Shown here: positions 1-60,478 of the stretch, in pieces
Layout of the letters: each line of letters opens with the position of its first letter
Numbering within the stretch: position 1 is the stretch's first letter
Assembly (NCBI GenBank): GCA_035525045.1
Contig: DATLEX010000304.1
Coordinates: forward strand, 1-60,478
Direction of reading: 5' to 3'
Source: Thermoanaerobaculia bacterium
GTDB taxonomy: Bacteria; Acidobacteriota; Thermoanaerobaculia; Gp7-AA8
Length of the DNA: 60,478 bases
Translations under genes and position numbers: made by a program
The notes under the pieces: model-generated
The model's database searches: none
Told to the model about the DNA's origin: nothing
Seen by the model: the letters and a program-made list of their open reading frames with translations, nothing else

Positions 1-3000
1 GTGCTGGGCAATGACGTCGACGTCGACGGCGACCCCCTCACGGCCATCCTCGTCAGCGGAGCCATGAACGGCACCGTCACACTCAACTCCGACGGCTCGT
101 TCACCTACACGCCGAACCTCGATTTCAACGGCACCGACTCGTTCACCTACAAGGCCAACGACGGCTTGCTCGACAGTAACACCGCCACCGTCACCATTAC
201 CATCAACGCCGTGAACGACCCGCCGGTGGCCGTCGACGACTCCTACTCGACGGCTGAAGACACGCCGCTGACCGTCTCTGCGCCGGGGGTTCTGGCCAAC
301 GACACCGACGTCGATGGTCCCACGCCGCTGACCGCGGTCCTCGCCTCCGGCCCGGCGAACGGGACCGTGACGCTCAACTCCGACGGCTCGTTTACCTACA
401 AGCCGGCGCTCAACTTCAACGGCACCGACTCGTTCACCTACCAGGCCAGCGACGGCTCCCTGCTGAGCAACGTCGCCACCGTGACCATCACCGTCACCCC
501 GGTGAACGACGCGCCCGTGGCGAATAACGACGCATACACCGCCGATCAGGACACGACCCTCTCGGTCCCGGCACCGGGGGTCCTGGGCAACGACTTCGAC
601 CCCGACGGCGATCCGCTCACGGCCGTCGGTGTGACTCCGCCCACCAACGGCACGCTGGTTCTCAACAGCAACGGCTCCTTCACCTACACTCCCAACACCG
701 GCTTCACCGGAACCGACAGCTTCACCTACAAGGCGCGCGACGGCCTGCTCGACAGCAACATCGCCACGGTTACCATCCAGGTCCTCTCGACCGTAGTCTG
801 CCCCAACCCGCCGGTGCAGATCTCGCCGGCCGACGGCGCGACCGACGTTCCCACCTTCGGCCGCTTCGAGTTCGCCGGCGACGCCGACACGTTCCTGATC
901 TACTTCGGCCCCCCCGGCAGCGGCTGCTCCCTCAACATGGGATTCTCCCTCGGCCGTTCCTTCACCTACGCCGGGCTCGACCCCGATACCGAGTACGAGT
1001 GGCGCGTGGAGGCCGAGCGCGCCGGCTGCCCGACCACCAGCTCCCCCTGCATCCGCTTCCGCACCGAGCGCATCTGCACCACGGCGGCCCCCACGCCGCT
1101 GACTCCGGGAGCGGGATCGACCGCCGCCTCGCCGATCCTCTTCACCTGGACCGGCGTGCCCGGCGCGTCCGGCTATACGGTCTTCGCCTCGACGGGCGGC
1201 ACGGACGTCCCCCTCGGCACCAAAACCGATACCTCGCTCAGCGCCTCGCTCCCCGACGGCGCCTCGAGCTGGTACGTCGTCGCGCACGATGTCCCCGACT
1301 GCGGCGATCTCCGCTCCGCCTCGGCCGCCTTCACGGTCTGCAACGCCCCCGACGCGCCGCTGGCCGCGGTGGTGGGTGAGGCCGCAACGGGCCAGACTTA
1401 CGCGGTGAGCTGGGATGCCGTCCCCGGCGCCTTGCGCTACGAGGTGCTCGAGGCCAACAACGCCTCCTTCACCGGCGCGCAGTCGTTCGTCACCGAGGCA
1501 CTCTCGCTCTCCTTCACCAAGCAGGCCGAGGACAACGCGGTTCCGTTTTTCTACCAGGTCCGCGCCTTCTCGGAGTGCTTCGGCGGGTTCGGCCCGGCAT
1601 CGCCGACGATCCGCGTGGTGGTCGTGCCGCTTCCGCCGCGCGACGACCCCAACACGACCGCGAATGTGCCGGCCGGCTCTCCGACGGTGATCGTCCTGGA
1701 GGTCTTCATCCCCGGCGAGCCGGGACAGACGTTCCACTATTCCGCCACCGGCGACCAGCCGTGGATGATGGTCAGGCCACCGACCGGCCTGCTCCCGCCG
1801 GAAGGGATCACCCTGGAGGTCGTGGTCGATCCGCGCGATCTCCCGCACGGGACCTTCACCGGAACGGTGATCGTGGTGCTCGACGACCTCGAGGGCGGCC
1901 GGATCACGACGCACGCGACCTCGACCAAGTCCTCCACCGTCTCGGTCAACCTGGTCACACCGGTGACCCCCACCAGTCCCGGCCCCCCGACGGCGAGCTC
2001 GCTGATCATCCCCGTCATCGGGCACCTGGACGGGAGCAACGCGAGGTGGCGTTCCGACGTCCGCATCGCCAACACCACCGCCACTGCGGCGACGTACCTG
2101 CTGACCTTCACGCCGGGGAATCCGTCGGATGGCATCAAGCAGACCAGCGTCGAGGTCGCCCCGGGGGCCACCATCGCCCTCGACGACATCGTCCGGGCCT
2201 GGTACGGGCTGGGCTCGCTGGGCGAGAGCGCGATCGGGATGCTGGAAGTGCGGCCCATCACCGCCGGCTCGAACCTCACCCTCGAGGGCAGCGGCCCGAA
2301 CGTCTCGCTGGCCACGGTGGTCTCGAGCCGGACCTACGCCCAGACCCAGAGCGGCACGCTCGGAGAGTTCATCCCCGGCATTCTGTTCTCGCGCTTCGTC
2401 GGGCTGGCGGAGGGGGGGCAGGCCCAGCCGGTGCTGAACCTGCAGCAGATCGCGCAGAATCAGATCTACCGGACCAATGTGGGCGTGGTGGAGGCTTCGG
2501 GACAGCCGGTGTCGACCGTGCTGAGCGTCTTCAACAGCGCCGGGGAGAAGCTGCGGGACATCCCGCTCGAGCTCGGCGCCAACCAGCAGCGGCAGCTCAA
2601 CTCCCTGCTCGCCGATCACGGCATCACGCTGGCCGACGGCCGGATCGAGGTGAGCGTGACGGGAGGAGAGGGTCGCATCACCGCGTACGCCGCGGTGATC
2701 GACAACCGCACCCGCGACCAGCTCTTCATCCCTGCTTTCACGCTGGGACAGATCGCCGCCTCGCGTTACGTGACGCTCGGCATCGCCGATCTGAACACCG
2801 GCACCGCCCTCTGGCGGTCCGACATGCACCTGTTCAACAGCGGCGAGGTCCCGCAGAACGCGACGCTGACGTTCTACCCGCTCGACAACCCCGGCGGGTC
2901 CCTGGTGGCGAGCGTGACCGTGCTGCCTGGTCAGGTGGCGGTCCTCGACAACGTCGTCCAGGCGCTCTTCGGGGCGAGCAACATTGGCGGCGCGGTGCAC

Positions 3001-3438
3001 GTGGACACGCCGGGCCTCTCCTCGCTGGTAGTCACGGCCCGGACCTACAACCAGACGCCGAACGGCACGCTGGGGCTGTTCATCCCCGCGGTGACGCCGG
3101 ACCAGGCGGTGGGCGTGGGCGAGCGGACGTTGCACCTGGTGCAGAGCGAGGAGTCGATCCGCTACCGGACCAACGTCGGCATCGCCGAGGTGACCGGCCA
3201 GCCGGCCGTGGTCGAGGTGGTGGTGAACCTGCCGGGATCGCTCGTCGCGCCGCGGATCGAGATCCCCCTCGACGGGAACGAGTTCAAGCAGCTCGGCATC
3301 CTCCGCGCCCTCGGGCTGGGGAACGTCTACAACGCCCGCCTCTCGATGCGCGTGATCAGCGGCGAGGGGAAGATCACCGCCTACGGCTCGGTCATCGACA
3401 TGAAGACCAACGACTCGACTTACGTCCCCGCGCAGTGA
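1..3438 (+). CDS. Large secreted/surface repeat protein, 5' end cut by the window edge. It has tandem ~95-aa Ig/cadherin-like repeats, three Fn3-like modules, then a duplicated ~340-aa beta-rich C-terminal module.
   Basis: Open frame from base 1 to TGA 3436-3438. Three copies of VNDxPVAxxDxYxxxxDTxLxVxAPGVLxNDxDxDGDPLTA...NGTVxLNSDGSFTYxPxxxFxGTDSFTYxAxDG. Cys-bracketed Fn3-like units (CPNPP...YEWRV, CTTAAP...WYVVA, CNAPD...YQVRA). The C-terminal half repeats RWRSDVRIANTT.../LWRSDMHLFNSG... and ...YRTNVGVVEASGQPV.../...YRTNVGIAEVTGQPA... ending ITAYAAVIDNRT/ITAYGSVIDMKT. Confidence 0.85.
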   Translation: MLGNDVDVDGDPLTAILVSGAMNGTVTLNSDGSFTYTPNLDFNGTDSFTYKANDGLLDSNTATVTITINAVNDPPVAVDDSYSTAEDTPLTVSAPGVLANDTDVDGPTPLTAVLASGPANGTVTLNSDGSFTYKPALNFNGTDSFTYQASDGSLLSNVATVTITVTPVNDAPVANNDAYTADQDTTLSVPAPGVLGNDFDPDGDPLTAVGVTPPTNGTLVLNSNGSFTYTPNTGFTGTDSFTYKARDGLLDSNIATVTIQVLSTVVCPNPPVQISPADGATDVPTFGRFEFAGDADTFLIYFGPPGSGCSLNMGFSLGRSFTYAGLDPDTEYEWRVEAERAGCPTTSSPCIRFRTERICTTAAPTPLTPGAGSTAASPILFTWTGVPGASGYTVFASTGGTDVPLGTKTDTSLSASLPDGASSWYVVAHDVPDCGDLRSASAAFTVCNAPDAPLAAVVGEAATGQTYAVSWDAVPGALRYEVLEANNASFTGAQSFVTEALSLSFTKQAEDNAVPFFYQVRAFSECFGGFGPASPTIRVVVVPLPPRDDPNTTANVPAGSPTVIVLEVFIPGEPGQTFHYSATGDQPWMMVRPPTGLLPPEGITLEVVVDPRDLPHGTFTGTVIVVLDDLEGGRITTHATSTKSSTVSVNLVTPVTPTSPGPPTASSLIIPVIGHLDGSNARWRSDVRIANTTATAATYLLTFTPGNPSDGIKQTSVEVAPGATIALDDIVRAWYGLGSLGESAIGMLEVRPITAGSNLTLEGSGPNVSLATVVSSRTYAQTQSGTLGEFIPGILFSRFVGLAEGGQAQPVLNLQQIAQNQIYRTNVGVVEASGQPVSTVLSVFNSAGEKLRDIPLELGANQQRQLNSLLADHGITLADGRIEVSVTGGEGRITAYAAVIDNRTRDQLFIPAFTLGQIAASRYVTLGIADLNTGTALWRSDMHLFNSGEVPQNATLTFYPLDNPGGSLVASVTVLPGQVAVLDNVVQALFGASNIGGAVHVDTPGLSSLVVTARTYNQTPNGTLGLFIPAVTPDQAVGVGERTLHLVQSEESIRYRTNVGIAEVTGQPAVVEVVVNLPGSLVAPRIEIPLDGNEFKQLGILRALGLGNVYNARLSMRVISGEGKITAYGSVIDMKTNDSTYVPAQ

Positions 3439-3459
3439 GGAAGATCGATCTGAAGGAAT

Positions 3460-3535
3460 TGGAGCGGGCGACGAGATTCGAACTCGCGACCAAGAGCTTG
3501 GGAAGCTCCTACTCTACCAACTGAGCTACGCCCGC
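3460..3535 (-). tRNA. tRNA-Gly (anticodon CCC)
   Basis: The reverse complement reads GCGGGCG-TA-GCTC-AGTTGGTA-GAGT-A-GGAGC-TTCCCAA-GCTCT-TGGTC-GCGAG-TTCGAAT-CTCGT-CGCCCGC-T-CCA. This is a 76-nt cloverleaf with encoded CCA and anticodon loop TT-CCC-AA. Confidence 0.95.
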
Positions 3536-3597
3536 CCGATGGGAGCCGCGATTGTACCAGTAGTTTCAACGCCTCCGCGCGTCTGAGCATTCCTCAT

Positions 3598-3618
3598 CCG
3601 AGCCCCGAGCCCCGAGCC
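3598..3618. repeat. (CCGAGCC)x3 perfect heptamer tandem repeat, directly abutting the stop codon of the recombinase gene
   Basis: ccgagcc ccgagcc ccgagcc is read at 3598-3618 and is followed by cta (the TAG stop on the minus strand, 3619-3621). It belongs to the same GGCTCGG/GGGCTCR family as 28211-28266 and 39100-39113. Confidence 0.9.
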
Positions 3619-4593
3619 CTATTTCTTCTTGATGGGCAGCTTGGCGGAGGCGTCGAGGAAGATCCGCGTGGCGGGAGGCGGGACGACCGAGCGCCGGCCC
3701 TTCTGGATGGGCAGCTTGGTGTAGACCTGCGTGGAGAGGATGGAGGCGTGGCCGAGGATCTCCTGCACTTCCCGGATGTCGGTCCCGCTGCTGACCAGCA
3801 TGGCGGCCATGGTGTGTCGCAGCGAGTGCGGCGTGACGTGGCGCTTGATCTCCGCCAGCCGGACGTGCTTCTTGAAGATGTTCTCGATCGAGTAGATGGT
3901 CAGGCGCGTTCCGCTGCGGCCGACGAACAGCGCCTGGGTTTCGGGGGTACGCTCACTCCTCAGGTCCAGGTACTGGACCAGCGCATCGATGAGAGGGTCG
4001 GACGTGAGCGTGACCACCCGCCCGCGCGTGGCGCGGCCGGTGATCTGGATGTGCCGCCGGTCGATGTCGACGTCGGTGACGTTCAGCGCCACGAGCTCGC
4101 CGATGCGGATCCCCGTCGAGAAAAGCAGCTCCAGGATCACGTTGTCGCGCACCGCGCAGAAGTAGCGGTTCCGGCCGCCCGGCGACTGATCCCGGGCGTC
4201 GGCCAGGCCGGCGATCTGCTCTTTCGGCGCGGCGAGCAGCGAGCGGACCTCCCGCCCCGACAGCACCGTCGGCACCCGGTTCTCGACCGGACGCTTGATC
4301 CGCAGCTTCCGTGCCGGTGACTCCGACACCACACCCTTCTCTTCGAGGAAGCGGAAGAAGACCTTCAGCGCCGCCACCTTGCGCCGGATCGACGTGTCGC
4401 GGTAGGGTGCCGTTCCGAGCTTGTCCAGATAAGTCTCGAGATCCGCCGGCGTGATGTCCACCATCATGGCGTCGTTCACGTGGTGGTGGAACTGGCTCAG
4501 GTCCGATTGGTAGGCCCGCAGCGTCCGGTCAGACAGGTTGCGCACTGTCTGCCCATGATCGAGAAACTCGGCGATTGCCTGCTGCACATTCAT
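3619..4593 (-). CDS. Tyrosine site-specific recombinase (XerC/XerD-like)
   Basis: C-terminal 324 aa of the 3619..5208 ORF, starting at MNVQQAIAEFLDHGQTVRNLSDRTLRAYQSDL (ATG at 4593). Core-binding SAM-like N-domain. Catalytic region GIRIGELVALNV...HSLRHTMAAMLVSSGTDIREVQEILGHASILSTQVYT (R..HxxR..H..Y). The upstream extension is Pro/Arg-rich and not credible. Confidence 0.85.
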   Translation of the reverse strand: MNVQQAIAEFLDHGQTVRNLSDRTLRAYQSDLSQFHHHVNDAMMVDITPADLETYLDKLGTAPYRDTSIRRKVAALKVFFRFLEEKGVVSESPARKLRIKRPVENRVPTVLSGREVRSLLAAPKEQIAGLADARDQSPGGRNRYFCAVRDNVILELLFSTGIRIGELVALNVTDVDIDRRHIQITGRATRGRVVTLTSDPLIDALVQYLDLRSERTPETQALFVGRSGTRLTIYSIENIFKKHVRLAEIKRHVTPHSLRHTMAAMLVSSGTDIREVQEILGHASILSTQVYTKLPIQKGRRSVVPPPATRIFLDASAKLPIKKK

Positions 4594-4722
4594 TGATCGC
4601 ACTCGGGAAGCTATAGGGAGAGGGCCCGAGGCGAGTCTAACGCCCGGGGGGCCGATGTCAAGAATTATTTGCCCTCTCCATATGCTGTAAAAGCATGAGA
4701 GAATGCGACGTAGCGTCACGCG

Positions 4723-5100
4723 ATGAAAGGCCAGCGACTTTTCGTCCGCGCCATCGAACCCCCCGACCAGGAGGCCGTTCGCGCCTTCCTCGACCGGCAG
4801 CAGGGCCCCGGACGCGTCCCGGCATGCGGTCTGCTCGGGAAGCTCGCCGGCGAACTGGTTGCGGTTCTCGCGATGCAGATCACGGCCGATGCGGTGGAGA
4901 TCGACCAGATTGTGGTAGCGAGGGACCTCCGTCGAAAGCGGATCGGCCGGGTGATGCTGGCCGAGCTGGAGCAGATCGCCGCCAAAATTGACCGGTCCCG
5001 GCTCGTCGTTCGCGGCGCACATGACGGTCACGCCGAGTTTCTGCGGCGGGTCGGGTTCGAGCGGGAGGGTCCCTGGTGGATACGAAAGGTCGGCAGGTGA
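4723..5100 (+). CDS. GNAT-family N-acetyltransferase (small, 125 aa)
   Basis: IVVARDLRRKRIGRVMLAELEQIA matches the acetyl-CoA binding motif (Q/RxxGxG/A-like). Normal amino-acid composition. Divergent from the recombinase gene. Confidence 0.7.
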   Translation: MKGQRLFVRAIEPPDQEAVRAFLDRQQGPGRVPACGLLGKLAGELVAVLAMQITADAVEIDQIVVARDLRRKRIGRVMLAELEQIAAKIDRSRLVVRGAHDGHAEFLRRVGFEREGPWWIRKVGR

Positions 5101-7310
5101 GGCAGGAAAAGGGTCGCGGCTGGTTCGCGACGTCTCTGATGGTGATGCTGCTGGTGTCGTGCGGGCGCTCGGGGAGCGCGGTCGCTCCCCCTCCTGCCCC
5201 CGCGCCACCGGCGATCATCGAGGAGGAGGCACTCCCCGCGAATCTGGCGGAGGCGCGGGCCATGCGCCGGGCGGCGCGGCTCGACCTCTACGAGCGGGGG
5301 CTGCGGCGGATGGCCGAGTCGGAGGACCCCGTGGCGGCCCGCCGAGCGGCGTCTCTGCTGGCGCTCCATCTGTTCGACCAGAGGCGGCTTGACGAGGCCG
5401 TTCCCGCGCTGCAGGCGGCCGCGGCCCGCTCCCCGCTGGTGGCCCCGTTTCTCCAGCTCCGGCTCATCGAGGCGGAGCTCGGGCGGGAGAACGTCGCCGG
5501 GGGCATCGCCGCCGCGGAGGAAGTGATCACCGGCGCGCCGGCCACGACGGCGGCGACCGTGGCCCGGCTGCGGCTGCCGGCCCTGCACGCGGCCGCGGGC
5601 AACGAGGCGGCAGCCGAGGCGACCTTCCAGACGGCGATGAAAGTCGAGATTGACGAGTCGAGCGAGCGAGAGCTGGTCGAGCTCGCCTCTCTCCTCGCCC
5701 AGCACGGCCGGGATGATCTGGCCACGCGCCTGCGCATGCGGCTGCTGCGCGACTACACCGGCGGCCGCGAGACGGAGAGGACCTATGGCCATCTGGTCGC
5801 GATGGCGGACTCGCCGATCGACGCGCTCTCGCTCGAGGAGGCCACGCGCCTGGCCCAGAGCCTGGCCCGGGCGAACCGATACGACCAGGCGCTCGACCTC
5901 CTCGAGCGGATCCGGAAGCGCTTTCCGCAGTCGGCGCAGAGCGAGCTCTATCGAAGCGTCCGCCTCCGGTCGCTGTTCAACTCCCGCAACTATGCGCAGT
6001 TGCTCGCGGAGACGGAGCGGGTCTCGCTGTCCGATCCGGCCCTGCTGCTCCTCCGCGCACGGGCAGCGTGGCGCGACGACCGCCCACAGCAGTTCCTGGC
6101 CGGGCTGGCGGCTGTGGAGAGACGCTTTCCCGGGAGCCGCCAGGCCGTCGAGGCCAAGATCCTTCGCGCCAAGTACTACGTCACCGACGTGATGGACTAC
6201 GCGAAGTCGGTCGCCAACCTCGAGCAGGCCATCCAGGCCGGCGCGGCCGGCAACGACGGCGAGAACGTCTGGACCCTCGGCTGGACCTACGTCCTCTGGG
6301 GGAAGGACGACGAGGCCCTTCGGACGTTCGCGCGGTACCTCCGCACTTACCCCGACGGCGACTACCGCACCAATTCCCTCTTCTGGTCGGCCAAGGTGCA
6401 CGAGCGGAACGAGCGGATCGCTGAGCGCGACGCCAGCCTTCGCCAGCTCATCTCCGAGTACCCGTACAACTACTACGCCTACCGGGCCCGGGAGATCCTC
6501 GGCGAGCCGAGCGTGGCACCGGGCTCGATGGCCAACGGAAACGTGTTCCCCGACATCGACGCGGAACTGGCGGCGGTGCCGAGCGGGCGCCTCGAGAGCG
6601 TCCGGGAGCTGCTGGCCCTCGAGCTGGGGCGCGATGCCGCCCGGGAGATGAAAGCCGTCGCCGCCGCGCACCGGGACAACCTCGGCGCGGCGTTCCTGCT
6701 CGCCGACGTCTACGTCCAGGGCGCCGAACCGTTCCGGGCCACCGGCATCCTGCAGCGCCACTTCCGCCAGTTCGTCCGCCACGGGGGTGAGAACGTCCCG
6801 CGGCGGTTCTGGGAAATCCTCTACCCGCTGAGCTACTGGGAGGCCATCGAGCGGGAGGCTCAACGGCGCGAGCTCGATCCCTATCTCCTGGCCGCGATCA
6901 TCCGTCAGGAAAGCGGGTTCGAGCCGACGGTGGTCTCCAGCGCCGGTGCGGTCGGTCTGATGCAGATCATGCCGAACGAGGCGCCGCGGATCGCCTCGAT
7001 CGCAGGACTCGATGCAATCACGCGCGAGCAGCTCTTCGACCCTCACGAGAACATCGCCGTCGGCGCGGCCGAGTACTCGCAGAAGCTGTCGCGCATGCGG
7101 GCCAACCCCATCCTTGCCATCGCCGCCTACAACGCGGGCGAGGAGGCGGTTGGCAGATGGATTGCCCGGACGCCCATCGGCGACCCGGACTTATTTGTAG
7201 AGTCGATCTCGTACGCCGAGACCCGGCTGTACGTGAAAACGGTGACAAGGAACCGTTTCGAGTACCGGCGGATTTATGAAATGTCGCATGAGTCGCAGCA
7301 GTCGCAGTAG
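5076..7310 (+). CDS. Soluble lytic murein transglycosylase (Slt70-like, helical superhelix N-domain plus SLT domain), probable lipoprotein
   Basis: Lipobox LLVSCG near the N-terminus. SLT catalytic region LLAAIIRQESGFEPTVVSSAGAVGLMQIMP...AYNAGEEAV. GTG start at 5076 (GTG 5097 is also possible) overlaps the GNAT stop. Confidence 0.85.
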   Translation: MDTKGRQVRQEKGRGWFATSLMVMLLVSCGRSGSAVAPPPAPAPPAIIEEEALPANLAEARAMRRAARLDLYERGLRRMAESEDPVAARRAASLLALHLFDQRRLDEAVPALQAAAARSPLVAPFLQLRLIEAELGRENVAGGIAAAEEVITGAPATTAATVARLRLPALHAAAGNEAAAEATFQTAMKVEIDESSERELVELASLLAQHGRDDLATRLRMRLLRDYTGGRETERTYGHLVAMADSPIDALSLEEATRLAQSLARANRYDQALDLLERIRKRFPQSAQSELYRSVRLRSLFNSRNYAQLLAETERVSLSDPALLLLRARAAWRDDRPQQFLAGLAAVERRFPGSRQAVEAKILRAKYYVTDVMDYAKSVANLEQAIQAGAAGNDGENVWTLGWTYVLWGKDDEALRTFARYLRTYPDGDYRTNSLFWSAKVHERNERIAERDASLRQLISEYPYNYYAYRAREILGEPSVAPGSMANGNVFPDIDAELAAVPSGRLESVRELLALELGRDAAREMKAVAAAHRDNLGAAFLLADVYVQGAEPFRATGILQRHFRQFVRHGGENVPRRFWEILYPLSYWEAIEREAQRRELDPYLLAAIIRQESGFEPTVVSSAGAVGLMQIMPNEAPRIASIAGLDAITREQLFDPHENIAVGAAEYSQKLSRMRANPILAIAAYNAGEEAVGRWIARTPIGDPDLFVESISYAETRLYVKTVTRNRFEYRRIYEMSHESQQSQ

Positions 7311-8697
7311 CGTCCGTACGCTTCTTCAGGCAGCATTCCTCTCGCTGATTCTCACGGCGCCGGCGGGCGCCGCGACACAGCTCCTCCTCACCCGCGGAGA
7401 GACTCCCGAAAAGGGTGAGTATCTCGGGGTGGTCGAGCTGACCGTCGATCCCGGCTTCGAGGCGGCCCGGGTGTGGATCACTGTCAACGGGCAGAAAATC
7501 GCCGAGGGCCTGCGATGGCCGCACCGGGTCATGGTGGACTTCGGCCCGACGGCGATCGAGCACAAGATCAGCGTGACGGCGATCGGCCCGAACAAGCGCC
7601 GTGTCCAGTGGCACGAGACGCTCAACCGCGGGCAGTTGCCGCTGTCGGTCAAGCTTCAGCCGGTGGATCTGGCGGCGCGAGTGTTCGAGGCGAAGACGAC
7701 GGCGCCGAAAAGCGACCCGGTGGTAGCGGTGGAGCTGTGGCACCAGGCCGAGAAGGTCGTGAACCTGACCCGACCGCCGTTCCGGTTCGAGGTCCCGGAG
7801 GAGGTCCTGGCGTCGGGATTCGTGCAGGTCACGGCGCGGTCGAAGAGCGGCAGTGAAGCGGCGGACTTCTGGTCGAGGGCTGGCGACATCCATGTGGAGT
7901 CGATCCAGGTGCGGACCGTTCCGATCTTCGTCTCGGTGGTCGACCGGAACGGCATGACGCACGCGGAAGTGGACCGGGCGCTGTTCCGGATCATGGACAA
8001 CGATGCCGAGGGGACGATCGTCGAGTTCGGGAACGCCTTCGATCAGCCGATCTCCATCGCCCTCCTCATCGACGGCTCGGCGAGCATGACCTACGCGATC
8101 GGCGTTGCGAGGAAGGCCGCGCTGGAGTTCGTCAACCGGATCCTCAAGCCTGGCGACCGCTGCAGCGTCACCGCCGTGCAGGAGGTGCCGCGCAGGCGGC
8201 AGGGGCTGACCAGCGACACGGCGGCCGTGGCCGGCGCGCTCGACTCGGTCGAGCCGAGCGGCTCGACCGCTCTCTACGACGCGATCGCCGCCGCCATCCG
8301 CGAGCTGAAGGACGAGAAGAACCGCCGGGCCATCGTCGTCCTCACCGACGGCGGCGACACCGACTCGATCCGCTCCTACGGAGAGATCGAGAAGAGCGTC
8401 GCGGAGTCGGGAATCCCGCTCTACTTCATCGCCTACGACACCGGGCAGCAGACGCAATTGCGGGACCTGGAACGCCTGCGGCACCTCGCCGCGTACACCG
8501 GCGGCTTCGTCGCCGTGGCCACCAACCAGAACCTGCAGGCGAAGTACGGCGAGATCGAGCGCGACCTCCGGGCCCAGTTCGCGATCCTCTACCAGGTGAC
8601 CGATTTCGTCCGGCCGAAGGAATGGCGGCGGGTTCGGGTGACCCTGGCCTCGCCGCGGCTGACCGCCCGTACCATCCGCGGCTACTTCACGCCGTAG
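7276..8697 (+). CDS. von Willebrand factor A (VWA) domain protein with signal peptide (VWFA-related acidobacterial type)
   Basis: Signal-like LLQAAFLSLILTAPAGAA. MIDAS region ISIALLIDGSASM...GSTALYDAI...AIVVLTDGGDTDS. C-terminal YQVTDF...RVRVTL...RTIRGYF, typical of this family. Confidence 0.85.
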   Translation: MKCRMSRSSRSSVRTLLQAAFLSLILTAPAGAATQLLLTRGETPEKGEYLGVVELTVDPGFEAARVWITVNGQKIAEGLRWPHRVMVDFGPTAIEHKISVTAIGPNKRRVQWHETLNRGQLPLSVKLQPVDLAARVFEAKTTAPKSDPVVAVELWHQAEKVVNLTRPPFRFEVPEEVLASGFVQVTARSKSGSEAADFWSRAGDIHVESIQVRTVPIFVSVVDRNGMTHAEVDRALFRIMDNDAEGTIVEFGNAFDQPISIALLIDGSASMTYAIGVARKAALEFVNRILKPGDRCSVTAVQEVPRRRQGLTSDTAAVAGALDSVEPSGSTALYDAIAAAIRELKDEKNRRAIVVLTDGGDTDSIRSYGEIEKSVAESGIPLYFIAYDTGQQTQLRDLERLRHLAAYTGGFVAVATNQNLQAKYGEIERDLRAQFAILYQVTDFVRPKEWRRVRVTLASPRLTARTIRGYFTP

Positions 8698-8709
8698 AAT
8701 CGCGCGCGC

Positions 8710-12162
<3,453 letters not shown>

Positions 12163-12176
12163 CGGCCCAGGCTGTG

Positions 12177-12201
12177 CCCTCTCCCGCTTTGCGGGAGAGG
12201 G
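12177..12201. repeat. REP-like perfect hairpin CCCTCTCCCGC-TTT-GCGGGAGAGGG just downstream of mfd
   Basis: An 11-bp perfect stem read directly, followed by GGCGC-GAA-GCGCC and GTGAGGGC. No T-tract, so it is not a canonical intrinsic terminator. Confidence 0.75.
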
Positions 12202-12265
12202 TGGCGCGAAGCGCCGGGTGAGGGCAACCGTCTCGCGGTCGCACCCCTCATCCGGCCGTCGGCCA

Positions 12266-12296
12266 CCTTCTCCACCGCCGGAGGCGGGGGAGAAGG
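12266..12296. repeat. Second REP-like hairpin CCTTCTCCaCCGCC-GGA-GGCGGgGGAGAAGG
   Basis: A ~13-bp stem with one mismatch, read directly in the mfd / PPIase intergenic region. Confidence 0.7.
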
Positions 12297-12356
12297 CTCT
12301 GCGGTTCATCTCCGCTTCACCGGCGCCCGGCGCCGTTCACCAGCTCGGGATGACAC

Positions 12357-13265
12357 ATGCTACTCTCCGCATCCGTGCGCCGTTTCGCCGTTCTGCTGCT
12401 ACTCGCTTCGATCGCCCTGGCCTGCAATCGCAGGCCGGTCACGCCGCCGGACGTCGTCGCCCGTGTCGGGGATCGCATGCTGACTCTGGCCGATTACAAG
12501 CGCTACCTGGAGCGGAACGCCGGAACCGATCTCGCGCAACTGCAGCCGGAGGTGGCCAGCGCTCTCCTCGACCAGTACATCGAGGAGGTGATCCTCTCCG
12601 AATACGCCGCCAGGAGCGGGGTGGAAGTGCCGGCTGAAGCGATCGCCTCCGCCGTCCGCAGCGATGCCGGCGCCACGGTCATCGAGAAACGCGACGAGAT
12701 GCGCCGGCAGCGCCTGATCGCCAGCGTCTCCGCGGAGCTGCCCGAGCCGTCCGAGGCGCAGATCCGCGAGTACTACGAGAAACGCCAGGGCGAGTTCCGA
12801 AGCGGCGAGGAAGTGCGGGTCCGCCAGATCCTGGTCCACGACGAGGCCCTCGCCAACGACATCGCCGCGAAGCTCCGGAAGGGAGCTTCCTTCGAGACCC
12901 TTTCCGCCGAACACTCCCAGGCCCCCAACGCCAAGCGAGGGGGGGAGATCGGCTTCGTCAGCCGCGGCGAGCTGCCGAAGATGTTCGAGGAGCAGATCTT
13001 CTCGCTCCAGCCGGGGCAGGTCAGCCCCGTCATCCGGACCGACAAGAGCTTCCACATCTTCAAGGTGGACGAGCACCGGCCGCCGGGGGTGCTGAGTCTG
13101 GAGGGGGCCGCGCCAGCCATCCGGGCGCGGCTGCGGGACGACGCCGTCCGCGACCATATGGCTCAGCTCGGCGCCCGCGCCCGCCGGGAGATGCCGATCG
13201 CCGTCCTCACCAAGCGCCTCCCCTTTCGCTACTCGGGAACTCTCCCAAAATCGGAGAACGAATAA
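12357..13265 (+). CDS. Parvulin-type peptidyl-prolyl isomerase, lipoprotein
   Basis: Lipobox LASIALAC. PpiC domain VRVRQILVHDEALANDIAAKLRKGASFETLSAEHSQAPNAKRGGEIGFVSRGELPKMFEEQIF...SFHIFKVDE. Confidence 0.85.
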   Translation: MLLSASVRRFAVLLLLASIALACNRRPVTPPDVVARVGDRMLTLADYKRYLERNAGTDLAQLQPEVASALLDQYIEEVILSEYAARSGVEVPAEAIASAVRSDAGATVIEKRDEMRRQRLIASVSAELPEPSEAQIREYYEKRQGEFRSGEEVRVRQILVHDEALANDIAAKLRKGASFETLSAEHSQAPNAKRGGEIGFVSRGELPKMFEEQIFSLQPGQVSPVIRTDKSFHIFKVDEHRPPGVLSLEGAAPAIRARLRDDAVRDHMAQLGARARREMPIAVLTKRLPFRYSGTLPKSENE

Positions 13266-13312
13266 ATCGAGGCGTCACTTGTTGTCACGGCTGCTCGTCG
13301 GATGAACGATCC

Positions 13313-14290
13313 ATGAAAAACATCACTCTGGCCCTCATCCTCGTGCTCGCCGCCACCACGGCGGGCGCCGCGGACCTCATCGAGGCGGTGGTCGTCCGCG
13401 TCGGAGACCGCATCATCACCCGCTCGCAATATGAGAAGCGCCTCCGCGATCTCTACAACGAGATCGAACAGACCACGCCGCCGGAGATGGTCGAGGAGCG
13501 GAAGAAGAGCGTGCGCAACCAGCTCCTCGATGAGCTGATCAGCGAGCTCCTGATCAAGGACCGCGCCGACCGCCTGGGGCTGACCGTCATGCAGCCCGAG
13601 ATCGACGACGCCATCAACCGGCTCAAGCAGCAGTACAACATCGCCACCGACGAGCAGTTCGAGTCGTCGCTGCAGCAGTCGGGAATGACGCGCGCTGAGA
13701 TGGAAGTCCGCCTGCGCGATACGCTGATCACCAACAAGGTCTTCGGACGCGAGCTCCGCAATCGCGCCGAGCTCGATGATCGCGAGCTGCGCGCCCGCTA
13801 CGACCGGGAGAAGGAGGAGTACCGCCTTCCCGAACGGGCCCGGCTCCGCGAGATCGTCATCGTCAAACCGGAGAATCCGGCCGCCTTCGAGGCCGCCCGT
13901 GAGCGCGCCGCCGCCGCGGCGGCGCAGGCCCGCGCCCCCGGCGCGGACTTCGCCAAGGCGGCGGCCGCCGTCTCCGAGGCCGGAACGAAAGAGAAGGGCG
14001 GCGACCTCGGCGAGGTGGCCCGCGGCGAGCTGCTCGCCGACCTCGACGCCGCCGTGTTCGCCGCCGCCGCCGGCACGGTGATCGGCCCGATCGAGACCCG
14101 CTCCGGATGGCACATCGTGAAGGTCGAGCAGCGGCTCCCCTCCGAGATCCCCGCCTTCGAGTCGATCAAGGACCGGCTCCGGCGGGATGCCACCGAGGAG
14201 ACCTTCCAGCGCGATCTGAAGGCGTACCTCGAGAACCTCCGCAAGGACGCCTACATCCAGATTCACGAGCAGAACGTCCCGCAGGTCTGA
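13313..14290 (+). CDS. SurA-like periplasmic chaperone / parvulin PPIase (single parvulin domain)
   Basis: Signal peptide MKNITLALILVLAATTAGAA. SurA_N-like VVVRVGDRIITRSQYEKRL. Parvulin domain ARLREIVIV...GGDLGEVARGEL...SGWHIVKVEQR. Confidence 0.85.
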   Translation: MKNITLALILVLAATTAGAADLIEAVVVRVGDRIITRSQYEKRLRDLYNEIEQTTPPEMVEERKKSVRNQLLDELISELLIKDRADRLGLTVMQPEIDDAINRLKQQYNIATDEQFESSLQQSGMTRAEMEVRLRDTLITNKVFGRELRNRAELDDRELRARYDREKEEYRLPERARLREIVIVKPENPAAFEAARERAAAAAAQARAPGADFAKAAAAVSEAGTKEKGGDLGEVARGELLADLDAAVFAAAAGTVIGPIETRSGWHIVKVEQRLPSEIPAFESIKDRLRRDATEETFQRDLKAYLENLRKDAYIQIHEQNVPQV

Positions 14291-14362
14291 ATCCGCCGGG
14301 CGGCGGCCCCTCCGATCCACCACCCGTAGAGTGCCTCGGCCTCCGAGGTATCCTCGGGCGCC

Positions 14363-15085
14363 ATGAGCGCGCTCGCTGATGCTGTCGCGGCAATCCGGAA
14401 ACTGCGGCCCCGGAAGGTGGTCGTCTTCACCGGGGCGGGCGTCTCCGCCGACAGCGGCATTCCCACGTTTCGCGGCAACGAGGGTCTGTGGCGAACGTTT
14501 CGCGCCGAGGATCTGGCCACGCCCGAGGCCTTCCTGCGCGATCCGCTGCTGGTGTGGGAATGGTACGAGATGCGGCGCGCGATCATCCGCGCCGCGGCTC
14601 CCAACGCGGCCCACCAGGCCGTCGCCGCCCTGCCGGGGGCCGTCGTGGTGACGCAGAACGTCGATGGGCTGCATGCGCGGGCCGGCTCCGCCGACGTGGT
14701 GGAGCTGCACGGAAACATCTTCCGGGTCCGCTGCACGCGGGAAGGGACGAGGGCGGCCCGCCCCGAGCCATTCGACTCGTTGCCGCCCGTCTGTGAGTGC
14801 GGCGCGCTGCTCCGGCCGGACGTGGTCTGGTTCGGGGAGATGCTGGCGGAAGAGGCGATCGCCCGCGCCTCCACGGCCATGATCGGTGCCGACCTTCTCC
14901 TCGTCATCGGCACGTCGGGAGTGGTCTACCCCGCCGCCGGTCTGGTCTCGCTGCACGACGGGCTGTCGATCGAGATCAACCCCCAGGCCTCCACGCTCTC
15001 CTCGGCGTGCACGATTGCGATCGCCGCACGCGCCGCGGAGGCGGCGCCGGCGATCGTCGAGGCCATCCTGGAGGAGAACCGTTGA
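14363..15085 (+). CDS. cobB: NAD-dependent protein deacylase (Sir2 family)
   Basis: VVVFTGAGVSADSGIPTFRG, VVTQNVDGLH, ELHGNIFRVRC...CECGALLRPDVVWFGE, LLLVIGTSGVVYPAA. Confidence 0.9.
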   Translation: MSALADAVAAIRKLRPRKVVVFTGAGVSADSGIPTFRGNEGLWRTFRAEDLATPEAFLRDPLLVWEWYEMRRAIIRAAAPNAAHQAVAALPGAVVVTQNVDGLHARAGSADVVELHGNIFRVRCTREGTRAARPEPFDSLPPVCECGALLRPDVVWFGEMLAEEAIARASTAMIGADLLLVIGTSGVVYPAAGLVSLHDGLSIEINPQASTLSSACTIAIAARAAEAAPAIVEAILEENR

Positions 15086-15753
15086 GAGAAGTCATCGCCG
15101 ACCTTCCCATCGACGACCGCCCGCGCGAGCGGCTGTTCACGCATGGAGCGGACACGCTCTCGGACGCCGAGCTGATCGCCATCCTGCTCGGTTCGGGCGT
15201 GCCCGGCAAGAACGCCATCCAGCTCGCCCGGGAGATGCTGCAGGACGGGATGTCCTCCCTCCGCCGCCGCGAGCCCTCGCAGATCGCCAGGCTCACCGGC
15301 GTGGGGCCGGCCAAGGCCAGCCGGATCGCCGCGGCGTTCGAAGTGGCGCGGAGGCTCTCGTCGGCGGAACCCGATTCCCTTCCGCGCTTCGACGTGGAGG
15401 TGTTCGGTCGCTCGCTGGTCAGCGGCCACGCGCATCACGTGCAGGAGCGCCTCGGGGCCGCCTTCCTCGACTCGCGCCAGCGCATCCTGCGGCAGCGCGA
15501 GATCTACGTCGGCACCATCAACCACGCCGCCGTCTCGACCCGTGACGTGATCCGCTACGCCCTCGAGGAGAATGCCTGCACCGTGGTGCTGTACCACAAC
15601 CACCCCTCGGGCGATCCATCGCCCTCGGCGGAAGACCTCATGTTCACCAGGAAGATGAGCGGGTCGCTGCGGCTGTGCGACATCGACCTGGCCGACCACA
15701 TCGTGGTCGGCGCGCATCGCTATTACTCGATGCGCCAGAGGGGGCAGTTGTGA
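15082..15753 (+). CDS. radC: RadC-like JAB-domain protein (UPF0758)
   Basis: LREVIADLPIDDRPRERLFTHGADTLSDAELIAILLGSG (HhH N-domain). JAMM motif VVLYHNHPSGDPSPSAEDL. The TTG start at 15082 overlaps the cobB stop; the start is uncertain. Confidence 0.82.
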   Translation: MREVIADLPIDDRPRERLFTHGADTLSDAELIAILLGSGVPGKNAIQLAREMLQDGMSSLRRREPSQIARLTGVGPAKASRIAAAFEVARRLSSAEPDSLPRFDVEVFGRSLVSGHAHHVQERLGAAFLDSRQRILRQREIYVGTINHAAVSTRDVIRYALEENACTVVLYHNHPSGDPSPSAEDLMFTRKMSGSLRLCDIDLADHIVVGAHRYYSMRQRGQL

Positions 15754-15755
15754 AA

Positions 15756-15855
15756 GTGTCATCCTGAGCCGGCGCAGCGCGGCGAAGGACCTCCTGCGGC
15801 GATGCGCCAGCGTCGGCAGGGGATCCTTCGCCGTCTTCGCGGCTCAGGATGACAC
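15756..15855. repeat. 100-bp imperfect inverted repeat (GTGTCATCCTGAGCCG...CGGCTCAGGATGACAC) between convergent radC and ilvE. Likely a REP/MITE-like element and bidirectional terminator.
   Basis: Left arm gtgtcatcctgagccggcgcagcgcggcgaaggacctcctgc. The reverse complement of the right arm is gtgtcatcctgagccgcgaagacggcgaaggatcccctgcc. It fills the whole gap between the two stop codons. Confidence 0.8.
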
Positions 15856-15859
15856 AAGC

Positions 15860-16828
15860 CTATCGGGCTGCGAGCGCAGGCTTGTGCGATTCCGCGCCCT
15901 TCCCCGTGTACACCGGCGTCATCCACTTGTAACGGTCGGGGACATCGCCGGCGATGTAGGCGAAGTACTCGTTCTGCACCCGTTCCGTGACCGGACCCCT
16001 CCGCCCCTCCCCGACGGTGATGCGATCGATGCTCCGCACCGGCGTCACCTCGGCCGCGGTCCCGGTGAAGAAGACCTCGTCGGCCACGTAGAGCGCCTCG
16101 CGCGGGATCAAGGTCTCGGTGACCTCGTACCCGAGGTCGGTCGCCAGGCGGATGATCGTATCGCGGGTGATCCCCGCCAGGACCGACGCTCCGAGAGGCG
16201 GAGTCAGGATCTTGCCGTCCCGCACCACGAAGATGTTCTCGCCCGACCCTTCGCTGACGTAGCCGTTGACGTCGAGCGCGATTCCCTCCGCGTAGCCGTC
16301 GGCGCCGGCTTCCGAGCGGATCAGGATCGAGTTCATGTAGTTCGCGGTCGCTTTGGCCAGGGCCGGGAACGTGTTCGGAGCCATGCGGTTCCATGAGGAG
16401 ACGCGGACGTCGACGCCCTGTTCCATTCCCTCCGCCCCGAGGTATTTCCCCCACTTCCAGGCCGCGACCACGACATCGACCGGGCAGGGGCCGGGGAAGA
16501 CGCCGAGTGAATGGAAGCCGCGGTAGACGAGCGGCCGGAGGTAGCAGTCCTCGAAGTCGTTGACCTGAATGATGTCGAGGCAGGCCCGCTTGAATTCATC
16601 CGTTGAATATGGAATGTCGATCCGGTAAATCTTGCAACTGTCGTACAGGCGCCGGATGTGCTCGTCGAGTCGGAAGACGGCCGGGCCGGTCTTGGTCACG
16701 TAGCACCGGATCCCCTCGAAGAGGCCGGAACCGTAATGCAGCGCGTGTGTGAGCACATGGATCTTCGCATCCGCGAAGTCCACGAGCCGCCCGTTCATCC
16801 AGATTTTCTTGACTTCCTCGAACGGCAT
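15860..16828 (-). CDS. ilvE: Branched-chain amino acid aminotransferase (class IV)
   Basis: MPFEEVKKIWMNGRLVDFADAKIHVLTHALHYGSGLFEGIRCY...YLRPLVYRG...GENIFVV...LAGITRD. SD GAGGAGG lies upstream of the ATG. Confidence 0.92.
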   Translation of the reverse strand: MPFEEVKKIWMNGRLVDFADAKIHVLTHALHYGSGLFEGIRCYVTKTGPAVFRLDEHIRRLYDSCKIYRIDIPYSTDEFKRACLDIIQVNDFEDCYLRPLVYRGFHSLGVFPGPCPVDVVVAAWKWGKYLGAEGMEQGVDVRVSSWNRMAPNTFPALAKATANYMNSILIRSEAGADGYAEGIALDVNGYVSEGSGENIFVVRDGKILTPPLGASVLAGITRDTIIRLATDLGYEVTETLIPREALYVADEVFFTGTAAEVTPVRSIDRITVGEGRRGPVTERVQNEYFAYIAGDVPDRYKWMTPVYTGKGAESHKPALAAR

Positions 16829-16888
16829 TCACGCCTCCTCAGGATCGGGTGCTGACTTGGAGTGAGAATCAAAGGTCGGGGCCTGTCG

Positions 16889-16918
16889 AGTATAGGTGCG
16901 GCTGATTTTGGGTGTCAA
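16889..16918 (-). promoter_or_regulatory. Sigma70-type promoter for ilvE: -35 TTGACA, 18-nt spacer, -10 TATACT
   Basis: The minus strand reads TTGACAcccaaaatcagccgcaccTATACT (plus-strand tgtcaa 16913-16918, agtata 16889-16894). This is ~60 nt upstream of the ilvE ATG. Confidence 0.55.
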
Positions 16919-16927
16919 TGCTATAAA
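16919..16927 (+). promoter_or_regulatory. Candidate extended -10 element TGCTATAAA for the SDR gene, back-to-back with the ilvE -35
   Basis: TGnTATAAa match ~40 nt upstream of ATG 16967. The same 10-mer ATGCTATAAA recurs at 57867-57876. Confidence 0.35.
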
Positions 16928-16966
16928 CCTGCCATTTCGGAACGGTTTGCGCAGAAAGTGAGAACA

Positions 16967-17749
16967 ATGGGCTTCCATGGAAAAATTGCGGTGATCACCG
17001 GCGCCTCGAGCGGGATCGGCCGCGCCACGGCCGTGGAGATGGCCCGGCGAGGGGCGGATCTCGTCCTCGGCGCGCGGCGGGAGGAGAAGCTGGAGGAGAC
17101 GGCCGCCGAGTGCAGGAAGCATGGGGTGCGTGCCGAGGCGGTCCCCACCGACGTGCGGAAGCCGGAAGAGTGCCGGCGGCTGATCGCCTCCGCCAGGAGG
17201 GTCGACATCCTGGTGAACAACGCGGGGTTCGCCATCTACGACTCCGTCGCCGATGCGCGGCCGGAGGAACTGCGGGAGATGATGGAGACGAACTTCTTCG
17301 GCGCCGTGCAGTGCACGCAGGCGGCGTTGCCGCAGATGCTCGAACGGGGGAACGGGGTGATCGTGAATGTCGCCTCGATCACCGGTCTGATGGGATACGC
17401 TCGCATGAGCGGCTACTGCGCGACGAAGTTCGCACTGGTCGGCTGGACCGAGGCGTTGCGCGATGAGGTGATCGGGGAGGGCCTGCGGGTTGCACTGGTC
17501 TGCCCGGCGACCACCGAGACCGAGTTCTTCGTCAAAGCAGAACGTGGAAAAATGCCTGCAGCCTCCCGATTGATCCTGGCGGTCCCGGCCGAGCGCGTGG
17601 CCCGGGCCATCTGCGCCGCGGCCGTGGACGGCCGCTACCGGCGGATCATGCCGCCGCCGGCCGCCGCCTTCCTGCGGTTCAAGGAATTCGCGCCGCGCCT
17701 GGCGCATGCCGTGTTCCGCGGCGTCTCCCGGGCGCTGGAGCGCCGATGA
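16967..17749 (+). CDS. Short-chain dehydrogenase/reductase (SDR)
   Basis: MGFHGKIAVITGASSGIGRATA (TGxxxGxG), NNAG, S...YCATKFAL (YxxxK). Confidence 0.88.
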   Translation: MGFHGKIAVITGASSGIGRATAVEMARRGADLVLGARREEKLEETAAECRKHGVRAEAVPTDVRKPEECRRLIASARRVDILVNNAGFAIYDSVADARPEELREMMETNFFGAVQCTQAALPQMLERGNGVIVNVASITGLMGYARMSGYCATKFALVGWTEALRDEVIGEGLRVALVCPATTETEFFVKAERGKMPAASRLILAVPAERVARAICAAAVDGRYRRIMPPPAAAFLRFKEFAPRLAHAVFRGVSRALERR

Positions 17750-18396
17750 AGATCGGCTTCTCCCGCGCGCCGATCACCTCGGCCCTTCTCATCGCCATCG
17801 CCGTGGTGTGGTTCGCCGCTCCCGCGCCGCCGGCCTTCGACCGGCATCAGGAGCTCGTCACGAAGGGGGCCGTGGTCCCCGGTCTCATCGAAGACGGCCA
17901 GCTCTGGCGGCTCTTCACCGCCATGTTTCTCCACGCTTCCTGGCTGCACTGGGCGGTCAACTCCTGGGCGCTCTACCAGCTCGGGATGCTCTACGAGGCG
18001 ATGTTCGGCTCGAAGCGCTTCGCGCTGATCTACTTCGCCAGTGGCATCGTCGCCTCGACGGCCAGCTCCATGAACATCGAGACGGCCTCGGTCGGCGCCA
18101 GCGGCGCCATCTTCGGCGTGCTCGGCGCCTTCATCTTCTCTATCCGCCGTTCGCCCCAGTGGCGGCACGAGCCTTGGACCAGGAGCCTGCTCGGCCAGCT
18201 CATCTTCTTCGCCGTGCTGAACCTCTACATCGGGTTCCAGGTCCCCTTCATCGACAACACCGCGCACGTGGCCGGGCTGGTGACGGGGCTGCTCCTCGGG
18301 TTCCTCCCCCACCGCGTCCCCCCGCCCCCGCCCAGCCACACGGTGGTCGACGTGCAGCCTTACGACGACTCACCGCTTCGCAAAGATCAGCCGTAG
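17746..18396 (+). CDS. Rhomboid-family intramembrane serine protease
   Basis: FLHASWLHWAVNSWALY, catalytic GASGAIFGVLGA, and HVAGLVTGLLLG. The ATGA overlaps the SDR stop. Confidence 0.88.
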   Translation: MKIGFSRAPITSALLIAIAVVWFAAPAPPAFDRHQELVTKGAVVPGLIEDGQLWRLFTAMFLHASWLHWAVNSWALYQLGMLYEAMFGSKRFALIYFASGIVASTASSMNIETASVGASGAIFGVLGAFIFSIRRSPQWRHEPWTRSLLGQLIFFAVLNLYIGFQVPFIDNTAHVAGLVTGLLLGFLPHRVPPPPPSHTVVDVQPYDDSPLRKDQP

Positions 18397-19479
18397 GTCC
18401 TGCGGTCCGAAGAGGCGGGCATTGATGGCCTCGATCACGCGCCGCAGGGCCGGCGGATCGTCGGGCTCGAGCTCCAGCGCCGTTCCTTCCGGCAACGGGT
18501 GGACGGCCCGGACCTCCTCGACGTCGAAGCCGTACTCGCGCCCCAGGAGCACCAGCGCCGCCGGGTGGCGCGGCGCGAGGTGTGTCGGATCGCGCCAGAA
18601 CTCCGAGGCGCTGACCACCAGCGACTCGGCGTTGGGCGTCTCGATCATCAGCAGGCCGCCGCGGCGAAGGACCCGGGCCGCCTCCGCGAACAGCGCGAAG
18701 AGCGCCTCCACCGGCAGGTGCTCGACCACGTGGGCGGCCAGGATCGATCCGGCGCTCCCCTCGCCGAGCGCGGTGAAGCACTCGGGAACCCCGGCCAGCG
18801 TGACGTCGAATCCCCGCTGCCGCAGGTCCGCCACCGACCGCTCGTTCGTATCGAACCCCCGGGCCTCGATCCCGCGCTCGCCACAGAGCGCCAGGAACTC
18901 GCCCCGGCCGCATCCGACGTCCAGCGCCGGCTGCGCCGCCCGAGCCCGGTCCACGTACGGCCGCATCGCCTCCCGCACCTCGGCTTCGCTGCCGCGCAGC
19001 CCGTCCTCCAGACGGCGGTAGAGGAAATCGGTCGCGGCCGGCGAACGTGAGCCCGCAGCCTCGATGAGGGGATTGGTCACGTCGCGCAGCCGGACGGCGA
19101 GTGTCTCGATCTTCTGGTCGAGCGCCGCGATGAGCGCGTCGTTGCGATCCGCAGCCAGGTGGACCAGTTCGCGGCTCTGGCGAACGCCGGCCGCCAACGC
19201 GGACTCGGCGTTCTGCAGGTCGCGCTGCACCGCGGCGATGTCGGCGCGGAGATCGTCCCGGACGGCCTCCGCCAGGGAACGGACGTCGTCCAGCAGATCG
19301 AGAAGGGCTTCGTTGAAGTCGCGCTGCCGGTCGCGATCGGCCGCTCCAGCCCTCCGCACCACCTTCTGTAGAAGGGCCCCGAGGAATCCACCGCTGCGGT
19401 ACCGCCGATCGTCCCGCCAGACCTCCCGCCACCCCTCGGCACCCGCGGGCGGCCCATCGACGTACCGCTCGTCACTCAT
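18370..19479 (-). CDS. Class I SAM-dependent methyltransferase with N-terminal coiled-coil region
   Basis: Start at MSDERYVDG (ATG 19479). Motif I LDVGCGRGEF. ...AAHVVEHLP...RVLRRGGLLMIETPN. The longer ORF-track extension runs into rplI and is not credible. Confidence 0.75.
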   Translation of the reverse strand: MSDERYVDGPPAGAEGWREVWRDDRRYRSGGFLGALLQKVVRRAGAADRDRQRDFNEALLDLLDDVRSLAEAVRDDLRADIAAVQRDLQNAESALAAGVRQSRELVHLAADRNDALIAALDQKIETLAVRLRDVTNPLIEAAGSRSPAATDFLYRRLEDGLRGSEAEVREAMRPYVDRARAAQPALDVGCGRGEFLALCGERGIEARGFDTNERSVADLRQRGFDVTLAGVPECFTALGEGSAGSILAAHVVEHLPVEALFALFAEAARVLRRGGLLMIETPNAESLVVSASEFWRDPTHLAPRHPAALVLLGREYGFDVEEVRAVHPLPEGTALELEPDDPPALRRVIEAINARLFGPQDLRLIFAKR

Positions 19480-19516
19480 GGGGATGAGGATACAGGACCC
19501 TGTCATCCCCAGCCCG

Positions 19517-20017
19517 TCACGCTTCCGGCGCGGGCACTGCCGGAGTTTCGGCCGGCTCTTCGAACCGCTCCACGCCGATGGGAACGACCTCGACCTGGAT
19601 ATGGGCGCTGACGTCGCGGTGCAGCCGGACGTCGACGTCGTGGACGCCGATGCTCTTGATGGGGTGCTCCAGCTCGATCCGGCGCTTGTCGACCGGGACG
19701 CCCTTCGCTTCCAGGGCATCGGCGATCTCGTTCGCCGTCACGGAGCCGAAGAGCTGGCCGTTCTCGCCGACGCGCTTCTGGATGGTGATCTTCGTGCCCT
19801 TCACGGAGGCGGCGGCCTTCTGGGCGATGTCCTTCTCCTGCTGCGCGAGGAGGGCCCATTTCTTCCTCTCCTGCTCGACGGACTTGAGATTGCCCGGCGT
19901 GGCCTCGCGGGCGAGGTCCTTGGGGATGAGGTAGTTCCGCGCGTAACCGTCCTTGACGGAGACGACGTCGCCGCGCGTGCCGAGGCCGCGGATCTCCTCA
20001 GTCAGTATGACTTTCAT
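19517..20017 (-). CDS. rplI: 50S ribosomal protein L9
   Basis: MKVILTEEIRGLGTRGDVVSVKDGYARNYLIPKDLA. ATG at 20017 (GTG at 20026 is in frame, 3 codons upstream). Confidence 0.92.
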   Translation of the reverse strand: MKVILTEEIRGLGTRGDVVSVKDGYARNYLIPKDLAREATPGNLKSVEQERKKWALLAQQEKDIAQKAAASVKGTKITIQKRVGENGQLFGSVTANEIADALEAKGVPVDKRRIELEHPIKSIGVHDVDVRLHRDVSAHIQVEVVPIGVERFEEPAETPAVPAPEA

Positions 20018-21059
20018 GAGAGTCACCCTTTCGCTTGAGTTTTCTGAAATCGAAGAATGGATCGAACAGGCCGGCCAGCGCCAGCAGAAGCAGCCCCAGG
20101 CCGGTGATGCAGAGCAGCCCGAGGAGCACGAATCCGAAGATCGTGCCCATGGCCCCGCTGCCGGCCTTCGCCAGCATGGAACGGAACACGGCCAGGCCTT
20201 GAAGCAGGAAGAGGAACAGGACCACGGTCAGAACGTTGCCGGCCACGATCTGCAGCGCTCCTGTAGCCAGCGGAGTGAGACCTCCGAAGACGAAGCCGAA
20301 GAGCAGCCAGTCGGGCAGCGCCAGATTGCGGAAGAGATACGGACGCTGCGACGGATCGGCGACGGTCCTCTCGGTGGCGAACATGCGCCAGGCCTTCAGC
20401 CGCCCGACCATCATCAGGCTGAGCACGAAGATCAGGCAGAAGTCGATGAGGATCCACGCCGGCAGGACGTTCATGGCGATCTCCATCCACCGCTGGATGC
20501 CGGTGACGAGATCGGAGCGAGCGCCGTTGTCGCGATAGAACTGCACGACCCGCGCGGCCATCTCCTGCGCCTGGGCGAGCTGAAGGGCGTAGGGGGAGAA
20601 GCCGCCGAAGGTGCGCATAGCCACCTCGGTCAGACCGAGGCCGACCGTGCTGCCGCTCACGGCCAGCAGTAGGACGTTCCCAAACCGCTCGCCCCGCTCG
20701 ACCATCGGGATCGCCGCCATGGAGGGGACGGCAATGGAGAGCACCACCGCGGCCAGCGACGCAAAGGCCATGCGTGACGCCGCAGGAGCCTCGGACACGC
20801 TTGCCAATTGCACGAAATAGAGCGTGGTCAGCGCCACGGCGACGGCGAACGCTCCCCAGGCAACGCGCCGCCCGTTGCGCAGCGCGCACTGGAAGAGGGC
20901 GGCGGGAGCAAACACGAGCAGCGGCGAGATCAGCATCAGGGCCGTGGCCACCCCGTACCCGAGCGCAACGCGGCCGGGCGGGCTCGAGGGCCGGCTCTCC
21001 GGACCGGAGGCGGCCGAGGCCGGCCTCATGTCGCTCTGCTCGAGGGAGGTTTCGATCAT
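19998..21059 (-). CDS. Polytopic membrane protein between rpsR and rplI (DUF2232/YybS-like by position and topology)
   Basis: 353 aa with many hydrophobic segments. It occupies the rpsR-rplI position that yybS holds in Firmicutes. The family call comes from memory and synteny only. Confidence 0.65.
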   Translation of the reverse strand: MIETSLEQSDMRPASAASGPESRPSSPPGRVALGYGVATALMLISPLLVFAPAALFQCALRNGRRVAWGAFAVAVALTTLYFVQLASVSEAPAASRMAFASLAAVVLSIAVPSMAAIPMVERGERFGNVLLLAVSGSTVGLGLTEVAMRTFGGFSPYALQLAQAQEMAARVVQFYRDNGARSDLVTGIQRWMEIAMNVLPAWILIDFCLIFVLSLMMVGRLKAWRMFATERTVADPSQRPYLFRNLALPDWLLFGFVFGGLTPLATGALQIVAGNVLTVVLFLFLLQGLAVFRSMLAKAGSGAMGTIFGFVLLGLLCITGLGLLLLALAGLFDPFFDFRKLKRKGDSHESHTD

Positions 21060-21069
21060 CGGCTCGCGC

Positions 21070-21372
21070 TCAGTCGGTGGCGAACGGCAGCAGCGCCACC
21101 GTCCGGGCGCGCTTGATGGCGTTCTGCAGCTTGCGCTGGTGCAGCGCGCAGGTGCCGGAAATGCGGCGCGGCAGGATCTTTCCCCGCTCGGGGATGAACT
21201 GCTGGAGCATCTTCACGTCCTTGAAGTCGATGTACTCGAGCTTCTCGACGCAGAACTTGCAGACGCGCTTGCGACGGTAGAAGAACTTCTTCTTGCCGCC
21301 CGGCCCGCCGCCCGGACCTTCACGGCGATCGCCACCGGAGCGAGGGCCGCGGGATGAAGTCGTGGTAGCCAT
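21070..21372 (-). CDS. rpsR: 30S ribosomal protein S18
   Basis: [71 protein letters not shown]. Confidence 0.93.
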
Positions 21373-21396
21373 ATGTCATCTCCTCCTGGTGCAGTC

Positions 21397-21816
21397 TCAG
21401 ACCGTCTCGTCGACGGCGGGGGCCGGCGCGGGAGCCGGGGCAGGCGCCGGCTCGGGCGCGGCGAAGGCCGGGACGGGGCGGACGCGCTCTTTCTTCGGGT
21501 TGCGCTTGGCGAGCTTGTCGGCGCGCTTCAGATCGAGATCCGTGCGCACGATCAGGTGCCGTAGGACGCGATCGGAGTTCTTCATCCGCCGATCGAGCTC
21601 CGCGAGCGAGCCTTCGCTCTCGAAGACGAAGAGATGGTAGATCCCTTCGGTCGACTTCTGGATGGGGTATGCGAGACGGCGGCGGCCCCACGCTTCTTCG
21701 TTCTTGAGCGTGGCGCCGGTGCCCTCGGCGATGGATCGGAACTCGCCGATCAGGGCTTTGGTCTCTTCCTCCGCGACTTGCGGAGAAAGGATGACCAGGA
21801 CCTCGTACGTCCTCAT
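21397..21816 (-). CDS. rpsF: 30S ribosomal protein S6 (with Pro/Ala-repeat C-terminal tail)
   Basis: MRTYEVLVILSPQVAEEETKALIGEF...WGRRRLAYPI...GIYHLFVFE. SD AAGGAGGA lies before ATG 21816. The tail is PEPAPAPAPAPAPA. Confidence 0.92.
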   Translation of the reverse strand: MRTYEVLVILSPQVAEEETKALIGEFRSIAEGTGATLKNEEAWGRRRLAYPIQKSTEGIYHLFVFESEGSLAELDRRMKNSDRVLRHLIVRTDLDLKRADKLAKRNPKKERVRPVPAFAAPEPAPAPAPAPAPAVDETV

Positions 21817-21925
21817 GAATCCTCCTTCTGGCCTGGCGGGACCCTTCCGGGGGAGGGGTCCAAGGAGCAAGGCAGGTTGTAAATGATCTCCCGGCCGCAG
21901 GCCGGGGGGCTTCGAGTTCGCTTTC

Positions 21926-22001
21926 TGGAGCCGTTGACCGGACTTGAACCGGTGACCTGCTGATTACGAATCAGCTGCTCTACCAACTGAGCTACAACGG
22001 C
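21926..22001 (-). tRNA. tRNA-Thr (anticodon CGT)
   Basis: The reverse complement reads GCCGTTG-TA-GCTC-AGTTGGTA-GAGC-A-GCTGA-TTCGTAA-TCAGC-AGGTC-ACCGG-TTCAAGT-CCGGT-CAACGGC-T-CCA. 76 nt. Confidence 0.95.
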
Positions 22002-22102
22002 TTACGGGTACGACGGAACCGCGAGAACAACGCGGCCCGCGATTCTATTCGCACGCTCCGCGGCTGTCCAGACCATGCGCCCAGGCGGCCCGCGGCGTTA
22101 AA

Positions 22103-22972
22103 ATGCGCCGCGGTCCGAAATCCCCGACGCGATCAGGAGGGTGCTTGTCCGAGGGCGAGGTTTTCGTTCTGATTCTCTCACTCATCCTCGCCCTGCTCGG
22201 CGCGGGGGTCAACAGCACCGGCGGTCTCCATTCTCTCTTCTTTCGCAGGAACCCCGCCGTCGGCATCGTCCGCCTGAGCGTCATCCTGGCGATGCTCTGG
22301 ATCGCCTACGTCCTCTGGAACCATGCCGATCCGAGCGTGAAGGGGATCTACGTCTTCTTCTACCTGCTGATGGGCTTCGCCGTGGTGAAGCTGTTCGGCC
22401 AGTCGCTGGCCATGGCCTTCGGCGCCAGCACCCGCCACGACGCCGGGGAGCGGCGGAACATGGCCGCGGCCATCGTCATCGCCGGCCTGACCCTCTCGAC
22501 CGGCATGATCTTCGGCGGAAGCCTCTGGGGAGAGGCCGACCCGGTGGGCGACGAGGAGGGTGGCTGGTGGATTCCGGTGACCTTCTTTCTCCTCGGCTGG
22601 GGGTGCCTGATGGCCGTGTTCGGCCTCTACCTCCGGCGCGACAAAGCGCGGTTTTCGCACCAGCTCCGGCGGGAGCGGAATGTCCCGGCGGCACGCGCGG
22701 CGGCAGCGTTCCTCATCTCCTGCGCCGTCCCGCTCACCGAGGCTGTCTCGGGAGACTTCTGGGGATGGCGGCACGGCCTCTCCACGTTCGGCGTCCTGGC
22801 CCTGCTGCTGATCGCGCATGAGGTGTTCGCTTCCTGGACTGGCGGCGCCGCGAGCGAGATGGATACGGCAAGCGACGCGCGCCGTATCGCGGAGACGGTG
22901 GTCTATCTCTTCCTCGGCGGCGTGGCCTGGGGCCTCCATCGGCTCGCCGACCGGGTCTGGGGGCCTGGATGA
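22103..22972 (+). CDS. Polytopic membrane protein of unknown function (weak DUF350/YjfL-like motif)
   Basis: About 8 hydrophobic segments. NMAAAIVIAGLTLSTGMIFGG resembles the N-x-AA...G..L..G motif of DUF350. The start is uncertain: in-frame TTG 22145 follows AGGAGG at 22135-22140. The stop overlaps the next gene (ATGA). Confidence 0.65.
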   Translation: MRRGPKSPTRSGGCLSEGEVFVLILSLILALLGAGVNSTGGLHSLFFRRNPAVGIVRLSVILAMLWIAYVLWNHADPSVKGIYVFFYLLMGFAVVKLFGQSLAMAFGASTRHDAGERRNMAAAIVIAGLTLSTGMIFGGSLWGEADPVGDEEGGWWIPVTFFLLGWGCLMAVFGLYLRRDKARFSHQLRRERNVPAARAAAAFLISCAVPLTEAVSGDFWGWRHGLSTFGVLALLLIAHEVFASWTGGAASEMDTASDARRIAETVVYLFLGGVAWGLHRLADRVWGPG

Positions 22973-24207
22973 GCGACGCGCTCGCCGTCGCTCCCGCGAC
23001 GAGCGCTCCTGAGCTCCGCACGGAGCGATGGGCGCTCACCTCCGCCGAGCAGGCAGGCATCATCCGCGATCTCCGCTTCCGCTACTTCAAGTGGGACGCG
23101 TTCACCGGCGGGGTCTGCCGCGTCGTTCCGGAGACGATGGTCCTGAGCCGTTCCACGCACGAGGAGATCGTCCGCATCGTCGAGACGCTCAGCCGGGCCC
23201 TGGAGCGCTTCGAGCGGCGCGTCGGAAGCGAGGGCGAGACACTGCGGCGTCTCGGCATTCCAGGCGCGCTCGATCCGCTCATGGGCGGAGAGGATGACGA
23301 GACACTCCAGATCGCCCGGTATGACCTCTTCCTGACCGAGGAGGGGCGGTGGATGGTGTCGGAGTTCAACGAGGACGCGCCGGGCGGGTTCAACGAGACG
23401 GCCGGCCTCCCGGAGCTCCTCGGAGACCTCGGCGGCGGCCTGACGTGGGAAGGCGACCTCTGCCGGCACCTCCTCGCGGCGCTCCGCCCCTACGATTCGA
23501 TCGCGCTCCTCTACGCGACGGCCTACGCCGAGGACCTCCAGCACATGCTCATCCTGGAGCGATGGCTGGAGGCCGCCGGTCACCGCACCGTGCTCGCCTC
23601 GCCCGAACACCTCCGCGCCGGCCTGGGGCGCCCGCGGGTGCTGGGCACTCCCATCGACGCTGCGTTCCGCTTCTTTCCCGGCGAATGGATGCCGCGCCTC
23701 CCGAACATCCGGACCTGGCTGAAGGTCGCCGCGCGCCTGCCCGTGATGAACCCCCTGCGGCGCCTGGTCCGGCAGAGCAAGAGCATGTTCGCCCTCTGGC
23801 GCGAGGAAGCGTTCCTCGATCCGGAAGACCGGCGGCTCGTCGACGAGCACTGCCCCTGGACCGAGTCGTTCGATCCGGACAAGGTACCGATGCTCGTCGA
23901 GGAGCGGGAACGGTGGGTGCTCAAGGGTGCGTTCGGACGAATGGGAGACTCCGTGGTGATCGGCACCCTCGTCACGGAGAAGGAGTGGAGCGAGTCGCTC
24001 GCGCGCGCCGCGCTCTCGCCGCGCGACTTCTGCGTCCAGGAGCGCTTCGCCGTCCGGCCGCTCGCGTTCGAGCAGGGAGCGCTCTACCCGACCGTCGGCG
24101 CCTACGTCGTGAACGGTCGTTTCGCCGGTTATTACAGTCGCGCCGCGGCGCGGCCACTCATCACTCACGAGGCTTACCATGTGGCAACCGCTGTCGCGAG
24201 TACTTGA
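22969..24207 (+). CDS. Glutathionylspermidine-synthase-like ATP-grasp ligase (YgiC/YjfC family)
   Basis: ARYDLFLTEEGRWMVSEFNEDAPGGFNET, FRFFPGEWM...NPLRRLVRQSKSMFALW, RWVLKGAFGRMGDSVVIG and QERFAVRPL...VGAYVVNGRFAGYYSR are colinear with my recollection of E. coli YgiC. Confidence 0.85.
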   Translation: MSDALAVAPATSAPELRTERWALTSAEQAGIIRDLRFRYFKWDAFTGGVCRVVPETMVLSRSTHEEIVRIVETLSRALERFERRVGSEGETLRRLGIPGALDPLMGGEDDETLQIARYDLFLTEEGRWMVSEFNEDAPGGFNETAGLPELLGDLGGGLTWEGDLCRHLLAALRPYDSIALLYATAYAEDLQHMLILERWLEAAGHRTVLASPEHLRAGLGRPRVLGTPIDAAFRFFPGEWMPRLPNIRTWLKVAARLPVMNPLRRLVRQSKSMFALWREEAFLDPEDRRLVDEHCPWTESFDPDKVPMLVEERERWVLKGAFGRMGDSVVIGTLVTEKEWSESLARAALSPRDFCVQERFAVRPLAFEQGALYPTVGAYVVNGRFAGYYSRAAARPLITHEAYHVATAVAST

Positions 24208-25123
24208 GGTCCTCGGCCGGATCCGCATCCGGTTCGCCGGCCTGTTCCGCCAGGACCTGACGGTCGGCGACTCCTCGGCCGCCGACGCCGAGGGGGGCCA
24301 GGTCTGGCGCAGCTTCCTGTTCGCCGAGCGGCTCTACGACGTCTGGGGGCCGATGCCGGAGTCGCCCTGGACGCCGTTCCACTGCATCCCCCTCTTTGCG
24401 GCGGTCGACCGGGTGCCGAGGGGACGCATCGGCCCCACCCCCCCTCCCGGCTCGACGGCGGCGAACGGGAAGAGTCCGCAGAGTGCGATCCTCCCGGACC
24501 ATGCCAGGCCGGGCGCTGCCGCGCCGGCGTGGATGTCGCCCAAGGTGTTGACGATTCTCGATCTGCCGGGCCCCGCCTGCGTCGAGGCGGCGGCATGGCT
24601 CATCGCCGCCTCCGGCTGTCAGCCCGTTTGTACGTTCAACAACTGGCCGCACGCGAAGGGCCTGCTTCGTCCGGAGCTGATCCTGGCCGAGCTTCTCCGC
24701 TGGGCATCGACGATCAGCGAGGCTCGCCGGCGGCTGACGCCGGCCTCGCCGCCGCTCTGGATCTGCGCCAGCGAGCGCCTCGGGGCCCGGAAGGGACGGC
24801 CCGGCGAGTTCGACAACCGGTACTTCCTGGAGGACGCAGTCCTTCCGGGCCCGGGCCTGCTGAAAGCGGCGGGGATTCACCGCGTGGTCTACCTGACGCA
24901 TGACCCGGCGCCGGCGCCGGTGATCGACCTCGACGGATACTTCTTCGATCTCGAGACCGCGGGGATTCCGGTCCAGATCGCCGACATCATGGAGCCGGCC
25001 CTGACGCTCCGGCCATGGGTGACGCGGCCGCCGCGGCGGTTCAGCGCCTCGAGCTTCAAGCGATCGTCCGCCGGCGGATTCGGGACCACGGTCCCGGAGC
25101 CTTCGTCGGGCGGCGGCGGGTGA
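24179..25123 (+). CDS. Hypothetical protein (314 aa), co-operonic with the ATP-grasp ligase
   Basis: Balanced composition (W, F, Y, C present), unlike the Arg-rich antisense ORF. The start overlaps the ligase 3' end by 29 nt. No recognisable motif. Confidence 0.6.
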   Translation: MWQPLSRVLEVLGRIRIRFAGLFRQDLTVGDSSAADAEGGQVWRSFLFAERLYDVWGPMPESPWTPFHCIPLFAAVDRVPRGRIGPTPPPGSTAANGKSPQSAILPDHARPGAAAPAWMSPKVLTILDLPGPACVEAAAWLIAASGCQPVCTFNNWPHAKGLLRPELILAELLRWASTISEARRRLTPASPPLWICASERLGARKGRPGEFDNRYFLEDAVLPGPGLLKAAGIHRVVYLTHDPAPAPVIDLDGYFFDLETAGIPVQIADIMEPALTLRPWVTRPPRRFSASSFKRSSAGGFGTTVPEPSSGGGG

Positions 25124-25156
25124 GACGGGCCGGGCAGAGCAACTGGCGGGGATCCG

Positions 25157-25381
25157 TCACGGCAGGTAGCGGCGGGCCGGGACTCCTTCCGGGTTACTGA
25201 TGCTGAGCTCTGCCATCCGTCGCAGCATCTCCCGCGATCTCGCGTCTCCGTGCTCGTAGCCTCCGATCAACTCGTGCCGCACGTACTCGACTCCTCGCCG
25301 ATTGTTGACGTGGTCCGTTGCAGGCCGAGAGTTCGGTTGAAGCTCGATGCCGCGGTTCACCGACACTAAATCGGAGTTCAT
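25157..25381 (-). CDS. Small hypothetical protein (74 aa) with atypical codon usage
   Basis: MNSDLVSVNRGIELQPNSRPATDHVNNRRGVEYVRHELIGGYEHGDARSREMLRRMAELSISNPEG. Many A/T-ending codons (TTA, CTT, CAA, TCT, AAT, CGA, GGA) in a genome that otherwise avoids them. It could be a gene fragment. Confidence 0.35.
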   Translation of the reverse strand: MNSDLVSVNRGIELQPNSRPATDHVNNRRGVEYVRHELIGGYEHGDARSREMLRRMAELSISNPEGVPARRYLP

Positions 25382-25459
25382 GGCATGCAATCTGGCCGCA
25401 AAACGCGGCCAGCGGTTCAACGCTGCAAATCACGATGTGGTAGGGTTTTCCCACCACAG

Positions 25460-25536
25460 GCGCCCTTAGCTCAATTGGACAGAGCATCAGACTTCGGATC
25501 TGAGGGTTGGGGGTTCGAGTCCCTCAGGGCGCGCCA
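25460..25536 (+). tRNA. tRNA-Arg (anticodon TCG)
   Basis: GCGCCCT-TA-GCTC-AATTGGACA-GAGC-A-TCAGA-CTTCGGA-TCTGA-GGGTT-GGGGG-TTCGAGT-CCCTC-AGGGCGC-G-CCA. 77 nt. Confidence 0.95.
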
Positions 25537-25779
25537 GAACCGCTCTCGAGATCACGCCGCCGGATCTTCGGCCCGAGCAGCCGTTCGAACTCCTCCATCA
25601 GCACCGTATGGCAGCCGCAGGCTGCCTCCTCGAGACGCCGCAGGTCGAGGATGCGCATGACCCCCCGGGTGGCCGGGCCGATGAAGGACCTTCCCTAGCT
25701 GGCGAAGCTCCATATACGGCTTCAAACGCTCGAACGTCTCGTCCGGCAGCGCGGCCAGGAGGCGGTTCCGTTTCGGCAT
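25524..25779 (-). pseudogene. Internally deleted, frameshifted remnant of a Crp/Fnr-family transcription regulator
   Basis: The N-terminal ~35 codons MPKRNRLLAALPDETFERLKPYMELRQLGKVLHRPG match the family N-terminus. After a frame change near 25665 the sequence reads GVMRILDLRRLEEAACGCHTVLMEEFERLLGPK, which matches the family C-terminus (RGxIxILDRxxLExxACECYxxVxxExxRLL). The ~150 central codons (cNMP-binding beta-barrel and HTH) are absent. The C-terminal frame stops inside the tRNA-Arg 3' arm. Confidence 0.55.
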
Positions 25780-25837
25780 GAACCGCGATCATATCGCCCG
25801 CGCCGGAGGCCCACGCCCGGGAGCCCACGGCACCGCC

Positions 25838-26050
25838 TCAGCACTTTCCGAATGGACATTTGAACACCGGCGGCTCTTCGTTGGCGACGACGTCGGCGAG
25901 AGACTCCGCGCACGTGGCGCGCTGCTCGAGGTCGCAGTGGAGCCCCGCGCACGACTCGAGGTGGAGCAGGATCGACGTCCGGATGTACGGCCAGCTGTGG
26001 TAGCGCTCGACCTCGAGATCGGTACTGCAGGAGGGACAGCGAATCGGCAC
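25838..26050 (-). CDS. Small Cys-rich hypothetical protein (70 aa, possible zinc ribbon)
   Basis: GTG start preceded by GAGGGAG. GC3-rich codon usage typical of the genome. CPSC at the N-terminus, CPFGKC at the C-terminus, and three further Cys. Confidence 0.5.
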   Translation of the reverse strand: MPIRCPSCSTDLEVERYHSWPYIRTSILLHLESCAGLHCDLEQRATCAESLADVVANEEPPVFKCPFGKC

Positions 26051-26284
26051 ATGAACTCCCTCGATCGTCGGAGAGAGAGTTCGGCGACCTGTTCAGGAGA
26101 GTCGCGGGAGGGCCAAAACCCTACCCCCCGCATGAACAAAATGTCCCCTCCCGGGCGTGCTGACGCTTTCTTGACGTCCGACTGACGGCCAGACCGCCGA
26201 AATCGGCCCTGGCGTTCCGAATTCACGCCCTTCCACGTCCCCGGCAACAGAATCTTCCCGCACCCGCCTCTACCTTGTCCATGG

Positions 26285-26530
26285 ATGCCAATCTCTGCCG
26301 ATAACCTCGCGCTGCTCACCACACCGCTCTCCGACCGGGAGATCGGACTCCTCGTCCAGTTGACCGCCGACCCGTACGACCCGAAGGCGAGCAACCTTTT
26401 CGCGTACAGCGGCGCGCGCACGGCCGCCGGGCTGATGACCCGCCTCGCCGCAGCCGAGCCGGAGGAGCGGGCCATCCTCGTCATGGCCATCCGGAAGGCG
26501 ATCGACTCCGCCGGCGACGAGGAAGCCTAG
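26285..26530 (+). CDS. Hypothetical protein (81 aa)
   Basis: Genome-typical GC3-rich codons. No obvious SD. The 3' end overlaps the fabG stop by 4 nt (convergent). Confidence 0.45.
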   Translation: MPISADNLALLTTPLSDREIGLLVQLTADPYDPKASNLFAYSGARTAAGLMTRLAAAEPEERAILVMAIRKAIDSAGDEEA

Positions 26531-27255
26531 GTGTAGAGCCCGCCGCTGACGTTCACGACCGTGCCGGTGATGTAGGCCGCCTGATCGGACGCCAGAAACA
26601 CAACCGCATTGGCGACGTCCTGAGGAGCTCCGAGGCGGCGCAGGGCGATCCTCTCCTCCAGCTTCTCCCGCGCGCCCTCGAGGAGGGCTTCGGTCATGGC
26701 GGTCTCGATGAAGCCGGGCGCGACGGCGTTCACGGTGATGTTCCTCGATCCGATCTCGAGGGCCAGCGACTTGGTGAAGCCGATCAAGGCCGCCTTCGAG
26801 GAGGCGTAGTTGACCTGGCCGGCGTTGCCCATCAGGCCGACGACCGAGGAGATGTTGATGACCCGCCCCCAGCGGGCCCGGACCATCTTCTTCACGACTT
26901 CCTGGGTGATGTGGAAGGCGGAGTCGAGATTCGTGCGCAGCACCCGAGTCCAGGCCTCCGGTTTCATGCGGATGAACAGGTCGTCCTCGGTGATCCCGGC
27001 GTTGTTGACCAGGATGTCGATGGGCCGCTGCTCGAGCAGCGCCTTCACCTTCTCCCGGACGTCGTCCCCGGCGATGTCGAGCTCCACCGCCGTGGCGTTG
27101 CCGATCTCTTGGGCCACCAGCCGCACGCGGTCGGCGCTGCGCGCCGCGCAGAAGACGTGAGCGCCCGCGGCGCCGAGAGCACGGGCGATGGACTCGCCGA
27201 TTCCACGCGAGGCGCCGGTGACGAGTGCTGTCCTGCCGCTGAGATCGATCTTCAT
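26527..27255 (-). CDS. fabG: 3-oxoacyl-[ACP] reductase
   Basis: MKIDLSGRTALVTGASRGIGESIA, NNAGI, S..G..GNAGQVNYASSKAALIGFTKSLA, VNAVAPGFIET. ATG at 27255 overlaps the fabD stop (ATGA). Confidence 0.93.
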   Translation of the reverse strand: MKIDLSGRTALVTGASRGIGESIARALGAAGAHVFCAARSADRVRLVAQEIGNATAVELDIAGDDVREKVKALLEQRPIDILVNNAGITEDDLFIRMKPEAWTRVLRTNLDSAFHITQEVVKKMVRARWGRVINISSVVGLMGNAGQVNYASSKAALIGFTKSLALEIGSRNITVNAVAPGFIETAMTEALLEGAREKLEERIALRRLGAPQDVANAVVFLASDQAAYITGTVVNVSGGLYT

Positions 27256-28205
27256 GCCTTGCTCTTCTCCACGAATGCCTCGAGGGTCGGGACGTCGGAG
27301 ACGTTCACCAGCTCGACGGAACCATCGATGCGCCGGATGAGCCCCGTCAGGACATTGCCGGGGCCGACTTCCACGAACCGGCGCACGCCCATCGAGATCA
27401 TCCTCTGGACCGATTCGACCCAGCGGACCGGCGATGCCACCTGCCGCAGCAGCGCGTTCCGCACGGCGTGCGCGGTGCCGATCGGCGAGGCGTCGACGTT
27501 CGACACCAGCGAGAGCCACAGGTCGCGGATCGCCGCCGTGTCCAGGACCGGCCGCAGGCGTTCCTCGGCCGGCTTCATCAGCTCGCAGTGAAACGGGGCG
27601 GACACCGGAAGGGGAAGGGCGCGGCGAACGCCGCGCTTCTTCGCCACCTCGATGGCCCGCTCGACGCCGCTCTTCGTGCCGGCGATCACGATCTGTCCCG
27701 GCGCGTTGATGTTCGCCACCGAGACCACCTCACCCTGAGCAGCCTCCCGGCAGATCTCCTGTGCCTCCTCGACCGACGGCCCGATCAGCGCCGCCATGCC
27801 GCCGGTGCCGTCGGGGACGGCTTCCTGCATGAACTTCCCGCGGAGCCGGACGATCGTGGCCGCCTCCGCGGGAGTGAGTCCGCCGACGCTGACCATGGCG
27901 CTGTACTCGCCGAGGGAATGTCCCGCCACGATGTCGCGGCGCGTGGCTCCGAGCTCCTCGAGGACGGCGTGAATCGCCGCCGACACGGTGAGGATGGCGG
28001 GCTGCGTATTTTCGGTCAGCCTGAGGTTGTCGTCCGGGCCCTCGAAGCAGAGCCGGGAGAGCGGAAACCCGAGGGCGGCGTCGACCTCGTCGAAGACCTT
28101 CCGGGCGGCGGGAAAGCGTTCGGCCACGTCCTTCCCCATCCCCGCGTACTGGCTTCCCTGCCCGGGAAAGACAAAGGCGGTGTCGTGCTCCACGGCGCGG
28201 ATCAT
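27252..28205 (-). CDS. fabD: Malonyl-CoA:ACP transacylase
   Basis: FVFPGQGSQYAGMG, GHSLGEYSA, ...VSAPFHC. Confidence 0.93.
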   Translation of the reverse strand: MIRAVEHDTAFVFPGQGSQYAGMGKDVAERFPAARKVFDEVDAALGFPLSRLCFEGPDDNLRLTENTQPAILTVSAAIHAVLEELGATRRDIVAGHSLGEYSAMVSVGGLTPAEAATIVRLRGKFMQEAVPDGTGGMAALIGPSVEEAQEICREAAQGEVVSVANINAPGQIVIAGTKSGVERAIEVAKKRGVRRALPLPVSAPFHCELMKPAEERLRPVLDTAAIRDLWLSLVSNVDASPIGTAHAVRNALLRQVASPVRWVESVQRMISMGVRRFVEVGPGNVLTGLIRRIDGSVELVNVSDVPTLEAFVEKSKA

Positions 28206-28210
28206 ACACA

Positions 28211-28266
28211 GGGCTCAGGGGTCGGGGCTCAGGGCTCCGACCCACCCTCCCTCCGAGCCCCGAGGC
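28211..28266. repeat. Inverted arrays of a GGGCTCR heptamer: GGGCTCA GGGGTCG GGGCTCA GGGCTCC ... CCGAGCC CCGAGGC. They fill the plsX-fabD spacer.
   Basis: Read directly. Four tandem imperfect heptamers at 28211-28238, a 14-nt spacer, then two reverse-complement heptamers at 28253-28266. Only 5 nt from the fabD start and 6 nt from the plsX stop. Confidence 0.8.
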
Positions 28267-28272
28267 CCCGGT

Positions 28273-29325
28273 TCATTCCGCGGCGAGGGCGGAGGCGTGC
28301 TCGCGGCTGTGGAGGTCGCCGATCTTCTCGCGGATCTTCACGTCGACGCGGTTGAGGGAGAAGTCACGCGCCACGCGGATGGCGTTCTTGATGGCGTTGG
28401 AGTTGGATCGCCCGTGGCAGACGATGCACCCGCCCTTGACGCCGAGGAGGGGCGCGCCGCCGTACTCGGAGTAGTCCATCCGCTTCTTCAGTTCGTCGAA
28501 GGCGCCCCGGAGCAGGAGGGCTCCGACTTTTCGGAAGGGGCTGCGGGTCAACTCTTCACGGAGGGTGCGGCTGACGAACTCGCCGAGAGACTCCGAGGCC
28601 TTCAGCACCACGTTGCCGATGAAGCCGTCGCAGACCACCACGTCGGCGTTGCCGTTGAAGACGTCGCGGCCCTCCACGTTGCCGATGAAGTTCAGTCCCG
28701 TCTCCTTCATCACCCGGAAGGTATCCCGCGTCAGCTCGTTGCCCTTCCCTTCCTCTTCGCCGATGGAGAGAAGCCCCACGCGGGGATGGGAGATCCCGAA
28801 GAGCATCTGGGCATAGAAATGCCCCATGACGGCAAATTCGCGCAGGTGGCTGGGTTTGGAGTCGACGTTGGCGCCGACGTCGAGCAGCACGGTGTGCTCC
28901 CTCGCGTTCGGCAGGATCGCGGCGAGGGCGGGGCGGCTGACCCCCTCGATCGTGCCGAGGACCTTGTAGGCCGAGGTCATGGCGGCGCCGGTATGCCCGG
29001 CCGAGAGCATGGCGTCGGCGCGCCCCTCGGCGATGAGGTTGGCGCAGACCCGGATCGAGGAGTTGCGCTTTTTCCGCAGCGGAGCGAGGGAGTTGTCCCC
29101 CATCTCCACCACTTCCCGGGCATCGACGATCTGCAGGCGGGAGGGGACGGGCGAGACCAGCGTCTTCAGGCGCTCGCGGACGATCTCTTCCTTCCCCACG
29201 ACCAGGATCTCGACCGGGTACTCCTCGATGGCGAGCAGAGCACCTTTGAGGACCTCGTCAGGTGCGTGGTCGCCGCCCATCGCGTCGAGCGCGATGCGGC
29301 AGTCCGCTCTACCGCCGTCCGCCAT
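28273..29325 (-). CDS. plsX: Phosphate:acyl-ACP acyltransferase
   Basis: RIALDAMGGDHAPDEVLKGA...HTGA...GFIGNVVLK...APLLGVKGGCIVCHGRS. Confidence 0.93.
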   Translation of the reverse strand: MADGGRADCRIALDAMGGDHAPDEVLKGALLAIEEYPVEILVVGKEEIVRERLKTLVSPVPSRLQIVDAREVVEMGDNSLAPLRKKRNSSIRVCANLIAEGRADAMLSAGHTGAAMTSAYKVLGTIEGVSRPALAAILPNAREHTVLLDVGANVDSKPSHLREFAVMGHFYAQMLFGISHPRVGLLSIGEEEGKGNELTRDTFRVMKETGLNFIGNVEGRDVFNGNADVVVCDGFIGNVVLKASESLGEFVSRTLREELTRSPFRKVGALLLRGAFDELKKRMDYSEYGGAPLLGVKGGCIVCHGRSNSNAIKNAIRVARDFSLNRVDVKIREKIGDLHSREHASALAAE

Positions 29326-29335
29326 GCACGTGGGA

Positions 29336-29521
29336 CTAGAGGGCGTCCTTGACGGCGATGACCTCGCGGCCCTTGTAGTAGCCGCACTTGGGGCAGACGC
29401 GGTGAGGGAGCTTCGCCTCGTGGCACTGCGGGCAGGTGGAGAGCGACTTCTTCTGCAGGAAGTCGTGCGCCCGGCGCGAGCGCGTCCTGGCCTTGGAGTG
29501 GCGTCGTTTCGGATTTGGCAT
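29336..29521 (-). CDS. rpmF: 50S ribosomal protein L32
   Basis: MPNPKRRHSKARTRSRRAHD...CPQCHEAKLPHRVCPKCGYYKGREV. Confidence 0.93.
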   Translation of the reverse strand: MPNPKRRHSKARTRSRRAHDFLQKKSLSTCPQCHEAKLPHRVCPKCGYYKGREVIAVKDAL

Positions 29522-29557
29522 CGTGAGCTCCTCTTGCTGCCGCGCGCGGCAACAAAG

Positions 29558-30118
29558 TCAAACGTCTTTCTTCTTCATCTGGTCGCGCAGCCCGCGCAGA
29601 GCGTCCCAGCGATCGTCGACCATCGACATTTCGCACCGGCACGACTCGCGCGAGCGACTCGCCCCACACACGGGACAAAGACCGAGACAGCTCTCCTCGC
29701 ACAACGGCTTCATCGGAATGGAGAGCTGAAACTGTTCCAACGCCAGATCCTTCAGCGGAATCGTGCGCTGGCTGTAAAACTCGACGTCGAGCTCCGCGGC
29801 CTCGCCGATCTCGACTTCCTCGGTTTCCTCTCCCGAAGGCTCCGGACGGGGCTGGAATCTTACGTGAAAGCTCGAAGAGGACGCAAACGGGTACGGCTCC
29901 ACGCACCGCGAGCAATTCAGGTCCGCCGTGAATCGCGCCGACCCGTCCACGACGTACTCGCGGGGCAGGTTGCCCTTCTCGGCGCGAGCCTCGATCTGCA
30001 CCGAGCCGGCGCCGGCCACCTCGATGCGGTCGATCTCGGCCAGAGAAAGCTCGTACGTCCCGCGGTAGCTCTGCGGGCCGTCCTTGTCGATGTCGTCGAA
30101 GACGATGAGGTCCTTCAT
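29558..30118 (-). CDS. yceD: YceD/DUF177 family protein (large-subunit rRNA accumulation protein)
   Basis: Conserved position upstream of rpmF-plsX. C-terminal Cys cluster CEESCLGLCPVCG...CRC. Confidence 0.85.
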   Translation of the reverse strand: MKDLIVFDDIDKDGPQSYRGTYELSLAEIDRIEVAGAGSVQIEARAEKGNLPREYVVDGSARFTADLNCSRCVEPYPFASSSSFHVRFQPRPEPSGEETEEVEIGEAAELDVEFYSQRTIPLKDLALEQFQLSIPMKPLCEESCLGLCPVCGASRSRESCRCEMSMVDDRWDALRGLRDQMKKKDV

Positions 30119-30175
30119 GGTGGTGCGTCGCGTGGGGAGCGGCGGATTCCCCCCTAACCTGTTGAGCCGGCGGAT

Positions 30176-31390
30176 CTATTTCGCCGTGATCCGCACCCGC
30201 AGCTCCTCCCCCTCCCCCTCCCGGGCGAGAGCCGCCTCGATCACGCCGGCCCCCCGCATGTGCCCGATCCACGCCCGCAGATCGCGCACGGACCGGTAGA
30301 GGCGCGGCGCCGTCAAGCGCAGCCCGATGCTCTCCCCGAGCCCCTCCAGAACCGGAACCATCCGGCCCGCGTCGATCCGCACCGCCCACTCGGTCGCGGG
30401 AAAGGGGAGCTCGCTGAACTGCTCGGCCCCATAAACGCCCAGGCTGGTCCGGTCGAGGGAGATCAGGATCCGTCCGTCGCGATACGCGACCTCCCCGAAC
30501 ATCTCGGCCACGGTCGAGAGCCGCCTGGCGCTCGCGCGCGCTTCCGGGCTGTCGGCGATGACGAAGAGCCCTCGAAGGCGCGGCAGCAGCCGGCGCGACT
30601 CGACGTCGTAGAGGACGATCGATCCGCCGTCGCTGAGCAGGGCCGTGACATCCCCGGGGAGCAGCCGGTCGAGGTCGGCCACCAGCCGCGGCGGGTCGCC
30701 GAACCACGAGCTGAGGAGCGCGCCGCGCGGCAGGGTCACGGTGCGGTGGCCGGAGCCGGCGGGGCTGTCGTTCCGCGCGCGCGAGACGATCACGATCTCC
30801 CGCGGATGCACCGACACGGTCGAGAGCGCGGGGCGGGCGATGGGAGGGAACATCTGGGCGTCCCGCCGCTGCACGAGAACCGCGTCGCCGCCGTCCATCC
30901 CGGCGGCGAGGCGGAGGAGGGGCTCCAGCTCCGCATCGCCGAGGGGGAGACCGGAAGGAGGGGCGCCGATCACGAAGTTCGTTCCCTCGGCGTGCATCGA
31001 CGACCCGGTCAGGAAGACGTAGCCACGCAGCAGCAGGGCCCGTAGCGGGTCGAGCCGGAAGGCGTAGGCAACCCCGCCGGAAGACCGCCATGACAGAAGG
31101 TCGGCGCCGCCGAGCATCCACCGCGGCGGGAGCGGGCGCTCACGGGTCCAGGTCTCGACCGCCTCGCGGGCGAGCGGGTTCCGGCGCAGTCGCGCATGCG
31201 CCGCGGCAGCCGTGGGGATCAGGGCGAAGGCGTCGGCGTCGGCCGGGACGGCGGCGAGCAGCTCGCGCTGCGCCGGGGAAAGGGGGAAGCGGACCCCGGC
31301 GCTCGAGCGCGGCGTGGTGGCGACGAGATAGCCGCCCAGCGCGGCGGCGACCAGCGCGACGATGCCGAGGACAAGGATGAACTTCCGCAC
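30176..31390 (-). CDS. Hypothetical exported/membrane-anchored protein (404 aa)
   Basis: GTG start. N-terminal anchor MRKFILVLGIVALVAAALGGYLV. Balanced composition. No recognised motif. Confidence 0.65.
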   Translation of the reverse strand: MRKFILVLGIVALVAAALGGYLVATTPRSSAGVRFPLSPAQRELLAAVPADADAFALIPTAAAAHARLRRNPLAREAVETWTRERPLPPRWMLGGADLLSWRSSGGVAYAFRLDPLRALLLRGYVFLTGSSMHAEGTNFVIGAPPSGLPLGDAELEPLLRLAAGMDGGDAVLVQRRDAQMFPPIARPALSTVSVHPREIVIVSRARNDSPAGSGHRTVTLPRGALLSSWFGDPPRLVADLDRLLPGDVTALLSDGGSIVLYDVESRRLLPRLRGLFVIADSPEARASARRLSTVAEMFGEVAYRDGRILISLDRTSLGVYGAEQFSELPFPATEWAVRIDAGRMVPVLEGLGESIGLRLTAPRLYRSVRDLRAWIGHMRGAGVIEAALAREGEGEELRVRITAK

Positions 31391-31411
31391 CTGCTAGTAT
31401 CCGCCTCCGTG

Positions 31412-32620
31412 ATGTGGCCGACCGTTCGCGACGTCGTTCACACTCTGAGCCACGCCGCGGCCGAGCGCCTGGAACGGGCCGCCGGCCACGCTGTCCGCCG
31501 CGACGGCAGGCTCAGAATCGGGGTCGACATCCGCCCCTTCTACGAGCCGCTGACCGGCGTCGGCTGGTATCTGTACCACCTTCTGCATCATCTCGCCCGC
31601 CGCGACGACGTGGAGCTGGTCCTGCTGGGCGACGCCCGCGTGACGGACGAGGGCCCGCGGCTCCACGCCGATCTCCCCCCATCGGCCCGCCTCTGCGTGT
31701 TCGATCTGCGAGGGCGGCCGCGGTCCCGTGCGGCCCGGTCGCTGACGGCGGGGGCCTACGTGCTCTGGATGTGGCTCCTCGACTGCGATCTGATCTTCGG
31801 GGCCAATTACTTCCTGCCGCGCCTGATGTCGGCGGTGGCGCGCCGGCGGGTGATCACCATTCACGATCTCACCTACAAACGATTTCCCGAGCTCCTGCAG
31901 AAGGAGACGCTGCACAACCTCGGCTCGCATATGATGCGCGAGATCGCGGCGGCGGACGCCGTCATCTGCGTCTCGAAGTCGACGCGCCGCGATCTGCTCG
32001 AGTTCTACCAGATCGATCCGGCCCGCGTGGTGGTCATCCACTCCGGGCTGCCGGCGCTCCCCGACCCCGAGCCGGTGCCGGGGCTCCCGCCGCGCTACAT
32101 CCTCTTCGTCAGCACCATCGAGCCGCGCAAGAACCTCGGCGTGCTCCTCGACGCGTTCGCCCGCCTGCGGAGAGGCGGCCGATACGACGGCTCGCTGGTC
32201 GTGGCCGGGAAGATCGGGTGGAAGGCGGACGCCATCGCCCGGCGGCTCGCCGAGCCGGGCGTGGTGCACCTCGACTACGTCCCCCCTGCGCAGCTCGCGG
32301 CGCTGTATCGAGGAGCGGAGGTCTTCGTCCTTCCGTCCCTCTACGAGGGGTTCGGCTTTCCGATGCTCGAGGCCATGGCTCACGGGACCCCGGTGATCGC
32401 GGCGAGGTCGTCGTCGCTTCCCGAGATCGGCGGCGAGGCGGGGCTCTACTTCGATCCCCGCGACACCGGCGGGCTGGTCGCCGCGCTGGAACGGATCGCC
32501 GGCGACGGGGCGCTGCGCGAGGAGATGATCGCCCGGGGCCGGACGCAGGCGTCCCTCTTCCGATGGGAAACGGCGGCGGAGCAGACGATGGATGTGTTCC
32601 GCCGCGCCGCCGGGAAGTAG
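31412..32620 (+). CDS. Glycosyltransferase family 4 (GT-B, GT1-type C-domain)
   Basis: RIGVDIRPF...GVGWY. EGFGFPMLEAMAHGTPVIA (Ex7E region). ATG 31412 (GTG 31409 is also in frame). Confidence 0.85.
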   Translation: MWPTVRDVVHTLSHAAAERLERAAGHAVRRDGRLRIGVDIRPFYEPLTGVGWYLYHLLHHLARRDDVELVLLGDARVTDEGPRLHADLPPSARLCVFDLRGRPRSRAARSLTAGAYVLWMWLLDCDLIFGANYFLPRLMSAVARRRVITIHDLTYKRFPELLQKETLHNLGSHMMREIAAADAVICVSKSTRRDLLEFYQIDPARVVVIHSGLPALPDPEPVPGLPPRYILFVSTIEPRKNLGVLLDAFARLRRGGRYDGSLVVAGKIGWKADAIARRLAEPGVVHLDYVPPAQLAALYRGAEVFVLPSLYEGFGFPMLEAMAHGTPVIAARSSSLPEIGGEAGLYFDPRDTGGLVAALERIAGDGALREEMIARGRTQASLFRWETAAEQTMDVFRRAAGK

Positions 32621-32630
32621 AGTGGCTCCG

Positions 32631-33656
32631 ATGCAGCTCGAGGTGGTCATCGACGGGCGTCCGCTGGTGGGGAACCGCACCGGCATCGGCGTCCACACCG
32701 CGGAGATCGCCAGGCGCCTCGACGTCGTGCCGCCGCCGCTGATCGGCTCGCACGCGGAGATCGCCGACCGCTCCGGCCTCGAGGGCTGCCGCTTCCTCGC
32801 CGACCGTTACCCCCTTGGAGTGATGTGGCAGCAGATGGCCCTGCCCCACATCGAGGGCGACGTCGTGTGGGGGCCGCACGGCACGCTCCCGCTGGCCCTG
32901 CGCCGCCCGGCCGTGGTCACCATCCACGACTTCACCTCGATCACCATGCCCGGACGGCATCTGCTCAAGACCATCCTCTCGTTCAACCTCTTCATCGGGC
33001 GCAGCCTGGAGATGGCGGCGCGCGTGGCGGCCGTGTCGAGGGCCGCGGCCGACGAGACGATGCGGGGGTTCGGCGTGCCCGCCTCGAAGATCGAGCTCGT
33101 GCCGAACGGCGTCGACGAGTTCTTCACCCCCGGGGGCGAGGAGGGCGACTACCTCCTCTACGCCGGGACGCTCGAGCCGCGGAAGGGCGTGGACGACCTC
33201 CTCGCCGTGTGGCGGTCGCTGGCGGCGCCCCGGCCGCGGCTTCTCCTGGCCGGCGATGCCGGGTGGCGGACGCGCGTCCGCGCCGAGAACGGAGTGGAAG
33301 TGCTGGGGTTCGTCTCGCGCGAGCGGCTGCGCGATCTGTACCGCAGTGCCCTGCTGTTCGTCTACCCGTCGCACAGCGAGGGGTTCGGACTGCCGCCCCT
33401 CGAGGCGCTGGCATGCGGCGCGCCGGTGGTGGCCACGCGGACGGGGGCGATCCCCGACTTCGCGGGCGACGCCGCGCTGCTCGTGCCGCCCGGCTCGCGC
33501 CACGCTCTGCGGGAGGCGGTGGTGAGGGTGCTGACCGACGCGGCGCTCCGCCGCGAGCTGCGCCTGCGCGGCCCCGAGCGCGCCCGGCTCTACCGCTGGG
33601 ACCAGAGCGCGCGGACGATGACCCGGCTGCTGGCCGAGGCGGCGCAATGCGGATAG
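32631..33656 (+). CDS. Glycosyltransferase family 4
   Basis: MQLEVVIDGRPLVGNRTGIGV. EGFGLPPLEALACGAPVVA. Confidence 0.85.
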   Translation: MQLEVVIDGRPLVGNRTGIGVHTAEIARRLDVVPPPLIGSHAEIADRSGLEGCRFLADRYPLGVMWQQMALPHIEGDVVWGPHGTLPLALRRPAVVTIHDFTSITMPGRHLLKTILSFNLFIGRSLEMAARVAAVSRAAADETMRGFGVPASKIELVPNGVDEFFTPGGEEGDYLLYAGTLEPRKGVDDLLAVWRSLAAPRPRLLLAGDAGWRTRVRAENGVEVLGFVSRERLRDLYRSALLFVYPSHSEGFGLPPLEALACGAPVVATRTGAIPDFAGDAALLVPPGSRHALREAVVRVLTDAALRRELRLRGPERARLYRWDQSARTMTRLLAEAAQCG

Positions 33657-34669
33657 GCATCGACGCCCGAAAGATCGGCGACTTCGGGATCGGCACTTAC
33701 ATCCGGGGCCTCCTGGGAGGGCTGGCGCGGTACGCCGACGAGGAGGACTACGTCGTCCTGGCTCCGGCCGCGGCCCGGCCGCTCATCCCCCGGCGCTTCG
33801 AGCACGTGGTCCTCGACGCGCCGCACTACTCGATCCGCGAGCTCTTCCTGGTCGGGCAGGCGGTGAGGCGCGCGGCGATCGATCTGCTGCATGCGCCGCA
33901 CTACGTCATCCCGCTGACCCGCCGCCCGGTGGTGGTGACCATCCACGACCTGATCCACCTCCATCAGAGGCATGGCAACCCGTTCGCCTCGCTCTATGCG
34001 CGGACGATGCTGGCCCGGGCCGTGCGCAGGAGCGCGCACATCCTCACCGTCACCGAGGCGGTGAAGCGGGAGATCGTGGCGAGGTTCGGCTGCCCGGCCT
34101 CGAAGGTGACGGTGACGCCGAACGGCGTGGACGAGCGGTTCCGGGCCGCAGGGCCGAACGCTCATCCCTCCCCCTACTTCCTCTACGCCGGCAACGACAA
34201 GCCGCACAAGAACGTCGACCGGCTGGTTGAGGCCTTCGCCCTCGTGCGCGGACGCCGCGGCGAGACGGCGCTGGTGCTGGCGGGCAGCCGCTTCGAGCGG
34301 CATCAGGGGCGCGACGGCGTCATCACCCCCGGCTTCGTCGACGAGACGGAGCTGGCCTCGCTCTATCGCGGGGCGCTGGCGCTGGTGCAGCCGAGCATCG
34401 AGGAAGGATTCGGGCTGCCTGCCGCGGAGGCCATGGCCTCCGGCGTGGCGGTGATCACCTCGACGGCGCCGGCGCTGGTGGAGATCACCGGCGACGCGGC
34501 GCTGCACGCGGACGCGTTCTCGATCGAGTCGCTGGCGGAGGCCATGCTGCGCATCGCCGGCGACGACGAGCTGCGGCTGCTGCTGGCGCGGCGCGGCATG
34601 GAACGAGCGCGGTCGATGACGTGGGACCGATGCGCGGAATCGACGCGGGGCGTGTACCTGGCCATGTGA
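33647..34669 (+). CDS. Glycosyltransferase family 4
   Basis: MRIGIDARKIGDFGIGTYIRG. EGFGLPAAEAMASGVAVIT. The start overlaps the previous GT by 10 nt. Confidence 0.85.
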   Translation: MRIGIDARKIGDFGIGTYIRGLLGGLARYADEEDYVVLAPAAARPLIPRRFEHVVLDAPHYSIRELFLVGQAVRRAAIDLLHAPHYVIPLTRRPVVVTIHDLIHLHQRHGNPFASLYARTMLARAVRRSAHILTVTEAVKREIVARFGCPASKVTVTPNGVDERFRAAGPNAHPSPYFLYAGNDKPHKNVDRLVEAFALVRGRRGETALVLAGSRFERHQGRDGVITPGFVDETELASLYRGALALVQPSIEEGFGLPAAEAMASGVAVITSTAPALVEITGDAALHADAFSIESLAEAMLRIAGDDELRLLLARRGMERARSMTWDRCAESTRGVYLAM

Positions 34670-34718
34670 AACAGCGTGGAACACCCGCGTCCCATTTTGA
34701 TTTTGATAAACAAATGTC

Positions 34719-34747
34719 TTGACAATATCTTTTATTGATCGCATATT
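34719..34747 (+). promoter_or_regulatory. Strong sigma70-type promoter: TTGACA, 17 nt, CATATT, with an upstream A/T (UP-like) tract
   Basis: TTGACA at 34719-34724 and CATATT at 34742-34747. The upstream attttgattttgataaacaaatg is very AT-rich in a GC-rich genome. Confidence 0.5.
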
Positions 34748-34935
34748 TACGACTAGAAAAATGATGATCGCCAGAAACTGGACGATGAAGTCAAAGACTG
34801 TTGATGGTCGTCAGCATCGGTGTCCCCTCTTTTTCCCCTCCCGAACGAAATCAAGTCTGCCGGCGCAATCCGGCGCTTTTTGCCAAGAAGACGCGACCGG
34901 GAGGTCCCGTACGGCATGAAAGGTGGTGAGTTCTG

Positions 34936-34995
34936 ATGGCAGCCAAGAAGAAGTCTTCCAAGAAGGCCAGCAAGAAGTCCTCGAAGAAGAGATAA
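34936..34995 (+). CDS. 19-codon Lys/Ser-rich mini-ORF (MAAKKKSSKKASKKSSKKR): tiny polycationic protein or regulatory leader peptide
   Basis: ATG preceded by AAAGGTGGTGA (34919-34929, 6-nt spacing). Nine Lys, all AAG. TAA at 34993-34995. A perfect intrinsic terminator lies 30 nt downstream. Too short for statistical gene calling. Confidence 0.45.
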   Translation: MAAKKKSSKKASKKSSKKR

Positions 34996-35024
34996 CCATC
35001 ACCACATATCTGGGGAGTTGTTTC

Positions 35025-35052
35025 GCGGGGCCTTCGGGCCCCGCACCTTTTT
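35025..35052 (+). terminator. Rho-independent terminator GCGGGGCC-TTCG-GGCCCCGC followed by ACC-TTTTT
   Basis: An 8-bp perfect GC stem with a TTCG tetraloop and a T5 tract, read directly. Confidence 0.7.
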
Positions 35053-35097
35053 GGGGACCCGGGCAACTTTTTGTCCCCCTCATCCGTTCTAAAGAAC

Positions 35098-35757
35098 ATG
35101 CGCGCAGCCATCGCCGTCGCCCTTTTCCTCAGCACCGCCTCCGCCATGGCCGAGGAGCGGGTCCTCAACCGCTTCGAGTCCTCCGCCGCCGGGCCGGCCG
35201 TTCGCCGGGTGGTGGTCGACCTCCCCTCCGCGGAGCTGATTATCCGCAACGGCCCGCCGGGCCGCCTCGCCCTCACGGGCGTCGTCACCCGTGAGCCCGA
35301 CGGCCTCCGCAGCCGCGACAAGCAGCAGCGAATCGTCAACGACACCAGCGTGGAGATTTACCTGCGAGGTGAGGAGGCCATCGTCCGCCGCCACTTCGGC
35401 CCGCAGGCCCAGGGATGGCGCGCCCAGTCCTTCAGCGACTACAAGGTGTCCCTGGAACTGCCGCCGGGCGTGAACCTCGACGTCAAGACCCGCACCGGCG
35501 ACGTCTCCATCGAGGGCGCCTTCGGCGACGTCGACGTCGACCTCCGCGCCGGGGAAGTCGACGTGCGCCTCCCCCGCGCCGATGTCCGCGAGCTCCGCGC
35601 CTCCTGCCGCATCGGCGAGGTGCGGACCAACATCGGCAATGAGATCGTCGAGCGGGAGGGCCTCTTCCCCGGCCGGACCCGCTACCTCAACCCCGAGGGC
35701 CGCTACTTCGTGAACGTCCATGCCACCGTGGGGGAAGTGCGGGTCGAGCTGAAGTGA
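35098..35757 (+). CDS. DUF4097-like (putative adhesin / toastrack beta-helix) exported protein
   Basis: Signal peptide MRAAIAVALFLSTASAMA. Repetitive GDVSIEGAFGDVDVDLRAGEVDVRLPRADVRELRASCRIGEVR pattern typical of the family (recollection). Confidence 0.72.
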   Translation: MRAAIAVALFLSTASAMAEERVLNRFESSAAGPAVRRVVVDLPSAELIIRNGPPGRLALTGVVTREPDGLRSRDKQQRIVNDTSVEIYLRGEEAIVRRHFGPQAQGWRAQSFSDYKVSLELPPGVNLDVKTRTGDVSIEGAFGDVDVDLRAGEVDVRLPRADVRELRASCRIGEVRTNIGNEIVEREGLFPGRTRYLNPEGRYFVNVHATVGEVRVELK

Positions 35758-35800
35758 ATCCTTTTTCCTCCGATCGGGCTCTCTCGATCAGGAGGAACGA

Positions 35801-36013
35801 ATGAACAGGCTCTTTCCGCGCAACGAACACACCATCGAACGCTTCATCCGCGTCATCCTCGGCGCCGCCATCCTCTCCCTGGCCTTCGTCGGTCCGGCCA
35901 CCCCCTGGGCGTACCTCGGCGTCATTCCCATCGCCACCGGGCTGCTCGGAAGCTGCCCGCTCTACACCCTGCTCGGCATCAGTACCTGTCCCCTGAAAAC
36001 CAGATCCGCATGA
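35801..36013 (+). CDS. DUF2892 (YgaP C-terminal-like) small membrane protein
   Basis: ERFIRVILGAAILSLAFVG...GVIPIATGLLGSCPLYTLLGISTCP. Two TM segments with the conserved G-x-CP-x-Y motif. The ATGA overlaps the sigma gene. Confidence 0.72.
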   Translation: MNRLFPRNEHTIERFIRVILGAAILSLAFVGPATPWAYLGVIPIATGLLGSCPLYTLLGISTCPLKTRSA

Positions 36014-36564
36014 TCTTGTCGGACGCCGAGCTGCTGGCCAGAACGGCCGCCGGCGACCGGGAGGCGCTCGAAGGGCTCGTCTCCCGGCACGAGGCGGCCG
36101 TCTTTCGCTTCGCGCGCGCCGTGACCGGCGACCACGCCGCCGCCGAAGACGTCCTGCAGGAGACGTTCGTGTCGGTGTGGAAGCATGCCGGATCATTCCG
36201 CGGGGCGGAGTCCGCTCGAGGGTGGATCCTCATCATCGCCCGCAACGCCGCCCACCGGCAGTTCAGGCGTCACGCCGGCGAGCCGGAGAGCTTCCAGCCG
36301 CTGGCCGACCTTGGTGCGGAGGCCGGATGGGCGGCACACGACCCCCGCCTTCCCGAGCGGCTGGCCGACCGGCAACTGGTGGAGATGGGGTTCCGCGACC
36401 TCGCCCCGGAGGAGAGAGAGATCCTGATCCTCCGCGAGGTCGAGGGGTTCTCGGGAGACGAGGTTGCCGGCATGCTCGGACTGTCCGTGGCGGCGATGAA
36501 GAGCCGCCTGCACCGGGCACGGTTGCGGTTCCTGGCAAACGTAAGGGAGAAGACCAATGTCTGA
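36010..36564 (+). CDS. ECF (group 4) RNA polymerase sigma factor
   Basis: Region 2 ALEGLVSRHEAAVFRFARAVTGDHAAAEDVLQETFVSVWKHAGSF. Region 4 LAPEEREILILREVEGFSGDEVAGMLGLSVAAMKSRLHRAR. Confidence 0.9.
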   Translation: MILSDAELLARTAAGDREALEGLVSRHEAAVFRFARAVTGDHAAAEDVLQETFVSVWKHAGSFRGAESARGWILIIARNAAHRQFRRHAGEPESFQPLADLGAEAGWAAHDPRLPERLADRQLVEMGFRDLAPEEREILILREVEGFSGDEVAGMLGLSVAAMKSRLHRARLRFLANVREKTNV

Positions 36565-36805
36565 CGAACGGATCGTGGCCGGCCTTCGGTGCAGTGATGT
36601 CCTCGCCCAGCTTTCGGCGTTCATCGACGGCGAGCTCGATCACGCCGAGCGCGAACGGATCGAAGCCCACCTGCGGGGGTGCGACTGGTGCGAGCGGTTC
36701 GGCGGCGACTTCGCCTTCTCCGTGGCTGCCCTCCGGCGGCAGCTTCGGACGGAGGAGGAGCTGCCCGACGAGGTGCGCTCACGTCTGCGCGCGAGGCTTC
36801 GCTGA
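36557..36805 (+). CDS. Soluble zinc-binding anti-sigma factor (ZAS, RsrA-like)
   Basis: 82 aa with no TM segment. H38-x3-C42-x2-C45 (HLRGCDWC) plus C12. The start overlaps the sigma gene by 8 nt. Confidence 0.8.
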   Translation: MSDERIVAGLRCSDVLAQLSAFIDGELDHAERERIEAHLRGCDWCERFGGDFAFSVAALRRQLRTEEELPDEVRSRLRARLR

Positions 36806-37867
36806 GGGTCCCGCCGCCGAGCGGACGAGGGCCTCGGCTTCCTCGCGCGAGCGGACCTCGCCGCGAATCTGGGCTCCCAGGAGTGCGCGCTTGATCCGTC
36901 CCAGCTCCGGCCCCGGCCCGAGGCCGGTGAGCGCGCCGATCTCCTCCCCCGCCAGCATCGGCCGGATCGAGAAGTCGGGCAGCTCCACCCGGTCGTCCCG
37001 CTCCAGCGCCCGCAGGACTGCCGGCAGTTGCCGGGCCACCGCCTCTCCGGCGTCGTAGAGCGCCATCCGGCGGTCGCCCTCCATCGCCATCAGTTGCCGC
37101 AGCGACACGACCTCCCGAAGGAGGCCGGCGCTCCACCGCCACCGCCTGGCGAAGGGCTTCGGCTCGCTGACGAGGATGGCCATTGCGCCGGCGAGGGAGA
37201 CGTCGTCCGCCGCGAAGGAGGCCGCGTCGAAGGTCCGCCCGAAGAGCGGCACATCGAGGCCGGTCCGCCGCAGCAGATCGACCGCGCGCCGGAAACGGGC
37301 GGCGGAGAAGATGACCGACAGCTCGTAGCTCACCCGCTCGGGAGCCACGGAGGTGATGCTCGCGGCGCGCTCCCGAATGGCATGCAGCGTCGCCTCCTCG
37401 ACCTCGAAGTCGAACCGCACGGCCATCCGCACGCCCTTGAGGCAGCGCAGCGGGTCGTCGTCGAAGTTGCCGGGATCGACCATGCGCACCAGCCGGCGGC
37501 GAAGGTCGGCCTCGCCGCCGTGCGGGTCGAGAAAGCGCCCGTCGGCGAGCGCGACGGCCATGGCGTTCACGGTGAAGTCGCGACGGGCGAGGTCGGCGCC
37601 GATCTCGCCGTCGAGAAGGGCGGCGAAATCGTAGAGGTGGCCGCCGTCGACGACGCGCCAGGCGCTGAGGTGATCGGTGGTGCCGAGCCGGATCGGCTTC
37701 GAGCCGGTCCGGGCCGCGGCGGCTGCGGGGTCGAGGCAGGAGACGTCGACGTCGGCTGGCGAGAGGCCGAGGAGGAGATCGCGGATCGCGCCGCCGACGA
37801 CCCAGCAACCCGGCGGCAGGGCGGCCAGGCGCGGATAGCGGCGAAGGAGGTCTTCACGCAACGACAT
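36779..37867 (-). CDS. tRNA nucleotidyltransferase / poly(A) polymerase family protein (CCA-adding type, no HD domain)
   Basis: CWVVGGAIRDLLLGLSPADVDV (GGxxRDxLLG...DxD). 362 aa. Confidence 0.85.
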   Translation of the reverse strand: MSLREDLLRRYPRLAALPPGCWVVGGAIRDLLLGLSPADVDVSCLDPAAAAARTGSKPIRLGTTDHLSAWRVVDGGHLYDFAALLDGEIGADLARRDFTVNAMAVALADGRFLDPHGGEADLRRRLVRMVDPGNFDDDPLRCLKGVRMAVRFDFEVEEATLHAIRERAASITSVAPERVSYELSVIFSAARFRRAVDLLRRTGLDVPLFGRTFDAASFAADDVSLAGAMAILVSEPKPFARRWRWSAGLLREVVSLRQLMAMEGDRRMALYDAGEAVARQLPAVLRALERDDRVELPDFSIRPMLAGEEIGALTGLGPGPELGRIKRALLGAQIRGEVRSREEAEALVRSAAGPSAKPRAQT

Positions 37868-38543
37868 TGCGCAGCGTGCCCACGCCCTCGATCTCCACCT
37901 CGACGAGGTCGCCCTCCTCCAGCGGCCCGACCCCGGCCGGCGTGCCGGTCAGGATCACGTCGCCGGGAAGGAGCGTCATCACGCCGCTGATGAACTCGAA
38001 CAGCTCGCCGCAGGAGAAGATCATGTCGCGCGTATTGCCATTCTGCCGCGTCTGGCCGTTCACGCGGGTGGTGATCCGGAGCGCCGCGGGGTCGAGGGCG
38101 GTGGCCAGGCAGGGACCGAGAGGACAGAACGTGTCGAACCCCTTGCCGCGCGTGAACTGGACATCCTTCTTCTGCAGGTCGCGCGCGGTGACGTCGTTGG
38201 CGCAGGTGAGGCCGGCCGCGTAGTCGCGCCACTCGCCGGCGGTGACGTGCCGGGCCGGCTTGCCGACGACGATGGCCAGCTCACCCTCGAAGTCGACTCG
38301 CTGCGACTGCGGCGGGCGGACGATGACGCCGTTCGGCGCGAGGAGCGAGCTGGGCGGCTTGAGGAAGAGGATCGGCTCGGGGGGCGGCTCGTTGCCGAGC
38401 TCGCGGGCGTGATCGGCGTAGTTCCGCCCCACGCAGACGATCTTGGTGGGCTGGGCGGGAGGGAGGAGCACGTCGCCGTCGCGGACGAGCTCCTCCGCGG
38501 CCTCCTCGATCTTCCCGTCGCGGATGAACCGGTAGATCCTCAT
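37854..38543 (-). CDS. Fumarylacetoacetate hydrolase (FAH) family protein
   Basis: Start at MRIYRFIRDGK (ATG 38543, SD GGAGG). VCVGRNYADHARELG, DFEGELAIVVGK, GDVILTGTPAGVG. Confidence 0.88.
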   Translation of the reverse strand: MRIYRFIRDGKIEEAAEELVRDGDVLLPPAQPTKIVCVGRNYADHARELGNEPPPEPILFLKPPSSLLAPNGVIVRPPQSQRVDFEGELAIVVGKPARHVTAGEWRDYAAGLTCANDVTARDLQKKDVQFTRGKGFDTFCPLGPCLATALDPAALRITTRVNGQTRQNGNTRDMIFSCGELFEFISGVMTLLPGDVILTGTPAGVGPLEEGDLVEVEIEGVGTLRNVVA

Positions 38544-38580
38544 GCCTCCGCTCCTCATGCCTACGTTATCATTCGCGCCG

Positions 38581-39096
38581 ATGGCACAGACCACGTTGTT
38601 CACGCGCGCGCAGATCGATCAGCGCGTGGCCGAGATGGGGAAGCAGATCAGCGCCGACTTCGCCGGGACGGACCTCATCGCCCTTTGCGTGCTCAAGGGA
38701 GCGGTCTTCTTCCTGACCGACCTGGTGCGCCACATCGAGATGGACGTCCACCTCGACTTCATCCAGATCTCCAGCTACGGCAACCAGCAGTACTCCTCGG
38801 GCGTGGTGACCATCCTCAAGGAGCCGCAGCTCGACATGCGCGGCAGGCACGTGCTGATCGTGGAGGACATCATCGACAGCGGGCTCTCGATGCGGGAGGT
38901 CTTCAACTACATCGAGAGCCGCGGCGCCACGCAGGTCAAGACCGCCACCCTCCTCGACAAACCGAAGGCGCGCCGGGTCCCCTTCAACGCCGACTACGTC
39001 GGCTTCTCCATCGAGCCGCAGTTCGTGGTCGGCTACGGGCTGGACTTCGCCGAAAAGTACCGGAACATCCCGGAGATTCAGGTCCTGTCGGACTGA
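38581..39096 (+). CDS. hpt: Hypoxanthine phosphoribosyltransferase
   Basis: MAQTTLFTRAQIDQRVAEMGKQISADF. PRPP motif VLIVEDIIDSGLSM. LLDKP...ADYVGF...FVVGYGLDF. Confidence 0.92.
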   Translation: MAQTTLFTRAQIDQRVAEMGKQISADFAGTDLIALCVLKGAVFFLTDLVRHIEMDVHLDFIQISSYGNQQYSSGVVTILKEPQLDMRGRHVLIVEDIIDSGLSMREVFNYIESRGATQVKTATLLDKPKARRVPFNADYVGFSIEPQFVVGYGLDFAEKYRNIPEIQVLSD

Positions 39097-39116
39097 CTAG
39101 GGCTCAGGGCCCCTCT

Positions 39117-39200
39117 TCACATCTCCCAGATCACCGGCAGAATCAACGGCCTCCTCCCCATCTCCTTCCGAAAGTGCGTGTAGAGCTGCGCTAGCGCTCG
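39117..39200 (-). pseudogene. 3'-terminal fragment of an RNase J gene (about the last 27 codons plus stop), a duplicate of the rnj 3' end
   Basis: Reads ...RALAQLYTHFRKEMGRRPLILPVIWEM*, versus the intact rnj ...MRATLKRFFRKAMGRRPLILPVIWEM*. The 43-nt stretch 39120-39162 is identical to 42137-42179. The upstream boundary is fuzzy. Confidence 0.6.
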
Positions 39201-39276
39201 CGCGCCGGGGGCATCAGCGAACCAGCGCGCCCGCCCGCAAGTCACGGGTTGCGGGATAATCAGCCCACCTTCACCG

Positions 39277-41922
39277 ATGGATCTTCACGCCGGCGCCCAC
39301 ATGGGACCCTACGAAATTCTCGACTCGCTGGGAGCGGGCGGAATGGGAGAGGTCTATCGGGCCCGAGACACCCGCATCGGCCGTGAGGTTGCGGTCAAGA
39401 TCCTGCCGGACGCCCACCGGCTGGAGAGCGACCGTCTTCACCGCTTCGAGCAGGAGGCCCGCGCCGCCGGGGCCCTCAATCACCCCAACCTTGTGACTAT
39501 CCATGATGTTGGCACCCATGAGGGGACGCCTTACATCGTCATGGAACTGCTCGAGGGCGAGACTCTGCGCGAAAAGATCGCCTCCACGCATCCGCTGCCG
39601 CCGAGAAAAACGATCGACTACGCAGCGCAAATCGCCGCCGGTCTTGCCGCCGCTCATGAGCGAGGCATCATCCACCGCGATCTGAAGCCGGAGAACATCA
39701 TGATCACCGGCGACGGCCGGGTAAAGATCCTCGACTTCGGCCTGGCCAAGCTCCGAGCGCCTGAGGAGGCTTTTCGAACTGATGAGGTGACCGCGCATCG
39801 CGGCACCAGGACTGGAACGGTCCTGGGCACCGCGAGTTACATGTCGCCCGAGCAGGTGCGAGCTGAACAGGTCGATGCGCGCTCCGACATCTTCGCTCTG
39901 GGAACCATCCTTCACGAGATGCTCTCCGGCGCATCCCCATTTCATCGCGGGTCGAGCGCCGACACCACCAGCGCGATCCTGCGGGACGATCCGCCACCGC
40001 TTCCGCCATCGGCCCGGACTCACCCCTCGCTCGTGCGGGTGGTCCATCGCTGCCTGGAAAAAAATCCTGAAGAGCGGTTCCAGTCCGCACGCGATCTCGC
40101 CTTCGATCTGCAGGCCATCGAAGATGAGCTTCGCACCGGCCCCAGGACTCCGATCCGGCGCAGCATGATGCCGCTGCTCGCAAGCGGAGTGGTCGTCGCA
40201 CTGGCAGTCGCGCTCCTGCTGACCCGTCCGCATGGGAGCGAGAAGCCGGCGACCTCGTCGGCCGAGCGCAACATGATCGTGATCTTCCCCTTCGAGAACC
40301 TCGGGGATCCAGCCGACGCCTATTTCGCCGCCGGCATCACCGAAGAGATCACCAGCCGCCTCGCCTCGGTGCAGGACCTCGGCGTGATTTCGCGCACCAC
40401 CGCGGTCGAGTACAGCCGCAAAGGGAAGACTCTGAAGCAGGTGGGTCAGGAGCTCGGCGTCGACTACGTGCTCGAGGGATCGGTGCGCTGGGACAAGCCA
40501 GGCAATCGCGTGCGGGTGACCCCACAGTTGATTCGCGTCTCAGATGACACGCATCTCTGGGCGGACCGATACGACCGGAAACTCGACCAGATCTTCGAGG
40601 TGCAGTCCAATATCGCCGAAGAGGTGGTCAGGCAACTCGATGTGAAACTGCTCGAGCGCGAGAGAAGAGCGCTGGATGCAAGGCCTACCGACAACCTCGA
40701 GGCTTACGAGCTCTATCTTCGCGCCAGGAATGAGAATGTCCCAGAAGAGCGAAGCTTACGAACCAGAGTCGCACTTCTGGAGCAAGCCGTTCGGCTCGAT
40801 TCGAAATTCGCGTTCGCACACGCGGAGCTCGGTTCGACGCACGCGGCTATGTATCACTGGGGTTTTGATCGCGCCTCAGCAAGATTGCAGCAGGCAGATC
40901 GGAGCATCAACGCGGCGCTGGTCATCAACCCGCAATTGCCCGAGGCCCACCGCGCGCGCGGTTTCTACTATTACTGGGGTTTTCTCGACTACCAGAAGGC
41001 TCTCGAGGAGTTCGCCATTGCAAGAGAAAGCCGGCCGAATGACGCACAGTTGCTCAGAGGTATTGCGTTCGTTAACCGCCGGCAAGGACGATTCGAGGAG
41101 GCGGTTCGGAATCTGCTTGCCGCGCAGCGACTCGATCCGCGAAACGCTCAGGCTTTCTCGCAGCTGGGAATTACATACATGCGACTCCGGCGCTTTGAAA
41201 AGGCCGAGCAGATGTTCGTTCGCGCGACTAACATCTCGCCCCACGATACGTCAGCTCATTCCTTGCGTCTTGACAATCTCTGGCACTGGAAAGCTTCGCC
41301 GCAAGAAGGCCGGAGGGCGCTGGAGGGAATGCCGGACACGGGGGACGAACACTCTACCTTCATGTGGTATGAGCAAGAGTTGCTGGAAGGCGGACTCGAC
41401 GGGGCGCTGAAACGGCTCACGTCCAGCAACGTCAAGATTTTCCACTTCGCGCCGGTCGGACGTGACCAGGCCTACCTTCCCAAACAGCTCCTTGTTGGGC
41501 AGACCTATGCGCTCATGGGAGATTCGATCGCAGCACGGGAATCATTCCAAGCGGCACTGCCCGTTCTGGGAAAGGCCGCAGGCGAGAACCCGGAAGATGC
41601 CCGGATCCACAGTGCTCTCGGGCTCGCCTACGCGGGGCTCGGACGCAAGGAGGATGCGATCCGTGAGGGAGAGCTGGCGGTGCAGATGTACCCGCTCAGT
41701 AAGGACGCTCTGTTGGGAACGCGGAGACTTCAGGATTTGGCCCAGATCTATGCGGCTGTCGGCGAGAAGGAAAAGGCGATTGGAGTCCTCGAGAAGCTGC
41801 TATCCATCCCTTCACTCATCTCGACGACAATCCTGAAGGTCGATCCGGCCTGGGACCCGCTGCGCGGCCATCCGCGGTTCGAAGCGCTGCTCCGTGAGGA
41901 GCCGGACGCTGCTGCACAGTAG
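39277..41922 (+). CDS. Ser/Thr protein kinase with one TM segment, a periplasmic/extracytoplasmic region and a TPR-repeat C-terminal domain
   Basis: [22 protein letters not shown]...[71 protein letters not shown] module, then multiple TPR-like repeats. Confidence 0.9.
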
Positions 41923-41936
41923 GAATAAGGAGAGCC

Positions 41937-42122
41937 ATCGAGAGCCGCGGCGCCTCCACCGTCAAGACCGCCACGCTCCTGGACAAGCCCAAGGCCCGCA
42001 AAGTCCCCTTCAACGCCGACTACGTCGGCTTCTCCATCGACCCGCAGTTCGTCGTCGGCTACGGGCTCGATTTCGCGGAGAAGTATCGGAACATCCCGGA
42101 GATTCAGGTGCTCTCGGATTAG
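41937..42122 (+). pseudogene. 3'-terminal fragment of an hpt gene (last 61 codons plus stop), with no start codon or N-terminal domain
   Basis: [61 protein letters not shown], colinear with hpt codons at 38911-39096. It begins 14 nt after the kinase stop. Confidence 0.8.
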
Positions 42123-42133
42123 AGGGCTCGCTT

Positions 42134-43765
42134 CTACATCTCCCAGATCACCGGCAGAATCAACGGCCTCCTCCCCATCGCCTTCCTGAAGAACCTCTTC
42201 AGCGTCGCTCGCATCTTTTCCTGCAGCAGATCGGAATCGCGCAGCTCATCGGGCGCGCTTCCAAGGAACATCCCCACCAGTTGTTTCCGCAGGTCGTCGA
42301 GCAGGTCCTTGCTCGCGTCCACGTGCACCAGGCCGCGGGTGATGATCTCCGGGTCGCGGACCAGCTTCCCCCCCGAGTCGATGGCCACCACCACGATGAC
42401 GAAGCCGTCCTCGGCCAGGTGTTGTCGGTCCCGCACCACCACCTCCGGCACCTCCTCCGCCTCGGCGTCGATGAAGACCTTCCCGTGCGGCACGCGCTCC
42501 TCGAGCACCCGGATCTCCTCCCCCTCGATCTCCGCCACCTGCCCGTTGGTGATCACCGCCCCGTGGGGAATGCCTACGACCCTCGCGATCCGGGCGTGGT
42601 GAATCAGGTGCCGGAGCGTCCCGTGCATCGGCACGAAGAACCTCGGCCGGGTCAGGTTGAGCATCAGCTTCAGCTCTTCCTCGCAGGCATGGCCGGAGAC
42701 GTGAACGTCCGGCTGTTCGTGCGACACGACCTCGGCGCCGCGGCGATAGAGATTGTCGATCAGGTGCGCCACGGCCCGCTCGTTGCCGGGGATGGTCCGG
42801 GCGGAGATCACCACCAGGTCCCCCTGCTCGATGGTGATCTGCTTGTGCTCCCCGACCGCCATGCGCGAGAGCGCCGAGGAGGGCTCACCCTGGGTGCCGG
42901 TGGTCATGATCACGAGCCCGCGGGGATCGAGGTCGGCCGAGGCGGCGCGGGCCTCGCGCGGGAACCGGATGTAGCCCAGGCGCTCGGCGGTCTCGACGTT
43001 GTCGACGAGGGACCGGCCGATGAGCAGCACCTTCCGGTTGAACTTCCGGGCCAGGTCGATCACCTGCTGGACGCGGTGGATGTGCGAGGCGAAGGTGGTG
43101 ACGAGGATCCGGCCGGCGGCGTTGGCGAAGATTCGATCGAGCCCGCCGCCGACCGTCCTCTCCGACGGGCCGTGCCCCGGGACGAGCGCGTTGGTGGAGT
43201 CGCTGATCAGGGCCAGCACGCCGCGCTCGCCCCAGGCAGCGAACCGCGCCAGGTCCGTGGCCTTGCCGTCGATGGGTGTGTGATCGATCTTGAAGTCGCC
43301 GGTGTGGATGATCGTCCCGGCAGGGGTGGTGATGGCGAACCCGAGCGCGTCGACGATGGAGTGCGTGACGCGGATCCCCTCGACGCTGAACGAACCCGCC
43401 TCCACGACGTCGCGGGCCGACATCGGGCGCAGCTCGATCCCGTCGACGCCGAGCTCCTCGAGCTTGTCCTTCACGAATCCGAGCGCCAGCGGTGTCCCGT
43501 ACACGGGCAGGCGAACGCGCTCCACGAGGAAAGGCACGGCGCCGATGTGGTCCTCGTGCCCATGGGTGAGGAAGACGGCCCGGAAGCGGGAGGCGTTCTC
43601 GAAGACGTAGGTCATGTCGGGGATGATCACGTCGACGCCGAGGGTGGCGGCGTCGGGAAACATCATCCCGCAGTCGACGACGATGGCCTCGTTGCCCGCC
43701 TCATAGATCATCAGGTTCATCCCGATCTCGCCGAGGCCTCCGAGCGGGATGATCTTCAGTCTCAT
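42134..43765 (-). CDS. rnj: Ribonuclease J
   Basis: MRLKIIPLGGLGEIGMNLMIYE. Metallo-beta-lactamase motif THGHEDHIG. Beta-CASP and C-terminal domains. 543 aa. Confidence 0.93.
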   Translation of the reverse strand: MRLKIIPLGGLGEIGMNLMIYEAGNEAIVVDCGMMFPDAATLGVDVIIPDMTYVFENASRFRAVFLTHGHEDHIGAVPFLVERVRLPVYGTPLALGFVKDKLEELGVDGIELRPMSARDVVEAGSFSVEGIRVTHSIVDALGFAITTPAGTIIHTGDFKIDHTPIDGKATDLARFAAWGERGVLALISDSTNALVPGHGPSERTVGGGLDRIFANAAGRILVTTFASHIHRVQQVIDLARKFNRKVLLIGRSLVDNVETAERLGYIRFPREARAASADLDPRGLVIMTTGTQGEPSSALSRMAVGEHKQITIEQGDLVVISARTIPGNERAVAHLIDNLYRRGAEVVSHEQPDVHVSGHACEEELKLMLNLTRPRFFVPMHGTLRHLIHHARIARVVGIPHGAVITNGQVAEIEGEEIRVLEERVPHGKVFIDAEAEEVPEVVVRDRQHLAEDGFVIVVVAIDSGGKLVRDPEIITRGLVHVDASKDLLDDLRKQLVGMFLGSAPDELRDSDLLQEKMRATLKRFFRKAMGRRPLILPVIWEM

Positions 43766-43771
43766 GCCGTC

Positions 43772-45064
<1,293 letters not shown>

Positions 45065-45074
45065 GAGGCGGCGG

Positions 45075-45103
45075 ATTATAAGGGGTGAGGCGCTACCGTT
45101 AAC
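45075..45103 (-). promoter_or_regulatory. Candidate asnS promoter: perfect -10 TATAAT, with a -35-like TTAACG/GTTAAC supplied by the first heptamer repeat. It implies a (near-)leaderless asnS mRNA.
   Basis: The minus strand reads ...CCCCTTATAATCCGCCGCCTCATG. TATAAT (plus-strand attata, 45075-45080) ends 10 nt before the ATG. There is no SD between them. Confidence 0.4.
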
Positions 45104-45142
45104 CGTTAACCGTTAACCGTTAACCGTTAACCGTTAACCGTT
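45096..45142. repeat. (CCGTTAA)x6.7 perfect heptamer tandem array (six GTTAAC palindromes at 7-bp phasing)
   Basis: Read directly: ccgttaa x6 then ccgtt. Confidence 0.95.
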
Positions 45143-45144
45143 GG

Positions 45145-45182
45145 ATTGTACTAGCACAATATTGGTTTTGTATCAGAACAAT
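45145..45182. promoter_or_regulatory. Two TTGT-N6-ACAA palindromes 22 bp apart (ATTGTACTAGCACAAT and TTTGTATCAGAACAAT): candidate operator pair
   Basis: 45145-45160 is a 16-bp palindrome with one mismatch. 45167-45182 shares the TTGT/ACAA core. Both lie in an AT-rich core between the heptamer arrays. Confidence 0.3.
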
Positions 45183-45231
45183 TCAGTTCGCGGGGTTGAT
45201 CAGCAGTTGAGCGGCAGATGGTTGAGAACTT

Positions 45232-45255
45232 CGGTTAACGGTTAACGGTTAACGG
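45232..45255. repeat. (CGGTTAA)x3.4 heptamer array, the exact reverse complement of the 45096-45142 array, abutting the dynamin-like gene stop codon
   Basis: cggttaacggttaacggttaacgg is followed immediately by cta (TAG stop, 45256-45258). It can pair over 24 consecutive bp with the left array. Confidence 0.95.
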
Positions 45256-46998
45256 CTACAACCCCTCCACGGCCCGATGAATCTCCCGCGCCTCGCGCTC
45301 GATGGCGGAGAGCTTGGCGGCGAAGCGGTCGATCTTCTCCGACTCGGCGGCGTAGAAGCGCTGGTAGGGCTCGAAGGAGGCGGTGATGGCTCGGAGCATG
45401 CGGTCGATCTCGGTGGAGGACTCCCGGTCGAGGGCCTCGCGGAGCTGCGTGCGGAGCTCCTCGATCCGGTGCTGGAACTCCGACTTGGCCTTGCTGCGCT
45501 TGTAGGGAAGGATGAGGAAGCTGGCGACCAGGAGCATGGTGGCGGCGGTCAGGCCGGTGACGTCGACGGCCGTGCTGCTGACGGCAGCGGTGACCAGGTA
45601 GCCGAGGCCGAGCGCGCCGGCGCCGAGTCCGAAGGAGTGCAGCACGGCGCGCATGGCGGTGTCGATGATGCGCCGGCTCTCCACGTTGACGTCATACGAG
45701 GCGAGGCGCTGCTCGGCATAGGCGCGCATGCGGGAGTAGATCTCCTCGCGGTTGTAGGCGAACTCGCGGCCCACGCGCCCGACGATCTCGGCATCGCGGG
45801 CGTCGCGGCGCGCTCCCTCGTGGAAGGCGTCGACCGTGCTGTTCCACAACTTCATGTTCTCCCTGACCAGCCAGTCCACCGACTCCTGGATCGTGGTGTC
45901 GACGTTCCCCTTGAAACCCTGGAACACCTGCCGGTCGAACTCCTCCCGGAAGCGGAGGCTGTCGCGCAGGAGCATCACGTGCTGGATCCGCACGTAACGG
46001 TCGAGGAAGTCGACGCCCCGCCGCTCCAGGTCCATCATCAGGTTGTCGATGCGGATGACGAACTGCCGGAAGTTGGCCTGCAGGTCGGCGCGGGCGCGCT
46101 CGAGCTGATCGGTGATCGATGTGATGCGCGCCATGTCCGCGGCCAGGAGCTCGCGCCGCGACTCGATCATGGTCATCTGCCTGCCGGTCAGGCCGGTGAT
46201 GGTGTCGAGCGGCGCCAGGAGCTTGATGCGCACCCTCTCCTTCTCGGACAGGACCGTGAAGATGTAGTCCTCGAGGGCCTGGAAGCGGCTGCGCGTCCAC
46301 TCCCGCGGCGACGCGCCGCCGCTCTTGGCCTCCAGCGCCAGCCTGCCGCTCACCGGGTAGACCACCGGATCGAATCCGAAGATGGCCCGAACGTTCGTGT
46401 GGAGGTATGCGAGCACCTCCTCGACCTCCTGGTCGGTCTTCGTGTCGATCTTGTTGAGCACGAAGACGACCTTCTTCCCCCACTCCCGGATGTACTCGAG
46501 AAAACGCCGCTCCGACTCCGACAGCGGCCTGTCGATGGAGGTGACGAACAGCACCAGGTCGGCGCGCGGGATGTAGTCCTCGGTGATCTCCTGGTGGCGC
46601 TGGACGATCGAGTTCGTGCCGGGCGTATCGACCAGGGTGATGTTGCGCAGAAACTCGACCGGGTAGAACTGCTCGACGACGTAGTCCGAGAGCGGCCGCT
46701 CCGCCGCCGCCTCCCCATGTCGCAGGACGGAGATCCGGTCGTCGACCGGGACGGGCCCCTCGGCCCTCAGCTTCGCGCCGAACAGGGCATTGATCAGCGA
46801 GGACTTCCCGGCGTTGAACTCCCCCACCACCACGATGGTGAAGAGGTCCTCCAGCGTGGCCAGCAGCTCCTCGACGCGACGCCGCTCCTCCGACTGCTCG
46901 CCCTCGAGCGTCTCGCGAAGCTGCACCAGCAGGGCGCTCTCCCGGCGCAGGAGGGCCTGCACCTGCGGATCGACGACCGTGTCGAAGATGCCGGGCAT
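45256..46998 (-). CDS. Bacterial dynamin-like GTPase (BDLP family) with C-terminal hydrophobic paddle/TM region
   Basis: G1 VVVGEFNAGKSSLINALFG, G3 LVDTPGTNS, G4 VLNKIDT. Hydrophobic GLGAGALGLGYLVTAAVSS...TMLLVASFLILPY near the C-terminus. Confidence 0.88.
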   Translation of the reverse strand: MPGIFDTVVDPQVQALLRRESALLVQLRETLEGEQSEERRRVEELLATLEDLFTIVVVGEFNAGKSSLINALFGAKLRAEGPVPVDDRISVLRHGEAAAERPLSDYVVEQFYPVEFLRNITLVDTPGTNSIVQRHQEITEDYIPRADLVLFVTSIDRPLSESERRFLEYIREWGKKVVFVLNKIDTKTDQEVEEVLAYLHTNVRAIFGFDPVVYPVSGRLALEAKSGGASPREWTRSRFQALEDYIFTVLSEKERVRIKLLAPLDTITGLTGRQMTMIESRRELLAADMARITSITDQLERARADLQANFRQFVIRIDNLMMDLERRGVDFLDRYVRIQHVMLLRDSLRFREEFDRQVFQGFKGNVDTTIQESVDWLVRENMKLWNSTVDAFHEGARRDARDAEIVGRVGREFAYNREEIYSRMRAYAEQRLASYDVNVESRRIIDTAMRAVLHSFGLGAGALGLGYLVTAAVSSTAVDVTGLTAATMLLVASFLILPYKRSKAKSEFQHRIEELRTQLREALDRESSTEIDRMLRAITASFEPYQRFYAAESEKIDRFAAKLSAIEREAREIHRAVEGL

Positions 46999-47009
46999 TG
47001 GCTGAGAGT

Positions 47010-47918
47010 CTACCGGAGCCCGCTCTCCGAGTGCGGCACCATCACTTCCAGCGACTGCGGAACGATGGTGATCGTGACCGGCGTGGCCAGGGCGAGGACC
47101 TCCCCGTCCACGCCGGCTTTCAGGCTCGGCCGCGACGACTGCACCTTCATCCCCGACGTGCGAAACGAGCGGAACCCCGGCGTCTCCCGCACGCGGCCGG
47201 CAAGATACCGCGCCATGAACCGCATCAGCCTGCGCCGGGACAGGTGCGGGAGCCAGTACACCGAGAGACGCCCCTCCCGGAGCAGCGTCCGCGAGGCCTC
47301 GATGCCGATCCGGGAGAGCTCGTACGAGTTGTTCGAGACCATGAAGACGTGCGTGCGCACCAGCTCCTGGTGGTGCGCGGTCTCGATGGCCAGGGTCACG
47401 TGCGGATACTTGCGGAACGTCGCGTAGGCGGCCAGGAGACGAGCCTTCCAGCGCGGATAGTCGCGGCCCTTCTCCTCGCGGCGCGCCACCAGCTCCGCGT
47501 AGAGGCCGATGGAGACGTTGTTGACGAAGAAGCGGTCGTTGACCCGCGCGGTATCGACGGTCCGTCTGGCCCCGGAGAGGGCCACGTCCAGCGCCTCCCG
47601 CCAGTCGAGCGGGATGCCGAGGTCGCGGGCGAAGTGATTGTAGGTACCGGTGGGGATCACCCCCAGACAGGCCTCCGGATGCTGGACGAGGCCCTGCATC
47701 ACGCTGTTCACGGTCCCGTCACCCCCCGCGGCGACGAAGAGCGTCCGGCCGCGACGGAGCTCGTCGCGCACCACCGCCGTCACATCGAGCTCGCGCGTGA
47801 ACGGGACCACCTCCAGCCCACCCTCCCGCGCCGCCTCCACGAGGGCCTCGCTCTGGCGGCCGGGCAGCCGCGGCCCCGACTTGGCGTTGAGAAACAGCGT
47901 CCCCCGGATGGTTGGCAA
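47010..47918 (-). CDS. Diacylglycerol-kinase-family lipid kinase (YegS/BmrU-like)
   Basis: LFLNAKSG...LFVAAGGDGTVNSVMQGL...LGVIPTGTYNHFARDL. TTG start with GGAG 7 nt upstream. It ends 11 nt before the dynamin-like gene. Confidence 0.85.
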   Translation of the reverse strand: MPTIRGTLFLNAKSGPRLPGRQSEALVEAAREGGLEVVPFTRELDVTAVVRDELRRGRTLFVAAGGDGTVNSVMQGLVQHPEACLGVIPTGTYNHFARDLGIPLDWREALDVALSGARRTVDTARVNDRFFVNNVSIGLYAELVARREEKGRDYPRWKARLLAAYATFRKYPHVTLAIETAHHQELVRTHVFMVSNNSYELSRIGIEASRTLLREGRLSVYWLPHLSRRRLMRFMARYLAGRVRETPGFRSFRTSGMKVQSSRPSLKAGVDGEVLALATPVTITIVPQSLEVMVPHSESGLR

Positions 47919-47978
47919 TTTCAGCTCCGCTGGCCTGGTTCAAAAGGGCGCCTAACGTCCATGATCGAGGTCTTGAAC

Positions 47979-50831
47979 ATGAAGAGAGCCGCGATTCTAC
48001 TCGCGCTCCTGCTGGTGGCATCTGCGCTTCCGGCCTCCTCCGACGCCACCCCCTGCTCCCTCTGCATCGGCGCCGCGACCAATCGCCTGCCCTCCACTGC
48101 TACACCCATGCCTCAGCTCATCCGCACCACCGATGCCGGGTTGGAGGAGCTCGCCCTCGACCCGATGACGCCGGAGCAGCGCCGCCTGGCGGTGGTGCAG
48201 GTCTCGTTCGCCCTCAGCGGCGAGGACCCGCTGGCCGCGGCGGAGCAGCAGGCGCGCGCCATCGTGGAGTGGGCGCGGGTGGAAGGCCCCTTCGACGCGC
48301 TGGCCCTCGACATCGCCCATGACGACGAAGCCATCGTCGCCTTCGCCGTGAAGCGCCTGGCCGTGGCCGCCCAGGGGCTGGAGGTAGCCAGGCGGCTGGC
48401 TCTGGCCCCGATGCCCCTCGAGCGCCTCCAGAAGCTCTTCGAGCACGGGGCCCAGGCGTATTTCGACGCATGGATCGTTCCCGGCGCGGACGTCGCCGCG
48501 GCGGCGGCCTGGCTGGCCGAGCACGACCCCGCGAAGAGACTGCTGGCCGTGGTGCAGCCGGCTTCCCCCAACCCGATGTTCGACGCGGCGCGGGCCCTCG
48601 GTGACGGGGCGACGATCGCATTCCTGGAAGGCGAGCTCGATCCCGCCGGCATCGCCAGCCTGAATCGCGCCCTCGCCGGCGACTTCGCCTTCGACTCCAC
48701 CGCCCGGACGACGATCCTCGACGTGCGCGGCAACGAGAGCCCGATCCCCGCCCTCGCCTTCGTCCGCGGGGAGGACCTCCGGACGATCGTCGTTCCGGCG
48801 GGCGCCGAAGGACCCATCATCATTTCGCTTCCCGGCGATCAATACACGCAACCGCATCGCGTCGACGCCGCGGGGGAGCGCCAGATCACCGACAGCGGCA
48901 TCCGCTCCGGGCGGCTGCTCGTGGCCGTGCAGCCCTCGGCCCAGCCCTATCTCGTGTACGTCAACCGGGCCGAGAAACCCGATCTCAACGTGACGCGCGA
49001 GGCCATCGACGTCGCCACGCGGCGCGGTATCGCCGTCGAGGAGATCATCCGGAACCATCAGGCCCATGAGGCCTTCCAGGATTCCATTCAGCCCCGCTAC
49101 ATCGCCCGGAACACCACCAAGCTCCGCTTCGCCATCGGGGGCGGGGGCGACGCCGTGGAGGCCACCATCGCCGGCGACTACTTCTCCGACCCGGAAGGCC
49201 GCGCCGACTGGGTGTGGCAGGACTTTTTCCTCAACGGCGTCCGCTGGAAGTACGGGCGGATCCCGGAGCTGCCGCTGATCCAGCCCGAGAAGGTCACGCA
49301 GCTCCCGCTCGACATCCACCTGACCAACGAATACCGCTACAAGCTCGTGAGGGAGACCGAGCTGCGGGGGCATGGCGTCTACGAGGTCCGCTTCGAGCCG
49401 CCGCCGAACGCCCCGCTGGAGCTGCCGCTGTACCGCGGGACGGTGTGGATCGACCGCCGCTCCTGGGCACGCGTCCGGATCTCCATGGTGCAGCTCAACC
49501 TGACCGGGGAGGTGCTGTCGAACGAGGAGCGGGTGGAGTTCCAGCCGTTCGACCGCTCGATGCATGCGCCGCTCTCGGCGGCGGAGGTGGCCGGGATCGA
49601 TCCCCGCCGGGTCGTGTGGCTGCCGCTCGAGGTCGCCGCGCAGCAGGTGATCTCGGCGGCGGGGCGGGCGAACGTCATCCTCCGCCAGACCAGCTTCACC
49701 GATTTCCGGATCGATCCGCCCGACTACGAGCTGAGGCATCAGCAGGTCGCGGCATCCGAATCGCGGATGGTCCGCGAGACCGCGGCCGGGCTTCGCTACC
49801 TCGAGAGACGAGGAGAGGGCGAGCGCGTGGTGAAGGAAGGCTTCGACACCGCGCAGCTCTTCATGGTCGGCGGGGTGCACCACGACGCCGGGCTGGCCTA
49901 TCCCATCGTTCCCCTCGGCGGCATCGATTACTTCAACTTCAATCTCCTCGACCGCGGAATCCAGACCAACGTCTTCTTCGCCGGGGTCGTCCTGGCGGCC
50001 AACGCCACGCACCCGAACGTCGGCAACACGCGGACGAACGTCGGGGCCGACTTCTTCGGGATGGCCATCCCGGTCGACAACACGATGTACCGCGACGGCG
50101 AAGAGCGGCCGGACGAAGGAGTGCGAGTGCTCCCCTTCGTGTTCACGCTGCGGACCGGCCGCCCGGTGCTCACCTTCGGGAAGGTCGATCTCTCCTTCAC
50201 CGCGGCGCATCTGACCTACCGTCGCGGCGACAACACGCGCTCCGATTTCGTCGAGCCCTCCGACACGTTCCTCTTCGGGCCGTCGCTCTCGGCCCAGTAC
50301 GCGCGTCGGGGCTACAGCCTCTCCTTCTTCTACGACCACACCACCAGGTCCTCGTGGGAACCGTGGGGCGATCCGGCCGAGTACCGCGATGATCAGAAGA
50401 CGTTCACCAAGTTCGGGGCCTCGTTCGGCAAGAACTTCTACCTGCCGAGGTTCCAGCGCATCAGTGTCGACCTGAACTATCTCGACGGAGCGCGGCTGGA
50501 TCGTTTCTCGAAGTACGAGCTGGGGTTCTTCGGCGCGCAGCGGGTGCACGGGATCCGATCGGGCTCGGTCCGCGCGGAGCGGGCCTTCATCGGGCACTTC
50601 TCGTACGGCTTCGTGTTCTCGGAGCAGTTCCGGCTGGAGGCGTTCTACGACCACGCCCTGCTCGATGACGCCAGCGCCGGCGTCCGCCGCGAGCCTTTCC
50701 AGGGTCTCGGCATCGCCGGCCAGACCGTCGGACCGTACGGCACGCTGCTGCGGCTCGATCTCGGGAAGACCATCGGCCGGAACCGGCAGGACGGGTTCGT
50801 GGCCAACGTGGTCTTCCTGAAACTCTTCTGA
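47979..50831 (+). CDS. Large outer-membrane protein: signal peptide, unknown N-domain, LolA-like/lipoprotein-sorting-like middle domain and C-terminal beta-barrel ending in Phe
   Basis: Start at MKRAAILLALLLVASALPASS (or ATG 47961). The ORF-track extension back to 46998 is antisense to the lipid kinase and Arg-rich. The C-terminus ...GFVANVVFLKLF* is a typical OMP terminal signature. Alternating hydrophobic strands run through the last ~350 aa. Confidence 0.75.
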   Translation: MKRAAILLALLLVASALPASSDATPCSLCIGAATNRLPSTATPMPQLIRTTDAGLEELALDPMTPEQRRLAVVQVSFALSGEDPLAAAEQQARAIVEWARVEGPFDALALDIAHDDEAIVAFAVKRLAVAAQGLEVARRLALAPMPLERLQKLFEHGAQAYFDAWIVPGADVAAAAAWLAEHDPAKRLLAVVQPASPNPMFDAARALGDGATIAFLEGELDPAGIASLNRALAGDFAFDSTARTTILDVRGNESPIPALAFVRGEDLRTIVVPAGAEGPIIISLPGDQYTQPHRVDAAGERQITDSGIRSGRLLVAVQPSAQPYLVYVNRAEKPDLNVTREAIDVATRRGIAVEEIIRNHQAHEAFQDSIQPRYIARNTTKLRFAIGGGGDAVEATIAGDYFSDPEGRADWVWQDFFLNGVRWKYGRIPELPLIQPEKVTQLPLDIHLTNEYRYKLVRETELRGHGVYEVRFEPPPNAPLELPLYRGTVWIDRRSWARVRISMVQLNLTGEVLSNEERVEFQPFDRSMHAPLSAAEVAGIDPRRVVWLPLEVAAQQVISAAGRANVILRQTSFTDFRIDPPDYELRHQQVAASESRMVRETAAGLRYLERRGEGERVVKEGFDTAQLFMVGGVHHDAGLAYPIVPLGGIDYFNFNLLDRGIQTNVFFAGVVLAANATHPNVGNTRTNVGADFFGMAIPVDNTMYRDGEERPDEGVRVLPFVFTLRTGRPVLTFGKVDLSFTAAHLTYRRGDNTRSDFVEPSDTFLFGPSLSAQYARRGYSLSFFYDHTTRSSWEPWGDPAEYRDDQKTFTKFGASFGKNFYLPRFQRISVDLNYLDGARLDRFSKYELGFFGAQRVHGIRSGSVRAERAFIGHFSYGFVFSEQFRLEAFYDHALLDDASAGVRREPFQGLGIAGQTVGPYGTLLRLDLGKTIGRNRQDGFVANVVFLKLF

Positions 50832-50861
50832 GCCCGACGGCTTTCGCTTCTCAGGATGACG

Positions 50862-50894
50862 AAAAAAAGCCCGGCTCGCGCCGGGCTTTTTTTT
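50862..50894. terminator. Bidirectional rho-independent terminator A7-GCCCGGC-TCGC-GCCGGGC-T8 between convergent genes
   Basis: Read directly. The 7-bp GC stem is flanked by an A-run and a T-run, so it works on both strands. Confidence 0.85.
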
Positions 50895-50910
50895 CACGAC
50901 TGCGGGCTGA

Positions 50911-52518
50911 TCAGGGCGTGTTGCTCACGTTGTACACGTAGAAGTCGACCGAGCCGATCTCGTTCCGGTTGCCGCGTCCGTCGAGGACCCGGACCGTCAG
51001 GCGATGGCGGGCGTTGTTCAGGGCTCGGGTGTCCATCTCGAACCGCCAGCCGGAGGCCGTGGAGTTGACGAAGCCCGGCCACTGCGCCTGGACGTCGGGC
51101 CTGGCGAAGCCGTACTGCGCCTGGCCGACGTAGTTCCCATCCACGATGACCTCGACCGCGGCGACCACGTCCTGGTCGAGCGCCCATCCCTGCAACACCA
51201 CGTTTCCGCCGACATAGTCGAACTTGGTCGGAACGTCGATGTACCCCACGCTGGGGAAATCCTGGGTGGCATCGGCGCACTTGAAGAACACCGGGATACC
51301 GGCCGGGCCGGGCAGCTCGGTGAAGGTCTGCTGCTGGTCGCCGACGCGGACCTTCAAGACGTGGTTGCCCGGACGTACGCCGAGAGTGATCAGCGCGCCG
51401 ACGTCGAGGGTGAAGAGGAAGCCGGCCCGCGGCGCATCGGGATAGTTCGGGTAGTAGCGCTGCACGTCGAATCGCGGCAGACCGTAGCAGTTGGCGAAGC
51501 CGCCGAGGACCTGACCGCAGTCGTCGGTCGACGCCCAGCGGACGCCGTCGATCAGGAGCTCGACGTAGGCGACGCGGCCGACGTCGGTCCGCGTGCCGAG
51601 GTCGAGCGCCCATCCGGACACCGGCGTGATGAACTGCGTCGGGCGCACGAACGGTGAGACCGGCGGAACTCCCAGCCCCCCGCACTCGGTGCCGATGAGC
51701 ACCGCGTCGCGCAGCGGCTCGTCGAGGTAGCCGAAGGGCCTCAGGTTCTGCTCCGAGTTCATGACCTGGATCGTGCGCCGCCCGATCAGCCTCTGCAGGC
51801 CGTTCCGATCGGTGGCGGTGACGCTGACCAGGTGCACGCCGTCCAGGACTCGGGTGGTATCGACGTTGGCGATGAAGCCGCTGAAGAGCGCGGCGGGGAA
51901 GTCGGGGAAGGCCCCGCCGACATCGGGACGCGGGTCGCCGTGCATCGCCGACTGCATGTTCGCCCCGTCGATCTGCACGTCGACGCGGGCGATCCCATCC
52001 GTGTCGGCTGCCCAGCCGACGAGGGCCAGCACGCCCGTGGCGCTGTAGATCCCGTGTCCATCCGGCTGATCGACCGACCCGAAGGGGGGTTGATTGAGCG
52101 TGTTATCGATGTTGATCGTCCGCCGGCCGAGCTCCTGGATCCGGCCGTCGCTCATGTAGATGCGGAGCGAGACCGTATGCGGCCCGTTGCTGAACCGGTT
52201 GGCAAGAAACGCCGTCTGGAATCCGGGATTGGCGTGGTGCAGTCCGGGCCACTGAGGATAGGCCTCCACGACATCGATATAGGGAAGGCCGAGCGTGGCG
52301 CGATGCTGGAACTCATCGTCGACATAGAGCTCGATCCGCGAGATCTGCACCGGATCGAATGCCCATCCGCGGACCAGGATGAGCCCCGAGTGCGTGATGT
52401 TCGGATCGGGACGGTCGACGTCGCCGACGAATCCGGGGGGCAACTGCGCAAACAGCACAGGGACAGCCAGCGCTGCCAGTAAGGTGAGAACCAGGCCGCG
52501 GGTAACCCATCTCCACAT
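50911..52518 (-). CDS. Secreted protein with four tandem ~110-130-aa beta-sandwich-like repeats
   Basis: Start at MWRWVTRGLVLTLLAALAVPVLFAQ (ATG 52518, GGAGG 8 nt upstream). Four units share a (V/L)xGWAxD...(I/V)xR(V/I)E(L/V)x(V/I)DG...RPDV...P...GF...H.(L/V).V pattern. Confidence 0.75.
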   Translation of the reverse strand: MWRWVTRGLVLTLLAALAVPVLFAQLPPGFVGDVDRPDPNITHSGLILVRGWAFDPVQISRIELYVDDEFQHRATLGLPYIDVVEAYPQWPGLHHANPGFQTAFLANRFSNGPHTVSLRIYMSDGRIQELGRRTINIDNTLNQPPFGSVDQPDGHGIYSATGVLALVGWAADTDGIARVDVQIDGANMQSAMHGDPRPDVGGAFPDFPAALFSGFIANVDTTRVLDGVHLVSVTATDRNGLQRLIGRRTIQVMNSEQNLRPFGYLDEPLRDAVLIGTECGGLGVPPVSPFVRPTQFITPVSGWALDLGTRTDVGRVAYVELLIDGVRWASTDDCGQVLGGFANCYGLPRFDVQRYYPNYPDAPRAGFLFTLDVGALITLGVRPGNHVLKVRVGDQQQTFTELPGPAGIPVFFKCADATQDFPSVGYIDVPTKFDYVGGNVVLQGWALDQDVVAAVEVIVDGNYVGQAQYGFARPDVQAQWPGFVNSTASGWRFEMDTRALNNARHRLTVRVLDGRGNRNEIGSVDFYVYNVSNTP

Positions 52519-52660
52519 ATCCCCAACCTCCAACCCGAAGATGACCTTGGTATGTCTGAGATCGTCTGGCCGACGATACTCCGCTGTGCGCGAAAAATCA
52601 AATAATCGACACGCCGGAGAGACCGATCCGCTTGTAATCCACGAGTTTATACTACGCCGG

Positions 52661-53641
52661 GTGACATCTCCAAGCGTGCGGACCGGCACCCCGGCCCTCC
52701 CCCTTTCCCTCGACGACATTCGCGCCGCGGCCCGCCGGATTGCCCCGTTCGTCCACCGCACACCACTTTTGGCAACCCGCTCCCTCTCCGCCCGCGCCGG
52801 CCTCGAGGTCCGCCTCAAGTGCGAGAACCTCCAGCGCGCCGGCTCGTTCAAGATCCGCGGCGGGCTCAACGCCCTGCTGCAGCTCACCGACGACCAGCGC
52901 CGGCGCGGCGTCGTCGCCTTCTCCTCCGGCAACCACGCCCAGGGCGTGGCCCTCGGGGCGCAGCTCCTCGGCATCAAGGCCACCATCGTCATGCCGCAGA
53001 ACTCGGTCGCCGCGAAGGTGGAGGCGACCCGCGGCTACGGGGCGGAGGTGGTCGAGGGAGGAGTCACGGCCGCCACGCGCGACACGGTCGCGCGCGAGAT
53101 CGCGGCGCGCACCGGGGCCACGGTCATTCCCCCCTTCGACGACGAGCGCATCATCGCCGGAGCAGGCACGGTCGGCATGGAGATCGCCGAGGAGTGGCCC
53201 GAGGTCGCCTCGATCGTCGTGCCGCTCGGCGGCGGTGGGCTGCTGGCCGGCGTGGCTCTCGCGGCCACCACGATCCTCCCCACGGTCGGCGTCTACGGCG
53301 TGGAGCCGGCGGCGGGGAACGACGGCGAGCAGTCGTTCCGATCGGGCCGCATCGTGACCATCGAGCCCCCCGAGACGATCGCCGACGGCGCCCGGACCGT
53401 GAGCCTCGGCGAGAGGAACTTCGCCATCATTCGCGAGCGCGTGCGCGACGTGGTCAGCGTCGGCGACGAGGTGCTGCTCGACGCCGTGAAGTTCGCCATG
53501 GCTCGGACGAAGCTGGTGATCGAGCCGACCGGCGCGCTGGGCCTGGCGGCGTTGTTCAGCGGAAGGGTCCGGCCGAAGGGCCCGGTCGCTGTCGTGATCT
53601 CGGGCGGCAACCTCGACTTCGCGCTGTTGGCCAGGTCATGA
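52661..53641 (+). CDS. PLP-dependent threonine ammonia-lyase / serine-threonine dehydratase family enzyme
   Basis: LDDIRAAARRIAPFVHRTPLL...LKCENLQRAGSFKIRGG (PLP lysine), SSGNHAQGVA, GGGGLLAG. GTG start at 52661 (GTG 52676 is also in frame). The start is uncertain. Confidence 0.85.
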   Translation: MTSPSVRTGTPALPLSLDDIRAAARRIAPFVHRTPLLATRSLSARAGLEVRLKCENLQRAGSFKIRGGLNALLQLTDDQRRRGVVAFSSGNHAQGVALGAQLLGIKATIVMPQNSVAAKVEATRGYGAEVVEGGVTAATRDTVAREIAARTGATVIPPFDDERIIAGAGTVGMEIAEEWPEVASIVVPLGGGGLLAGVALAATTILPTVGVYGVEPAAGNDGEQSFRSGRIVTIEPPETIADGARTVSLGERNFAIIRERVRDVVSVGDEVLLDAVKFAMARTKLVIEPTGALGLAALFSGRVRPKGPVAVVISGGNLDFALLARS

Positions 53642-53648
53642 CCCTTCA

Positions 53649-54977
53649 ATGACAGGTTCTCTCTTCGACGACCCGCCCCCACCCGACCCGGCCCCATCAT
53701 CGGATGCGCCGCTGGCCGAACGTCTACGCCCCGGAACGATCGACGAGATCGTCGGCCTCGACGAGCTGCTCGCCCCCGGCCGTTTCCTCCGCAACGCCAT
53801 CGAGTCCGACCGCATCCCCTCCATGATCTTCTGGGGACCTCCCGGCTCGGGGAAGACGACACTGGCCCGCATCATCGCCCGCACCACGCGGGCCCGCTTC
53901 GTGACCTTCTCGGCGACGAGCAGCTCCATCAAGGACATCCGCGTGCTGATGGAGGAGGCGCGGAAGGGGCGGGCCGCCCGCGGGGCGAAGACGATCGTCT
54001 TCATCGACGAGATCCACCGCTTTAATAAGGCCCAGCAGGACGCCTTCCTCCCCTACGTCGAGGCGGGAGACATCGTGCTGATCGGGGCCACCACCGAGAA
54101 CCCCTCGTTCGAGGTGAACTCCGCGCTCCTCTCGCGCTGCAAGGTCGTGGTCCTACCGGCGCTCGAGCGCGATCAGGTCATGACCATCCTCCGCCGGGCC
54201 ATCGTCGACCCGGCCGTGCGGACCTTCGGAATCGAGCTGACGGACGAGGCTCTCGACTTCATCGCCGCCACCTCCGCCGGCGACGCGCGCCAGGCCCTGA
54301 CCAGCCTGCAACTGGTCATCGAGACCGCCACGGCGGCCGACAATCCGGTCGATGCCGCCAGGCTGCAGAGCATCCTGCAACGCCGTTCGCTGATGTACGA
54401 CAAGTCGGGCGAGCAGCACTTCAACATCATCTCCGCCCTCCACAAGTCGGTCCGCAACGGCGACGCCGACGCGGCGGTGTACTGGCTCGCGCGCATGCTG
54501 GAGGGAGGGGAGGATCCGCTCTACCTCGCCCGCAGGCTGGTGCGCGCGGCGTCGGAAGACGTCGGGAACGCCGACCCGCAGGCGCTGACCCTCGCCGTGG
54601 CGGTGAAGGATGCCGTCCATTTCATCGGCATGCCGGAGGCGGGGGTCGCCCTGGCGCAACTCGTCGCCTATCTCGCTGCGGCGCCGAAGTCGAACGCGGC
54701 CTACATCGGCTACGGCGCGGCCGTGCACGAGGTGCGGCAGGGCGACAATCCGCCGGTGCCCCTCCACATCCGCAATGCCCCGACGCGACTGATGCAGGAC
54801 CTCGGCTACGGGCGCGGCTACCAGTACGCGCACGATTTCGAGGATCAGACAGCGGCCATGGACTGTCTCCCCGACTCGCTGCGCGGCCGCCGGTTCTACG
54901 AGCCGAAGGACGCCGGGTATGAAGCCGAGATCAAGCGCCGGCTGGACCGGATGCGCGATGCGAGGAAGAAGGAGTAG
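53649..54977 (+). CDS. rarA: Replication-associated recombination protein A (AAA+ ATPase)
   Basis: PLAERLRP...IDEIVG, Walker A FWGPPGSGKTTLA, Walker B IVFIDEIHRFNKAQQD, and the MgsA C-terminal HFNIISALHKSVRNGDADAAVYWLARML. Confidence 0.93.
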   Translation: MTGSLFDDPPPPDPAPSSDAPLAERLRPGTIDEIVGLDELLAPGRFLRNAIESDRIPSMIFWGPPGSGKTTLARIIARTTRARFVTFSATSSSIKDIRVLMEEARKGRAARGAKTIVFIDEIHRFNKAQQDAFLPYVEAGDIVLIGATTENPSFEVNSALLSRCKVVVLPALERDQVMTILRRAIVDPAVRTFGIELTDEALDFIAATSAGDARQALTSLQLVIETATAADNPVDAARLQSILQRRSLMYDKSGEQHFNIISALHKSVRNGDADAAVYWLARMLEGGEDPLYLARRLVRAASEDVGNADPQALTLAVAVKDAVHFIGMPEAGVALAQLVAYLAAAPKSNAAYIGYGAAVHEVRQGDNPPVPLHIRNAPTRLMQDLGYGRGYQYAHDFEDQTAAMDCLPDSLRGRRFYEPKDAGYEAEIKRRLDRMRDARKKE

Positions 54978-54984
54978 CGGATCG

Positions 54985-55371
54985 TCAGTCCCGCGCCGGG
55001 ACCATGCGGATGTCGGCGGCTCCCCCGGGGCGGTGCAGGCGGATGGCGAATCGCTCCGGCCCGAGCTCGAGGATGTCCGCCGGAAATCGATAGCCCGCCT
55101 CGATCACCACCAGCCCCCCGCCGGCATGGTGCCAGCGGCCGAGGAGCGGCTCGGAGCCGTTCGCCGGCGTGACCAGCAGCGTGTTGTCGGAGAGGAAGAC
55201 GTAGAGCGTGCCGGGAGGAACGTCGCGAGCCTCCACCACCCGCCAGACCCGGTCGGAGAAGGGCGGCGGCTGCGGGGCGGGGAGGGTCGTCCGCGCCGGG
55301 CCGGCGACCATCCCGCACCCGGACGAGACGAGCAGGAGCAGCGCGAGGAGTACGAGTCGAGGATCGCTCAT
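54985..55371 (-). CDS. Small lipoprotein of unknown function
   Basis: Lipobox LLLLVSSGCG. 128 aa. The ATGA overlaps the upstream thioesterase gene. Confidence 0.65.
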   Translation of the reverse strand: MSDPRLVLLALLLLVSSGCGMVAGPARTTLPAPQPPPFSDRVWRVVEARDVPPGTLYVFLSDNTLLVTPANGSEPLLGRWHHAGGGLVVIEAGYRFPADILELGPERFAIRLHRPGGAADIRMVPARD

Positions 55372-55778
55372 TCGGCGGAGTAGGCGTTGGCGGCCTGCCG
55401 GATCGGCTTCGGCCGCCGGTCTTCTCCCACGTTGACGTAGACGACCTGGGCCTCGGTCACGAGGACCTTCCTGCCGGGGTCACCACCGCGGATGGCCTCC
55501 ACCACGACCTTCGTGGTGATCGAGCTCGTGCCGATGCGGAGGGTCTCGGTCCAGAAGCTCACCAGGTCGCCGACGAACACCGGCTCGTGGAAGACGACCT
55601 TGTCGAGCGAGACGGTGACCATGAACTTCAGGCCCTGCCGGCGGGCCTCGATGGCGCCGGCCTGGTCGACGTAGGAGAGGATCACCCCGCCGAAGATCGT
55701 GCCGTGCGCGTTCGTGTCACGCGGCATCATGAGCACGCGGATGGCGGGCTCGTTCCACTTCGAGGCGATCTCGGTCAC
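55368..55778 (-). CDS. Acyl-CoA thioesterase (hotdog fold, YciA-like)
   Basis: IRVLMMPRDTNAHGTIFGGVILSYVDQAGAIEA...VSLDKVVFHEPVFVGDLVSFWTE. GTG 55778 overlaps the ppiD-like stop (GTGA). The start is uncertain. Confidence 0.82.
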   Translation of the reverse strand: MTEIASKWNEPAIRVLMMPRDTNAHGTIFGGVILSYVDQAGAIEARRQGLKFMVTVSLDKVVFHEPVFVGDLVSFWTETLRIGTSSITTKVVVEAIRGGDPGRKVLVTEAQVVYVNVGEDRRPKPIRQAANAYSAE

Positions 55779-57721
55779 GCCAGTGGCTGCGGCGCGGCGC
55801 TCCGCAGCGCCTGCTCGTTCCGTTCGATCTTCGACGACTTCCGGAGCCGCTCCAGCAGCACGCTGCGCAGGCTGCGGGCCTGCTGCATGCGCAGGGCCTC
55901 GAGATACTGCGCGGAGCGCTCCTTCAATTCCTCCGGCGTGAAACGCGTCTGCTCGGTGACCTGGAACACCACCGCCCCTTCCGCGACCGGAACCGGGCCG
56001 GCGATCTCCCCCACCGGAGCAGCCATGGCCGCCTTCACCAGCTCGCTCGTGTCGCCGGTGAACCCGCCGATGTGGCCCTGGCGGGTGACCTGCGTGTCGG
56101 CGGGAGCGAGACTCACTTTCGAGGCCACCCCGTCGACCGACGCGGCCCCGGACATCGCGTCCCGGAGCGCATTCATGCCGGCCTCGCGGGCCGTCGCCAT
56201 GCGCGCGTCGTTCTCCACGCGCTCGCGGATCTCGGAGAGCGGGAGCACACCCGCCGGGCGGATCCCGGCCAGGTAGGGGATGACGATGCCGCGCTGCGTG
56301 CCGAACGGATCGCCGATGTCGCCCTGCCTCGAGGCGAAGACCCAGGAGGTGAGCTGGGTGTTGTTCCCGATGCCCGGAATCTGCTCGCCCCGCTGGAACC
56401 ACTGCGTGTCATTGGAGCTGACCTTGTCATTGGCCAGGGCGGAGAATTCGTCGGGAGTGGCCGGCTTCCGCTGCCGGATCACCGCGGCGATGCGGGCGAT
56501 CTCCTCCCGCGCCTGCTCCTTCGCCATGTCGTCGATGACCTGCGCGGTGAGCTGCGGCCGGACCTCCCCGAAGGAGCGGTAGGCCGCCGGGCGGCGCTCC
56601 GAGACCCGGATGATGTGGAAGCCGTACTCCTGCGAGCGGATCGGGTCGCTGATCTGGTTCAGACCGATGGAGAAGGCGGCGCGGTCGAACGGCTCGACCG
56701 TCTCTCCCCGCTCCACCCATCCCATGTCCCCGCCGGCCGCCGCCGAGGAGGGATCGGCCGAGTTCTGCCTGGCCAGCGCCGCGAAATCGGCCCCGGCCCG
56801 GAGCTGGCGGACGAGCGACTCCGCCTTCGACCGCGCCGCGACATCCGGCGGCGAGGTCGGGTCGACCTTGATCAGAATGTGCTGGATCCGCGCGGACTCG
56901 CCGGAGCGGTACTGCTCCTTGCTGGCCTCGTAGCGCCGCCGCAGCTCCGCCTCGCCCGGCTGGATCTGCGACCGGAGCCGGGTGAAGTCGGCGACCAGGT
57001 ATTTCAGGGACCGCTGCTCGCCGTGGGCGTACCGGGGCTGGTTGGCCTTGTAGTACGCCTCCACCTCCGCCGGGGTGACCGTGACCCTGGCCAACTCGCG
57101 GCTCGCCGGGTAGAGCACGTAGTGGATCTGGGCCGCCTCGTTCATCCGCCGGTACTCCGCTTCCGCCGCTTTCGGGGAAACGATGATCGAGCTCTGCAGC
57201 GCGCTCTCCATCTTGGAGGTGGCGATGTCGCGAGCCAGCTCGTCCTCGAACTCGGCGGCGTTCTGATATCCGAGCGCCCCCGTGACGTAGCGCGTGTAGA
57301 GCTCGGCGCCCACGAATTTCCCCTCCGGGTTCAGCGTCGGAATCTGCAGGATGCGGTTGCGGACTTCCTCCTGCGTGGCATCGAGGTTCAGCCGGCGAGC
57401 CTGCTGGACCAGCAGCCGCTGATCGATCAGCGACTCGAGCACCTGCCGCTCCAGGCCGAGGTTCCGCAGCATCTCGGGGTTGAACTGCTCGCCGTACATC
57501 TGCCGGTAGTTCTGCTCGGTGTAGTAGAGGGCGCGGTCGAATTCGCGGTAGCTGATCGTCTCCCCGTTGACGCGCGCGGCGTAGGCTCGCTCCTCGCCGC
57601 CCGCCGTCCCGGCCCCCCCCATCCCCATGTCGATGAAGACGAAGCCGACGATGACCGCGGCCACGATGGCGATCAGGACCCACTTCAACTGGTTGAACGT
57701 CGCGCGCAATGTGCTGAGCAT
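55775..57721 (-). CDS. ppiD: PpiD-like periplasmic chaperone (N-terminal TM anchor, SurA_N-like region, parvulin domain)
   Basis: MLSTLRATFNQLKWVLIAIVAAVIVGFVFI. Parvulin ARIQHILIKV...ADFAALARQNSADPSSAAAGGDMGWVERGE...YGFHIIRVSE. About 648 aa. Confidence 0.82.
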   Translation of the reverse strand: MLSTLRATFNQLKWVLIAIVAAVIVGFVFIDMGMGGAGTAGGEERAYAARVNGETISYREFDRALYYTEQNYRQMYGEQFNPEMLRNLGLERQVLESLIDQRLLVQQARRLNLDATQEEVRNRILQIPTLNPEGKFVGAELYTRYVTGALGYQNAAEFEDELARDIATSKMESALQSSIIVSPKAAEAEYRRMNEAAQIHYVLYPASRELARVTVTPAEVEAYYKANQPRYAHGEQRSLKYLVADFTRLRSQIQPGEAELRRRYEASKEQYRSGESARIQHILIKVDPTSPPDVAARSKAESLVRQLRAGADFAALARQNSADPSSAAAGGDMGWVERGETVEPFDRAAFSIGLNQISDPIRSQEYGFHIIRVSERRPAAYRSFGEVRPQLTAQVIDDMAKEQAREEIARIAAVIRQRKPATPDEFSALANDKVSSNDTQWFQRGEQIPGIGNNTQLTSWVFASRQGDIGDPFGTQRGIVIPYLAGIRPAGVLPLSEIRERVENDARMATAREAGMNALRDAMSGAASVDGVASKVSLAPADTQVTRQGHIGGFTGDTSELVKAAMAAPVGEIAGPVPVAEGAVVFQVTEQTRFTPEELKERSAQYLEALRMQQARSLRSVLLERLRKSSKIERNEQALRSAAPQPLA

Positions 57722-57867
57722 GGAAGACGACCTTTCGGAGATGATCCCGGGCATCGGAGCTCGTCGGGACCGGAAAACGTGATCAATGGAAGCAAAAAGA
57801 ACGGCGCAGTCTACCTATTCCCCGGCGGGGCGGCAAACGCGCAACGACCACCGTAAACGCTTGTATA

Positions 57868-57877
57868 TGCTATAAAT
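57868..57877 (+). promoter_or_regulatory. Candidate extended -10 element TGCTATAAAT upstream of the FecR-domain gene
   Basis: TGnTATAAT-like sequence ending 18 nt before ATG 57895. It shares the 10-mer ATGCTATAAA with 16918-16927. Confidence 0.35.
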
Positions 57878-57894
57878 GATCGACTCGGGACGCG

Positions 57895-60452
<2,558 letters not shown>

Positions 60453-60478
60453 TAGGGGTCACATCGAGTAGTAGGGGT

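Follow-up and report, generated by a model that had tools for sequence, protein, structure and literature searches.

The question raised by this locus is what is specified by an AT-rich interval, and by the short lysine-rich reading frame that follows it, immediately upstream of a DUF4097/ECF operon in an otherwise GC-rich stretch of Thermoanaerobaculia DNA (the window, by which we mean the whole 60,478 nucleotides that were analysed). The genes downstream encode a DUF4097-like protein (weak Pfam match), a YgaP-like transmembrane protein, an ECF sigma factor and a zf-HC2 anti-sigma factor. A sequence-only reading of the window had listed the AT-rich stretch, a promoter, a Shine-Dalgarno sequence (SD), the ORF, a terminator and a first hairpin, along with a C/U tract at 34824-34842 and GGGAGG at 34899-34904, all of which are present as listed below. 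It offered three interpretations, of which our analyses uphold one, a tiny gene overlooked by automated callers, speak against another, an attenuator of the ECF operon, and leave the third, an sRNA of ~130 nt, weak.

The features are given here with the evidence for each, A2 being an alignment of 29 synteny-ascertained genome loci and A3 an alignment of 68 non-redundant sequences.

34666 to 34682, + strand: direct-repeat box GTGAAAC-AGC-GTGGAAC, a putative activator site overlapping the stop codon of the upstream GT4 gene.
34694 to 34718, + strand: A/T-rich, UP-element-like tract ATTTTGATTTTGATAAACAAATG (GC 0.32-0.40; ATTACGATTTTNATAAACAAATGC family-wide).
34719 to 34747, + strand: sigma-70-type promoter TTGACA-17-CATATT (-35 at 34719-34724, -10 at 34742-34747).
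34762 to 34813, + strand: 5'-terminal hairpin P1 of the transcript, UGAUGAUCGCC ... GAUGGUCGUCA, enclosing a smaller CCAG-AAA-CUGG hairpin (RNAalifold).
34824 to 34842, + strand: C/U-rich, anti-SD-like tract CCCCUCUUUUUCCCCUCCC (alignments A2 and A3).
About 34858 to 34881, + strand: P2 hairpin GCCGG-CGCAAU-CCGGC, then U5 (compensatory pair changes).
34881 to 34916, + strand: P3 domain, with a UGCC...GGCA closing helix, GCG/CGU and GACC-GGGA-GGUC (alignments A2 and A3).
34919 to 34929, + strand: SD AAAGGTGGTGA (= AAAGGUGGUGA), 6 nt before the ATG at 34936 (read in the sequence).
34936 to 34995, + strand: mini-gene MAAKKKSSKKASKKSSKKR, stop TAA (translation and at least 139 orthologous in-frame loci).
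34996 to 35021, + strand: 3'UTR with a post-stop anti-SD-like segment CCAUCACCAC and the motif UGGGGAGU (35011-35018).
35025 to 35052, + strand: intrinsic terminator GCGGGGCC-UUCG-GGCCCCGC and U5 (covarying stems).
35063 to 35088, + strand: ECF-type promoter GCAACTTT ... CGTT of the DUF4097 gene (ATG at 35098), outside the unit.

The GC content of positions 34650-34800 is 0.32-0.40, compared with ~0.72 on either side. The promoter at 34719-34747 is one of two promoter-like sites in a 4-kb stretch, where 0.2 are expected, and across the whole window just six sites, counting both strands, reach 10/12 or better; the predicted transcription start lies near 34754-34756. Ranking SDs across the window by strength was uninformative, since stronger duplexes arise by chance in G-rich coding DNA.

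The unit, ~300 nt in length, was found in the window, in 28 Thermoanaerobaculia MAGs and on at least 120 soil metagenome contigs, all members of the family being uncultured MAGs or metagenome contigs. It is kept whole in at least 139 independent loci, in the order direct-repeat box, A/T tract, TTGACA promoter, structured leader, SD, mini-ORF, UGGGGAGU 3'UTR and terminator. The manner in which these loci were collected bears on their value as evidence. The MAG loci (n=42) were retrieved solely via the neighbouring DUF4097 protein, with no part played by the mini-ORF, and 28 of the 42 have an in-frame mini-ORF at the same position, which is the outcome of the synteny comparison at orthologous DUF4097 loci that the sequence-only reading had proposed. 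The metagenome contigs were retrieved with a leader-only pattern that omits the ORF and the 3'UTR motif, and 108 of them carry the mini-ORF in frame. Judged from these comparisons, the arrangement of features is far beyond chance and the mini-gene unit is common to well over a hundred soil Acidobacteria.

Conservation extends to the 5' flank of the unit. The direct-repeat box, with the family consensus GTGGAAC-N3-GTGGAAC, is situated ~50-65 nt upstream of the -35 and is conserved in the 29 genome loci; it is found at no more than two mismatches in 70 of the 124 elements having enough flank. TTGACA is unchanged in 29/29 genome loci, a sense promoter is detected at the equivalent site in nearly every one of the 68 non-redundant members, and the SD is unchanged in the 29 synteny-found loci save for one T->C (L042). 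The sequence TGGGGAGT-GT shows no variation in A2, and almost every metagenome member has it even though it lies outside the search pattern. The locus is single-copy, syntenic and not mobile: in the 0.9 Mb of sequence searched we detected no second copy or paralogue of the unit and no further GTGGAAC box sites that might represent a regulon.

The mini-ORF has 19 codons in the window, nine of them Lys, every one AAG, and five Ser. Its orthologs encode 94 distinct peptides of 17-35 residues in 17 different lengths, and the frame, whose fate in relatives the sequence-only reading had proposed to follow, is retained in all loci despite the length indels. The pooled composition of the 94 peptides is K 47%, A 22%, S 20%, G 7%, T 2% and P 2%, with no acidic (D/E), hydrophobic or aromatic residue in any of them. 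The peptides follow the pattern M-A-[A/T/S]-K-K-(small-small-K-K)n-K/R, in which nothing is fixed beyond an initial M-A and a terminal KK[K/R]. Of the 113 stop codons, 110 are TAA. Start, stop and frame survive the indels, and substitutions are biased toward synonymous change, with differences at codon positions 1/2/3 numbering 2094/1265/3947. Serine is encoded by TCN (322) and AGY (113) codons, with switches between the two classes. Based on these constraints on composition, frame, stop and Ser codon class, the comparison shows that the peptide itself is under strong protein-level selection, and we consider it highly probable that the mini-ORF is a genuine small protein-coding gene, independent of its neighbours, whose mRNA is structured and conserved. 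The contrary idea, that the frame arose by accident within regulatory, non-coding DNA and that its AAG-rich stretch matters only as RNA, draws on the fact that stop-free stretches are common in a 72% GC genome (another frame here is open for a median of 54 codons). Such an accident would have to account for 17 lengths all in frame between a fixed ATG and a TAA directly after KK[K/R], for the excess of third-position changes, for the TCN<->AGY switches and for the complete exclusion of ten or more amino-acid types, and we consider its probability negligible. The proposal of a polycationic protein gene missed by callers is thus strongly supported by the conservation of frame, start, TAA and composition in 94 peptides.

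The mini-gene is missing from gene calls and from the databases searched, and is new to annotation. There was no gene call in the mini-gene gap on three annotated contigs. Ten orthologous peptides were looked up by exact match in a 15-billion-protein collection and none was present (the look-up has a minimum of 20 residues, so the 19-residue peptide of the window was left out). Profile searches of Pfam and NCBIfam with six peptides returned nothing at E <= 10 except a meaningless match at E = 4.8, and no chain was matched in a profile search of the PDB with the peptides. At the RNA level, Rfam 15 at the gathering threshold identified only tRNAs in the whole window, a permissive search of the element region gave an irrelevant best match (E = 0.54), and there was no match over the element in nine other members. 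Literature searches found no earlier description of the mini-gene.

The RNA flanking the ORF is more conserved than the peptide, and the UTRs are structured. In the consensus helices 93.7% of cells are paired, compared with 21-55% in slid controls; double changes occur at ten pairs, and the covariation score was reached by 0 of 500 shuffles. P1 has 94.5% of cells paired, and its closing pair switches between UA and CG in 14 sequences of the RNAalifold alignment. P2 has 95.6% of cells paired and three pairs with compensatory changes, and P3 shows a compensatory C-G to U-A change in three sequences. The P3 loop at 34899-34902 is a GNRA tetraloop whose only variants are GGGA, GUGA, GAGA and GCGA, with the sole exception of AGGA in L101. 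P3 is part of a near-invariant block of ~60 nt. The P3 block is invariant or nearly so in the 29 A2 loci, and its positions upstream of TCCCGTA also hold in the 68 A3 sequences, where the apparent invariance of its 3' ~25 nt is inflated because those positions were fixed by the search pattern. P3 and the SD block hardly vary, and therefore most of their pairs are uninformative for covariation. The leader was one of the features that the sequence-only reading had wished to see compared among relatives, and it proved more conserved than the peptide, with covarying helices.

The earlier reading had overlooked that conservation at this locus is highest in the RNA flanking the ORF, and that this RNA is structured. 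Two other candidates were considered here and rejected. Small ORFs within the leader, MKGGE[H/F] (overlapping the main ATG) and MPRSATGRSRTA (ending in ATGA), have their frames broken by 1-2-nt indels in many members; we place the conservation at the RNA level because such indels break every small upstream ORF. The 3'UTR sequence GGGGAGUCGUAC resembles GGGGUGAAGUCGUAAC of 16S rRNA, and the scores did not exceed those of shuffles; comparison of leader and 3'UTR with E. coli 16S and 23S rRNA likewise revealed no resemblance above shuffles (z <= 0.8).

The C/U tract varies in length and sequence and is always C/U-rich (A2/A3). Its predicted partners are the SD (GGUGAG, 88% of cells) or GGGGAG of the 3'UTR, and thermodynamic prediction has the SD paired in almost every member when the whole RNA is folded. 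No SD partner was consistent: depending on the member, prediction pairs the SD with the C/U tract, with the segment after the stop or with the ORF. The occluded SD, the small ORF and the strong terminator are also what a module similar to type I toxins would have, in which SD sequestration and a 5'-3' fold-back silence the ORF until processing activates it, and in the majority clade of A2 the sequence GCGAUCAUCA after the stop codon matches the complement of the 5'-terminal UGAUGAUCGC at every position. However, this complementarity is not kept family-wide, a hydrophobic or membrane-active toxin is at odds with 94 peptides lacking a single hydrophobic residue, and the locus has neither the multiple copies nor the mobility of such modules. 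No sigma-70-like promoter is conserved on the minus strand (five scattered matches in 68 members). We judge a toxin module to be extremely improbable.

Because conservation is stronger in the UTRs than in the peptide, the main functional product may be the RNA itself. On this view the transcript would serve as a regulatory or dual-function RNA: its C/U tract would act as a seed on the ribosome-binding sites of targets, the AAG repeats and the 3' U-tail might bind a chaperone, and the ORF would modulate the RNA or yield a secondary product. The covarying helices and the GNRA tetraloop are consistent with this, as is a C/U tract that is always there while free in sequence and length, in the manner of seed-bearing linkers. 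P2 with its U-run could also release a 5' fragment of ~125 nt, which is essentially the sRNA that the sequence-only reading had envisaged as ending at the first hairpin; however, a run of at least four U after P2 occurs in only 16 of the 68 non-redundant members and U5 only in the clade of the window, so that the P2 terminator is not conserved and the proposal is weak. Strong protein-level constraint on the ORF and the single copy of the unit also count against RNA as the main product. This account is compatible with the reading that we prefer and so does not exclude it; as an alternative to it, we regard it as unlikely.

The remaining interpretation of the sequence-only reading was that of a ribosome-sensing leader peptide whose Lys codons govern attenuation and read-through into the downstream DUF4097/ECF genes or, in other genomes, a CHASE2 cyclase gene. 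The layout of ORF, terminator and gene on one strand fits this, as do Lys codons amounting to 47% of the ORF, a strong SD and a conserved frame. The neighbouring genes are nevertheless difficult to reconcile with it. The DUF4097 gene has its own promoter, GCAAC-N16-18-CGT[AT], in 35 of 41 loci, starting 33-36 nt before the ATG in 34 of them and at 46 nt in one more, while the same pattern has a background of 0.7% of 80-nt windows; it is kept in 6 of 12 loci that have no mini-gene at that site. Sigma and anti-sigma genes follow DUF4097 only in the window genome, and in other genomes the gene downstream of the unit is the CHASE2 cyclase gene rather than DUF4097, the unit being fully conserved whichever gene follows.

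The terminator hairpins, whose stems covary extensively, are strong in every member, with a mean energy of -24 kcal/mol over 66 members (range given as -20 to -30 kcal/mol; -20 kcal/mol in the window), and no other sequence pairs consistently with the 5' arm. Neither RNA truncated before the terminator 3' arm nor the alignment of members revealed a conserved antiterminator, and a covarying one is excluded because the preceding segment is invariant while the terminator arms covary. Furthermore, only small residues occur outside the Lys positions, a limitation that codon sensing would not call for, and the downstream genes are unrelated to lysine metabolism. At the cyclase-type loci the gene starts only ~5-25 nt past the terminator U-run, which leaves no room for a promoter, and there some read-through coupling may exist. 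As a general explanation, attenuation is very unlikely. The comparison of loci instead shows the unit to be self-contained and monocistronic (34666-35052), and without control over the neighbouring DUF4097/ECF operon, which is served by a promoter of its own.

Our preferred explanation, to which as a whole we assign a probability of roughly 60%, is that the unit encodes a disordered polycationic micro-protein of 17-35 residues (19 here, ~47% Lys) under two layers of control. Expression is expected to be very high, based on the -35 with its A/T tract, the 5' hairpin, the 11-nt SD, the AAG codons, the TAA stop and the terminator. The GTGGAAC-N3-GTGGAAC repeat upstream of the promoter is probably a transcription-factor site, where a regulator would bind. 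The ~180-nt leader (P1, C/U tract, P2 and GNRA-capped P3 beside the SD) and the 3'UTR would form the second layer, and in the modelled folds they most likely gate translation through SD occlusion; the conserved leader would be the site of feedback or stress control of peptide synthesis. The peptide, in turn, may be an abundant, counter-ion-like binder of polyanions, whether RNA, ribosomes, DNA or polyphosphate, and might be likened to a free-standing histone-H1 tail or a tiny ribosomal-protein-like peptide. It is the composition that suggests this polyanion-binding function, which we put forward tentatively, as rather less probable than its opposite; as a best guess, the peptide is a polycation made in abundance under translational control and bound to nucleic acid or ribosomes. 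A bolder formulation, that it represents a new class of free-standing ~20-residue poly-lysine counter-ion peptides produced in quantity from a dedicated structured mRNA with a feedback or sensor leader and acting on ribosomes, RNA, the nucleoid or polyphosphate, we regard as doubtful.

A more specific assignment would be a lineage-specific tiny ribosomal protein similar to bL37, bS22, Thx or eL41, with the leader as its autoregulatory operator. Very small basic ribosomal proteins found in certain phyla provide a precedent (for example PMC10081302, PMC6133939). The size and basic charge of the peptide are suitable, the expression signals are similar to those of ribosomal-protein genes, and the leader is ultra-conserved, as ribosomal-protein operators are. 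Against this, a ribosomal protein would be expected to have a non-repetitive sequence of fixed length, and here the peptide is of low complexity, spans 17-35 residues and is fixed only at its termini; neither the rRNA comparisons (z <= 0.8) nor the PDB search lends support. This assignment appears improbable.

If the bolder formulation above is true, a single transcript, specific to a widespread soil Acidobacteria lineage, would be novel both as an RNA motif and as a micro-protein family. The locus points to an annotation blind spot, as a gene in at least 139 loci of an abundant uncultured soil lineage is one whose tested peptides and RNA are missing from the 15-billion-protein collection and Rfam. 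The operon annotation is corrected as well, the DUF4097/ECF operon being driven by its own ECF-type promoter and not by the leader. A low-complexity poly-Lys peptide of variable length inside an almost invariant structured mRNA is an uncommon and testable combination, and if the peptide turned out to be a polycation associated with ribosomes or the nucleoid, the known tiny, abundant constituents of cells would gain a new type.

The mini-gene has partial counterparts in several known systems. In transcript layout, on which the likeness rests, it resembles SgrS/SgrT, RNAIII/hld and SR1/SR1P, which are also structured, terminator-ended RNAs of ~300 nt with a very small ORF and an exposed C/U tract; unlike in these, the coding part of the mini-gene is clearly under protein-level selection. 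With the trpL, hisL and thrL attenuators it shares a short ORF rich in one codon, an intrinsic terminator and a co-oriented gene, whereas here no antiterminator is conserved, the gene that follows differs between genomes and has a promoter to itself, the peptide composition is selected and there is no link to lysine metabolism. The cspA-type mRNAs similarly place a small, strongly expressed gene behind a conserved leader of ~160-180 nt with a possible structural switch, but the mini-gene has no sequence or Rfam similarity to them and its product is unrelated to cold-shock domains.

For the peptide, the closest parallels in size are bL37, bS22, Thx (bTHX) and eukaryotic eL41, which have 20-35 residues and are very basic, missed by gene callers, lineage-restricted and highly expressed. 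Theirs are defined sequences that fit rRNA pockets, in contrast to the variable, low-complexity repeat of K with A/S/G observed here. In composition, the parallels are the Chlamydia Hc1 and Hc2 proteins, Pseudomonas AlgP and the C-terminal tail of mycobacterial HupB, all of which are Lys/Ala-repeat, histone-H1-like sequences. Like the mini-gene product they have KKAA/PAKK-type repeats and are polycationic, disordered and presumably nucleic-acid-binding. However, these are proteins of at least 100 residues or tails on folded domains, whereas in the Thermoanaerobaculia unit the repeat is the whole protein of 17-35 residues, and it comes with its own promoter, structured UTRs and terminator.

Every element that the sequence-only reading had described was found on reading positions 34400-35400 of the window, including the AT-rich stretch, where GC content falls from ~0.72 to 0.32-0.40 around 34650-34800. 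The features, in order along the window, are:

ends at 34669, GT4 glycosyltransferase gene upstream of the mini-gene (domain search)
34666-34682, direct repeat GTGAAAC-AGC-GTGGAAC, overlapping the TGA stop codon (34667-34669) of the GT4 gene
34719-34747, + strand, promoter with TTGACA (34719-34724), a 17-nt spacer and CATATT (34742-34747) (sequence read and promoter scan)
34858-34881, + strand, weaker hairpin followed by T5 (terminator scan)
34919-34929, + strand, SD AAAGGTGGTGA, 6 nt 5' of the ATG at 34936
34936-34995, + strand, mini-ORF, translated as MAAKKKSSKKASKKSSKKR and then stop
35025-35052, + strand, terminator GCGGGGCC/GGCCCCGC plus T5 (terminator scan)
35063-35088, ECF-type promoter motif, 3' of the mini-gene terminator
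35098-35757, DUF4097-like gene (weak match), first in an operon with genes for a YgaP-like TM protein, an ECF sigma factor and a zf-HC2 anti-sigma factor

Scanning 4 kb gave two promoter-like sites, this promoter included, where 0.2 were expected; over both strands of the entire window, six sites including this one match at 10/12 or better. No Rfam family matched the mini-gene region of the window or nine further members; across the whole window Rfam and ARAGORN gave three tRNA genes and nothing else, namely Gly-CCC (3460-3535), Thr-CGT (21926-22001) and Arg-TCG (25460-25536).

The window DUF4097 protein has hundreds of homologues, named by their sources as Thermoanaerobaculia (Acidobacteriota) MAG proteins. 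A profile from 23 DUF4097 homologues yielded 42 loci from species-representative genomes, selected solely via the neighboring DUF4097 protein and independently of the mini-gene. At the corresponding site, 28 of these 42 loci have a Lys-rich mini-ORF that is in frame and 19-35 codons long. A 25-nt pattern drawn from the leader only (TCCCGTA..GGC.ATGAAAGGYGGTGA) retrieved at least 120 metagenome contigs, nearly all from soil, and in 108 of the 120 listed there is a full mini-ORF of this kind with the matching 3'UTR motif and a terminator after it; the search pattern includes none of the three. The mini-gene is widespread in soil Thermoanaerobaculia, and a search of the window and of 0.9 Mb of loci gave no second copy. 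In two metagenome contigs (L068 and L157) the leader and first codons (MAAKKK / MATKK) continue into a long ORF, that of L157 encoding a CHASE2 cyclase-like protein; these fusions are either assembly chimeras or deletions that joined the beginning of the mini-gene to its downstream neighbor. Flanking DNA of related loci gave two matches with no bearing on the mini-gene, a group II intron domain above gathering (46 bits; MAG locus L010, 6134-6206, - strand) and a guanidine-II riboswitch-like element just under it (31.8 vs 32 bits; L006, 4952-4996, - strand).

Among the 139 elements listed, the coding sequences take 113 distinct forms and the peptides 94, in 17 lengths (17-35 aa); every peptide begins M-A-(A/T/S) and finishes KK(K/R). 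Their composition is K 47%, A 22%, S 20%, G 7%, T 2%, P 2% and R 0.5%, with acidic, hydrophobic and aromatic residues and Asn, Gln, His and Cys excluded, apart from a single Leu in what may be an N-terminal extension. Codon positions 1, 2 and 3 show 2094, 1265 and 3947 differences, respectively, Ser is encoded by TCN 322 times and by AGY 113 times, and TAA is the stop in 110 of the 113 distinct coding sequences. The composition, codon-position and Ser-codon patterns argue for selection on a translated product and would be unexpected for a merely purine-rich RNA; by these measures the mini-ORF is of the translated type. Ten orthologous peptides taken from other loci were all absent from ~15 billion predicted proteins (the look-up takes a minimum of 20 aa, so the window's own 19-aa peptide was not among the ten), the peptides had no match in Pfam, NCBIfam or PDB, and no gene is called in the 324-494-nt gap holding the mini-gene in three annotated long contigs. 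The coding-type pattern, the absence from the protein collection and the uncalled gap support the proposal of a tiny polycationic protein gene overlooked by automated callers.

The RNA flanking the ORF is even more conserved than the ORF itself in alignments of 29 genome loci (A2) and of 68 non-redundant MAG and metagenome sequences (A3). The order is a direct repeat, GTGGAAC-N3-GTGGAAC, then the A/T tract and an invariant TTGACA; the family consensus of the repeat has a 10-bp period resembling winged-helix response regulator sites, and no further copies were found in 0.9 Mb of loci. In both alignments the leader consists of a 5'-terminal hairpin (P1, 34762-34813 in the window), a C/U-rich tract of variable length, a second hairpin (P2, 34859-34881) and a nearly invariant block of ~60 nt, UGCCAAG..GCGCGACC-GNRA-GGUCCCGUACGGCAUGAAAGGUGGUGA, while UGGGGAGUCGU is invariant 3' of the stop codon. 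The terminator arms covary freely. In A3 the proposed helices have standard pairs in 93.7% of cells, vs 21-55% with slid partners, and both-sided changes in ten pairs; none of 500 shuffles reached the observed covariation score. The loop of the third hairpin (P3, 34881-34916, adjoining the SD) varies among GGGA, GUGA, GAGA and GCGA, with AGGA in locus L101 as the lone departure, a pattern characteristic of GNRA tetraloops, and in the P3 stem a C-G pair switches to U-A. On this comparative evidence the leader is structured. Overlapping coding does not explain its conservation, since small ORFs in the leader are disrupted by 1-2-nt indels (A2 and A3). Many members have a 6-codon ORF (AUG AAA GGU GGU GAG NNN stop; window 34913-34938) across the SD, its stop overlapping the main AUG (UAAUG/UGAUG); it is probably incidental, as its frame is lost with a 1-nt shorter spacer. 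Folding of full-length RNAs predicted a paired SD in almost every member, and its partner changes from member to member between the C/U tract, post-stop segment and ORF; SD occlusion is therefore plausible in these models, with a partner that is not constant. Leader and 3'UTR showed no similarity above shuffles to E. coli 16S/23S. In five loci (L017 2790-2900, L018, L020, L062 and L085) a second, near-identical terminator hairpin directly follows the first.

The sequence-only reading had also considered an sRNA of ~130 nt ending at P2, beside a separate mini-gene. P2 is real, having compensatory changes in A3; a U-run of at least four follows it in just 16 of 68 members, the window's clade among them. 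We grade this reading as weak; a prematurely terminated RNA of ~125 nt is possible in the window's clade but is no family feature.

An ECF-type motif, GCAAC-N16-18-CGT(A/T), starts 33-36 nt 5' of the DUF4097 ATG in 34 of 41 loci and 46 nt 5' in one more, against a background of 0.7% of 80-nt windows. Written more fully, the conserved motif reads GCAAC(C/T)(C/T)T-N-CGT(A/T) (window 35063-35088; same position in L002-L042, at the frequency just given), and it is also present in six of the 12 loci without a mini-gene at the DUF4097 site. This suggests that DUF4097 is controlled as part of an ECF sigma regulon, with autoregulation in the window, whose sigma and anti-sigma genes come after it. In L013 (~960-1006), L016, L024 and L029 the -35 GCAAC of this promoter lies inside the mini-gene terminator loop (GGCCGGGGCAACCCGGCC), so that the two units overlap at their junction. 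An attenuator governing the ECF operon had been proposed from the order of ORF, terminator and operon. The terminators of the family have a mean of -24 kcal/mol, and the 5' arm found no consistent antiterminator partner in RNA ending short of the 3' arm. This lack of an antiterminator, the DUF4097 gene's own promoter, the variable gene order and the occurrence of YgaP, sigma and anti-sigma homologues after DUF4097 solely in the window's own genome among the loci compared led us to reject attenuation of the ECF operon. Judged from its motif, the downstream operon has an independent promoter.

DUF4097 lies directly after an M48 peptidase gene in 13 MAG loci, and in two such genomes (10 kb flank) the order is three GT4 genes, mini-gene, CHASE2 adenylate cyclase, 217-254-aa protein, M48 peptidase and DUF4097. 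The mini-gene-cyclase junction recurs in about ten metagenome loci among the matches listed. The window lineage is without the cyclase-to-M48 segment, which is why its mini-gene abuts DUF4097. Since gene order varies 3' of the mini-gene, the constant neighbor is the upstream GT4 cluster. More widely (L165 3025-10660; L166 3059-10660; L021 1244-2770), opposite-strand plsX-rpmF-yceD lies 5' of the three tandem GT4 genes, the CHASE2 protein is an adenylate/guanylate cyclase and the 217-254-aa protein has no Pfam hits. The cyclase start codon is ~5-25 nt past the terminator U-run (L021 1168-1244, L074, L055, L165 6532-6603), with no obvious promoter of its own in those loci, and the cyclase may depend partly on read-through. 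Loci with and without the cyclase conserve the unit to the same degree, so driving the cyclase in this way cannot be the unit's main role.

As judged by these comparisons, the mini-gene is a conserved monocistronic unit with its own promoter and terminator, constituting a new small-protein family and a new structured mRNA motif; no earlier description was found in the literature. The original observation is confirmed and its interpretation partly supported, the protein-gene reading standing. The consensus -35, A/T tract, 5' hairpin, 11-nt SD, TAA stop and strong terminator point to high expression. A regulator would act at the direct repeat, and leader and 3'UTR would control translation. The peptide, we speculate, is an abundant polycation binding RNA, ribosomes, DNA or polyphosphate and possibly acting in feedback on its own leader. 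A type-I toxin was also considered; the absence of a conserved sigma-70-like antisense promoter from the 68 non-redundant members and of any hydrophobic residue argues against it. The unit would fit a known type of gene, one for a small basic protein preceded by a regulatory leader. Its nearest precedent is the very small basic ribosomal proteins of other phyla, from which the mini-gene peptide differs in being low-complexity and length-variable.

Follow-up and report, generated by a model that had tools for sequence, protein, structure and literature searches.

How does a gene for an 881-aa Ser/Thr kinase come to lie between two copies of the junction formed by the ends of two housekeeping genes, hpt and rnj, both of which are still intact? 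This arrangement occurs in an uncultured member of the Acidobacteriota (Thermoanaerobaculia), in a 60,478-nt stretch of DNA that was analysed as a whole and is termed here the window. The repeated segment is composed of the 3′ end of hpt, a short spacer and the 3′ end of rnj. Its two copies (termed L and R) have the same orientation and bracket the single kinase/TPR gene. The components of the locus, at window positions, are as follows.

38542-39096, plus strand: intact hpt (hypoxanthine phosphoribosyltransferase; Pfam Pribosyltran, E 1e-29).
38910-39173: left copy L of the junction repeat, comprising the hpt tail, a 20-nt spacer (39097-39116) and an 18-codon rnj remnant (alignment, repeat search, self-blastn).
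38911-39096, plus strand: hpt part of the left repeat, the last 62 codons of hpt (alignment).
39117-39173, minus strand: rnj pseudo-fragment, FRKEMGRRPLILPVIWEM followed by a stop, with a possible degraded extension to about 39195 (alignment with relatives).
39119-39162, equal to 42136-42179: 44-nt block identical in both copies (exact run), a probable exchange point or conversion tract.
39174-39227: 54 nt separating the rnj remnant from the start of kinase-locus homology (to L081, from 39228).
39228-41934, plus strand: kinase gene unit, consisting of an upstream promoter-like segment, the coding sequence and 12 nt of its own downstream sequence (blastn homology to L081 covers all of it).
Within 39228-41934, upstream of the coding sequence: promoter-like segment TTGCGGGATAATCA, conserved with other kinase loci.
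39277-41922, plus strand: kinase coding sequence, 881 aa, with a kinase domain, a predicted TM segment and TPR repeats (Pfam Pkinase, E 3e-53, and TPR families).
41936-42190: right copy R, comprising an hpt pseudo-tail, an 11-nt spacer (42123-42133) and the 3′ end of intact rnj (alignment, repeat search).
41937-42122: hpt pseudo-tail within R, 61 codons plus TAG (alignment).
42134-43765, minus strand: intact rnj (ribonuclease J; Pfam RNase_J_b_CASP, RNase_J_C and Lactamase_B).

A preliminary description of this DNA had reported that the hpt/rnj junction is present twice, in direct orientation, around the kinase gene, and local alignment, repeat search and self-blastn agree on this architecture. 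Specifically, self-blastn of the two junction regions, which had been proposed there as a check, gives 85.8% identity over 260 nt (E 1e-80), and the repeat search finds no other long dispersed repeat in the 60-kb window. The duplicated segment measures 255-264 bp. As had also been described, R begins 14 nt past the kinase stop codon (41922 to 41936/7). Collinearity with relatives extends over more than 6 kb on both sides of the locus, the neighbours are housekeeping genes, and composition and synteny are uniform on either side of the insert.

The two hpt tails carry a record of their separate histories. Hand counts made earlier on the 186-nt hpt part of the repeat proved exact: there are 25 mismatches, comprising 14 synonymous codon changes, four amino acid replacements (T>S, Q>T, R>K, E>D) and a different stop codon (TGA vs TAG). 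The mismatches fall 3/3/19 over the three codon positions, and third positions hold 18 of the 23 coding differences. Calculation of dN/dS, likewise suggested beforehand, yields a dS of 0.54, a dN of 0.044 and an omega of 0.08. All four variant residues of the R tail are present in the functional hpt genes of relatives. When an in-situ duplication with a neutrally evolving pseudo-copy was simulated, none of 5000 runs ended with four or fewer amino acid differences. Translation of the pseudo-tail, including by frameshift from the kinase gene, was considered and rejected, the frame being open for only 13 codons upstream and having no start codon. Since the R tail is untranslatable and yet contains no indel in 186 nt, with its stop codon in register, it must have belonged to a working gene until recently. 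These observations support the earlier proposal that the displaced tail is probably what is left of another, functional hpt allele, as opposed to a fresh in-situ copy that has decayed.

Which of the two copies is foreign is a separate matter. The intact hpt is 76-87% identical at the amino acid level to hpt of relatives and has a GC3 of 0.935. The dS between the L and R tails lies in the same range as that between genera. A phylogeny of the hpt tails had been expected to reveal the foreign copy and did not: in a neighbour-joining tree of the 186-nt tails, whose synonymous sites are effectively saturated, L and R are sisters with a bootstrap of 49%. A donor of the 61-aa R tail was sought in the protein collection, where the best match is 90% identical and no donor was found. 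The same search revealed hpt-tail fragments in other genomes.

At the rnj end of the repeat, L and R behave differently. A run of nucleotides near the rnj stop codon had been described as identical over 43 nt (39120-39162 = 42137-42179); the identity holds, and its actual length is 44 nt (39119-39162 = 42136-42179). Divergence flanks this block, amounting to 12% on the hpt side and, on the other side, to 3 of 12 nt (two of them synonymous) in the FRKE codons, which are the only 12 informative nt that the rnj-side flank offers for a mosaic reading. Relatives whose hpt tails are comparably diverged form 322 pairs; the block is identical in only one of these, and the median difference is 7. The identity of the 44-nt block is discordant with the divergence of the hpt tails. 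A perfect block with divergence on both sides probably represents a homologous exchange point or a conversion tract.

The left rnj remnant is securely homologous to rnj over only 18 codons (FRKEMGRRPLILPVIWEM and stop, 39117-39173). At 39173 its divergence jumps from 5% to about 43%, and the residues LYTH upstream of FRK replace LKR[YF], which is invariant in 80 of 80 relatives. Homology beyond FRK is marginal (P 0.02-0.12; 12 of 21 ungapped matches). Because LKR[YF] is replaced and the homology is marginal, the remnant beyond 39173 is not a diverged functional allele. The preliminary description had noted a sharp divergence upstream of the identical block; the abrupt change is real, whereas a functional allele past 39173 is not supported. 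The intact rnj is 87-88% identical in amino acid sequence to its best relatives, and its nearest matches among 5.8 billion proteins also reach only 87-88%. Its GC3 falls from about 0.95 to 0.70-0.80 over the last 60 codons or so, with a dip at codons 481-530. As large a 3′ drop occurs in 16 of 77 relatives, and a recombination boundary placed in rnj on the basis of GC3 was rejected, the dip being within the relatives' range.

The surroundings of hpt and rnj were compared in 80 relatives with RNase J obtained by genome scan, the closest having 88% amino acid identity. In all 61 that contain both genes, and in three further close contigs, uppP (BacA) lies between rnj and hpt. The interval measures 838-5486 nt and always holds uppP, sometimes with further genes such as the GDSL lipase gene of L084. 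The window carries the kinase gene, and not uppP, at this site. The expectation that relatives would have hpt and rnj side by side without the kinase was thus contradicted, and since uppP intervenes in every relative, the direct hpt/rnj adjacency is itself derived. No bare hpt/rnj junction turned up in the 61 relatives, in the three additional contigs or in 241 million metagenome records, which were scanned twice. In those scans, a degenerate pattern for rnj-stop/hpt-stop adjacency, which recovers both window copies, had no matches, and neither did a degenerate form of the 44-nt block; no close relative was recruited. We also considered a single event that both removed uppP and made the duplication, such as gapped ends-in recombination or junctions made by ligation, and rejected it because the spacers of the two copies are homologous and uppP is absent from each copy.

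No other rnj-tail fragment was found at rnj ends in the 80 relatives. In L070 and L084/L085 the hpt tail has been duplicated in situ, giving tandem arrays of the hpt tail plus a palindromic element. The extra copies in these arrays are adjacent and short (14-42 codons), with frameshifts and replacements at conserved residues. Tail duplications recur in at least four Thermoanaerobaculia lineages other than that of the window, and the hpt 3′ junction is, from these sequences, a recurrent duplication hotspot.

The inserted gene has a different character from its neighbours. Its GC3 of 0.72 equals that of its nearest homologues in other genomes, whereas host genes have 0.82-0.95 and the R tail 0.92. 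These homologues are 67-68% identical at the amino acid level and are located in unrelated contexts. The composition supports a foreign origin of the kinase gene. By Pfam, the insert contains a single ORF with Pkinase and TPR domains only, and no integrase or transposase domain. No recombinase is encoded in the neighbouring ORFs tested. An inverted-repeat search found none pairing the insert ends, and at the insert there is no tRNA, no Rfam match and no attC or structured element; a promoter/terminator scan returned nothing relevant at the junctions. DNA searches of plasmid, phage and viral collections yielded only generic kinase-domain similarity, and exact-sequence look-ups of the hpt and kinase products of the window led to no other contig. 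The Pfam, terminal inverted repeat and attC searches of the insert support the earlier claim that no integrase or IS is involved. An IS or transposon was rejected for want of a transposase and terminal inverted repeats, and on the length of the duplication, which is 255-264 bp and not 2-15 bp. An integron gene cassette was likewise rejected, with only 14 nt between the kinase stop and the hpt tail and no Rfam or structured element.

The features of the locus are best read, at roughly an even chance, as the result of RecA-type recombination in which a diverged, unsampled relative supplied a segment made of junction plus kinase. According to this reading, the kinase gene would have arrived already joined to a junction copy of about 255 bp (hpt-stop/rnj-stop, termed J*), whose source would be a relative with the same unusual direct hpt/rnj adjacency. 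Because the F>L substitution in TLLDKP (carried by both L and R and absent from 59 of 59 relatives), a 7-nt spacer motif and the adjacency without uppP are common to both copies, J* and the resident junction J share one origin. At the rnj 3′ end, within the 44-nt block or close to it, J* and J would then have undergone strand exchange of the RecA type, provided by the host. The predicted product has the order resident hpt, spacer, block, rnj* remnant, kinase, hpt* remnant, spacer*, block, resident rnj. Both housekeeping genes would thereby remain intact, with two pseudo-tails left behind.

Two routes could lead to this product equally well. One is a single crossover with a circular molecule carrying J* and the kinase gene (Campbell type), and the other consists of two exchanges with a linear donor fragment that already had the order J-kinase-J. 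The preliminary description had proposed Campbell integration of a foreign junction plus kinase; the homologous-exchange footprint, the foreign kinase gene and the lack of a recombinase agree with it, but a circle is inseparable from a linear double exchange or from an import with one homologous anchor. Campbell single crossover is therefore one among several topologically equivalent routes. In either case, a primary illegitimate event would first have joined the kinase unit (39228-41934) to a junction copy, within the regions of hpt codon 124 and rnj codon 526. The donor, this primary joining event and the form of the incoming DNA, be it circular or linear, are matters of inference. Two points count against the preferred reading: had a functional rnj* allele been copied cleanly, the abrupt change of the rnj remnant at 39173 would not be expected, and the Campbell model leaves the first joining of the kinase gene to J* unexplained.

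That abrupt end of the remnant, with unrelated sequence beyond it, would be accounted for by homology-facilitated illegitimate recombination (HFIR), in which a linear import is homologous on the rnj side and makes an illegitimate joint inside the resident rnj tail, 18 codons from its stop. The donor would be a relative with the kinase gene inserted into hpt at codon 124, and the fragment would consist of the kinase gene, hpt* tail, spacer* and rnj*. The final topology is the same and requires neither a circle nor a pre-existing duplication in the donor; it would also account for a kinase unit that ends only 12 nt past its stop codon, against the hpt tail. PMC3240628 records HFIR both for bacteria with natural transformation and for conjugation in E. 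coli. The fall of rnj GC3 (from about 0.95 to 0.70-0.80 in the last ~60 codons) could mark the imported tract, but equally large dips in 16 of 77 relatives make it not unusual. Such an import would require that hpt was disrupted in the donor and that donor and recipient both had the rare hpt/rnj adjacency, and there is no clear microhomology at either joint, where homology ends abruptly (at about 39173 and 41935/6). We consider it unlikely. Somewhat less likely still is an assembly chimera combined with concerted evolution, whereby two related populations both have junction-kinase-junction with internally homogenised repeats and the contig switches between them inside the kinase gene or the 44-nt block. 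An omega of about 0.08 would be obtained in this case as well. The window behaves as a metagenome-assembled contig, the relatives are all MAGs, the proteins of the window are on a single contig in the protein collection, and exact look-ups and metagenome scans found no independent assembly of the locus. A switch, however, needs an identical stretch at least as long as the assembler k-mer between genomes that are ~12% diverged, and composition and synteny are uniform on both sides. Moreover, the joints between rnj remnant and kinase and between kinase and hpt tail must still be real, so the scar would exist regardless.

Reconstitution of a gene with displacement of its tail is typical of elements that target gene 3′ ends. 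The exact 44-nt core at the 3′ end of a conserved gene, its diverged flanks, and a reconstituted rnj with the displaced tail left behind would all suit site-specific integration of a degenerate, integrase-less (CIME-like) element, with the block as att core and an integrase acting in trans; hpt* and spacer* would then be host DNA taken up by aberrant excision from a previous host. We regard this as very improbable, given that no recombinase is present in the insert or the tested neighbouring ORFs, that 88% homology continues for about 200 nt (186 nt plus the spacer) past the core on one side, as in a homologous substrate and not an attP arm, that the 80 relatives have no other occupied or empty rnj-end site, and that the element would hold one gene only. 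A purely in-situ origin, by tandem junction duplication or by insertion with a long target duplication followed by divergence, has a precedent in the hpt-tail arrays of L070 and L084/L085, but its probability is close to nil. The omega of the tails, the simulations, the absence of indels from a 186-nt pseudo-tail and the discordant identity of the 44-nt block effectively refute it as the sole explanation. As the primary event in the donor lineage, in-situ duplication is likely.

As a way of gaining a gene, the event proposed for this locus is neat but has precedents. If the preferred reading, homologous recombination with J* and the kinase gene, is correct, the locus bears the clean natural trace of a gene gain that did not depend on mobile-element machinery: one regulatory gene would have moved between diverged Acidobacteriota by host homologous recombination on ~255 bp of homeologous sequence. 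This would support the idea that transfers of this sort may have some part in the growth of the large Ser/Thr-kinase repertoires of these soil bacteria, and that packed convergent gene ends are tolerated insertion points where duplication of the tails spares both genes. It is quite doubtful that the 3-kb unit of junction copy plus kinase is a recombinase-free mobile cassette, which would pop out as a circle via its repeats and enter the junction of relatives by host RecA alone. In that case, such cassettes would have a general landing pad in the hpt 3′ junction of Thermoanaerobaculia. The locus also draws attention to uppP, which has been lost or moved from an rnj-uppP pair that is invariant otherwise. 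Its value is limited to that of a single locus from an unsampled lineage.

Campbell-type additive integration of non-replicating circular DNA by single crossover is familiar from suicide vectors. As in such integrations, the insert at this locus has the homology segment on either side as a direct repeat, and no recombinase is encoded by the element. Each repeat would combine an incoming with a resident allele, and the structure could pop out again via the repeats. In an E. coli experiment, small non-replicative DNA circularises and is then integrated by a recA-dependent single crossover (PMC3240628). Unlike the demonstrated cases, the present one would be a natural event between ~12% diverged sequences, with ~255 bp of homology, a 44-nt perfect stretch and a hypothetical circle, and the unoccupied target that a Campbell event leads one to expect in relatives is seen in 0 of 61 relatives, 0 of three contigs and none of the metagenome records scanned.

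The minimal mobile elements of Neisseria, as outlined in PMC1797815 after Saunders and Snyder (2002), are small gene cassettes swapped between conserved flanking genes by transformation and homologous recombination. The resemblance is in the presence of one to three genes between housekeeping genes, a site content that varies by genome and the lack of mobility genes. In contrast to those elements, which are exchanged by double crossover in the flanks without duplication, the flanking gene ends here are duplicated and diverged. In HFIR, as summarised in PMC3240628 (citing de Vries and Wackernagel 2002; Prudhomme et al. 2002), foreign DNA is gained through one homologous anchor and one illegitimate joint. 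The abrupt breakpoints inside coding sequence are similar, whereas microhomology is not evident at the joints here and both insert ends abut junction copies.

Islands that target tRNA or other gene 3′ ends and bring a replacement 3′ end, together with integrase-less CIMEs, share with this locus an intact target gene, a pseudo-3′-end at the far side of the insert and an identical core at both ends. The locus differs from them in having no integrase, homology far beyond the core, a single-gene cargo and a site that is not reused in relatives. Finally, tandem duplications at gene ends are associated with REP or other palindromic elements, and the arrays of hpt tail plus palindrome in L070 and L084/L085 are comparable. 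Unlike the units of those arrays, the copies in the window lie 3 kb from each other on either side of a foreign gene, and their divergence is like that between two functional alleles.

The segment comprising the hpt 3′ end, a short spacer and the rnj 3′ end occurs twice in direct orientation, with a Ser/Thr kinase gene lying between the two copies. Local alignment, a repeat search and self-blastn concur on this direct repeat (38910-39172/3 versus 41936-42190; 85.8% identity over 260 nt), and the 60-kb window contains no other long dispersed repeat. The duplicated junction noted in the preliminary description, for which self-blastn had been suggested as a check, is therefore a real feature. The locus is arranged as follows.

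Features of the hpt/rnj locus
38542-39096, + strand: intact hpt (Pfam)
between the hpt stop and the rnj remnant: left-copy spacer, 20 nt
39117-39173, − strand: short rnj 3′ remnant
between the rnj remnant and the kinase gene: 54 nt of unassigned origin
39277-41922, + strand: Ser/Thr kinase/TPR gene, 881 aa (Pfam)
between the kinase stop and the hpt tail: gap, 14 nt
41937-42122: hpt tail without a head
between the hpt pseudo-tail and rnj: right-copy spacer, 11 nt
42134-43765, − strand: intact rnj

The two hpt tails differ at 25 of 186 nt, and 19 of these mismatches fall at third codon positions. They produce 14 synonymous codon changes, four replacements, all conservative, and a different stop codon (TGA on the left, TAG on the right), exactly as in the original hand counts. 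The Nei-Gojobori estimates are dS 0.54, dN 0.044 and omega 0.08. We simulated an in situ duplication wherein the functional copy takes synonymous changes only and the other copy drifts; none of 5000 runs gave four or fewer amino acid differences (mean 13.4), and pure in situ divergence was rejected. All four variant residues of the right copy (S, T, K and D) are present in functional hpt genes of relatives, and the right tail carries no indel and has its stop in register. Its frame is open for just 13 codons upstream and lacks a start codon, indicating that the tail is not kept by translation. Taken together, these characteristics show that the right tail belonged to a working hpt until recently, which upholds the earlier proposal that it did not arise by decay of a local copy.

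At the rnj end the copies share an identical block, which proved to be 44 nt long (39119-39162 = 42136-42179) rather than the 43 nt claimed. This block includes 42 coding nt, and the corresponding sequences of 80 relatives show 3 to more than 7 nt differences from it. Of 322 relative pairs with 84-89% identical hpt tails, only one has an identical block. To its right, in the segment encoding FRKE, the copies differ at 3 of 12 nt, two of these differences being synonymous. The repeat is thus a mosaic of diverged, identical and again diverged sequence, the pattern expected if a tract had been exchanged or converted between two alleles. Past 39173, the rnj remnant reads LYTH where 80 of 80 relatives have LKR[YF], and homology to rnj is marginal. 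The copied junction is therefore taken to end at about 39173, rather than in a sharply diverged rnj allele.

The host is an uncultured member of the Thermoanaerobaculia (Acidobacteriota). A search with RNase J yielded 80 species-level relatives, none above 88% amino acid identity, and no closer RNase J was found among 5.8 billion proteins. Gene order in the flanks is collinear with that of relatives (pcnB-like, FAA hydrolase, hpt / rnj, asnS, dynamin-like GTPase). The preliminary description had expected hpt and rnj to be adjacent in relatives without the kinase. This was true of none of the 61 relatives having both genes: uppP/BacA lies directly downstream of rnj in every one (comparison across L001-L083; e.g. 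L002:7633-8463 and L083:7632-8456), the rnj-hpt interval is 838-5486 nt, and uppP also lies between the genes in three further close contigs. No uppP is present in 39097-42133, where the kinase gene stands in its position on the opposite strand, or in the entire 60-kb window. Direct apposition of the hpt and rnj stops, in both copies, is consequently a derived state. Both copies also have the 7-nt spacer motif AGGGCTC, missing from the intergenic regions of relatives, and an F>L change (TLLDKP) found in 0 of 59 relatives. These shared characters indicate that the junction copies have one origin that postdates uppP loss. Metagenome scans for direct hpt/rnj adjacency and for the block each gave zero matches, so neither the expected empty site nor the donor lineage is represented among the sequences surveyed.

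Other repeats are present in the window. The region separating asnS from the dynamin-like GTPase gene contains 6.9 copies of the heptamer ACCGTTA (45095-45142) and, some 100 nt from them, an inverted partner (45232-45258); in relative L002 this repeat is placed after the hpt stop, and other relatives carry different short tandem repeats after rnj (e.g. GAAAATT). A 1145-aa ORF running off the window edge has, in its initial part (1-777), internal repeats of ~289-nt period (72-75% identical), probably a repeated protein domain. An intergenic 100-nt imperfect palindrome (15756-15855) is 80% self-complementary.

The kinase is a member of a very large family in the Acidobacteriota whose proteins have kinase, TM, TolB-like and TPR regions. 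Its nearest homologues are just 67-68% identical and have unrelated neighbourhoods (adjoining lpxD in locus L081, for example). Homology to other kinase loci spans 39228-41934, including 12 nt beyond the stop, which marks the insert as one self-contained gene unit cut very near its ends; comparison with these loci reveals a conserved promoter-like sequence, TTGCGGGATAATCA, just 5′ of the kinase ATG. GC3 is 0.72 for the kinase and 0.725-0.73 for its homologues. In contrast, it is 0.82-0.95 in all other sizeable window ORFs but one, and 0.92 in the right hpt tail. The kinase thus looks recently foreign, whereas the junction copy came from a genome of host-like composition. No integrase, transposase or other mobility domain was found in the insert or the neighbours tested, and the insert yielded no terminal inverted repeats, no tRNA or Rfam element and no plasmid, phage or viral relative.

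The other compositional outlier is a 233-aa ORF without a Pfam match (25789-26490, − strand; GC3 0.72) that adjoins tRNA-Arg(TCG) at 25460-25536; a small island may have left this remnant (25460-26490). The closest kinase homologue lies in L081, which has a 215-nt direct repeat (6179-6393 and 10943-11157; 95% identical). The repeat takes in 45 nt from the 5′ end of lpxD, the intergenic sequence and the initial 104 nt of the kinase gene. Its copies flank the kinase and a gene of the beta-lactamase family, and the second copy reaches the contig end; a kinase unit has probably undergone tandem segmental duplication here.

Fragments of hpt tails recur elsewhere in the class (L070, L084, L085 and L086). 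L070 carries three tandem units of hpt tail plus palindromic element (8480-9000), and two independent assemblies, L084 (1-340) and L085 (1-320), carry two or three of these units, in which the REPIN-like palindrome is unlike that of L070. The arrays, which come from different lineages and whose palindromes are unrelated to each other, lie downstream of hpt and include its last 14-42 codons; an IS200-like Y1 transposase (6447-6860) is located 6 kb from the units in L084. In their extra copies, frameshifts have arisen and conserved residues are replaced, as expected of in situ duplicates, which sharpens the contrast with the right hpt tail in the window. L086 (743-907) has an intact 34-codon tail with perfectly conserved protein sequence, preceded by unrelated sequence and a 215-aa gene of no clear family; a hairpin and the end of uppP come after it. 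This contig, only 1 kb long, may be another case in which an insert lies upstream of a displaced tail. These sequences mark the hpt 3′ junction as a rearrangement hotspot, and junction duplications are evidently common there.

The arrangement at this locus is a circular permutation: the kinase unit is joined on its left to the right end of a junction copy, and on its right to the left end of a junction copy. Such a topology is found only in a circle carrying junction and kinase or in a tandem junction-kinase-junction array. The mosaic makes the following account the best supported. An illegitimate event in a uppP-less relative would have set the kinase unit between duplicated junction copies. 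Homologous recombination between this segment and the present lineage's junction would have followed soon after, the segment being either a popped-out circle (one crossover) or a linear fragment that made two exchanges, each with the one resident junction, and the exchange being located in or around the 44-nt block. Whether the kinase was acquired by homologous recombination is, in our estimation, evenly balanced.

One-anchor illegitimate recombination, which we consider rather unlikely, would give the same product and accounts better for the rnj remnant ending so abruptly. However, it requires a donor with a disrupted hpt, and a search for a significant imported tract in rnj found none. GC3 does fall from ~0.95 to 0.70-0.80 over the last ~60 rnj codons, which include several AGG, TTG and ATT codons (codons ~481-530; 42140-42330), but 16 of 77 relatives exhibit an equally large drop and that of the window is within their range. 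A chimeric assembly of two populations with internally homogenised repeats would also mimic the omega of 0.08; even then the junction scars themselves would be real, and we regard this explanation as decidedly improbable. A trans-mobilised att element is unlikely, given that there is no recombinase in the insert or the neighbours tested, that homology continues ~200 nt past the ‘core’ and that no further rnj-tail fragment occurs among 80 relatives.

The preliminary description favoured Campbell-type integration of a circle carrying a foreign junction and the kinase. Its homologous, integrase-free character and the foreign allele are retained in the account preferred here, but the Campbell route is not singled out and an earlier illegitimate step, which the preliminary description had not considered, is required. 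Experiments have demonstrated that small linear DNA can circularise and then undergo a recA-dependent single crossover (PMC3240628). The locus works like Campbell-type additive integration, although the empty site that such integration requires was found in none of the 61 relatives, the three further contigs or the metagenome scans. In population context it resembles the minimal mobile elements of Neisseria, alternative small cassettes without mobility genes located between conserved genes (PMC1797815). Exchange of such elements yields no flank duplication, whereas the flanks here are duplicated. The locus may well represent gene gain by homologous recombination, a known kind of event.

Follow-up and report, generated by a model that had tools for sequence, protein, structure and literature searches.

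The window analysed here is a stretch of 60,478 nucleotides from a Thermoanaerobaculia bacterium. On its minus strand, a gene for a dynamin-family GTPase is followed by a gene for a class-II aminoacyl-tRNA synthetase, consistent with asnS. The 191-bp spacer between them is occupied by a non-coding, intergenic element at 45095-45255. The features of the locus are:

43772-45064, minus strand: class-II aminoacyl-tRNA synthetase gene of the D/K/N type, consistent with asnS, downstream of the GTPase gene
45062-45064, minus strand: ATG start codon of asnS (gene call)
45075-45080, minus strand: TATAAT, part of the TATAATCCGC box, 10 nt before the asnS ATG, presumed -10
45081-45094, minus strand: 14-nt spacer AGCGCCTCACCCCT between the element and the -10-like box
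45095-45142, unstranded: long arm, 48 bp, (CCGTTAA)x6.9, 100% perfect (TRF, period 7)
45097-45102, minus strand: TTAACG of the last array unit, -35-like (4/6 matches), 16 nt upstream of TATAAT
45143-45231, unstranded: core or loop, 89 bp, 44% GC, orphan sequence
45145-45160, unstranded: palindrome 1, ATTGTACTAGCACAAT, TTGT-N6-ACAA motif at 45146-45159
45167-45182, unstranded: palindrome 2, TTTGTATCAGAACAAT, TTGT-N6-ACAA motif at 45168-45181, 22 bp from palindrome 1
45195-45229, unstranded: three GTTGA motifs forming a weak 11-nt repeat
45232-45255, unstranded: short arm, (CGGTTAA)x3.4, perfect, reverse complement of the long arm (TRF)
45256-45258, minus strand: TAG stop codon of the GTPase gene, adjoined by the right-hand array
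45256-46998, minus strand: dynamin-family GTPase gene, 580 aa, Dynamin_N/MMR_HSR1

The host is a soil bacterium of the phylum Acidobacteriota, and the nearest relatives of the GTPase (identity of at most 86%) are encoded by Thermoanaerobaculia MAGs. The exact GTPase protein product was not on record when looked up.

An initial annotation of this DNA had described perfect inverted heptamer arrays, and TRF placed their ends at 45095-45142 (6.9 copies) and 45232-45255 (3.4 copies). On the minus strand, which is the gene strand, the short arm forms the 5' arm of a hairpin and starts right after the GTPase stop codon, and the long arm reads (TTAACGG)n and forms the 3' arm. The stop codon itself is in phase with the arrays, its TAG being the first three bases of the first unit (TAGCCGT, followed by three copies of TAACCGT). 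Sequences with at most two mismatches to the 14-mer CCGTTAACCGTTAA were found 15 times in the window, all inside the two arrays, against 0.06 expected, and this is the only CCGTTAA locus within the 60 kb of the host genome that is available. The nine GTTAAC palindromes previously counted in the arrays were recovered; the rest of the 60 kb contains one, and approximately 1.0 is expected for the whole window. Each CCGTTAA unit comprises a 6-bp palindrome plus one base, the arms differ at one of seven positions, and each array is nearly self-complementary. TAA is read on both strands of the unit, and three units therefore stop all six reading frames.

The arms lie 89 bp apart and are 100% complementary over 24 nt in several registers. 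Folding of the minus-strand RNA gave a stem of about 25 bp (-75.7 kcal/mol, z = -6.1), in agreement with the slippery long stem that had been proposed directly after the stop codon, and the DNA fold of the element gave z = -5.9. A search for RNA runs covering the locus returned none. The 3' end of the GTPase mRNA would carry a perfect stem of 24 bp or more formed by the two arms; in the DNA, the arms would give a hairpin or cruciform. By replication slippage they would lengthen and shorten independently, which would account for the 3.4 and 6.9 copies; such unequal arms are as expected from the slipped-strand variation suggested earlier.

Intrinsic (Rho-independent) terminators consist of a GC-rich stem with a short loop, followed by a run of T or U. 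The element shares with them a stem-loop right downstream of a stop codon, and a role as terminator had been put forward. However, a scan of 44800-45500 for intrinsic terminators returned no sites, and there is no T-run after the stem, where the sequence is AGCGCCTCACCCC. In the family described below the stem is also far longer (24-70 bp) and the loop reaches 89 nt or more. Because it has no U-tract, the element is not a canonical terminator. A second heptamer hairpin of the 60-kb window, a member of the same family, sits within the plsX-fabD spacer, which also speaks against termination.

Comparison of the region before asnS in orthologues showed that TATAATCCGC-N5/6-ATG is the sole conserved feature, the TATAATCCGC box being invariant in 14 orthologues. 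From its sequence, the TATAAT at 45075-45080 is presumed to be the -10 element of an almost leaderless asnS transcript. The spacer AGCGCCTCACCCCT resembles the 8-nt CCTCCCGC found at the empty site of the relative L136. No conserved -35 was found in the asnS orthologues. A -35 box for asnS supplied by the array was considered and set aside; the likeness of TTAACG to a -35 is probably due to chance, because a period-7 array hits a spacing of 16-18 nt in approximately 3/7 registers. A T-box or other known leader for asnS was rejected, since Rfam gave no match in the window at the gathering score and only noise with E of approximately 8-9 in 44900-45450. The cores of six related elements likewise gave no Rfam matches.

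The GC content of the core is 44%, compared with 64-75% in the flanks and approximately 68% for the contig. TTGT-N6-ACAA occurs exactly twice in the 60-kb window, both times within the core, against 0.08 expected; the GC profile and the motif count thus confirm the AT-rich 89-bp core with two palindromes that had been reported. When the AT-rich core alone was subjected to dinucleotide shuffling, the probability that any 4-N6-4 palindrome would occur twice with the same arm was approximately 2e-4. The two palindromes jointly form an inner imperfect hairpin in both the RNA and the DNA folds. The three GTTGA motifs that had been pointed out are present, but they amount only to a weak 11-nt repeat (TRF: 45195-45217, period 11, 2.1 copies, 83% matches, score 32).

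The two palindromes had been interpreted as a tandem operator pair. Taken further, this would make the element a regulatory module, in which the palindromes are tandem operators of a dimeric repressor, the array provides the asnS -35, and array length tunes asnS by phase variation. The palindrome pair is non-random even at the local composition, and TTAACG-16 nt-TATAAT is the sole sigma-70-like match in 700 bp (10/12 positions; 0.1 expected), but a hexamer of this kind is what the array yields by chance in the registers given above, and the operators would sit 65-105 bp upstream of the -10 box, past the 48-bp array. Repeated palindromes are not conserved upstream of orthologous asnS genes; the core is missing from all of these upstream regions, in which the box is invariant and no -35 is conserved. 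No homologue of the 89-bp core was found in the orthologous loci, 190 fetched loci, PLSDB plasmids or the indexed runs, and the core is unlike the loops of all related elements. The operator idea is unsupported, because the core has no homologue and is absent from contigs of the soil metagenome run X1 that match both flanks. There is no evidence that the element acts as a gene switch, and we regard the regulatory module as very unlikely.

The metagenome runs X1-X4 are known as k=31 contigs, which end in arrays. In run X1 the depth of the arrays was approximately 4,800-6,600, compared with 8-17 for the flanks. Contigs of this run match both flanks at 99.6-100% identity, and the depth is zero over 45150-45219 of the core. 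In X1 and in X2, one contig each runs from array to array through a GC-rich loop of 20-21 nt and has a depth similar to that of the flanks (8.07 vs 7.84 in X1; 3.4 vs 3.4-5.2 in X2). The short loops of X1 and X2 are reverse complements of one another. These observations bring in the alternative that the arrays are real and the 89-bp core is either a product of chimeric assembly or a rare strain variant, with a short-loop hairpin as the true locus. As the array is hundreds of times commoner than the genome in the metagenome, an assembler could thread a foreign array-core-array between the true flanks, and both the low GC content of the core and its absence from every indexed run are consistent with this. 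However, the 24-nt right array is shorter than the usual k-mer or read, so that real reads would normally be required for a join across it. No unique flank is present on the short-loop contigs, which may stem from other CCGTTAA loci of the same genome, at equal depth, and the sample of origin may not be among the indexed runs. A chimeric core is therefore doubtful in our view. Contigs of runs X1-X4, as well as L118 and L119, stop in the hairpins at the GTPase-asnS site. Such arrays break short-read assemblies and may seed chimeric joins in metagenome assemblies.

The GTPase-asnS site is empty in the relatives L136 and L137, where it reads TGA-CCTCCCGC-TATAATCCGC, with an 8-nt spacer and no hairpin. 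Relative to this empty site the element is a gain of approximately 160 bp. Four relatives have heptamer-armed hairpins with units other than CCGTTAA at the site: (GCCTCRG)4, 35 nt and (CYGAGGC)4 in L116; two hairpins of the L116 type in tandem in L191; (GCCYTAG)2-(CTARGGC)4 in L192; and (AAGGCAG)9, a core and (CTGCCTT)6 in L128. Other long palindromes are present in L117, L193, L138, L190 and L189. The units of L116, L191 and L192 are one or two substitutions apart (GCCTCAG, GCCCGAG, GCCYTAG), and the L116 loop and the L191 loops are reverse complements of each other, related loops thus occurring in both orientations. In all five heptamer cases (the window, L116, L128, L191 and L192) the first unit is phased with the stop codon. 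A strong hairpin with the same boundaries, the stop codon on one side and a point 2-21 nt from TATAAT on the other, is found in the window, L116, L117, L128, L138, L189, L190, L191 and L192.

Set against a reading of the element as a dispersed repeat, nearly every relative that keeps the gene pair has a strong hairpin at this exact spot, which could mean selection for the structure rather than repeated selfish insertion. The hairpin would then be immobile: the GTPase stop site would need a strong stem, acting for instance as a terminator, an insulator ahead of the asnS promoter or an RNase III site, and an ancestral hairpin would have been kept in place while slippage and concerted evolution of the arms turned over its sequence, giving different heptamers in each lineage. 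The shared boundaries and the phased stop codons fit this explanation, the closely related units of L116, L191 and L192 are as in-place drift predicts, and the L117-type hairpin stays with the GTPase gene in L193, where asnS is not downstream. It is weakened by L136 and L137, which have no hairpin at all, by the missing U-tract, by the similar hairpin inside the plsX-fabD spacer, and by CCGTTAA and AAGGCAG, which are not plausibly derived from GCCTCAG. In addition, the CCGTTAA unit recurs at many unrelated loci and genomes, which argues for dispersal or a sequence attractor. An immobile selected hairpin is accordingly a tentative alternative that we think rather unlikely.

Over 115 loci with arrays of at least three CCGTTAA units were found, spread across genomes from many phyla. 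Among perfect tandem arrays in 308 kb of related DNA, period 7 prevails, with 11 arrays compared with 0-2 for each of periods 5, 6 and 8-12; this upholds the likeness to STRR-type heptamer repeats that had been remarked upon. The MAG CALMZP01 has at least 17 CCGTTAA loci, including five or six element copies with homologous linkers and an inner palindrome in common, which indicates that this CALMZP01 element multiplied as a unit. Because the arms differ at only one base in seven, inverted and direct partners were scored with exact diagnostic 13-mers. In Acidobacteria a C-array is followed by a G-array, as in the window, at 10 loci, and the opposite polarity was found at one. By rough ORF calls, a stop codon is no more than about 20 nt away in approximately 24 of 37 acidobacterial elements, and three of the 37 are situated between divergent genes. 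Inverted pairs of CCGTTAA arrays make up, in other Acidobacteria, a family that is multicopy and hugs stop codons. The initial annotation had not known such arrays from this type of genome; they are common in Acidobacteria MAGs.

(CCGTTAA)n is also frequent in Kamptonema, Microcoleus and Tychonema. In cyanobacteria a G-type array mostly adjoins a C-type array directly, with no intervening loop; the arrangements of Acidobacteria are C-type, loop and G-type, after stop codons. No orthologous pairs were found among the fetched CCGTTAA loci of related cyanobacteria. At different loci, inverted arrays of four or more unrelated heptamers surround one and the same inner palindrome, GTCAYCCTGAG...CTCAGGRTGAC. 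The 5-bp sequence GCTAC is present on both sides of the window copy, and no common target-site duplication was found around 14 other copies.

Taken together, we favour, with somewhat better than even confidence, the reading of 45095-45255 as one copy of a REP/MITE-like palindromic repeat with heptamer arms, present in Thermoanaerobaculia and other Acidobacteriota. The arms of such a repeat could flip or exchange their loop. Its effect on the host would be at most that of a REP-like 3' hairpin, which would act as a barrier at the 3' end, provide a site of RNase III cleavage or processing, or insulate the asnS promoter. The element would be neither an intrinsic terminator nor an operator, and would itself be selfish or nearly neutral. 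Further observations stand against a repeat element, namely the single CCGTTAA locus in the available 60 kb, the lack of a consistent target-site duplication and an AT-rich core that is unlike related loops and occurs in no public run.

The 7-bp-phased GTTAAC (HpaI-type) sites could instead serve to recruit a GTTAAC-specific methyltransferase or restriction system, a nucleoid protein or a heptamer-reading single-strand-binding protein. The palindromic, nearly self-complementary make-up of the arrays would suit such a reader, and CspB-type proteins bind one heptamer each, as cited in PMC4679880. However, the other heptamer hairpins (AAGGCAG, AACGAGC, CACCAGG) have no palindrome in their units, so that a GTTAAC reader cannot explain the class, and outside the arrays GTTAAC is neither avoided nor enriched. 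This possibility is extremely improbable.

The heptamer-armed hairpins might also be a distinct, self-renewing class of bacterial repeat, with arms built on the spot rather than inherited. We consider this unlikely. Observations that point in this direction are the single inner palindrome flanked by unrelated heptamers at different loci, the three unit families at one orthologous site, the outermost unit always phased with the stop codon, and the flipped loops. If true, there would have to be a dedicated or polymerase-intrinsic mechanism that proceeds in 7-nt steps, switches template across the hairpin, and nucleates, mirrors and extends arrays around any palindrome until it meets selected sequence. 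Among the long simple repeats of many bacterial genomes, heptanucleotide arrays are the most over-represented, with no known explanation, and such a mechanism would explain this long-noted excess. The GTPase-asnS site offers a natural series, comprising empty sites, heptamer hairpins of three unit families, tandem doublets, flipped loops and non-repetitive palindromes. It is a test bed for whether hairpins move or grow in place, for the rates of arm slippage and loop inversion, and for the effect of a perfect 24-70 bp stem flush with a stop codon on the upstream mRNA and the following promoter.

Among known systems, the REP/BIME/REPIN sequences of proteobacteria share with the element short non-coding palindromes at the 3' ends of genes that are co-directional or convergent, inverted doublets that form long hairpins, and presence or absence at orthologous sites. 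They influence how stable the 3' end of an mRNA is and do not work like classical terminators. Each REP arm is a unique imperfect palindrome, 20-40 nt long, that has a conserved GTAG-type head, and the elements are tied to a RAYT (Y1) transposase, whereas the arms here are simple-sequence arrays in which no head motif was seen.

Cyanobacterial STRR sequences, reportedly described as tandem heptanucleotides by Mazel in 1990, are likewise tandem heptanucleotides longer than expected by chance, intergenic and patchy across phyla. They are dispersed in many copies per genome, and CCGTTAA matches this in CALMZP01 and Kamptonema. The unit differs from those of STRR1-3 of heterocystous cyanobacteria (CCCCAGT, TTGGTCA, CAACAGT). 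STRR and TAACTGA arrays are mostly single direct arrays, whereas the acidobacterial element is an inverted pair with a loop after a stop codon. TAACTGA repeats sit just upstream of start codons (MacGregor 2015, PMC4679880). As cited in PMC4679880 and PMC4692102, heptamers are the most abundant long simple repeats in bacteria, and slippage has been proposed as the cause (Mrazek 2007).

MITEs such as Correia, ERIC/IRU and Nezha resemble the element, which shares their size range of 100-350 bp, inverted repeats at both ends, a non-coding core that differs in composition, nested palindromes and a multicopy state in at least one genome (CALMZP01). Presence/absence polymorphism at the orthologous site, a further MITE feature, was also found, the site being empty in L136 and L137 and filled differently elsewhere. 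MITEs have fixed transposase-binding ends, whereas the terminal inverted repeats here are tandem arrays of variable length with no consistent target-site duplication. Internal sequence is homologous among the CALMZP01 copies, as in MITEs, but the core of the window copy has no homologue. A P. gingivalis MITE with an internal minisatellite is mentioned in PMC4596501.

The CCGTTAA dimer was not found, in any rotation, in the papers of the library searched, the 7-mer and 11-mer searches giving only primer noise. The inverted-array layout, which had been thought new, is described for the GGGAATC heptamer arrays of Xanthomonas, where each genome has 70-75 close opposite-strand pairs able to fold into a stem-loop or cruciform (Rehm et al. 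2015, PMC4692102). The Xanthomonas arrays are intergenic and variable in copy number, with extensive length variation between related genomes and no known mechanism (PMC4692102). The element fits the definition of such a pair in PMC4692102, with two arrays of one unit on opposite strands and close together. It differs in its phylum and its 89-bp core, and the Xanthomonas unit is G-rich and has been studied as a G-quadruplex former (PMC4692102), whereas CCGTTAA has no run of at least three G or C and hence no such feature. PMC4692102 reports neither an empty site nor other heptamers replacing one another at one orthologous site, both of which are present here. The report of convergent heptamer arrays in Xanthomonas places the element in a known, mechanistically unexplained kind of repeat, one that is little studied but already reported, and the element adds an instance of it in Acidobacteriota.

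The element between the GTPase gene and asnS occupies window positions 45095-45255 and consists of two inverted heptamer arrays enclosing a core. On the minus strand the order is TAG, (CCGTTAA)3.4, core, (TTAACGG)6.9, 14 nt, TATAATCCGCCGCCTC, ATG.

Features of the GTPase-asnS site in the window
43772-45064, minus strand: presumed asnS, encoding a class-II aminoacyl-tRNA synthetase (Asp/Lys/Asn type) that carries an OB anticodon-binding domain; downstream of the element
45095-45142: long arm, (CCGTTAA)x6.9, perfect by sequence reading and tandem-repeat search
45143-45231: core, 89 bp, 44% GC against 64-75% GC in the surroundings
45232-45255: short arm, exact reverse complement of the long arm, x3.4, perfect
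45256-46998, minus strand: dynamin-family GTPase gene, 580 aa, Dynamin_N/MMR_HSR1; upstream of the element

The inverted arrays and AT-rich core described in the initial annotation were both present, and all 15 near-matches to the CCGTTAA dimer in the 60-kb window lay inside the two arms (0.06 expected). The repeat unit consists of GTTAAC and one further base, C or G, the two arm types differing at one base in seven; the nine GTTAAC palindromes claimed earlier were recovered as nine of the ten GTTAAC sites in the window. As had been suggested, the arms can pair along an uninterrupted 24 bp in several alternative registers. In the computed fold of the gene-strand RNA the stem measures about 25 bp, with an energy of -75.7 kcal/mol and z = -6.1; the z-score for single-stranded DNA was -5.9. 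No Rfam match was obtained at the element.

The nearest relatives of the GTPase, at most 86% identical, come from Thermoanaerobaculia MAGs. The window comprises a complete contig of 60,478 bp. Before asnS, the arrangement TATAATCCGC-N5/6-ATG (window 45065-45080) was invariant in 14 distinct orthologues whatever the sequence upstream (e.g. at 5847 in L116 and 4255 in L136, two of the fetched loci), and no conserved -35 or Shine-Dalgarno-like motif was found before asnS among 14 orthologous Thermoanaerobaculia loci. We infer that the box may be the -10 element of a nearly leaderless asnS transcript. A TTAACG-16 nt-TATAAT match upstream of asnS, formed by an array unit and the box, is probably a phasing accident.

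The same gene pair was fetched from metagenome and MAG contigs for spacer comparison. Between the GTPase stop and the asnS box, the contents were wholly different between relatives.

GTPase-asnS spacers in related loci
L136, L137: 8 nt only, TGA-CCTCCCGC-TATAAT
L116: (GCCTCRG)4, 35 nt, (CYGAGGC)4; hairpin at 5744-5846
L191: two GCCYSAG-armed hairpins of the L116 kind in tandem, 2553-2870
L192: (GCCYTAG)2, loop, (CTARGGC)4
L128: (AAGGCAG)9, core, (CTGCCTT)6
L117, L193, L138, L190, L189: other long palindromes, with stems of up to about 48-70 bp

Because the relatives' spacers differ, and those of L136 and L137 hold 8 nt only, the window element is a gain over the empty state of the site. On comparison of these loci, the spacer is a hot spot for hairpins. 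In each of the five loci with heptamer arms, the TAG stop doubles as the first three bases of the initial repeat unit, in register with the array, for example TAGCCGT then TAACCGT in the window, TAGGCCT then CAGGCCT in L116, TAGGCCC then TAGGCCT in L192, and TAGAAGG then CAGAAGG in L128. The far arm ends 2-5 nt from TATAAT in L191, L192 and L128, and 14 nt are left in the window. The main rival to the reading favoured below, an immobile hairpin kept by selection while its sequence is renewed at the site, is considered less likely. In relatives, the spacer 5' of the GTPase gene, after a DAGK-like gene, also holds long hairpins (L192 1911-1990, L190 2280-2490, L193 1847-2000, L128 1-166), including a (GCCCTCG)3/(CGAGGGC) heptamer hairpin in L192 and a (GGTGGAC)/(GTCCACC)-armed element in L128 that is truncated by the contig end.

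The core contains the only two TTGT-N6-ACAA sites in the window, the palindromes noted previously, and such a pair is improbable even for the core's own AT-rich composition (P ~2e-4 by shuffling). These palindromes had been proposed as a tandem operator pair; a model in which they serve as regulator sites is weak and highly improbable, since no part of the core is conserved. No homologue of the core was found in the orthologous loci, about 190 fetched loci, or plasmids, and its words occurred in no indexed run. In the k=31 contigs of X1, a public soil metagenome run, both flanks were present at 99.6-100% identity, yet depth was zero over 45150-45219; array depth was 4,800-6,600 versus 8-17 for the flanks. 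One X1 contig of flank-like depth (8.07) and without unique flank links two arrays across AGGGGGTCATTCCCGCACGA; it may derive from another locus. A comparable array-to-array joint was found in X2, a further run. The core may be peculiar to one strain, may have inserted into an existing element, or may be an assembly chimera joined through the highly repeated array. Short-read contigs repeatedly end inside hairpins (L118 at 5766, L119 at 3713, X1 contigs at window 45103 and 45232), and an X1 unitig from the asnS side stops about 21 nt short of the point where the array by itself would break it, a hint that the X1 sample contains more than one allele.

In 308 kb of non-redundant Thermoanaerobaculia DNA, 11 perfect tandem arrays of at least three copies had period 7, against 0-2 each for periods 5, 6 and 8-12, and the majority of the period-7 arrays were inverted pairs enclosing a loop. 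With one genome scanned per species, (CCGTTAA)3 was found at 115 or more loci, the matches listed including Acidobacteria, Thermoanaerobaculia, Vicinamibacteria, Gemmatimonadaceae, Bacteroidota, Clostridia and others, with many loci in Kamptonema, Microcoleus and Tychonema. When arm types were told apart by exact diagnostic 13-mers, the order C-array, loop, G-array occurred ten times in Acidobacteria versus once for the opposite order; in cyanobacteria a G-array mostly abuts a C-array, loop-less. By rough ORF calls, a stop codon lay within about 20 nt of some 24 of 37 acidobacterial elements, and 3 of the 37 were between divergent genes.

Other repeat elements in the window
3598-3619: (CCGAGCC)x3.1, perfect, without inverted partner
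15756-15860: palindromic element of 105 bp, GTGTCATCCTGAGCCG...CGGCTCAGGATGACAC, flanked on its two sides by the stop codons of genes for a RadC-like protein and a class-IV aminotransferase
28206-28272: second heptamer hairpin (CAGGGCT/CAGGGGT/CGGGGCT/CAGGGCT), 16 nt, (CCGAGCC CCGAGGC), of the GSCTCRG unit family

Copies in the MAG CALMZP01 have their linkers in common, as well as the inner palindrome CACGTCAYCCTGAGSCG...CSGCTCAGGRTGACGTG, so this composite was multiplied as one unit. This palindrome also occurs in L152, lies between inverted CTTGGTG/CACCAGG arrays (L061) and AAGGCAG arrays (L128), adjoins CGCTAAC and GCTACCT arrays at the L116 contig end, and stands alone at window 15756-15860. 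In other Acidobacteria the core of this last element recurs within elements whose arms are built of several distinct heptamers, and in a genome of Myroides (L042) it adjoins (CGGTTAA)4; its stem includes GGCTCAG, the unit of GSCTCRG arrays, and the element is absent from Rfam. The hairpin at 28206-28272 takes up all of the plsX-fabD spacer (plsX 28273-29325, fabD 27252-28205, both minus strand), and its unit family is also that of the hairpins at the GTPase-asnS site in L116 and L191. The unpaired array at 3598-3619 may mark the edge of an integrated element: on one side of it is a tRNA gene (3463-3535, minus strand), on the other the stop codon of a minus-strand gene (3619-5208) for a 529-aa tyrosine recombinase (Phage_integrase).

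Arrays of (CCGTTAA)>=3 were also seen in 12 IMG/VR contigs (L177-L188). Four of the 12 belong to a single giant-virus MAG (GVMAG-S-1101161-78), and several that are phage-like carry an additional small hairpin after the array. On one 4.4-Mb Ulvibacterium contig, (CCGTTAA)-type arrays 2.5 Mb apart (L006 2919-2938, L111 949-968) have 250-nt flanks that are 100% identical, swapped in order and inverted, which indicates a repeated array-carrying element of at least 500 bp.

The loop of the single L116 hairpin aligned with the two loops of the tandem L191 hairpins only as the reverse complement (score 16 vs 3), so that homologous loops occur in opposite orientations in the same sample. The 20-nt loops of the X1 and X2 array-loop-array contigs likewise aligned only in opposite orientation (score 10 vs 2). 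Such alignments suggest either loop inversion via recombining inverted arms or insertion of the element in both orientations.

We somewhat favour reading the window element as a REP/MITE-like palindromic repeat with simple-sequence arms. Such a repeat would have been gained in the very short gap that follows the GTPase stop; the two arms would slip independently of each other (3.4 vs 6.9 copies), and the loop would be open to flipping or replacement. On the transcript, the arms would form a fully paired stem, 24 bp or longer, flush with the GTPase stop codon. By analogy with what is known of REP elements and RNase III, this stem could act as a barrier to 3' exonucleases, serve as an RNase III cleavage site, or impede the ribosome at termination. 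The terminator role first assigned to it was rejected in its canonical form, as no intrinsic-terminator-like site was present in 44800-45500.

Cyanobacterial STRR sequences are the classical case of heptamer repeats. Xanthomonas genomes each carry about 185 GGGAATC heptamer arrays, 70-75 of them arranged as convergent pairs that could fold into stem-loops (Rehm et al. 2015, PMC4692102), as in the window element, although unit and phylum differ. These pairs, together with the ten C-array, loop, G-array cases in Acidobacteria, do not bear out the view that such arrays are unfamiliar from this type of genome or in this layout. TAACTGA arrays are patchy across phyla (MacGregor 2015, PMC4679880), and that paper cites Mrazek 2007 for a general excess of heptamer repeats and a slippage hypothesis. 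The CCGTTAA dimer was not found in the literature searched. The series of hairpins at one orthologous site, seen in related loci rather than in the window, may be new. The window element thus adds a new unit, in a new phylum, to a known kind of repeat.
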